From a virus (Duplodnaviria > Caudoviricetes), in IMG/VR virus record IMGVR_UViG_3300005512_000200, positions 1-31,593 of that record: DNA of 31,593 nucleotides, one strand, 5' to 3'. Under the pieces are notes generated by a model. It made no database searches, was not told the DNA's origin, and worked only from the letters and a program-made list of their open reading frames with translations. A program made the position numbers and the translations under genes. Positions 1 to 31,593 of the stretch are shown here, one piece after another. Positions within the stretch are counted from its first letter, which is position 1. Each line of letters starts with the position of its first letter.

Positions 1-1
1 T

Positions 2-1135
2 GGCATCTGGATTAACGAAGCTAGGGAAATCCCGAAGTCAATTATTGATGCGTGTACTATGCGTGTTGGTCGTTTCCCCTCTATGCGAGAAGGTGGCCCT
101 AGCTGGTCTGGCGTTATTGCAGATACCAACGCACCAGAGGAAGATCACTGGTGGCCTATCATGTCTGGTGAAGTTCCTATTCCAGATCACATCCCTCAAG
201 AGCAAGCCAAGATGCTGGTCAAGCCAGACAACTGGTCGTTCTATGTACAGCCTCAGGGTATGCTCGAAGAGTATGATGAGAAGGGAGAGATCAAAGATTA
301 CAAGCCAAACAAGGATGCTGAGAACAGAAGAAATATGCTTGAAAGCTATTATCCGAATCTAATTCGTGGTAAAACTAAAAGCTGGATTGATGTGTATGTA
401 ATGAACAGGCTTGGCACAATCCAAGAAGGAAAGCCTGTTTATCCTATGTTTGCTAGTGAAACTCATATTGCAAAGGAAGAAATTCCTATTGCTATTGGTG
501 TACCGTTATATGTTGGTATTGACTTTGGCCTCACCCCTGCAGCAGTATTTGGACAGAAGGTTAGAGGTAGATGGCTCATACAATCAGAGATTGTCGCTAT
601 CGATATGGGCATTGTTAGGTTTGCGGAAGAGTTGCGTAGAGAAATAGCAACACGCTTTGGCAACCTAGAAGTTCATATCTATGGCGATCCGGCTGGCGAC
701 TTTAGAGCGCAGACTGATGAGTCTACTCCATTCCAGATCCTGAGGGGTGCTGGCCTCCGCGCTTTCCCTGCGCCAAGCAATTCTGTTGACTTAAGACTTG
801 AATCTGTGAATCAGGCATTGACAAAAATGGCAGATGGTATGCCAGCTTTTATGATTGATAGGCGGTGTCAGACCTTGATTAAAGGCTTCCAAGGTGGATA
901 TCAGTATAGGCGCATACAAGTATCTGGTGAAAGGTATGATGACAAGCCAGATAAAAATATGTATTCTCATATTCACGATGCGCTGCAATACTTAATGCTT
1001 GGTGCTGGTGAAGGTCGGCAGCTTATGTCTGGACAGAAGCAAGCAACTGCTTTTAATGCAAGAGTTGACTTTGATGTTTTTGCTAGACAGGCAAAGCCGA
1101 ACAGAAGAAAAGCTAGTCTATGGGCTAGATTGTGA
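2..1135 (+). CDS. terL: Terminase large subunit (5'-truncated by window edge)
   Basis: The frame is open from base 2 and reads GIWINEAREIPKSIIDACTMRVGRFPS (Walker B-like WINE). It has a DTNAP coupling motif, an RNase H-like nuclease motif VGIDFGLTPAAV, YGDPAG, and C-terminal SHIHDALQY. It lies upstream of the portal. Confidence 0.95.
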   Translation, partial: GIWINEAREIPKSIIDACTMRVGRFPSMREGGPSWSGVIADTNAPEEDHWWPIMSGEVPIPDHIPQEQAKMLVKPDNWSFYVQPQGMLEEYDEKGEIKDYKPNKDAENRRNMLESYYPNLIRGKTKSWIDVYVMNRLGTIQEGKPVYPMFASETHIAKEEIPIAIGVPLYVGIDFGLTPAAVFGQKVRGRWLIQSEIVAIDMGIVRFAEELRREIATRFGNLEVHIYGDPAGDFRAQTDESTPFQILRGAGLRAFPAPSNSVDLRLESVNQALTKMADGMPAFMIDRRCQTLIKGFQGGYQYRRIQVSGERYDDKPDKNMYSHIHDALQYLMLGAGEGRQLMSGQKQATAFNARVDFDVFARQAKPNRRKASLWARL

Positions 1136-1170
1136 GTTGAACAATTTTTGTTTTTATGTTTAAGGATAAT
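1130..1170 (+). promoter_or_regulatory. Putative late promoter with TTGTGAGTTG box
   Basis: TTGTGAGTTGAAC at 1130-1142 is followed by an AT-rich spacer and TAAGGATAAT. The same box occurs at 4447, 14911 and 30615. Confidence 0.5.
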
Positions 1171-1188
1171 AAACAATAGGAGTTTATT

Positions 1189-1413
1189 ATGTGTGTAGGC
1201 CCATTAGCCCCATCATCCCCACCACCTGCAGGAGAAACCCCTGAGGAAAAAGCAGCGCGAGAAGCTCAGATGGCTGAAGAGCAAAGAAGGCGTGCTGCAA
1301 GTAAGGCAGAACAACTTGAGATGGCTGCTGGCAAAGCAAAGCGCGGTACTGGTGCGCGGTCATTAATTACTAGCTCTGGCGGTGGTCGTGGCTTCTTCCA
1401 ACCGAAAGTTTAA
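1189..1413 (+). CDS. Small virion-associated protein (T7 gp7.3-like position)
   Basis: AGGAG RBS, MC..P-rich N-terminus, helical middle and G-rich basic C-terminus; lies immediately before the portal as in T7-like podoviruses. Confidence 0.7.
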   Translation: MCVGPLAPSSPPPAGETPEEKAAREAQMAEEQRRRAASKAEQLEMAAGKAKRGTGARSLITSSGGGRGFFQPKV

Positions 1414-1418
1414 TTATA

Positions 1419-3005
1419 ATGATTGTACAAACAGACACTCTTGATGGAGTATATACACCGACAGGTGTAGCTGCAGACTACCTTAAGAAGTATGAGAAGG
1501 CTAAGTCTGTTAGGGAAAACTTTGTTTCTTTATTTGAAGAGTGTTATGAGTACGCTCTACCGCAGAGGGAGTCTTTCTATGCTGAAGCAATCGGACAGCG
1601 ACGTGACGATAAAATCTTTGATGAAACTGCTGTGGTTGGAGTGCAAGAGTTTGCCTCGCGTCTACAGTCTGGCCTTGTCCCGAACTTTGCTCGTTGGGCA
1701 GATTTTACTTCGGGTTCTGAAGTGCCTCCTGAGGAACGTGATGAGGTTAATAATCAACTTGATGAAGTCACTGATTACGTTTTTGAAGTCATTCAAAACT
1801 CCAACTTTGGTCAAGAAGTTCACGAATCCTTTCTCGATCTTGCGGTAGGTACTGGTGTCCTTCATGTATCTGAAGGCAATGCAATCAATCCGGTAAACTT
1901 CTCAGCTATCCCATTGCCGCATGTAGTGCTTGATGCTGGCCCTGATGATCGCATCGATCACGTTTATCGTGAGCGCAGTATGCGTAACTCAGATATACCT
2001 AACGTGTATCCAAAGGGAACATTCTCTTCAAAGGTTATGGACTCTATTAAGCAGCGTCCAGACCAGAGAACAAAAGTCCTTGAGGTTGTGTGCAAAGATT
2101 ACTCTTCTAAGAATGAAGAGGCTTATTTGTTTTATGCAATCGAGATGTACACTAAGGACGTTATAGCGTCAGAACGTTATAAGGGCGTTGGCTCTAATCC
2201 TTTTGTTTGCTTCCGCTGGTCTAAGTGTGCTGGTGAAATCTATGGTCGTGGCCCACTTATCAATGCGTTAAGCGCAATCAAAACAACTAACCTTACCATT
2301 GAACTGATCCTAGAAAATGCACAGATGGCTATCTCTGGCATTTACCAGATGGAAGATGATGGCGTGATTAACCCTGATACAATCAATCTTGTCCCAGGGA
2401 CTGTCATTCCAAAAGCTGTTGGATCTACTGGACTTACACCAATTCAGTCTGCAGGATCCTTTGATGTTGCTAACCTTGTCTTGTCTGACATGCGCTTGAA
2501 CATTAAACGTGCGCTTTACAATGACATGCTGGGTAATCCTGATCGTACACCAGCATCTGCTACCGAGGTTGCAGAACGCATGGCAGATCTTTCACGCCGT
2601 ATTGGTTCAGCCTTTGGTCGTCTGCAAGCAGAGCTTGTACAGCCTGTATTGCAGCGTGTAGTTTATATCCTAAAGAAGCAAGGACGCATTGATCTGCCTA
2701 CAATTAATGGCAGAGATGTAAAGGTTCGCTCTGTTTCCCCTCTTGCACAAGCGCAAGCAAATCAGGATATTACTTCTGTTGCTCGGTTCCTTGAGTTAGT
2801 ACAGGGACGCTTTGGGCCTGAGATTACTAACATTCTAATCAACTCTGAAGAGACAGCCGTGTATCTAGCTAAGAAGTTTGGTGTACCTGATACTCTGATT
2901 CGTGATTTGAACGAGCGACAGCAACTGGTTGCAATGGCGCAACAGTATGCACAGCAACAGCAATTGACGAGTCAACAGGAGCAGCTTATTGGTGGACAGC
3001 AATAA
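1419..3005 (+). CDS. Portal / head-to-tail connector
   Basis: 528 aa with T7 gp8/BPP-1-type motifs FASRLQSGLVP..RW, RWSKCAGEIYGRGP, SATEVAER..L, SPLAQAQ and a Q-rich tail. Confidence 0.95.
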   Translation: MIVQTDTLDGVYTPTGVAADYLKKYEKAKSVRENFVSLFEECYEYALPQRESFYAEAIGQRRDDKIFDETAVVGVQEFASRLQSGLVPNFARWADFTSGSEVPPEERDEVNNQLDEVTDYVFEVIQNSNFGQEVHESFLDLAVGTGVLHVSEGNAINPVNFSAIPLPHVVLDAGPDDRIDHVYRERSMRNSDIPNVYPKGTFSSKVMDSIKQRPDQRTKVLEVVCKDYSSKNEEAYLFYAIEMYTKDVIASERYKGVGSNPFVCFRWSKCAGEIYGRGPLINALSAIKTTNLTIELILENAQMAISGIYQMEDDGVINPDTINLVPGTVIPKAVGSTGLTPIQSAGSFDVANLVLSDMRLNIKRALYNDMLGNPDRTPASATEVAERMADLSRRIGSAFGRLQAELVQPVLQRVVYILKKQGRIDLPTINGRDVKVRSVSPLAQAQANQDITSVARFLELVQGRFGPEITNILINSEETAVYLAKKFGVPDTLIRDLNERQQLVAMAQQYAQQQQLTSQQEQLIGGQQ

Positions 3006-3255
3006 CTTTGTAGGTATTGACGGATTTCGCCGCAGAAAGAGTGAAGACGCTATCATAAGCAAGAATGTTGCAAGCCTCTTTTCCACTGACACTGGAAAAG
3101 AAGTATTGCGCTACCTACGATCTATTACTATAGAATCAGTGAATGGTGCAGCAGTTTCTAATGATGAACTGCGGCATGTTGAAGGTCAGCGATATATCGT
3201 TGGCCTCATTGAGGGTCGTATTAATCACGGACATAAGGTGAAGATAAATGAGTGA
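2989..3255 (+). CDS. Small conserved protein, BPP-1 Bbp19-like
   Basis: LFSTDTGKEVLRYL...EGQRYIV pattern, typical of the small gene between portal and scaffold. Confidence 0.75.
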   Translation: MVDSNNFVGIDGFRRRKSEDAIISKNVASLFSTDTGKEVLRYLRSITIESVNGAAVSNDELRHVEGQRYIVGLIEGRINHGHKVKINE

Positions 3256-3997
3256 AGAGGGTCAAGTAGCAGAGTCTGGTGAGGCTCAAGTAGAGGATTC
3301 TGGCATCGTAACAGAAGGTGGCGATCCATTACTCCAGACAGAAGAACAGTCACGCCCTGAGTGGCTACCGGAAAAGTTTAAGTCAGCAGAAGATCTAGCC
3401 GCTGCTTATTCGTCTCTTGAGGGTAAGCTTGGTCAGAAAGAGCAGGAACTTAAAGATGCTTTTCTAAAAGAAATAGAAGAGCAAGCTTTTCAAAACAGAC
3501 CAGCGGATAAGGGTGACTATCAACTGCCGGAAGGCATTGATGAAACTCTTGCTGCAGATAACGAATTGCTTGGCTGGTGGGCAGAACATGCATTTGAGAA
3601 TGGCTTCTCTCAAGAAGAGTTCAGCGAAGGCATCAACATGTATGTCAATGCAATCAATGCTAATGTTCCTGACTATGATGCTGAGTTGCAGAAGCTAGGC
3701 GACAATGCCCCTGCTCGTACTGAAGCGGTAAGTTTGTTTGCTAATCGTTTCTTTCCAGAGAGTGTGATGCCAGCCATTGAGCGCATGTGCGAAACAGCCG
3801 ATGGTGTTATGGCACTTGAGCATATCATGGAATCTATGAAGGACTCATCCTTCTCTGAATCTACGAATAGCGCAAGCGCAATCAATGAAGATTCTTTGAA
3901 AGAGATGATGCGCGATGAGCGTTACTGGAAAGCTGGCAATCGTGATGCAAACTTTATCCGTCAAGTAGAAGATGGATTTAAGAAGCTTTATGGCTAG
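3248..3997 (+). CDS. Capsid scaffolding/assembly protein
   Basis: Acidic protein with RPEWLPEKF...LAAAYSSLEGKLG and C-terminal MMRDERYW...FKKLYG; located between portal and MCP. Confidence 0.85.
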   Translation: MSEEGQVAESGEAQVEDSGIVTEGGDPLLQTEEQSRPEWLPEKFKSAEDLAAAYSSLEGKLGQKEQELKDAFLKEIEEQAFQNRPADKGDYQLPEGIDETLAADNELLGWWAEHAFENGFSQEEFSEGINMYVNAINANVPDYDAELQKLGDNAPARTEAVSLFANRFFPESVMPAIERMCETADGVMALEHIMESMKDSSFSESTNSASAINEDSLKEMMRDERYWKAGNRDANFIRQVEDGFKKLYG

Positions 3998-4511
3998 AGA
4001 GTACGCAAGAGTCGGTAATATATACCTTACCGACTCAACTCTTTCACATGCAAAGCATGTTGCAGAAAAGATGCGTCCTCACGATATTCGTGAGTGCGCG
4101 ATCCATATGCTATCTCCTATAGAAGCTTTGACCATTCCCTTAGAGACAGAGGGAACAAAAAACTATACTGTAATGCACAACGACACACCTATTGGGATGT
4201 GTGGAACTGTTGCCACAGAAGACAATCAGGCTAGGGTCTGGCTTCTTGGCACAACAGATATAGATGCAAATTATTTTAACTTTGCAAAAAGTAGCAGAGT
4301 TGGCGTTGAGTTTCTTCAAGGAACCTACGATCTCATTGAAAACTATGTACCTATTGACCATCACCACACAATAATGTGGTTGGCTTGGTCTGGCTTTGTT
4401 GTTCTTGATGAGCGTCTAATTCTTAATGGACACGAACTGTTACGTTTTGTGCGTTGCAATTCTGTACAATTTAGTGTTTATAATACGTCTAATCGGCCTG
4501 TAATACACTGA
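3990..4511 (+). CDS. T7 gp13-like (DUF2833 / GNAT-fold) protein
   Basis: VAEKMRPHDIREC, PIGMCG, VWLLGT and IENYV.....IMWLAWSGF match the gp13-like acetyltransferase-fold pattern. Start placed at the ATG overlapping the scaffold stop region. Confidence 0.8.
   Translation: MAREYARVGNIYLTDSTLSHAKHVAEKMRPHDIRECAIHMLSPIEALTIPLETEGTKNYTVMHNDTPIGMCGTVATEDNQARVWLLGTTDIDANYFNFAKSSRVGVEFLQGTYDLIENYVPIDHHHTIMWLAWSGFVVLDERLILNGHELLRFVRCNSVQFSVYNTSNRPVIH
4447..4484 (+). promoter_or_regulatory. Putative capsid promoter
   Basis: TTGTGCGTTGCAA at 4447-4459, a 19-bp spacer, then perfect TATAAT at 4479-4484, 110 nt upstream of the MCP ATG. Confidence 0.6.
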
Positions 4512-4594
4512 GCGACCCGCTAGGACAATCGCGTTGAGGATGTTGAACAGATAACCGCGACAATAGTAACTCTCTTTGATAAGGAAAGCTTAAA

Positions 4595-5407
4595 ATGGCT
4601 AATACAATTGACCAAGCCTTTATTAAGCAGTTCGAGTCCGAAGTTCATATGGCTTATCAGCGTATGGGTTCCAAGTTGCGGAACACTGTTCGTTCAGTAA
4701 GCAATGTAAATGGTAACACTGTACGTTTCCAGAAAATCGGAACTGGCTCTGCTTCAACAAAGTCTCGTAACGGCAACGTTACTCCAATGGAACTGGCTCA
4801 CACCAATGTTGAAACAACAATGGCTGACTACTATGCAGCCGAGTACATCGACAAGCTGGATGAGTTGAAGACCAACATCGATGAGCGTCAAGCTGTCGCT
4901 AAGTCTGCTGCTGCAGCACTTGGTCGTAAGACTGACGACATTCTTTACACAGCAATGGACGCTGGTGCTAACGCAACTCAGCTTGGTTCTGCTGGTTCTG
5001 CTGTTGGCAAGACTCAGCTTCTGTCTGTGTTTGAGACATTTGGTTCTGCCGATGTTCCTGAGGATGGCGGTCGTTACATTGCGATGCATCCAAAGGGTTA
5101 TGCTGATTTGTTTGCAATCAACGAGTTTGCTTCTAGCGACTTTGTTGGTGAGCAAAACCTCCCATTTGCGGGCGGCATGACAATGAAAGAGTTCTTGGGC
5201 TTCAAGATCTTCTCAACTTCTGCTGTAACTGCTGGCAAGAACATGGCCTACCACACTTCTGCTGTAGGTCTTGGTATTGGCGCAGACGTTACAACTGAGC
5301 TGAACTATGTAGCCGAGAAAGTCTCTCACCTTGCAACCTCAATGATGTCTATGGGTGCTGTTGTTATTGACGACAACGGTGTCTATGAACTTCTTGACAA
5401 CAACTAG
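4595..5407 (+). CDS. Major capsid protein (BPP-1 Bbp17/T7-supergroup type)
   Basis: MANTIDQAFIKQFESEVHMAYQRMGSKLRNTV N-terminus, AAAALGRKTDDI and FLGFKIF; strongly biased codon usage; AAGGA RBS. Confidence 0.93.
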   Translation: MANTIDQAFIKQFESEVHMAYQRMGSKLRNTVRSVSNVNGNTVRFQKIGTGSASTKSRNGNVTPMELAHTNVETTMADYYAAEYIDKLDELKTNIDERQAVAKSAAAALGRKTDDILYTAMDAGANATQLGSAGSAVGKTQLLSVFETFGSADVPEDGGRYIAMHPKGYADLFAINEFASSDFVGEQNLPFAGGMTMKEFLGFKIFSTSAVTAGKNMAYHTSAVGLGIGADVTTELNYVAEKVSHLATSMMSMGAVVIDDNGVYELLDNN

Positions 5408-5418
5408 GAGACTGAACA

Positions 5419-5688
5419 ATGGCTTTTGATGCAGCAAACCTAGTTCGTATTGGCGGTGGTTCAGGTCGTGCGTTGTGGTATTACACAACTACTGAGGCAC
5501 AATCCGCTGTACAGGTAGAAGATTACTTTCTTCCTGCAATCAACATGATTAACAAGAACGATGTAATCATCTGCGTAACAGCAACTGGTGGAACACCAGT
5601 AATTTCTCATGCATATTGCAATGAGAATGATGGCACTACAATCGATATTGTTAATGGTGTTGCTATCACCAATACTGACTCCGACTAA
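5419..5688 (+). CDS. Small structural (decoration-like) protein
   Basis: AGGAG RBS; directly follows the MCP and precedes the hairpin terminator; beta-rich with a YF motif. Confidence 0.7.
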   Translation: MAFDAANLVRIGGGSGRALWYYTTTEAQSAVQVEDYFLPAINMINKNDVIICVTATGGTPVISHAYCNENDGTTIDIVNGVAITNTDSD

Positions 5689-5694
5689 TAGGGG

Positions 5695-5720
5695 GAGGGG
5701 GCTTCGGCCCCCTCAACTTT
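5695..5720 (+). terminator. Post-capsid hairpin / leaky terminator
   Basis: GAGGGGGC-TTCG-GCCCCCTC is a perfect 8-bp stem with a cUUCGg loop and a weak tail (AACTTT). Its position is analogous to T7 T-phi. Confidence 0.75.
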
Positions 5721-5721
5721 C

Positions 5722-6315
5722 ATGGCAGTAACCAGCATTGCATCCAACTCACCAATTGATATTTGTGCCAAGGCATTAATTCTTATTGGTGCAGACCCGA
5801 TTACTTCATTTAGTGAAGGCACTACAGAGGCTCTTGTCTCTGTAAATATGTATGAGGATGTTGCAAGAGCATCTCTTGTCAACACACGCTGGCGGTTTGC
5901 CACAAATCAGGCTGTGCTTAACAGGCTTACAGCCGCGCCTACAGGTAGGTACAATTATGCCTATCAGCTACCCTCAGACAATCTGATGGTACACGCTATT
6001 ACAGTTACAGACTTGCCAATTGAATATCAAATCTATGGCGACAAAGTATACGCAGATACATCTACATCTGATGTAGTTATTGCAGACTATTCCTTTAGGG
6101 CTGGTGAAGAGAACTGGCCTTCATATTTTGTTATCGCTGTTGAATATGCACTAGCAACAATCTTTGCTTCATCTATTGCAAGGGATGCAAATCTTGCAAA
6201 CATTATGGAAAACCAAGCGCAACGTGCTATGGCAAAAGCTAGAAACTTAGATGCACAACAGCAGACAACAAGAAAGCTTACTACTTCGAGGTTCATTTCT
6301 GAAAGGCGCAGCTAA
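5722..6315 (+). CDS. Tail tubular protein A (T7 gp11-like adaptor)
   Basis: IDICAKALILIGADPITSF, W.FAT and YAYQLPSD motifs; position after the MCP. Confidence 0.88.
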   Translation: MAVTSIASNSPIDICAKALILIGADPITSFSEGTTEALVSVNMYEDVARASLVNTRWRFATNQAVLNRLTAAPTGRYNYAYQLPSDNLMVHAITVTDLPIEYQIYGDKVYADTSTSDVVIADYSFRAGEENWPSYFVIAVEYALATIFASSIARDANLANIMENQAQRAMAKARNLDAQQQTTRKLTTSRFISERRS

Positions 6316-8552
6316 TGCCAACTAAGATCCGTGTGCCTCTTACTAACTTTCAGTTTGGTGAACTCAGCCCATCTATGCTCTCAAGAACAGACTTGAGCGT
6401 GTATAACAATGCGGCAAAGAAGATAACCAATCTCCTGATTAAATCAGAAGGCGGTCTGAAGAAACGCTTTGGATCGCAGAAGATCTATGAGTTTGACACA
6501 ACCATAGACACAAGTAAGACGCAGCAAATTAGGATTGAGCCGTTTGTCTTTTCAGATGATGAGAGATACATTGTATCTTTTGAGCATCAGAAGATCCGTG
6601 TGTTTATTATTGATCCAAACACAGGCGTTGTATCTCTAACTGCTACAATCACTCAGGATACAGATGCTGTTACCTTGCCAATTACTGACAGCATCCTACA
6701 AGAGATTAGCTTTGTACAAGCTGGCGATGTTATGTTTATCGCTCACAGTTCTTTTGCTTTCTTACTACTAACAAGAACAAGCTTAACTACATTTGAAGTG
6801 CGTCCATATGTATTTGATGTGGATGCTAATGACGATATTATTTATCAGCCCTACTATCCATTCCAGCCACTTGGCATGACTCTTGATGTAGACAAGACAA
6901 CAGGAACTGGTGCAATTCTGACAACCAGTGCTGATTACTTTACGTCAGATCACGTTGGAAAGGTTATTAGGTATCAAGGTAATGAGATTGAAATCACTGC
7001 TTACACCAATGCAACAACAGCAGTTGGAACAATTAAAGATAAGCTTGAGGTTCATCTGGACTTCAATGCTTTTAAAACTACAGAAGGTATTGCTGATGTT
7101 GAAGTAACACAGGTTGCTCATGGATTAAACATTGGTGATGCTATTGTTGTCGATCATGCTGGTACTGTTGGTGGCATTAGCAAGAACCAATTGAATGGTG
7201 CTAGGACTATTGCAGATGTTCTTGATGAGAACAGATATGTATTTGTTGCTGGTGCTAACGCAACCGAATCAGTAGATGGCGGCGGCACTCCAAAGATTGA
7301 AACACATGCACCAACTATCTCTTGGGATGAGCAAGCGTGGAGCAGCATCCGTGGCTTTCCAACGGCAATCTGTTTCCACGAGAATCGCCTATGGGCCGCT
7401 GGTACAAGCTCTAAGCCTAATGGTATTTGGGCAACTAAGATTGGTCAGTTCTTTAACTGGGATGTTGGCGATGGTGCTGACAATGATGCTCTCGACTTGA
7501 CTGCAACTGTAGGCGAGATCAACTCTATTCGCCACATTGTATCTAACAGAGACTTGCAGTTGTTTACCTCAACATCTGAGTTTTATATTCCATCTTTGAC
7601 TACCAGTGCTATTACCCCTACCAATGCACAGATTAAATCACAGACTCCATATGGCGCATCTTATGTGCAGCCAAAGCCGTTTGATGGATCAACAATCTAT
7701 GTGCAGCGTAATGGCAATGTAGTGCGTGAGTATGTTTACGATGACTCAGAAGGTGCTTATGTATCTGGTGCATTGTCTGTTCTGTCTTCTCATCTAATTA
7801 AAGTTCCAAAGCAATTGTCTATTGCTCAAGGGGCTTTGAATCGCCCAGAGTCCTATGCGTTCTTTGTAAACAATGATGGAACTATATCTGTTCTTTACAG
7901 TGATCGTGTAAACAAGAAAGCTGGCTGGTCTGAGATCACAACCAATGGTGAGTTCCACTCTATCTGCACAGTAGATGAAAGGGTGTTTGCTGTAGGTAAA
8001 TATGATCTAGGCGATGGTACTGACAAGTACATTCTTATGGAACTGACTGACAATGCTAACCTAGATTTTTCTGGAGAGTTTAGCTTTACCTCTGGTGTTG
8101 CCACAGTTTCGTCACAGTTTAACAATGGTGCTGTTGTTGCTGTTGTTGATGGCGATGACTACTATGGAGAATTTACTGTAGCTGGTGGGCAAGTTGATAT
8201 ATCATCCGTTTCAGAACTCACTGCATCTAATGTAGAGGTTGGATACAAGTTTGACATCGAAGCAATCACATTGCCTATTGATGCCAACGCTGCCAACGGC
8301 CCTATTACTGGCGAGCCTCGCAGCGTCAATAAGGTAACGCTTGACTTGTATGATACATTGTCTGTGTCGGTAAACAATACACGCTTGCTAATCTATCAGG
8401 TAACTGATGACTTTAGCCTTAGCAGAACGCCTGTTACTGGCAAAAAAGAATTTAGACTACTTGGGTATTCCAAGGATCCAGTAGTCACAATTAGTCAATC
8501 TGCGCCATTAAAGATGCAAGTTAATGGCTTGGTAGCGGAGGTAATATTCTAA
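6315..8552 (+). CDS. Tail tubular protein B (T7 gp12/P22 gp10-like nozzle)
   Basis: NFQFGELSP..L.RTDL, GGLKKRFG, GFPTAICFHENRLW and LQLFTSTSEF; 745 aa, beta-propeller-like. Confidence 0.92.
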   Translation: MPTKIRVPLTNFQFGELSPSMLSRTDLSVYNNAAKKITNLLIKSEGGLKKRFGSQKIYEFDTTIDTSKTQQIRIEPFVFSDDERYIVSFEHQKIRVFIIDPNTGVVSLTATITQDTDAVTLPITDSILQEISFVQAGDVMFIAHSSFAFLLLTRTSLTTFEVRPYVFDVDANDDIIYQPYYPFQPLGMTLDVDKTTGTGAILTTSADYFTSDHVGKVIRYQGNEIEITAYTNATTAVGTIKDKLEVHLDFNAFKTTEGIADVEVTQVAHGLNIGDAIVVDHAGTVGGISKNQLNGARTIADVLDENRYVFVAGANATESVDGGGTPKIETHAPTISWDEQAWSSIRGFPTAICFHENRLWAAGTSSKPNGIWATKIGQFFNWDVGDGADNDALDLTATVGEINSIRHIVSNRDLQLFTSTSEFYIPSLTTSAITPTNAQIKSQTPYGASYVQPKPFDGSTIYVQRNGNVVREYVYDDSEGAYVSGALSVLSSHLIKVPKQLSIAQGALNRPESYAFFVNNDGTISVLYSDRVNKKAGWSEITTNGEFHSICTVDERVFAVGKYDLGDGTDKYILMELTDNANLDFSGEFSFTSGVATVSSQFNNGAVVAVVDGDDYYGEFTVAGGQVDISSVSELTASNVEVGYKFDIEAITLPIDANAANGPITGEPRSVNKVTLDLYDTLSVSVNNTRLLIYQVTDDFSLSRTPVTGKKEFRLLGYSKDPVVTISQSAPLKMQVNGLVAEVIF

Positions 8553-8998
8553 TGGCATTTCAAGTATTAATGGCAATCAGTGCTGGTCTTTCCGCTTACT
8601 CAGCAATTCAAGGCGGCAGGGCTGCAAGGCAAGCTGCAGCATTTGATGCAGCACAACTTGAGAAGCAAAAGAAGCAAGTAGCTCTTGAGGCAATCCAGCG
8701 TGAGAATGATCGCATGGAACAGTTTGAGTCAGCAACAGCAAGCAACATTGCTTGGTTTGCTTTCTCTGGGCGTGACATGAGTGACCGATCAGTTAAAGCT
8801 TTCTTGGATAAGCAGAAGGACGTTGCTTACAGTGACGTTAAGAGAAGCAACTATCAGGCTACCGCTGAGACAGCAAGACTTGGAGATCAACAGCGTCAAC
8901 GTCTTTATGAAGGTCGTCAGGCGCAAAAGGCATCGTACATTCAAGCAGCAACCTCTATTGCTTCTGGCTGGTATAAGTACGAAACCGTTAAAGTGTAG
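8552..8998 (+). CDS. Internal virion (ejection) protein, gp14-like
   Basis: Hydrophobic A/G-rich N-terminus and A/Q-rich helix; first of three increasingly large genes after tube B. Confidence 0.75.
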   Translation: MAFQVLMAISAGLSAYSAIQGGRAARQAAAFDAAQLEKQKKQVALEAIQRENDRMEQFESATASNIAWFAFSGRDMSDRSVKAFLDKQKDVAYSDVKRSNYQATAETARLGDQQRQRLYEGRQAQKASYIQAATSIASGWYKYETVKV

Positions 8999-9007
8999 GT
9001 TAGTAAC

Positions 9008-11203
9008 ATGGCTGTAATTAGAGAGCAGAGAACATTTAGGAATCAGCCAATTGGCGTTGTTCGAGCTAGTCGAGCAGGGGAAGAGTATTGGCAAACTGTT
9101 GGTCGTGCAGCCGATGAACTAACTCAAACTGCCTACAGAGCCGCAGCGGATCAGGCAAAGCGCACTGGTATGGAAACTGCCGCAGCCGTTAAGCAATCTG
9201 ACTTTAGAACAATCGATCCTCTTACTGGTGAGATTGAAACCTTTAACATGCCTTCTGTTCCTCAAAACTTTGGCACTATTGCCAGAGATGCGTTTGAGCA
9301 AGTAGCTGAGAACAGGTATGTAAAGTCTGTAGAATCTGCAATTAAAGAGAAGTCTGCAGAGATTGCACTTACACATCAGAACCACCCACAAGCTGTTGAG
9401 CGTTATGAAGCAGATATGGGTGAGTACCTTTCTCAGGTAACTAAGAATGTCCAGCCTCGTTTCCAAGAAACAACTAGAGACATTGCCGCCGCTTGGATGG
9501 CAAGCACCAGAACTAATCTGCTTGCAAAACGTTTTGCTATTCAGCAAGAGATTGAGCGCAGCAATCTTGAGAACGATGCAAGAGGTCAGGCAACAAACAT
9601 CTCTAACCTATCATCGATGGATTCTCCTGATGCTGGTGTATTGCTTGAATCAGAATCTCAAAAGCAAAGAAATGCTGTAGAAGCTGGCGTTCAAACTGGC
9701 AATCAAGCTGACGCTAATATTGCTATTATGCGGCGTGGAATGAAGACTGGCTTATTATCTAAGAGCCTTTCATTAACATCTACTTATGAAGATACTGATG
9801 CAAGTGGCAACAAAGTACAAAAGCCAGTAACTGCTTCTATTGCTTTGTTAGTTGAAAACTCAATCGATAACCAAGCTGTTAATGAAAACTTACCAGAGTC
9901 TTTAAAGCCTTTGGTAAAGAGTATTATTGAAGATCCTACATTTATAGAAGATAGAGAGTTTGTTGGACGCTTTGTTTCTAGTCAGCGTGTTGCTTTATCT
10001 CAGCAAGAAGGTTCAGTAAAGAAAGCAACTAAACTTGAAATCGCAACTAAGAAAATTATTAATGGTCAAAGAGTTTTCAATACAGACGCTGCGTCTAGAG
10101 AAGCTGCTCAAAATATAATTAGAGATGATGCTGGTCTTCCTAAAGATGTAAGCATGAATGAGTACTTTGGTTTACCTCAGTCAGTGGGCAACTCAACACT
10201 CAATGCCATGCTTTATAGGGGCTTGGTTCCTGATGGGTTAATGCAAAACATTGGTCTTGTTACAAGTGGCGATCAGCCAGCTAGTGATGAGTTTATTGAA
10301 ACAACATTTAATCATTACCTTAACTACAGCAGCATGATTGATAGCAGTGGTCAAAGAAGAAACCTATTGCTTATAGATGGTGGCATAACAAAAGAACAGG
10401 ATGCAATGATGCGTTCTGCAATTGCTATGCGTAACTTTAGAGGCGGCAACTTAAGAGATATTCTTTCTCGTCAAAGAGCAATGTTAGAAGATAAGGATGC
10501 TTTTAACATTAGAGCTTCTGATGTTTTCAAAGAATATGCAGGTGATTCAACTAATGAAAAAATTGATAGATTTATTTCTGAAGAGCTGAAAATTGGCAAT
10601 GATATATATGCAATAAGAAATATGCGTCCTTTAATCAATCATATGATTGCTACTGGTCACAATCTTGAAAGCATTAAGACTGAGACAACAAATCTTCTTG
10701 ATGAATTGTATATGGAAGACGATGAGGATCTTGTTGCTGATCCATTTAACTTCGATCCAAACAAATCTTTCTATGCATTGAAGCGTGTGTTCCCTGATGA
10801 CAAGGATCGACTTACCTTTGTTTCTGAAGTTCAAAGGCAATTACTCGATAGAGGTTTTGAAGGATTTGTATTCTCATCAACAATGAAACAAAGAGATGTA
10901 ACAGATCGCATTAAAAATGTAAGACTTGTTCCGTTGCCACAACAGCCACTAAGCACTGAGTCAACAGTAATTTATATGGGTGTGTACAGAGATGACAATG
11001 GAGATATGGTTCCGTTGCAAGATGCAAGCGGCCCATTTATGATTTCAAGTGATGTTATTTCTGAGCAGCAAGAAGCAAGAATACAAGCCCAAAGAGAGGC
11101 TCTTATTGCAGAACAAGATAGGATTATTGCAGAAAGAGAAAGACAGAAAGAAAGACAGCAGCAATCTATCAAGGCACTCAAGGGATCATTTGGTAAAAAC
11201 TAA
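9008..11203 (+). CDS. Internal virion (ejection) protein, gp15-like
   Basis: 731-aa helical protein in the canonical position; no catalytic motif recognised. Confidence 0.65.
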   Translation: MAVIREQRTFRNQPIGVVRASRAGEEYWQTVGRAADELTQTAYRAAADQAKRTGMETAAAVKQSDFRTIDPLTGEIETFNMPSVPQNFGTIARDAFEQVAENRYVKSVESAIKEKSAEIALTHQNHPQAVERYEADMGEYLSQVTKNVQPRFQETTRDIAAAWMASTRTNLLAKRFAIQQEIERSNLENDARGQATNISNLSSMDSPDAGVLLESESQKQRNAVEAGVQTGNQADANIAIMRRGMKTGLLSKSLSLTSTYEDTDASGNKVQKPVTASIALLVENSIDNQAVNENLPESLKPLVKSIIEDPTFIEDREFVGRFVSSQRVALSQQEGSVKKATKLEIATKKIINGQRVFNTDAASREAAQNIIRDDAGLPKDVSMNEYFGLPQSVGNSTLNAMLYRGLVPDGLMQNIGLVTSGDQPASDEFIETTFNHYLNYSSMIDSSGQRRNLLLIDGGITKEQDAMMRSAIAMRNFRGGNLRDILSRQRAMLEDKDAFNIRASDVFKEYAGDSTNEKIDRFISEELKIGNDIYAIRNMRPLINHMIATGHNLESIKTETTNLLDELYMEDDEDLVADPFNFDPNKSFYALKRVFPDDKDRLTFVSEVQRQLLDRGFEGFVFSSTMKQRDVTDRIKNVRLVPLPQQPLSTESTVIYMGVYRDDNGDMVPLQDASGPFMISSDVISEQQEARIQAQREALIAEQDRIIAERERQKERQQQSIKALKGSFGKN

Positions 11204-14200
11204 TGGCTGATGAAGTTATAAACGAACCTAAAAGCACTGGGATGCTAAACATCTATGGTGGCCCTGTGCCATTGCAGATCCCAAGAACTGTAGATGAGTT
11301 TGTGCCAATTAGTGTAGAAGAAGATCCTACATTTGGTGAGACTGTATCTGCAACTCTTGGCTATCAGTACGCCCCTTTGTTTAATGCTATTAAGAACAAT
11401 CTTAAATATCAAGACATTGAGCAAGTTGGATACAATCCTCTTGATGATATAGCTGGTTATGAAGAATATAAGTCCCACTTGTATGAAGCAAAGTCATCAC
11501 AAGAAATGGCTGAACTTAAGCAACAGATAGATGCTAATAAAGAAAGACGCGAAGTGTTGTACAGAGCATCAATCCCAATGCAGTTTGCTGCTGGCATTTT
11601 TGATCCTATTAACCTAGTTGCTTTGCCCTTTGGTGGCCCAGCCGTAGGTCTTGGTCGCTCGTTCCTAAGAACAGGAACTTCTGTTGCTGCATTGCAAGTA
11701 GGGCTTGAAGGTGTTCGCGCACCATTCGATCCATTGGCTACACCAGTAGAATCAGCAATGAATGTTGGCTCTGCCTTTGTTACTGGTGGCATGATTGGTA
11801 CTTTGTTTAGCATCCCAGCATCAAGACGAGCCGCTGCTATTGAAAAAACAAATCAACAGGTAAAAGAGTTTGTTGACATAACAGAAAATTTTACCGCTAA
11901 AGATATGTCACTTGTTGGTGACAGAGAGGCGCGTAAGCTTGGTGCAGAAGGAGATGAGGTTCTTAACAGCCTTAGAACAACTCTGCCTAAAACAATTGAT
12001 GGGTTGATTAAGGGCATTGATGAAACAAAATCAGAGTTAAATAGGCATGATGGAACTCACTTGGCTAGATATGAATTTGACGGTGGTCAAGAAACTCTTA
12101 AAAAAATAAAAGAAAAAATTAAAGAAATTAATGATAAAAAAGAATCTTTAAAAAAAGAAAAGGTTGATGTTAAACAGCTTAAATATTTGGACGATCAAAT
12201 AAAGGATTTAAAAAAATCTGAAAAAATAGTTCGTAAGCTTAAAAACCTAGACGATGCAAAGGTAAGAGATTCTGAAAGGCTGCAAGATGTTAAGCGTGAG
12301 CAGCAGTTCCGCAGAGTTGAAGGTATTAATGACGGAACAATAAAAGATCCTTTTGGCTTAGCGGATAATATATTTACTAACTCTTGGTTTTATAAAGCAA
12401 TCCCAACGCCAATGAAATCTATTTTGCAGGGAGATGTTCCTTCTAGCATTAAAGAAAAAATAACAACTTTGGCTGGTGATTCTGCAATGTTGCAGAACTT
12501 AAACAAGGTTGGATTTGCCACACCTAAATCTGTGCATCAGTATGCTTCAACACGCAATGGTGAGTGGCTTGAAGTGTATATGGGTATGCTTAATAACTTT
12601 GGTCAACACACAAAGAAGGGTGTGACTACTGTTGTTGACATTAACATATCAAACTTTGATGGATCATTTGCTGCCTTTATGAAAGAGGTCAACAGAAAAT
12701 ATATAAACGGAGAAGAGGCATCAAGTGCAGCAGAAGCTGAGTCAATTAAACTCTTAAGTAATTTCTACAAGAAGTGGGAAAAGCGTCTTATTGAAACTGG
12801 CTTGATTGGCACAGAAAAAAGCTTAAGCGCAAAGATGATTAAAAGAGAAAAGGACTTAGAGTCACTTAATGAAAAGATTAAAGAAGTTGAGTCTGGCTTT
12901 GACAAAGCAAAAGTTGGTGGAACCGAAAGGCAATACGCTTATCTAAAGGCTTTACGAGAACGTGCGCAACAAATAGAAGAAGAGTTATCTGCTCTTGAGA
13001 TTAGTCTTGCCAAGATGAAAGACGATAGAGACATTGGCCCACAGTTTCGTGAGGAAATGTTTCCGCGTTTCTGGAACAGAGATGCAATCAGAGCAAACAG
13101 GCCACAGTTTGAAAAGATTCTTTTTGATTGGTACAAAAACAATCCAGACATTTACGAGCCAGTTAAAGGTAGGGTTAAAGCTGGTGAGCCAAGGTTTGTA
13201 AAAAGAACTTTGCCAACAGATGACAAGTCTGTTCAGGGGCGTGTTAAATCTACAGTTGATGAGATACTTGGTTTATCTAAGACATTTGATAACGCCGCTG
13301 ATGAAAATGCTTTCTTTGGTGCTGGTGTATCAAAGCACTTTCGTCATCGTAAGCTAGACATACCTAATAGACTTGTTCTTGATTTTATTCAGAACGATCC
13401 GCTTGCTGTAATGAGAGCCTACACTCAGCGTGTTGCTCCTCGTTATGAGTTTGCCAAGATGTATGGTGGCAAGAGCATTGATGATCTCCTGATTGAGATC
13501 GATGAAGATATGTTTGCTGCTGGCAAATCAATTAAACAAACAAACGCTGTTCGCAAAAACTTTTTGCATTTATATGATCGTGTAGTTGGCAACGTGTTGC
13601 GTGATCCTACATCTTGGGATCAGCGTGTAGCTACTGTGCTGCGCGACTTTGCAACAATCACTTATCTTGGTTCCGCTGGGCTTTCTACGTTACCTGACTT
13701 TGCCAAGATTATGATGGAGCATGAGCTAAGAGATGTGTTCCGTTCATTGTATGGTGTTATGTCTGATAACAGACTTAGGATGACTACTAAGGAAGGTAAG
13801 CTTGCTGGAGAAGTTCACGAAACTGTTTCGGGTGAGAATCATTTAAGAATGATTGATGACATAACTAACAATCCATTCTCAGAAGGAACCTATAGCAAAT
13901 ATATGAACAAAGTAAAATGGGGTTTCTTTCAAGCAAACTTACTTGGCCCATTTACAAACATTATGAAAAAGATGGATGTTATTGTTCGCGGTCATTCATT
14001 AGTTCAGATGTCAATACGTTTGTCTAAAGGCACAGCTTCTAAGTTTGAGATGGAGTATCTTGCTAGATACGGCATCGGAAAAAAAGAAGCTGATGGTTTC
14101 AATAAGCTTGTAGATGATGGCATTATTGAAAACACTAAAGCAGATAAGTCTGGTCTTTGGCTGCCCAATACAGATAAATGGCCTGATGAGTTTAATGCGC

Positions 14201-14910
14201 TGCGTATGGAGTTTCGCAGTTCAATGAATAGTGGAATTATGAACACAATTCTTCAAAGCACTCCGGCTGACAAACCAATTATTGCTGATGGTGTTGCTTA
14301 TGTTCCTCATAGAATTGCAAAACAATTTGGTTATAAGGAAGATCCAAAGTTCCGTGGATACTCACGCATTGAAAATGGTTTGCTTGGTTTACCATTCCAG
14401 TTCTACTCGTATTCATTAGCTGCAATGAACAAGATTACTGCATCTTATGCAACAGGTGCTGCTAGAAATAGAGCAGTAGCTATGGCTACATCTATGGGCT
14501 TGGCTTACTTGGGGATGGAGTTGAAGTATCCTGACTGGGTAATGGATAAGATGAGTATATCAGATAAGATTGCTAGATCATTTGATATGTCTGGTATGGC
14601 TGCTCTTTATTCGGATGCTATATACAGATCAATGGAAACATCTATGGCTATGGGTGGGCCAGATATTTCTATGGGTTTAATATCTCCCAAGTTTCCACAA
14701 GAAAAAAGTTACGTTGATGCAGCGACTAGCGTATTAGGGGCTGGGCCTAGCTGGGGTGCTGAAATAGGCACTGGTGTAAAAGAGTTAGTTACTGGCGAAT
14801 ACGGCGAAGGATCAAAAAGAATTATGCGAAACTTCCCATTAGCTAGACTATGGATATGGAAAGATTTAATGAATGAAGCATCGAACTCATTTACTGCAAG
14901 ACGGTTCTAA
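11203..14910 (+). CDS. Large internal virion (ejection) protein, gp16-like
   Basis: 1235 aa with GIFDPINLV, TYLGSAGLSTLPD and LPFQFYSY motifs and C-terminal hydrophobic stretches, as in gp16-like proteins; directly precedes the tail fibre. Confidence 0.8.
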   Translation: MADEVINEPKSTGMLNIYGGPVPLQIPRTVDEFVPISVEEDPTFGETVSATLGYQYAPLFNAIKNNLKYQDIEQVGYNPLDDIAGYEEYKSHLYEAKSSQEMAELKQQIDANKERREVLYRASIPMQFAAGIFDPINLVALPFGGPAVGLGRSFLRTGTSVAALQVGLEGVRAPFDPLATPVESAMNVGSAFVTGGMIGTLFSIPASRRAAAIEKTNQQVKEFVDITENFTAKDMSLVGDREARKLGAEGDEVLNSLRTTLPKTIDGLIKGIDETKSELNRHDGTHLARYEFDGGQETLKKIKEKIKEINDKKESLKKEKVDVKQLKYLDDQIKDLKKSEKIVRKLKNLDDAKVRDSERLQDVKREQQFRRVEGINDGTIKDPFGLADNIFTNSWFYKAIPTPMKSILQGDVPSSIKEKITTLAGDSAMLQNLNKVGFATPKSVHQYASTRNGEWLEVYMGMLNNFGQHTKKGVTTVVDINISNFDGSFAAFMKEVNRKYINGEEASSAAEAESIKLLSNFYKKWEKRLIETGLIGTEKSLSAKMIKREKDLESLNEKIKEVESGFDKAKVGGTERQYAYLKALRERAQQIEEELSALEISLAKMKDDRDIGPQFREEMFPRFWNRDAIRANRPQFEKILFDWYKNNPDIYEPVKGRVKAGEPRFVKRTLPTDDKSVQGRVKSTVDEILGLSKTFDNAADENAFFGAGVSKHFRHRKLDIPNRLVLDFIQNDPLAVMRAYTQRVAPRYEFAKMYGGKSIDDLLIEIDEDMFAAGKSIKQTNAVRKNFLHLYDRVVGNVLRDPTSWDQRVATVLRDFATITYLGSAGLSTLPDFAKIMMEHELRDVFRSLYGVMSDNRLRMTTKEGKLAGEVHETVSGENHLRMIDDITNNPFSEGTYSKYMNKVKWGFFQANLLGPFTNIMKKMDVIVRGHSLVQMSIRLSKGTASKFEMEYLARYGIGKKEADGFNKLVDDGIIENTKADKSGLWLPNTDKWPDEFNALRMEFRSSMNSGIMNTILQSTPADKPIIADGVAYVPHRIAKQFGYKEDPKFRGYSRIENGLLGLPFQFYSYSLAAMNKITASYATGAARNRAVAMATSMGLAYLGMELKYPDWVMDKMSISDKIARSFDMSGMAALYSDAIYRSMETSMAMGGPDISMGLISPKFPQEKSYVDAATSVLGAGPSWGAEIGTGVKELVTGEYGEGSKRIMRNFPLARLWIWKDLMNEASNSFTARRF

Positions 14911-14946
14911 TTGTGAGTTGAGCAATTTCAAATTGGAAGGTAGGAT
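14911..14946 (+). promoter_or_regulatory. Putative promoter for tailspike module (leaderless)
   Basis: TTGTGAG-TTGAGC (14918-14923), a 17-bp spacer, TAGGAT (14941-14946), then 6 nt and the ATG at 14953. Confidence 0.6.
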
Positions 14947-14952
14947 TGCGCC

Positions 14953-17313
14953 ATGACTATTAACATTGCTGATAACAACCCAAGAGTCTCGTACTCAGTA
15001 AGTGCTGGTGTAACACAGACTAGCTTTGCTGTGCCTTTTGAGTTCTTCGATGAAACAGATGTACTTGTTTACATTGGTTCAACGCTCCAGACTCTTAACA
15101 CAGACTACACAATATCCGGTGGTGATGGCACTACTGGAACTATTACTATGTCTGTTACTGGTCCAGCTACTGTTGCTCTTGTGCGCGATGTAACGATTGA
15201 GCGTTCTACTGACTTCCCTACTGCTGGCCCATTCAGTGTTCAATCTCTTAACGTAGAGCTTGATAAGCAGATTGCAATTGATGCTGATCTTGAGGATCAG
15301 ATTGATCGTGCAGTAAGAAGCCCCATTGAAGAGTTCACAACAATGACTCTTCCTGATGCGGCTACCCGCGCCGACAAAATCCTCAAGTTTGACACTGATG
15401 GTAATGTCGCCGTAGAAAGCGCATCAGCCCTCGCTGCTGGCGCAGTGGTTGGTGCTAACTTTGTCAACAACACATTCACTGGCGATGGCTCTCAGACAGC
15501 CTTCACGACCACTGTAGAGGCTGGATCAAAGAACAACGCACAAGTCTACATTGATGGCGTTTACCAGCTAAAGTCTAGCTTCTCTATGTCTGGCCTTACC
15601 TTGACATTCACCGAGGCTCCACCGCTGAACTCGCAGATCGAGGTTATCATTGGTAATGCCATTGATACTGTTGATGCTGACAGCGGCAATGTGAATTACA
15701 ACCAAGGCAGCACTGGCGCACAGACACGCACAGTCGAGAACAAGCTGCAAGAGTTTGTTTCGGTCAAAGACTTTGGTGCTATCGGTGATGGCGTGACGGA
15801 TGATACTGCGGCTATTCAGGCTTGCTTCAATTCTGCTGCTGCTTCAAAATTAAAAGTTTATATTCCTAGCGGAACATACATGATAAACGCCCACACAATT
15901 CAAGCGGGTCAAGCAAAACACGGTTTATATGTTCCAAGCAATTCGCACATTATTATGGACAATGGCACAACATTAAAAGCTATTCCAAACGCAAGCGATT
16001 TATATAATGTGTTGCTTATTTACAATGTCCAAAATGTTAAAATTGAAAACGGAACATTGGCTGGTGATCGTGCTACTCATGTAGATACTGGGTCTTACAA
16101 TGGAATTGGTATGCGTATTCAAGGTGCGACCGATGTTTATATTTATAATGTAACATCTAAGGATATGTATACAGACGGTTTTGCTATTGTTTATGATGAT
16201 TTAAACTCTCCATATCCAGATTGTGAAAATGTGCATTTATTTAATTGCACAGCCGACAACAATTATCGGAACGGCTGTTCAGTTATTGGTTGTCAAAAAG
16301 GCTCGATTATTGGTGGTCGATATGCAAACAGCAATGGAACTGCGCCGCAAGATGGAATTGATATTGAGCCAAATCCAGACAACGGTTCTGGAAGCCCATC
16401 ACAGGTCAGCAATTTTATTGTTCAAAATGTTCATGCTTATAATAATACCAATGTTGGCATTGAGGTCTATGGGGCTGGAACCGTTCAGTATGTTGATTTG
16501 ATCGGCAACCATTGTTACAGCAATACTCAAAGCGGAATTAAATATCGCAATGCGACTAGAGGCTCTATTGAAAGTAATAGTTGTTACAGCAATAGTTCGC
16601 AGGGCATTGATATTAGCAGCGTTACTAATGTAGATGTTTCTGGAAATTTATGTTCTGGAAATACAGTCAATGGAATTATAGTTCAAAATCCAAACAATGA
16701 AACTACAGCAAACTTTGCAATTGATGGCAACATTGTAACTGGCAATACAGAGTCTGGAATTTTTGTAACTGGATTAACGTATGAGATACAAAATGTAGTT
16801 ATAAGTAACAATAACATTAATGCTAATGGGCAATTTGGTGTTTACTTACTTGACACTACTGACGTTAGAGTTGATTCAAATATTATTATTGGAAACAGTC
16901 AGACTACTGACAACACATCTGATAATATTTTTGCTCAGTCATCAGATTATCCAAACATAACCAACAACACCATTCGCCACGGTGGTGGTGCAAAACAACC
17001 AAGGTACGGTATTAATATTGAATCAGCCTCAACCCAGGCTGTTATTGGAAACAATGATGTAACTAATTCCGGCAAAACTGGAGCATTAAATATTGTACCA
17101 ACAAACTGTGACGTTTATGGCCCACAGCAGAATAATGTTTCAGCAGCCTTTCAAGTTATTAGCACTACAAAAGGCATTGGTTTACCTATCTTAACCACTG
17201 CACAAAAAAATTCTATGCCGACCCCTGCGGATGGATTAATTATATTTGATACAGATATAAACAAAATTTGTATCTATACTGGTAGTGCTTGGGAAACTGT
17301 GACATCAACATAA
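14953..17313 (+). CDS. Tail fibre/tailspike: T7 gp17-like N-terminal anchor plus pectate-lyase-like beta-helix
   Basis: N-terminal TSFAVPFEFF...DYTISG...LNVELD anchor; VSVKDFGAIGDGVTDDTAAIQA (Pectate_lyase_3 start); N/G/I-rich parallel beta-helix repeats; DGIDIEP. Confidence 0.92.
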   Translation: MTINIADNNPRVSYSVSAGVTQTSFAVPFEFFDETDVLVYIGSTLQTLNTDYTISGGDGTTGTITMSVTGPATVALVRDVTIERSTDFPTAGPFSVQSLNVELDKQIAIDADLEDQIDRAVRSPIEEFTTMTLPDAATRADKILKFDTDGNVAVESASALAAGAVVGANFVNNTFTGDGSQTAFTTTVEAGSKNNAQVYIDGVYQLKSSFSMSGLTLTFTEAPPLNSQIEVIIGNAIDTVDADSGNVNYNQGSTGAQTRTVENKLQEFVSVKDFGAIGDGVTDDTAAIQACFNSAAASKLKVYIPSGTYMINAHTIQAGQAKHGLYVPSNSHIIMDNGTTLKAIPNASDLYNVLLIYNVQNVKIENGTLAGDRATHVDTGSYNGIGMRIQGATDVYIYNVTSKDMYTDGFAIVYDDLNSPYPDCENVHLFNCTADNNYRNGCSVIGCQKGSIIGGRYANSNGTAPQDGIDIEPNPDNGSGSPSQVSNFIVQNVHAYNNTNVGIEVYGAGTVQYVDLIGNHCYSNTQSGIKYRNATRGSIESNSCYSNSSQGIDISSVTNVDVSGNLCSGNTVNGIIVQNPNNETTANFAIDGNIVTGNTESGIFVTGLTYEIQNVVISNNNINANGQFGVYLLDTTDVRVDSNIIIGNSQTTDNTSDNIFAQSSDYPNITNNTIRHGGGAKQPRYGINIESASTQAVIGNNDVTNSGKTGALNIVPTNCDVYGPQQNNVSAAFQVISTTKGIGLPILTTAQKNSMPTPADGLIIFDTDINKICIYTGSAWETVTST

Positions 17314-17326
17314 TAAGGAATTTGAC

Positions 17327-18271
17327 ATGACTATTAAAAATCGTGGCGGTGTGTTTGGCAGAAACCCAACATTCAATGATGTTAATGTTGATGGTACTTT
17401 GTCTATTGCTGGCGCGGCAGTTCCAGCCCCAGCGGATACATTAACAACATCCGACATTGGGTCTACAGTTCAAGCCTATGATGCTGACACGGCAAAGCTC
17501 GATGTAGCCCAGACATTTACTCAAGATCAAATTTTTAATACTCAAATTGGTGTTGGTATTGATCCATCAAATTTTAACCAGATCCAAGACAGTGGACAAA
17601 GTTACGCTTTTGGTAAAGGCACAGGCACGCCATCTCTCACAATGTACAGTGCAAACAATGCTAGTGGTCGGATTGCATTTGCTGATGGATTAACTGGTAA
17701 TGAGCAATATAGAGGTTGGTTAGAGTACGATCATTCGGTTGACGCAATGGCAATGAGAACGGCTGCGACTGAAAGATTTAAAATTACATCAACAGGAGAT
17801 TGTGAGGTTAAAACAGGCAACCTTGTAATCAGCACATCAGGCAACGGCATCGACTTTTCTGCCACCGCTGGCACTGGCACAAGTGAACTGTTTGATGACT
17901 ATGAAGAAGGAACTTGGACGCCAGTTGCTGCAAGTGCTAATGGTGATGCAAGTGTTACAACATCGGTAAGTTCGGCTAACTACACTAAAATTGGAAATGT
18001 TGTATATTTCAACTGTTATATTTCAATGAATGTAACTTCAGTGGGAACTGGTGCAGCCAGAATAACTGGACTTCCTTTCACAAATAATGGTGGATACACT
18101 GCATTTACATCTGTACACGAAACATTTGCAGGTAGCACAGGTCAGGGTTGGATTCGTCCTAGTGAAACGACTTTAGAATTTCTAGATGCAAACTCAACAA
18201 GTCAAAAAAATATCAGCGGCACTGGCACAAAATACGCTATGCTTGCCGGATCATATCTTACAAATTCTTAG
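17327..18271 (+). CDS. Tail fibre-related protein
   Basis: VQAYDADTAKLD, GNGIDFSAT..DDYEEGTWTP, YTKIGNVV and ITGLPF motifs, as seen in phage fibre C-terminal domains. Confidence 0.8.
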   Translation: MTIKNRGGVFGRNPTFNDVNVDGTLSIAGAAVPAPADTLTTSDIGSTVQAYDADTAKLDVAQTFTQDQIFNTQIGVGIDPSNFNQIQDSGQSYAFGKGTGTPSLTMYSANNASGRIAFADGLTGNEQYRGWLEYDHSVDAMAMRTAATERFKITSTGDCEVKTGNLVISTSGNGIDFSATAGTGTSELFDDYEEGTWTPVAASANGDASVTTSVSSANYTKIGNVVYFNCYISMNVTSVGTGAARITGLPFTNNGGYTAFTSVHETFAGSTGQGWIRPSETTLEFLDANSTSQKNISGTGTKYAMLAGSYLTNS

Positions 18272-18289
18272 TAGAGGTTGGTAAATAAT

Positions 18290-18487
18290 ATGCTTACAAA
18301 AATTGTTATTGCTGGCGCACAAAAAACAGACAGAGGCGTTGATATTGTTTGGTTCAAAAAACAAGAAACAAACTCAATTCCGCCTCAAACAATAAGCTCA
18401 GAATATAATTCTGGCATTTTTAATTCTGAAGATGATTTAATTGATATGCCTCAAGAAATAATTGAAGCATATCAAGAACACAAATAA
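18290..18487 (+). CDS. Small tail-fibre-associated protein
   Basis: GAGGT RBS; fills the gap between fibre genes; distant resemblance to 20041-20289. Confidence 0.65.
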   Translation: MLTKIVIAGAQKTDRGVDIVWFKKQETNSIPPQTISSEYNSGIFNSEDDLIDMPQEIIEAYQEHK

Positions 18488-18498
18488 GGAAAACAATT

Positions 18499-19995
18499 AT
18501 GGCCCTTACAAAAGTCAGTTCCTCACTTACAAACTTTGGCTCAATAAATGTTTTTGATTATTTAAATCAATCAGAAATTGATGACATCAAATCAAGAACT
18601 GCATCAATAGATGTTGCTGCAAAAGTTCAATCAGTCATTGACGCTAACCCCAATAGAGAAATTTATTTTCCGGGGGGGAGATATCGTCTGGAGGCACCTA
18701 TTCAGTTAGGCAAGCAAACTGGAACTAACACTTACACTTCAGTTGTTGGTGAAGATGCTTCTGGGACTTATTTTGGTGGAACCGTATTTAATTTTATAAA
18801 TTGCACAGGAATTATTGTAAATGACCTTTACCAGCAAATAAAAAATCTCTGGATATATGGTCAACAAACTGGTGCTTCTTTAGACTTAATAAATTATGTA
18901 TATGGAAATGTAGGCATCCGCTTATCTGGGGCTTCTCCGCGCCACGGTGGTGGAAGCAAAATTGAAAATGTGCAGATCTGGGGGTTTGATACAGGACTTT
19001 CTGCTGACAATGAAAACTCAGGCTTTGGTGGAGCTTATTTTGCAATCGATAATTTGAATATTTATTATTGCCAAGTCGGAATGTCCTGCGTTGGCACAAC
19101 AGATTTTAGATGTTCAAATGTAAACGTAAGAATTTGCACCAAACACGGTTTGTTTTTCGCACCGGCTGGATATGGAAATGGAGTATTTACTAACTTTCTC
19201 GGCGAAACTCTTGGCACTTTGTATCCTTATACAAAAGGAAATGCTGGCGTGTATGTCGGTGGTGCTTCTCAAGTACATTTCGTTGGTGGATATTTTGAGC
19301 AAGCATCTTTTTATGCAGAAGAAGGTGCTACAATAACGTACGATCAAGCAACGATGCAAAAATTTCTGCCGTACTGGGGTATGGGACATTTTTACCCAAA
19401 TGGCTCTGGTGGTGGGCCTTGGCAAGTTATTGACACTGGAACTTTAACTGCTTCTTCTTTTTTAACATCTGGCGCAGGTATAACATTAACAGATACAAAC
19501 ACAGCAGATAATCCAGACTCTATTCGCGTCCAATCTTCAACAGATACAACAGGAGCTACTCCTGCTGAGTATGTACAATATAGACACGCTTTTACAGATG
19601 CTAATCCTTTTTACAATAAAACTTCAATGAAAGCTCCAGCTAGTGGTGCTATAGCAAAATTTGCATTAAAGGTTGAGTTTCAAATTAAGTTTGTTTATCC
19701 ATTGCCAACCTCTATTAACCACACAGGATTTGTATATTCTTGCAGAGTGGTTGGAATAAATGGTGCGGATGGTCTTACCTACAATCTAATTGGTGATATT
19801 AACGATTATGATTTTTCTGATGGGGAGTGGCACAACGTAACTTTATATATGCATTTAAGATCTGGCCCATCTTATATTATAGATTATCCTTCAGTGATAG
19901 AATCTACATTTTCATTTGATGATGTTGATTTTAGTTCAACTGCTCTGGATCTTTATTTCTCAGGGCCAAGAATTACTTTTTATCAAATCATGTAA
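18499..19995 (+). CDS. Second tailspike (beta-helix depolymerase-like, C-terminal beta-sandwich)
   Basis: AAGGA RBS; INVFDYL...KVQSVID...IYFPGGRYRL..PI is a typical spike neck and beta-helix cap; IENVQIWGFDTG repeats; DGEWHNVT in the C-domain. Confidence 0.82.
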   Translation: MALTKVSSSLTNFGSINVFDYLNQSEIDDIKSRTASIDVAAKVQSVIDANPNREIYFPGGRYRLEAPIQLGKQTGTNTYTSVVGEDASGTYFGGTVFNFINCTGIIVNDLYQQIKNLWIYGQQTGASLDLINYVYGNVGIRLSGASPRHGGGSKIENVQIWGFDTGLSADNENSGFGGAYFAIDNLNIYYCQVGMSCVGTTDFRCSNVNVRICTKHGLFFAPAGYGNGVFTNFLGETLGTLYPYTKGNAGVYVGGASQVHFVGGYFEQASFYAEEGATITYDQATMQKFLPYWGMGHFYPNGSGGGPWQVIDTGTLTASSFLTSGAGITLTDTNTADNPDSIRVQSSTDTTGATPAEYVQYRHAFTDANPFYNKTSMKAPASGAIAKFALKVEFQIKFVYPLPTSINHTGFVYSCRVVGINGADGLTYNLIGDINDYDFSDGEWHNVTLYMHLRSGPSYIIDYPSVIESTFSFDDVDFSSTALDLYFSGPRITFYQIM

Positions 19996-20040
19996 TTGCG
20001 CCTTGAGCGTGGACAGTCCTAGCCAACAGGAGATAAACAA

Positions 20041-20289
20041 ATGGCACTGACTAAAGCAATTATCAACGACAAGATCGAAGTTATCAATCAGGGTGATTGG
20101 TCTGTGGTGCAAGTACGCACTGCGACTATCATTGCAGAGGATGGCACAGAGATCAGCCGTACTTTTCATCGCCACACACTAGCCCCTGACGCTGATCTGA
20201 CAGCCGAGGCTGCTGACGTACAAGCTATTGCTGGAACTGTATTTACTGACGCGGTTAAGGCTGCCTACGCAGCTCGCCCAACGGAGTAG
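20041..20289 (+). CDS. Small tail-fibre assembly/associated protein
   Basis: AGGAG RBS; MALTK...DKIEV...VQVRTAT.I.EDG.EISRTFHRH pattern. Confidence 0.8.
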   Translation: MALTKAIINDKIEVINQGDWSVVQVRTATIIAEDGTEISRTFHRHTLAPDADLTAEAADVQAIAGTVFTDAVKAAYAARPTE

Positions 20290-20293
20290 GTAG

Positions 20294-20464
20294 ATGACAG
20301 AAGAGGCCAAAACAACTGCTGATATGGCGGCTGGTGGTATTACGTTAGGCGCTTTCTTTGAAGCGATACCTGAGATCACCGCTGTTGTGGCGTTGGGCTG
20401 GTGGCTTCTTCGCATCTGGGAAACTGAGACAGTCAAGAAGCTGACTGGGCGAGACGCAAAGTGA
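20294..20464 (+). CDS. Small membrane protein, holin-like (56 aa; not in ORF track)
   Basis: Translates as MTEEAKTTADMAAGGITLGAFFEAIPEITAVVALGWWLLRIWETETVKKLTGRDAK. GGAG RBS upstream; its stop overlaps the next GTG (GTGA). Confidence 0.75.
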   Translation: MTEEAKTTADMAAGGITLGAFFEAIPEITAVVALGWWLLRIWETETVKKLTGRDAK

Positions 20465-20658
20465 ACCCGCTGCTGCTGTTCGTTGTGGTGGTTATCCTGC
20501 CTAACGGACAGCCGCAAGTGGATGCTGGCGTTGTCGACAAATGCCCAGACACGCAAGCAATCATTCAGATTTACGAGCAGGCAGTATTGCGCGGCGACAT
20601 ACTCGACTGGCGAGCGCGATGCTACAACAGCGACCTGTTACGCCCCACCGGCACATGA
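20461..20658 (+). CDS. Hypothetical small protein with hydrophobic N-terminus and two Cys
   Basis: Coupled by 4-nt overlaps on both sides. Confidence 0.6.
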   Translation: MNPLLLFVVVVILPNGQPQVDAGVVDKCPDTQAIIQIYEQAVLRGDILDWRARCYNSDLLRPTGT

Positions 20659-20843
20659 TGGAATTTGTTTTGATAGTTTACCTTGGCGCGGCCAAGTGGG
20701 ATGACAGTCACACGTTCAAAAGTTTTGGGCAATGTGTTACTCTGTCTAAAGAGCTGGCGGCACAAGACAGCATCCCGGCGCAGGCCGGTAATGGCACATC
20801 GACCGTCAGAGCCGTGTGTTTGCCTGTAGCCAAGGAGCAGTAG
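20655..20843 (+). CDS. Hypothetical small protein (MMEFVLIVYLG...C...AVCLP)
   Basis: ATGA overlap with the previous stop; hydrophobic N-terminus and two Cys. Shorter than the track ORF starting at 20541. Confidence 0.65.
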   Translation: MMEFVLIVYLGAAKWDDSHTFKSFGQCVTLSKELAAQDSIPAQAGNGTSTVRAVCLPVAKEQ

Positions 20844-20844
20844 G

Positions 20845-21327
20845 TTGGATCCAATTACCATAGGTGCGGCTGTCAGTGGGGCTACAGCGGCGTTTAACAC
20901 TATAAAGCAGATGATTAACGCTGGGCGTGACCTCGAGTCTTGCATCAATGATGTGTCTCGTTGGATGAAGGCTGCGTCTGACATTGACCAAGCTGAAAAA
21001 CAAGCTAAGAATCCTCCTCTGTTTAAGAAACTTCAAGGCGCAGACACTGTGCAGCAACAGGCATTGCAAGTTTATGCTGCTAAAAAAAAGTTAGAAGCGC
21101 AACGTGCCGAGCTAAAACAATACCTACAGTTTACCTATGGGCCGCAAGCTTGGGCTGACTTAATTCAGCTTGAAGGACGCATCCGCAGAGAGCGTCAAGA
21201 GATGATCTATAAACAGCAAGAGGCAAGGCAGAAGATTGTTGAGGCAATTGCAATTGTAATTCTTGTCTTGCTTTCTGTAGGTGTAATGGGCTTTATTGGT
21301 GCATTGTTAATTTCTAAGGGGAATTAA
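20845..21327 (+). CDS. Hypothetical coiled-coil protein with C-terminal TM anchor
   Basis: AAGGAG RBS and TTG start; MDPITI..A..A...IK N-terminus; about 25-aa hydrophobic C-terminus. Confidence 0.8.
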   Translation: MDPITIGAAVSGATAAFNTIKQMINAGRDLESCINDVSRWMKAASDIDQAEKQAKNPPLFKKLQGADTVQQQALQVYAAKKKLEAQRAELKQYLQFTYGPQAWADLIQLEGRIRRERQEMIYKQQEARQKIVEAIAIVILVLLSVGVMGFIGALLISKGN

Positions 21328-21328
21328 A

Positions 21329-22351
21329 GTGACCAACGAGGAAAAGATACTAGAGGCTCAAGACCTTGTTAATATGCATGGCAGCATCAGGGCAGCAGCT
21401 AGAGAGTCGGGCATACCCAGATCAACTATCATCAATAGATTAAAAAGCGGAAGATCATCAGGCATCCTTGATAATAATGTTGGTTACAGACTTCCTCCAA
21501 AGCTAGACGATGACATACCAGTCGATGATATTGTCGATCAGCTTCATCAGCGTTTCAAAAAAAGAAAGAAGTATCGTGAGTCCAAGAAGTGGAGTCCGAT
21601 CTATATGAATACAGACGAGCCGATTGGTTTGCTCTGGCTTGGTGATCCGCACATTGATGACAATCACTGTGACTGGGATGCATTGAGGGAACACCTAGAT
21701 ATTATTAATAACTATGATGGTGTCTATGGTTGCTCACTAGGAGATCAACAGAACAACTGGGTTGGTAGGCTTGGTCGTTTGTATGGTGAGCAAGATACAT
21801 CACACAAGACAGCATGGAAGCTGGTCGAGTGGTTGATCCAAGAGATGAATCCAATGATTCTTATTGGTGGCAATCACGACATGTGGTCTGGTGCTGGCGA
21901 TCCGTTGAAGTGGATTGCAGAGTCGCACACAGTCTTTGAGAACTGGGAAGCTAGAATTGCTTTGAAGTTTCCAAACAAGCGTGAGTGCAAGATCTTTGTC
22001 GCGCATGACATGGCTGGGCATAGCCAGTGGAATCCATTACACGCACAGACAAAGACTGCAAAGTTTAGATCACATGCACACCTTTACATCAGTGGTCACA
22101 AACACAACTGGGCATTGGGACAGATTGAACTTGTAGAGGAAGAGCGCACTGCTTGGTTAGCAAGGGCGCGAGGTTACAAGTATCACGATACCTATGCTTT
22201 TGTTAAAGGCTTCGAGCAACAGAAGTTTGGTCAAGCAATTATGCAAGTGATTGACCCAACTAATCCTTCTGAGGTTTCATGGGTACAATGTTTTGCCGAT
22301 CCTCAGGAAGGTGCTGACTATCTACAATATCGTAGATCGCTTCGCAAGTAA
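21329..22351 (+). CDS. HTH + calcineurin-like metallophosphoesterase
   Basis: N-terminal HTH GSIRAAARESGIPRSTI; all five MPP motifs present: GDPH, GD, GNHD, H and GHKH. Confidence 0.9.
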   Translation: MTNEEKILEAQDLVNMHGSIRAAARESGIPRSTIINRLKSGRSSGILDNNVGYRLPPKLDDDIPVDDIVDQLHQRFKKRKKYRESKKWSPIYMNTDEPIGLLWLGDPHIDDNHCDWDALREHLDIINNYDGVYGCSLGDQQNNWVGRLGRLYGEQDTSHKTAWKLVEWLIQEMNPMILIGGNHDMWSGAGDPLKWIAESHTVFENWEARIALKFPNKRECKIFVAHDMAGHSQWNPLHAQTKTAKFRSHAHLYISGHKHNWALGQIELVEEERTAWLARARGYKYHDTYAFVKGFEQQKFGQAIMQVIDPTNPSEVSWVQCFADPQEGADYLQYRRSLRK

Positions 22352-22595
22352 CGGCAGCGTACCCAGCAATGTCAACCCAAGAGTCAACATGAAAAGGATC
22401 AGAATGTAAACGAGCTAACTTATTTAGAATGTGTAATGCCCCAACATCAAATGGAGTAACAGGTATATCTAGATGAGCTTGATAATAAGCGGCAGCAATA
22501 GAAAAATTCTCAGAAGGTTTTCCATAATTTTCACCGCGTTCTTTTACTGCGTCTTTGGCTTTAGCTAATATATCATTTCTAATTAGTTCGCTCAT
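22260..22595 (-). CDS. DUF6378-like (all-alpha NTP-pyrophosphatase-like) phage protein
   Basis: IL..A...V.ERGENYG.P.ENF..AA...KLAR.....H.DSWVDIAGYAA signature; GGTGA RBS before ATG 22595. Confidence 0.85.
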   Translation of the reverse strand: MSELIRNDILAKAKDAVKERGENYGKPSENFSIAAAYYQAHLDIPVTPFDVGALHILNKLARLHSDPFHVDSWVDIAGYAAVTCEAIYDIVDSQHLPEDRQNIVPMKPQKD

Positions 22596-22615
22596 TTTTT
22601 TCACCGAGGTTTGTT

Positions 22616-22855
22616 ATGATTGACAGGATAGAGGATCGAGTATTAAAGCTGAAATTATTGCCAAGAGCAATGATGATTATGATGTCATTGATGAGTTGGC
22701 GTGTAGTTGAATGGTTTATGGCATTGCCTGATCCTAGTCCGGCACAAGCTGGGCTTGTATCTGTAGTTACTGGGGCAATGACCGGAGCCTTTGCAGTGTG
22801 GATGAATCACGAAGGAAAGCATCATGTGGCAAGCACTAATAAATCCCATCGCTAG
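22616..22855 (+). CDS. Two-TM membrane protein (holin/antiholin candidate)
   Basis: GAGGT RBS; LLPRAMM...WFMALPDPS..QAGLVSVVTGA; two hydrophobic helices. Confidence 0.75.
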   Translation: MIDRIEDRVLKLKLLPRAMMIMMSLMSWRVVEWFMALPDPSPAQAGLVSVVTGAMTGAFAVWMNHEGKHHVASTNKSHR

Positions 22856-23201
22856 TTTAGCTGGCTCTTGGATGGAGTCAAAGGTAGAGCAGACTAAAGC
22901 CAAGGGCGCAGTAGCCAAAGCTAAAGCTGAAGCAGAGGCAGAAGTAATGAAGACCGCAGCCACTCACGAAGCTGGCTGGGAAAAGATCATGGCTCAGGCC
23001 AGTGACAATAGCTGGAAGGATGAGGCATGGACTGTCTTGTTTATAATTATTATTGCAATGTGTTTTATTCCAGTGACGCAGCCATTTGTTGAGCGCGGCT
23101 TTGACGCATTGTCTCGTACCCCTGACTGGTTTCAGTGGGCAGTGTATGCATCTATCGGTGCATCGTTTGGCTTGCGTGGTTTAAAGGGATTTAAGAAATG
23201 A
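22824..23201 (+). CDS. Holin candidate (GTA-holin/3TM-like)
   Basis: SWKDEAW, TM helices, P.WFQ and ASFGLRG..FKK C-terminus; directly before the endolysin. Confidence 0.75.
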   Translation: MWQALINPIASLAGSWMESKVEQTKAKGAVAKAKAEAEAEVMKTAATHEAGWEKIMAQASDNSWKDEAWTVLFIIIIAMCFIPVTQPFVERGFDALSRTPDWFQWAVYASIGASFGLRGLKGFKK

Positions 23202-23653
23202 GTTATTATCTGTCACCCAACTTTACTTTAGAAGAGATGGTTAAGAGCCAGACCGCTGAACGCAGGGGGATACCTAATGTCCCAGAGCTGCATCATATAG
23301 AAGCAATGGAGGCGTTGTGTGAGAATATCTTACAACCTATCCGTGATGAGTTCGGCCCATTCATAGTATCTTCTGGCTTTAGAAGTGCAGAGTTGTGTCT
23401 TGCTATTGGCAGTACTATTAACAGTCAACATGCCAAGGGAGAGGCGGCAGACTTTGAGGTAGGCGGCATTGATAATGCTGACTTGGCTATGTGGATCAGA
23501 GATAACCTACCATTCGATCAGTTAATCCTTGAGTGTTACACTGGTGGCAACAGTGGATGGGTTCATTGTAGCTATTGTAGCTACCAAGATAATCGCGGTG
23601 AGTTGCTTACGTTTGATCGTGTGAATGGTTATCGTAAGGGATTGATTCTTTAA
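23198..23653 (+). CDS. Endolysin, peptidase M15A (Zn D-Ala-D-Ala peptidase fold)
   Basis: LSPNFTLEEM, SSGFRS, SQHAKGEAADF and WVHCS zinc-ligand motifs. Confidence 0.92.
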   Translation: MSYYLSPNFTLEEMVKSQTAERRGIPNVPELHHIEAMEALCENILQPIRDEFGPFIVSSGFRSAELCLAIGSTINSQHAKGEAADFEVGGIDNADLAMWIRDNLPFDQLILECYTGGNSGWVHCSYCSYQDNRGELLTFDRVNGYRKGLIL

Positions 23654-23798
23654 CGTCAGTAACTTTGAGGCTGCAGACAAGGCACTCTCGCTGCCTTCTC
23701 TTTAGCGTGTCTTCAACTGTTACCAGTAAACTTCTGCAGCTTGGGCATCTGTCTTTAGATAGAAGTGTTTCCCAGCTACCATCTCCTTGTTCAAACAT
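23607..23798 (-). CDS. Small Zn-ribbon protein
   Basis: GGAGG RBS before ATG 23798; CPSC...CLVC; its 3' end overlaps the endolysin 3' end by 47 nt. Confidence 0.65.
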   Translation of the reverse strand: MFEQGDGSWETLLSKDRCPSCRSLLVTVEDTLKRRQRECLVCSLKVTDVKESIPYDNHSHDQT

Positions 23799-23812
23799 AT
23801 TGTCCTCCATAT

Positions 23813-23845
23813 AAAAGAGGCAGACCTGTAGAGTAGATCTGCCTC
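23813..23845 (-). terminator. Intrinsic terminator after SSB
   Basis: The minus strand reads GAGGCAGATCT-ACTCTAC-AGGTCTGCCTC-TTTT (11-bp stem with one G-U pair). Confidence 0.7.
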
Positions 23846-23884
23846 AGTATGATGAGTAAGAAGAACCACCAACCTCATCACTTA

Positions 23885-24265
23885 TTAGAACGGTACATCA
23901 TCTCCATCTAGGATCTTGACCAGCGGATCTTCTTTCGGCTGCGCTGCACCATTTGTTTTCTCCGATAGTTCAAAGGACATGTAGGCAGATCCGTCCTTTG
24001 TTCTACGCCATGCGGCTATGCGTAAGTTGTCTTGGTAAGGGCCAGTGTAGTCTGGCTTGTTCTGGTTGTCGCCCTTATCGTTCTCGAATAATGCACCAAC
24101 CTTTTGGTATAGGTCAATACGCGGCGTGCCATCTTTTGATGTGGTCTTGACAAGAACCAGATCTTCATTGTTGCCGTTGTTATCTACCTTCCCTTGCAGA
24201 ATCATAGCCATTTCTGGGAAGGGTTTAAAGGCTGCGCCTTTGTTAGTATTGTCGTAATCGCTCAT
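23885..24265 (-). CDS. Single-stranded DNA-binding protein (DUF736-like)
   Basis: VGALFENDK....PDYTG, IAAW...YMS and acidic tail DGDDVPF; AGGAGG RBS. Confidence 0.8.
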   Translation of the reverse strand: MSDYDNTNKGAAFKPFPEMAMILQGKVDNNGNNEDLVLVKTTSKDGTPRIDLYQKVGALFENDKGDNQNKPDYTGPYQDNLRIAAWRRTKDGSAYMSFELSEKTNGAAQPKEDPLVKILDGDDVPF

Positions 24266-24320
24266 AGAAGCCTCCTGAGTGGGGTTAAATTATTTGGGTA
24301 GGTGAGTAGCTATGAGGGGC

Positions 24321-24773
24321 TTACCACCCCTCACCGCCTTTTTTAGAGCTGTCTGCGGCATATTTATTACCGTCCATCTCTCCGAGGAATACATCTGCGT
24401 TGAATCCTAGATGCGACAGAGCCTTGGTAAGACCGTCAGTGATTGCCATCTTGGGTGCATCTTCTGCCATGCGACCCTTGGCTGCATCGAAGAACTTGCG
24501 GCAACCTGTGAAGGGGCCGAAGCAATACTCATCAGAACCAATCCAGATAGTGACATCGGCAACGACTGCGGTGTCTCCATTAGATACATCGATGAAGCGT
24601 GTGTTGTTCTTCCATCCCCAGCCTTGACCCACTGGGCCGAACTGTTCTGTGGCGCAGCGTACCTGATACTGAGGATCGATAGCAGTGAATGAACGTGATC
24701 CGAATGATACCTTCTTGAGATACTTTGGATCTGATTTAGATACTGTATTCCATAGCTTTAGATTGTCAGACAT
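24321..24773 (-). CDS. Sak/Rad52-like single-strand annealing protein
   Basis: FTAIDP.YQ...TEQFGPVGQGWG and EDAPKMAITDGLTKALSHLGFNADVFLG; lies between exonuclease and SSB; start at MSDNLKLW with AAGGAG RBS. Confidence 0.8.
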   Translation of the reverse strand: MSDNLKLWNTVSKSDPKYLKKVSFGSRSFTAIDPQYQVRCATEQFGPVGQGWGWKNNTRFIDVSNGDTAVVADVTIWIGSDEYCFGPFTGCRKFFDAAKGRMAEDAPKMAITDGLTKALSHLGFNADVFLGEMDGNKYAADSSKKGGEGW

Positions 24774-25548
24774 TCTGGTTCTCCTTAACTGTGACGCGAA
24801 GTGAGCCGCGCTTGTCGCGCTTGATAGAGAGAAGGTCACAGTATACTTCCCTCTCATCATCACCTACCATTGCCTTGAGATCAGACTTGGCAAGTTCAAA
24901 TAACTTTGCATTGCTTTCATGCTGTATGTAGTCATGGCAGCGTGAGATAAACTCGTTGTCAGATGATGCGTCCCTGCGTACCAGACCATCGACCTTGATC
25001 TTGTCGATGCTTACTGGCTCCGCAAGGTTGTCACCGAAAGGGCGTACGTTATCCCTTACGCATTGCCAAAACTCTTTGACCATGACTTGCATCTTCTTGA
25101 TGTAGTCCCAGTCCTTCTGGACATAGACACATTCCCATCTGCGATTGCCAAAGATTACAGATAGATAGCAGCCATCAAGGTGAGATACCCACATGTAAAA
25201 CTGTAGCTGCGGCATGTACATCTTGAGGCAACCTTCCATTGTGTTGCGCTCATAGGTGTGCTTGCACTCTACAATTGCTGTGTCAACAATCGCATCGACA
25301 GTACCTTTGAGTGGTACAGTTTCCCATTGCATCTCATAATATACTTGATGAGATTTTGTTTTTGTCTTGAAGTTTTTCTCAAACCATTTGATGTTGAAGT
25401 CTTCAGTGTGTGTGCCTAGCTGCACAGCTAGATTGTCAGATAGATCTTCTGGCTCGACAAGCCCAAGCTTCTCTTCCCATAGATCTACCCATTGACCATC
25501 CATAATGCGGCGCATATCTGAGCCGCCGATAAATCCCTTGCGTTCCAT
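24766..25548 (-). CDS. YqaJ/lambda-exonuclease-like recombination nuclease
   Basis: RKGFIGGSD, W.EKLG, VQLG...E, GTVDA..VECK and PQLQFYM motifs. Confidence 0.92.
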   Translation of the reverse strand: MERKGFIGGSDMRRIMDGQWVDLWEEKLGLVEPEDLSDNLAVQLGTHTEDFNIKWFEKNFKTKTKSHQVYYEMQWETVPLKGTVDAIVDTAIVECKHTYERNTMEGCLKMYMPQLQFYMWVSHLDGCYLSVIFGNRRWECVYVQKDWDYIKKMQVMVKEFWQCVRDNVRPFGDNLAEPVSIDKIKVDGLVRRDASSDNEFISRCHDYIQHESNAKLFELAKSDLKAMVGDDEREVYCDLLSIKRDKRGSLRVTVKENQNV

Positions 25549-25566
25549 TTGGTTCTCCTTTGTTTT

Positions 25567-25595
25567 GTTATACTGCAACTACGCAGTATGGTCAA
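25567..25595 (-). promoter_or_regulatory. Sigma70-like promoter with operator in spacer
   Basis: The minus strand reads TTGACC-17 bp-TATAAC. The palindrome TACTGCA-ACTA-CGCAGTA (25571-25588) fills the spacer. Confidence 0.75.
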
Positions 25596-26214
25596 GGGTT
25601 AATAGTTGTTTTTCAAATGCTTCTAGTAGTTTGTACCTAGTCTTGAGCTTGTATTCGATGTGCTTATGAAACTCTGCATAGGCTGGCCAGAAGGTTGTGG
25701 TCTTGGCAACATTGTCAATAGCCCTGATAACTATGTCGGCAGGGAATGACACAAGCTGAGATGTGATTGCTTTTATCCTGATCTTATGATCGGAAGACGA
25801 CTCACCTGTTGGCTTCACCACCAGCGCAGCCAACACGGTGAGGCGTTGCGCGATCTCTTCTGCCGGCAGTGGGGTGAGTGACTGCTTGATCTTCTTGATA
25901 GCTTGGATGCACTTGTCCTTGTCTTCACAGCGGATCTTATATCCCTGCAGTTGTATGTCTACAGTATCATCCTTGAGGTAGCGTGTGCGCTGGATAGGCT
26001 CGACTCTAAAGCCCGTCAATAATTCCAGCGAAGTAATCAGCCTTTTGTCTACCGCCAGAGGATCGGCTGCCGATACCAGTAGTGCTATTGCTTGCTCTTG
26101 CTCGGCTATACTTAACTGAATTTCTACACCAGTTCCTGTAGGCTTTGTCGACGCTGGCAAAGACATTGCCTTTGGACTGATGGTAATCGCGGAAGCTAGG
26201 GGTTTCATACTCAT
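25579..26214 (-). CDS. Replication accessory protein (helicase-loader / lambda P-like position)
   Basis: C-terminal L..FPADIV..AI......FWPAYAEF pattern typical of genes following phage initiators. The start is uncertain; AAGGAGAACC precedes ATG 26214. Confidence 0.6.
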   Translation of the reverse strand: MSMKPLASAITISPKAMSLPASTKPTGTGVEIQLSIAEQEQAIALLVSAADPLAVDKRLITSLELLTGFRVEPIQRTRYLKDDTVDIQLQGYKIRCEDKDKCIQAIKKIKQSLTPLPAEEIAQRLTVLAALVVKPTGESSSDHKIRIKAITSQLVSFPADIVIRAIDNVAKTTTFWPAYAEFHKHIEYKLKTRYKLLEAFEKQLLTLDHTA

Positions 26215-26632
26215 GGTCAAGGTTCTCCTTCAATGATTCATTTATAGACTCAATCAATTCATCAGATGGTTTCCAATCTTCTGGCACTCCCCCTCTTTTC
26301 TTAGTTGATAGTTTCTTTGATAGGTTAGGGTCTCTGTGTGAGACTGCCTCGTCTCTGTGTGAGACAGTCTCTCTGAGAGACAGCAGGGTATAGAGTGTAG
26401 ACTTTTGTGAGTTGCCCTTGTCTCTATGAATAATGCCTGATTGTTCAAGATCATTTAGTTTTCTAGCTACAGTTGCTCTGCTCATACTGGTGCGCTGCAC
26501 TAGCCTGTCTATGCTAGGCCAGCACTGTAGTCTATCTTCATCTGCATGATCTGCAAGCACGACAAGCAGCCACTTGGCTAGTGGATCTGGAATGTCTGCT
26601 TGTATAGCCTTTGCCATTGCAACAAATGCCAT
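26006..26632 (-). CDS. Replication initiator: N-terminal HTH_36-like, C-terminal DnaT-like domain
   Basis: KWLLVVLADHAD....CWPSIDRL....MSRATV...L..LE..GII; VPEDWKPS...FRDYH...YRNWCRN; internal iterons. Confidence 0.88.
   Translation of the reverse strand: MAFVAMAKAIQADIPDPLAKWLLVVLADHADEDRLQCWPSIDRLVQRTSMSRATVARKLNDLEQSGIIHRDKGNSQKSTLYTLLSLRETVSHRDEAVSHRDPNLSKKLSTKKRGGVPEDWKPSDELIESINESLKENLDHEYETPSFRDYHQSKGNVFASVDKAYRNWCRNSVKYSRARASNSTTGIGSRSSGGRQKADYFAGIIDGL
26305..26381. repeat. Replication origin iterons inside the initiator gene
   Basis: GTCTCTGTGTGAGAC at 26330 and 26351, GTCTCTCTGAGAGAC at 26367 (each GTCTC-N5-GAGAC). Adjacent T-rich tract with TTGATAG twice. Confidence 0.8.
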
Positions 26633-26642
26633 GTGGTTCTCC

Positions 26643-26969
26643 TTATTTTTTGATGAGTGGTGCTATCCTTTCTTCAAAGAAATCACCATCGAATATGACT
26701 AGGGTTTTTGGAGTGCCGTGCCTCCGCTTATATAGGGCTGCGTCACGGCCCTCCATTATTGAGAAGGGATTGGGGAAGTTTGACTTGTCACGATACTTGA
26801 CCTCAACTACCAGTCGTTCTCCCCCGAACTCCCAGATGATGTCGCCGCGATACTCGCCTCCCAAGCTGCCCGAGAGGGGCTGGCGTTTCGCTTGGAAGCC
26901 GAGCTTCTTGAGCCAGTCAACGAACCACTTCTCGTGGTAGTTTCCTTTGTTGCGATTTTTGTTTGCCAT
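26643..26969 (-). CDS. Holliday junction resolvase, Hjc-like PD-(D/E)xK
   Basis: NRNKG..HE, RQPLSG, GDI and VEVK motifs. Confidence 0.88.
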   Translation of the reverse strand: MANKNRNKGNYHEKWFVDWLKKLGFQAKRQPLSGSLGGEYRGDIIWEFGGERLVVEVKYRDKSNFPNPFSIMEGRDAALYKRRHGTPKTLVIFDGDFFEERIAPLIKK

Positions 26970-27142
26970 GTTTCCCTCTCATAGCAATCGACACAGATTA
27001 TATAATGCGCCACTGGTTCTATAGATGCAAGCACTGCAACAAAGTATGGTGTACTAACTGCACATGCTTCGCATGTTTGTGGTCTGCCAGCTCTATCGTT
27101 TAGAATTTTTCTTCGTGATCTTGATCTGACAGCCAAGTGCAT
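26807..27142 (-). CDS. Possible small Zn-finger protein, overprinted on neighbours
   Basis: CEAC...CVDC fills the 26970-27092 gap; start uncertain; the C-terminus overlaps the resolvase. Confidence 0.4.
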   Translation of the reverse strand: MHLAVRSRSRRKILNDRAGRPQTCEACAVSTPYFVAVLASIEPVAHYIICVDCYERETWQTKIATKETTTRSGSLTGSRSSASKRNASPSRAAWEASIAATSSGSSGENDW

Positions 27143-27347
27143 CTAGCCAGCACGAAAAGAGAAACCCGCTTGGCACTCTCTTGTACTGTTCCCATTTGTG
27201 AATTAAAGATTTAGCACAGCCAATGCGATGAGCCAGCTCTTCTTGACTTATCTTTTGACTGTTGCGTTCTTGTACAAGCTGATAGATTATCATCTCGTAG
27301 GTATCAGGAACAGGCGTTTCTTTCTTGAAGTGCTGAAAGTTTTTCAA
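27093..27347 (-). CDS. XRE-family HTH regulator
   Basis: RNSQKISQEELAHRIGCAKSLIHKWEQYKRVPS...ALG. Confidence 0.88.
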   Translation of the reverse strand: MKNFQHFKKETPVPDTYEMIIYQLVQERNSQKISQEELAHRIGCAKSLIHKWEQYKRVPSGFLFSCWLDALGCQIKITKKNSKR

Positions 27348-27507
27348 TAGCCTTTTCCACTTTGCAAGCTGTGCTGTGTCTCAAATTTCTACCCATCTTT
27401 GCGCGGTAAAAAGTTGAGTCGGGAACACCAGCATATACAAAGGCTTTCTTTAGATCTACCTTTGCAGATGCTGATTGTTCTCTCAATGTATCCATGTAAC
27501 TAAGCAT
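27304..27507 (-). CDS. Cro-like HTH protein (probably leaderless)
   Basis: AFVYAGVPDSTFYR...GRNLRHSTA.KV; ATG 27507 lies 6 nt after a -10 box. Confidence 0.7.
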   Translation of the reverse strand: MLSYMDTLREQSASAKVDLKKAFVYAGVPDSTFYRAKMGRNLRHSTACKVEKAIEKLSALQERNACS

Positions 27508-27513
27508 GGTCAC

Positions 27514-27542
27514 ATAATCTGCACAGATGCAGTGGTTGTCAA
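27514..27542 (-). promoter_or_regulatory. Sigma70-like promoter with operator in spacer
   Basis: The minus strand reads TTGACA-17 bp-GATTAT; palindrome CTGCA-CAGA-TGCAG at 27519-27532. Confidence 0.75.
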
Positions 27543-27546
27543 CAGG

Positions 27547-27804
27547 TTAATTTTCTGTTGAGTGTAGGCCAAGAGTGCTAAGACCAATGATGTCAGTTGG
27601 CTTTGAATAGTAAACGCCAACGTCATCATCAATAACATCATCTGCAAATGCGTCTGCTGGCATTGATTCACTAGCTTTGCGGCACTGTTCTTTCATGCTT
27701 TCACGTTGTTGTCTGTCATAGCTTTCAATAGCTGCAGAGGTAGCGTGTCGAATGTACTCATACTTTTTGCCGTTGACATACTTGATGCTCTTAATCCCTT
27801 GCAT
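27547..27804 (-). CDS. Hypothetical early protein
   Basis: AAGGAG RBS; tightly packed in the operon. Confidence 0.7.
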   Translation of the reverse strand: MQGIKSIKYVNGKKYEYIRHATSAAIESYDRQQRESMKEQCRKASESMPADAFADDVIDDDVGVYYSKPTDIIGLSTLGLHSTEN

Positions 27805-28129
27805 CGATAAACTCCTTGCCTTTATCTGTTATCTTCCAGACGACTTCGTTTCTATTGCGTGAGTTCTTAACACGCTCGCCTGAGTCTTCAACCATTCCAA
27901 TGCGTACAAGCTCAGTGATCCTTGGCTTGACAGAGTAAAGCCATTCGCCTGTATTGTTTGATACTTGCTCACCAGTAAAGCCAAACCTGTAGGCTTTGTA
28001 AAGCTCTTGTAGTACAGCGAGCCGCAGCCCAGTGACGCGAGGCGCAATAGACTCAGCGGCTGCTACCTCTGTGTCTACTGCGTTTTTGTGGTGCATTGTG
28101 TTTACTTGCACATCAAATAAATCTTGCAT
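27791..28129 (-). CDS. Winged-HTH DNA-binding protein
   Basis: G.T.EQV......SVKPRITELVR.G.V.DSGER.....R..VVW pattern. Confidence 0.8.
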   Translation of the reverse strand: MQDLFDVQVNTMHHKNAVDTEVAAAESIAPRVTGLRLAVLQELYKAYRFGFTGEQVSNNTGEWLYSVKPRITELVRIGMVEDSGERVKNSRNRNEVVWKITDKGKEFIDARD

Positions 28130-28320
28130 TATCCCCAGTCCTTTCTATCTTCCTCATTATTGTAGCCGCGTGTGTAGTCTACAATCTCTTGAGGTGTGAG
28201 AGATTCTATTGTTACTCGCTTGCCATCTGCAAATTTATGAGGATTCCAAGGGCGATGATAGTATGCATCTGCCGAACCTCTGTCCTCTGCTGTGTCTGCC
28301 TTAGTATGGGATTGAGTCAT
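28129..28320 (-). CDS. Hypothetical early protein (DRGSADAYY.R..PH...Y..GY type)
   Basis: GGAGG RBS before ATG 28320; its stop overlaps the next ATG. Confidence 0.75.
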   Translation of the reverse strand: MTQSHTKADTAEDRGSADAYYHRPWNPHKFADGKRVTIESLTPQEIVDYTRGYNNEEDRKDWG

Positions 28321-28507
28321 CGATATCCTCCGGTGGGTGTGCATCTTCCCAAGCTTGAGTTGCAACCTTGATAAATTTATCCCGATTGAATTTAGGATTG
28401 GTTGCAGCTAATTCATCTGCCAGTGTGAGAATGTATGTAGGCCAAGGATATGTTGGCGCAATATTCCTAGCGATAAATTCAAAGTGACGCTGTTGCATGA
28501 GTGCCAT
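28301..28507 (-). CDS. Hypothetical early protein (RHFEFIA...NPKFNRDKF type)
   Basis: GGAG RBS; motif common in small phage early proteins; acidic DDSIPY tail. Confidence 0.75.
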   Translation of the reverse strand: MALMQQRHFEFIARNIAPTYPWPTYILTLADELAATNPKFNRDKFIKVATQAWEDAHPPEDIDDSIPY

Positions 28508-28508
28508 A

Positions 28509-28688
28509 TTAAACTCCCCTCATAAGTGTTGACCAAGCAGCAGAGACATGATCCTCTGCTGCTGGATTTTGATAGATGTAATCTTTAATTACTAACTCGA
28601 TTGTCGAGACAGCTTTCACCCAATCCATATCTATTTGTGGCTTGGCTGTTTCGCTGTCGAACTCAAATACATTGATGCCATTGCTCAT
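28509..28688 (-). CDS. Hypothetical early protein
   Basis: AAGGAG RBS; TGATG coupling with the upstream gene. Confidence 0.65.
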   Translation of the reverse strand: MSNGINVFEFDSETAKPQIDMDWVKAVSTIELVIKDYIYQNPAAEDHVSAAWSTLMRGV

Positions 28689-28897
28689 CACTTGATCTCC
28701 TTGAGTGGTCTGTAGTTAGAGTCTTCGGTTGCATCACGTTCAAGCACCTCGTCATAGGTGTCTCTGACTTTATCCAATGCCCACTTAGCTTGCTGGATTG
28801 TAGACTTGAACTCTGATCCCTCATCGTGAGCGCGATCATAGATTGCATTAACTAGGCGTGATGCTTCTGTTACTTGATTGATGAATGAGATTTTCAT
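28688..28897 (-). CDS. Hypothetical early protein
   Basis: GGAGAACCAA-ATG places the start at 28897 (MKISFINQV). Confidence 0.7.
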   Translation of the reverse strand: MKISFINQVTEASRLVNAIYDRAHDEGSEFKSTIQQAKWALDKVRDTYDEVLERDATEDSNYRPLKEIK

Positions 28898-28908
28898 TTG
28901 GTTCTCCA

Positions 28909-29133
28909 TTATTCGTTGATGCCAATGATAAATGTTTTACCGTATGGCGTGGTTTCAGTTTCAATTTCTACTCGTTTGCCTTCCCAACCACCGGATACTT
29001 TGTAGGCATCAGATATGTTTGCCTTAGTGCGAAGGATAAGACCTCCATCAAAGACAAACTTAAATGCTGGGTTGCCAGCGTAAGAGTTTTTTAATCTCTC
29101 AATGCGTTTGATTGTGTGTGTTGATTTGGTCAT
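28909..29133 (-). CDS. Hypothetical early protein
   Basis: AAGGAGAACCAG-ATG; RLKNSYAGNPAF motif. Confidence 0.75.
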   Translation of the reverse strand: MTKSTHTIKRIERLKNSYAGNPAFKFVFDGGLILRTKANISDAYKVSGGWEGKRVEIETETTPYGKTFIIGINE

Positions 29134-29155
29134 CTGGTTCTCCTTTGATGATGGA

Positions 29156-29308
29156 TTAGCGGCGCAATACTACGCCAGAGAGCATCACAAATGATGCAAA
29201 GAATAGTAGTGAGACATGAATCCAAATTGCTGATCCAGTCTGTGGATCCAATGCAGATGCAAGCATCAGTAACATGAACCCAATTCCTAGAAGTAAATTG
29301 CTAATCAT
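29156..29308 (-). CDS. Small two-TM membrane protein (50 aa; not in ORF track)
   Basis: AAGGAGG RBS; MISNLLLGIGFMLLMLASALDPQTGSAIWIHVSLLFFASFVMLSGVVLRR. Confidence 0.75.
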   Translation of the reverse strand: MISNLLLGIGFMLLMLASALDPQTGSAIWIHVSLLFFASFVMLSGVVLRR

Positions 29309-29320
29309 TTTGTCCTCCTT

Positions 29321-29336
29321 ACTGCAATGATGCAGT
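29321..29336. promoter_or_regulatory. Operator palindrome at head of early operon
   Basis: Perfect ACTGCA-ATGA-TGCAGT abutting the RBS. It overlaps a candidate TTGCAA-17-CATCAT minus-strand promoter. Confidence 0.7.
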
Positions 29337-29460
29337 GATTGAATTTTAATTGCAAGTAATTTTTGCTTGCCAATAAATAGAAACTTGGCGGCACAATACT
29401 TACTCTGTGTGCGGAACCCAGCCGAAGGCTGGGCGGTGCTTGGGGGTAACAGCGAGCAAG

Positions 29461-29491
29461 AAAAAAGCCCCGCAGCCGAAGCTGCGAGGCT
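29461..29491 (-). terminator. Strong intrinsic terminator
   Basis: The minus strand reads AGCCTCGCAGC-TTCG-GCTGCGGGGCT-TTTTT, about 11 nt after the stop at 29503. Confidence 0.88.
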
Positions 29492-29502
29492 CGTTGTTAA
29501 GG

Positions 29503-30033
29503 TTAGGCAACTCCCTTCAGCAAGTTCGCTGCGGTAGGCTTTATGCGCTTCTGCGTATTGGATACCGAGCCGCTGAACAACTTCTCACGTGTGTCGTAGA
29601 AGTCGGCTGCTCCTGTCCAAACTCTGTGCGCTAGGATCTCGAACAGAAGCTGTGTAGATGTGGCCTGATGCTCGAAGATCGCCTCGAGAGCTTGCGACTT
29701 CGCAAGTCTCGCGTCGATTCGCGTTGTCTCTGCGAGTTCGCCGTTGCGGCGAACCTCGTCATCGCGCTGAACTTCGAGCTTCTTCTGCCAGTCGCGCTGT
29801 CCTTGGGCTGCTTTCTCGAATGTCGCAGCGGCTGCTCCATATGCGAGAAAGATATCCCGATTGTAGTATGGGTTGTCAGCAAAGGACACTGGATTCTGAT
29901 CCTCGCTTCGAGGATCAAGGCCATCTGCAAGATGGCCTTCCAACATCGTGATGTTGGAGATCAGTGTCTGGTTTACTTCCTCCATGTTGATAGTTACTTC
30001 ATGCTTACGGATTACATTTACTTTCTTAGTCAT
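29503..30033 (-). CDS. Stand-alone helical hypothetical protein (first early gene)
   Basis: AGAGGA RBS, own terminator, visibly GC-richer than neighbours; no family recognised. Confidence 0.8.
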   Translation of the reverse strand: MTKKVNVIRKHEVTINMEEVNQTLISNITMLEGHLADGLDPRSEDQNPVSFADNPYYNRDIFLAYGAAAATFEKAAQGQRDWQKKLEVQRDDEVRRNGELAETTRIDARLAKSQALEAIFEHQATSTQLLFEILAHRVWTGAADFYDTREKLFSGSVSNTQKRIKPTAANLLKGVA

Positions 30034-30064
30034 AGTTCAGTTCCTCTTCTTGTATTTAGGTTAT

Positions 30065-30600
30065 ACACATACACACAGTGTGCATGATATGGCTGACGCA
30101 CTCGGACTGACTCGCATCAGTCAAGTCGCTTGTTCCTAATTGCTCGGGTGCTAGATTCGCGGAAGGAGCCGATTTGCAAAGCAAATTGGAAGGAACCGCT
30201 AATCTAGTTTGACCCTCGCTGCTCAGGTGCGACTTTACTGATCGAGGCTGAGCCGAGTCATCATTCCATGATAAGATGCAAACTCGTGTGTGTGTGTCTC
30301 ACTGTGTGCGTAGACATGACATGCAGGCTTGTCCTGCGATGTGCGGCCTAGCACATATAACGGACTGATCCGCCCCTTCGAGCGAAGTTTACGAGTGAGG
30401 GGGGCATTAGGGATCAGATGTCCAGTTATCGCAACTATATGTCTGAGTGACATATTCTGTACGATATGAATAGGCTCGATCAGGCATGGTTCCACTAGCA
30501 AGCTGGCGTGCTCGGCTGGGCATCGTATTGCCAGTCCAAGCTTTGCTTGGCTTTGGCAAACGATGGGCGACACGCTTGCTAGTGCGGTTCTGCCTGATCT
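30065..30600 (+). ncRNA. Candidate large structured RNA or ssDNA element (two rods plus four hairpins)
   Basis: Nested complementary segments span 30065-30297 and 30478-30599, with hairpins in between. G-U pairs favour the + strand. Identity unknown. Confidence 0.5.
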
Positions 30601-30614
30601 AGCTGGTGTGTGAT

Positions 30615-30651
30615 TTGTGAGTTGACAAGAGGGTGTGAAAGCAGTGATATT
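30615..30651 (+). promoter_or_regulatory. Putative late promoter for terS
   Basis: TTGTGAG-TTGACA (30622-30627), then GATATT 18 bp downstream. Confidence 0.6.
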
Positions 30652-30688
30652 TGGGGGGGAACACAAGGGGGGGCAAGAGAGATTGAGC

Positions 30689-31060
30689 ATGACTGATGTA
30701 TTGAAGGTGACTGAGAAACAGATGGCTTTGGTGGATACGCTTGTAGCAGAAGGATGTAGCATCACTGAAGCTGCGCGCAAAGCAGGATACTCAGAAGGGA
30801 AAAGCGGAAGAGTCACAGCCAGCCGTGCTTTGCGCTTGCCACATGTGCAGTCGTACATGATGACAAGAGTGGGAGAGGTGTTAGGGCTGAACGCTACCAC
30901 TGCTGCAGCTAAGCTTGTTGGGCTTGCCAAGGGAGCCAAGAGTGAGTACGTGCAGCTAGAAGCGAGCAAGGATATCTTGGACAGAGCTGGCTTCAAGGCT
31001 CCCGACAAGCACATGCATCTACATGCAGGAGAGATATCTGTGAAGATTGACTTGAGTTAA
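30689..31060 (+). CDS. terS: Terminase small subunit
   Basis: TEKQMALV...SITEAARKAGYS....ASRALRLPHVQ HTH, and SEYVQLEASKDILDRAG. Confidence 0.88.
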   Translation: MTDVLKVTEKQMALVDTLVAEGCSITEAARKAGYSEGKSGRVTASRALRLPHVQSYMMTRVGEVLGLNATTAAAKLVGLAKGAKSEYVQLEASKDILDRAGFKAPDKHMHLHAGEISVKIDLS

Positions 31061-31336
31061 GCAGTGTAAACTGCGCGAAGCAGAGCTTCGCAAGTATCAG
31101 TGGCAATGTAGCTGATCCTAGATCAAGACTACATTGCGCGGTTTTTACAGGGAAGCGTTTCCTGATATAGTGGTGGGGGGGTCAAAAAAGTGCGTTGCGA
31201 TGTTGCGAAGGGATGGGTTACAAACATTATTGGCAAAAAGGTTCGATGACCAGACACGGCGACATGGCTGCAATCTATTCCCTCTAGTCCTTGCGCCTGT
31301 CGCCACCTTGAAAATTTTTTAAGAAGGAAAAGTAAA

Positions 31337-31593
31337 ATGGATATAGTAACCAAGGACATCACTGCAGAGAATACGTTCAGTGACATGATTAATGTTATGG
31401 GTAACTTTGATCTAAGCATTGCTGGCACGTTTGTTGCCACAGTTACAGTGCAGCGCAGCTTTGATGCTGGCTCTACTTGGGCTGACGTAGATGACTTTAC
31501 TGCACCTATTGAGACTGCTGGCTTTGATCCTGTTAGTTGCAACTATCGTGTTGGTGTTAAGACTGGCAACTTTACTAGCGGTACAGTGACTGT
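31337..31593 (+). CDS. Hypothetical beta-rich, probably structural protein (3'-truncated; not in ORF track)
   Basis: AAGGA RBS; MDIVTKDITAENTFSD...GTFVATVTVQRSFDAGSTWADV...YRVGVK..FTSGTVT, open to the window end. Confidence 0.75.
   Translation, partial: MDIVTKDITAENTFSDMINVMGNFDLSIAGTFVATVTVQRSFDAGSTWADVDDFTAPIETAGFDPVSCNYRVGVKTGNFTSGTVT

Follow-up and report, generated by a model that had tools for sequence, protein, structure and literature searches.

A fold-back rod beside the small terminase gene of a marine podovirus is a candidate single-strand promoter for the first leftward gene

The DNA analyzed here (the window, 31,593 nucleotides) is a virus record, 95% complete, of a podovirus with T7-like structural genes. 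The nearest named phage is Pelagibacter phage EXVC031P Hodr (OQ414635.1), with 63% identity in the small terminase TerS and 53% in the capsid, and capsid identity to HTVC010P is 31%; the phage of the window is a Hodr-like marine podovirus. Its relatives, the Ubiqueviridae or HTVC010P-type phages and Hodr, are described in PMC10504331. A profile scan of 35 window proteins identified an O-like initiator, a RecE-like exonuclease, an SSB-like protein and a RusA-like resolvase. The scanned proteins gave no match to an RNA polymerase family, and a 731-aa virion protein had no family match. Relaxase, transfer and conjugation genes were likewise not matched among the 35, the gene set being that of a tailed phage. 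We rejected a host assignment from five MAG matches, because the taxa were mixed, which was probably the result of binning contamination.

The rod studied here (30065..30297) lies between a leftward gene that has its own terminator and the promoter of terS. This first leftward gene (29503..30033, − strand) encodes a 176-aa ORFan, predicted to form a helical hairpin (mean pLDDT of the model, 68.8), for which no match was found in Pfam, PHROG, Atlas, BFVD or PDB. A terminator-like hairpin (29465..29492, − strand), matched in many relatives, closes the one-gene unit, and beyond it a scan found an ordinary promoter-like site for the next early genes, TTGCAA-17-CATCAT (29327..29355, − strand), which is also present in L012 and L212. 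On the other side of the rod, terS (30689..31060, + strand; PF03592 and phrog_51) is preceded by a late promoter-like site, TTGACA-18-GATATT (30622..30651, + strand), found in the same way. The block from the ORFan terminator to the terS promoter is exchangeable, since phages with an identical terS carry a different block. After terS, related contigs from three public runs have only a few letters in place of about 117 nt (31048-31166); the version in the window is an optional insert.

The + strand of the rod, which is the template strand of the leftward gene, folded into an unbranched structure of 233 nt with an energy of −105.2 kcal/mol (z −6.34), and none of 200 shuffles equaled it. The − strand folded to −101.4 kcal/mol (z −6.82). 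A comparison with shuffles had been proposed in the first-pass annotation. In a strand-neutral scan of 777 window positions, the rod was the top inverted repeat, scoring 61 against a mean of 21.6 (sd 3.9), and the next-best repeat scored 35.5. These results confirm the rod-like fold that the first-pass annotation had reported, and its motif coordinates proved correct at all 18 of the 18 positions checked. An Rfam search, also proposed there, gave no match to a known family in the window, nor any with E<=5 for rods from 7 loci. In the public RNA runs, which were covered as assembled contigs only, the rod was partly represented, at low depth, in three of four.

We collected homologues by protein searches, which gave 8 distinct relatives, and by motif scans, which gave further ones, among them those of a second lineage with a TerS identity of only 33% and a small acidic protein as the product of its first gene. 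L151 was excluded from alignment A5 because its spacer region is rearranged. With a consensus structure computed by RNAalifold on the same alignment of 27 distinct homologues, 24 of the 56 consensus pairs had changed on both sides and 97.5% of the cells paired. This covariation exceeded that of all 500 shuffles and all slid controls. The one-sided changes in the rod pairs of the 27 were of the G.T type, and the + strand was the stabler DNA fold in 27/27. In the alignment of the window's own two arms the strand bias was weak (G.T 3 : A.C 2). The covarying pairs, together with a family-wide G.T bias described below, bear out the earlier proposal that selection acts on a folded single strand.

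It had also been proposed that the internal loops have the same sequence on both arms. This held for AAGGA only, which lies unpaired in each arm and occurred on both in 27/27, a count that is not independent because the set was collected with the AAGGA motif itself; it was present on both arms in 9/9 of the protein-found set (window counted). The other loops, TGCTC, CTGA and CATGATA, were poorly conserved (on both arms in 7, 10 and 13 of the 27, respectively, mostly close relatives) and were partly paired in the predicted fold. With three of the four symmetric loops unconserved, twofold symmetry does not stand as the organizing principle of the rod. In the second lineage, which was held out, only 2 of 45 representatives were flagged for the twin AAGGA loop, and 30 of these 45 kept the rod base. 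Because the same rod base occurs there mostly without the twin loop, the apical domain with its twin AAGGA(A/G) internal loop (30163..30195, + strand) appears to be an exchangeable module. Two further candidates were rejected: a K-turn or box C/D RNA, whose boxes are unconserved (CTGA and CATGATA on both arms in 10/27 and 13/27), and a kissing interaction of the twin AAGGAAC loops with the twin GGTTC of a second rod, because, of 9 divergent loci with the twin loop, 6 have no GGTTC in the region inspected.

Judged by their letters, the invariant parts of the rod are sigma70-type hexamers at conserved spacing, and they are divided between the arms. The 5′ arm, on the template side, carries a −35 element, TTGACT (30119..30124, − strand), whose GTCAA is invariant in 27/27 and which is followed by no −10 on the − strand. 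The 3′ arm carries a −35-like TTTACT (30234..30239, + strand), opposite the 5′ arm element in the fold, and a −10-like CATCAT (30259..30264, + strand), which occurs on this arm only (CATCAT in 26/27, CACAAT in 1/27). In all 27 homologues the 3′ arm reads TTTAC (19) or TTGAC (8), then a spacer of 16-19 nt with divergent letters, and then CATCAT or CACAAT. The central C of GTCAA is invariant, yet it faces T in 19 and G in 8 of the 27; because it is mismatched in 19/27, pairing alone does not keep it. Folding brings the two −35 halves opposite one another and places the −10 on the non-template arm, across from poorly paired template, so that the boxes of the 3′ arm face the leftward gene only in the folded state. 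The −10 also supplies the 5′ strand of a weak lateral hairpin (30260-30272), predicted in 27/27 and changed on both sides in L133, and its conservation may be partly structural, through this covarying hairpin. The hexamer CATCAT is common to the rod and the next early promoter, and spacers of 18-19 nt are found in the terS promoters, with 19 nt in the divergent lineage. In the second lineage, the rod base lies 19-37 nt ahead of the start codon in 30 of 45 representatives, and TTGAC stands at a fixed height in 22 of these 30. A promoter of single-stranded DNA had been one of the alternatives offered by the first-pass annotation, and these arm-specific hexamers, at conserved spacing on a folded + strand, support it.

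We also scanned for an ordinary promoter of the first gene. By consensus scans, neither the window nor 17 of 18 loci have a usable − strand promoter ahead of it, and the sole match among the 18 would start at or past the ATG. As double-stranded DNA the locus thus has no leftward promoter by these scans, yet the 3′ arm reads as a rightward one, TT[TG]AC-N16-19-CATCAT/CACAAT, in all 18 loci scanned. Counting from the −10 of the 3′ arm, a leftward transcript would start near 30086-30088. The predicted mRNA leader (30034..30088, − strand) is then about 55 nt long, with a hairpin at its beginning (30068-30086) and a ribosome site, GAGGA (30042-30046), at its end; the rod of the window ends about 20 nt short of the ribosome site.

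The same slot carries inverted repeats in most relatives. Among 49 representatives of <80% identity (near-duplicates above 80% identity were removed before the counts), 44 had an inverted repeat at the slot, vs 0/40 and 0/38 of control regions. The repeats were mostly unrelated in sequence, and each mirrors its own gene's leader and the first 40-175 coding bases. Their mismatches were G.T 423 : A.C 105, with 38 loci to 2 in favor of G.T, and those of the controls were 69:42 and 70:74; the Fisher p against the more skewed control was 1e-4, although the loci are related and such p-values overstate independence. At fourfold sites, the + strand is skewed to T over A, and this could add to the G.T counts. 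In the Hodr clade, which was held out and from which 16 of 64 loci were removed for want of a detected first gene, the repeat was found in 27/38, with G.T 113 : A.C 63 and 18 loci to 5. In the second lineage, where 15 of 80 loci were too short upstream and were removed, the strand bias was null (38 : 39 in 16/45). Hodr itself has a long slot repeat with a score of 162.5, unrelated in sequence to the rod and with no G.T bias (3 : 3), and the slot of HTVC010P has a weaker, unbiased repeat. The latter (L102, 34563-34892) extends over the start of gp64 and crosses the end of the record, and it shows no strand bias. No repeat was found at this slot in Skadi-1, HTVC028P, Lederberg, MEP301 or Vibrio phage D105.

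Family-wide tests of the promoter elements gave mixed results. A generic sigma70 score failed to separate the arms (17 v 11; 18 v 17). A −10 matrix trained on the terS promoters separated them 31 v 9, at 12-16 nt before the leader hairpin, in a scoring window picked after looking. A −35 from the template arm combined with a −10 from the 3′ arm beat the reverse combination 30 to 12, and the 3′ arm alone scored as well as this hybrid (23 v 17). In the Hodr clade the anchored test gave 11 v 6 and the hybrid against the reverse 12 v 13, so that the arm split did not replicate; only the hybrid against the minus strand held (16 v 4). L011 was excluded from the promoter tests because its start was wrong.

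In the phages with a TerS identity of 33%, the rod module stands before unrelated genes, and we rejected an RNA-protein pair of the rod with the 176-aa gene because the same rod heads unrelated genes of 55-106 aa. Among the first genes of L012-L089, 48 of 63 proteins could be linked into a single family (130-165 aa) that matched none of the scanned Pfam families. Small acidic first genes with a shared C-terminal helical motif occur at L143:801-1079, L106:1356-1529 and L127:1361-1528 and in L283-L357; those of L143, L106 and L127 had no Pfam match. Many of the small acidic proteins begin QLDLF or QLELF, which we take to resemble the sliding-clamp binding motif. A full-length ArdC anti-restriction gene occupies the slot in L075 (1718-2602), and we did not count it as support because L075, its one carrier, has no inverted repeat (score 29).

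The DNA between the rod and terS is also structured. A second rod (30474..30603, + strand), which is not required for the first, is biased to the + strand, with G.T 54 : A.C 4 in 12 alignments, mostly from a tandem G.T segment (GGTT/GGTT). This second rod has four tandem G.T pairs and exchangeable tips, and further swappable hairpins lie in 30300-30470. The terS promoters of L106, L108, L125, L127 and L143 are near consensus (TTGACA and TATAAT/TATACT, with a 19-nt spacer), and promoters with such a spacer may need an activator or supercoiling. Just before terS is a G7-N7-G7 motif (30653..30673, + strand), a candidate packaging signal that could form a G-quadruplex or be a terminase-binding site. 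A pair of G-runs was found there in 65 of 69 distinct upstream regions, and another G-run follows terS in 40 of 65.

The position of the contig starts suggests that a genome end lies just to the right of the rod. Six of 89 contigs, from three clades (L032, L041, L087, L343, L400 and L418, that of L400 being read by eye), start at 0 to +7 after the −35 hexamer of terS, where about 0.3 would be expected per 7-nt window (P(>=5) = 2e-5 before correction for several hundred windows). This cluster suggests a pac-like left genome end at 30627..30634, although contigs broken in assembly at a module junction could produce the same pattern, and it is possible that a pac cut at 30627-30634 would split the late promoter. 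No right-end cluster of contigs was found, and the public runs, as assembled contigs only, were uninformative on expression and on termini. For related phages, PMC10504331 does not establish the termini rigorously; PMC7111524 reports fixed terminal repeats in 93.7% of marine genomes and does not name this phage group.

From these data, we lean towards the interpretation that the rod acts as a single-strand promoter, formed by the strand that templates the first leftward gene. Folding of the + strand would unite the −35 of the 5′ arm with the −10 found only on the 3′ arm, and the sigma70 RNA polymerase of the host, working on the folded strand, would transcribe down the 5′ arm into the first gene from a start near 30087. 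Resection in the 5′-to-3′ direction leaves a 3′-ended strand, and the end of the phage DNA that is packaged last would enter first. The trigger would most likely be 5′-to-3′ resection from the nearby pac-like end, either at entry and circularisation or after the packaging cut. If this end is real, the DNA to its left finishes in the 3′ end of the + strand, and resection would leave exactly the folding strand single. The RecE-like exonuclease, the SSB-like protein and the RusA-like resolvase of the phage are candidate players, and the promoter would be silenced once the region was double-stranded again.

We compared the rod with 6S RNA (PMC8876501) and with the Frpo/ssi promoters of single-stranded DNA. 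As described in PMC9849209, PMC11541004, PMC12672017 and bioRxiv 10.64898/2026.01.09.698686, the latter lie in the leading regions of F, ColIb-P9 and pESBL and fall into classes 1-3; the single-strand promoters of these papers are those of conjugative plasmids, which enter the cell as single-stranded DNA. In layout, the likeness is to a template-strand stem-loop of 200 nt or more with its −35 and −10 rebuilt in the stem, heading a gene seemingly without another promoter. At our locus, the fold, the rank of the repeat and the covariation argue for a stem-loop of one strand under selection. The folded strand is the template (G.T to A.C of 423:105 and 113:63, the + strand stabler in 27/27), with a null result in the second lineage, and the elements are rebuilt in the stem, facing the gene, in 27/27 of the rod family, the family-wide tests being mixed. 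The context is different: the rod belongs to a tailed dsDNA phage, where it lies beside terS and the putative pac end, and none of the 35 proteins scanned pointed to a leading region delivered by conjugation. By analogy of layout, then, the rod would work most like the Frpo-type promoters, but by context it is no member of them. The literature that we searched contains no description of such a promoter in tailed phages; that search took in part of the csRNA supplements of PMC10690425, where the rod may figure as an unnamed candidate RNA.

Coliphage N4 uses short hairpin promoters that are read by its own virion polymerase. The rod resembles them in being a template-strand hairpin that would head early transcription in a dsDNA podovirus, and it differs in its length of 230 nt and its sigma70-type boxes; no RNA polymerase family was matched among the scanned proteins of our phage, although its 731-aa virion protein matched no family at all. 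The long inverted repeat of Hodr shares the slot with the rod and differs from it in sequence and in the lack of a G.T bias.

It is unlikely, in our estimate, that the rod is a purely structural element of a DNA end, in which the + strand folds back once a pac cut or resection has occurred; the fold would protect or prime the free 3′ end or present the twin loop to a dimeric protein, and the hexamers would be incidental. Such an element would fit the paired stretch that runs, in most relatives, from inside the gene to the terS promoter and is longer than a promoter needs, as well as the gathering of contig starts at the right edge of the folded region and the + strand bias of the second rod. 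It leaves unexplained the invariant mismatched base of the −35, the conserved spacing of the hexamers, their fixed distance to the leader hairpin and ribosome site, and the missing ordinary promoter.

The first-pass annotation had put an RNA first, namely a noncoding or 6S-like one, and our results disfavor this. The + strand would then give rise to a 235-nt rod-shaped transcript, resembling an open promoter and able to tie up the host polymerase. The rod does resemble 6S geometry, with a closing stem, a central distortion with a 3′ side hairpin and an apical stem; the polymerase would move along the 5′ arm to the base of the rod, and G.U wobble is compatible with RNA and DNA alike. In the window's own group, TAnnnT stood at the foot of 9/12 rods, but support from a −35 or TG was present in only 1/12 there, in 1/21 of second-lineage and in 3/37 of long-type rods, with no enrichment of TAnnnT in the 21 or the 37. 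Unlike 6S RNA, the rod matched no Rfam family (rods from 7 loci, E<=5), has no conserved + strand promoter at its foot to make it, and keeps −35 and −10 letters of the DNA type invariant. The 5′ arm of most relatives extends into the coding sequence of the neighbor by 40-175 nt, transcripts of the long-type rods would start inside coding sequence, and the leftward gene would be left without a promoter. We therefore consider a decoy RNA quite improbable.

Little more can be said for reading the 3′ arm as an ordinary double-strand promoter directed rightward, which would start at about 30271 and make a structured RNA or a terS leader, with the 5′ arm modulating it through a cruciform or antisense pairing. 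The rightward reading of TT[TG]AC-N16-19-CATCAT/CACAAT in all 18 loci, a score like that of the hybrid, and a downstream region that is structured and modular all favor it. However, the 5′ arm has the better −35 (TTGAC in 27/27, vs 8/27 on the 3′ arm), a looped-out insert widens the spacer of the 3′ arm to 21-27 nt in some relatives (by eye), and the leftward gene is again promoterless. As an explanation in its own right this is a poor prospect, though a rightward promoter and a fold-back promoter may coexist. Very improbable is a − strand mRNA leader that folds to occlude the ribosome site of the first gene: the − strand folds well too, and the arms of long-type rods cover the ribosome site and ATG, but mismatches that are G.T on the + strand are A.C on the mRNA, no upstream − strand promoter was found, and in the window about 20 nt separate the rod from the ribosome site.

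Returning to the single-strand promoter, a wider proposal is more tentative, and we regard it as possible rather than probable. An abundant group of tailed dsDNA marine phages may use a fold-back promoter at the packaging end as a sensor of DNA-end resection, so that the first gene is on only while the end is single-stranded and uncircularised, each lineage having rebuilt the fold-back to match its own first gene. The genes of the slot, helical ORFans and small acidic proteins with clamp-motif-like sequences, would be candidates for anti-defence or host-takeover work. If the promoter works in this way, the phage chromosome would pass through a programmed single-stranded state at one end, and the single-stranded end would serve as a timer or a damage sensor for the first gene.
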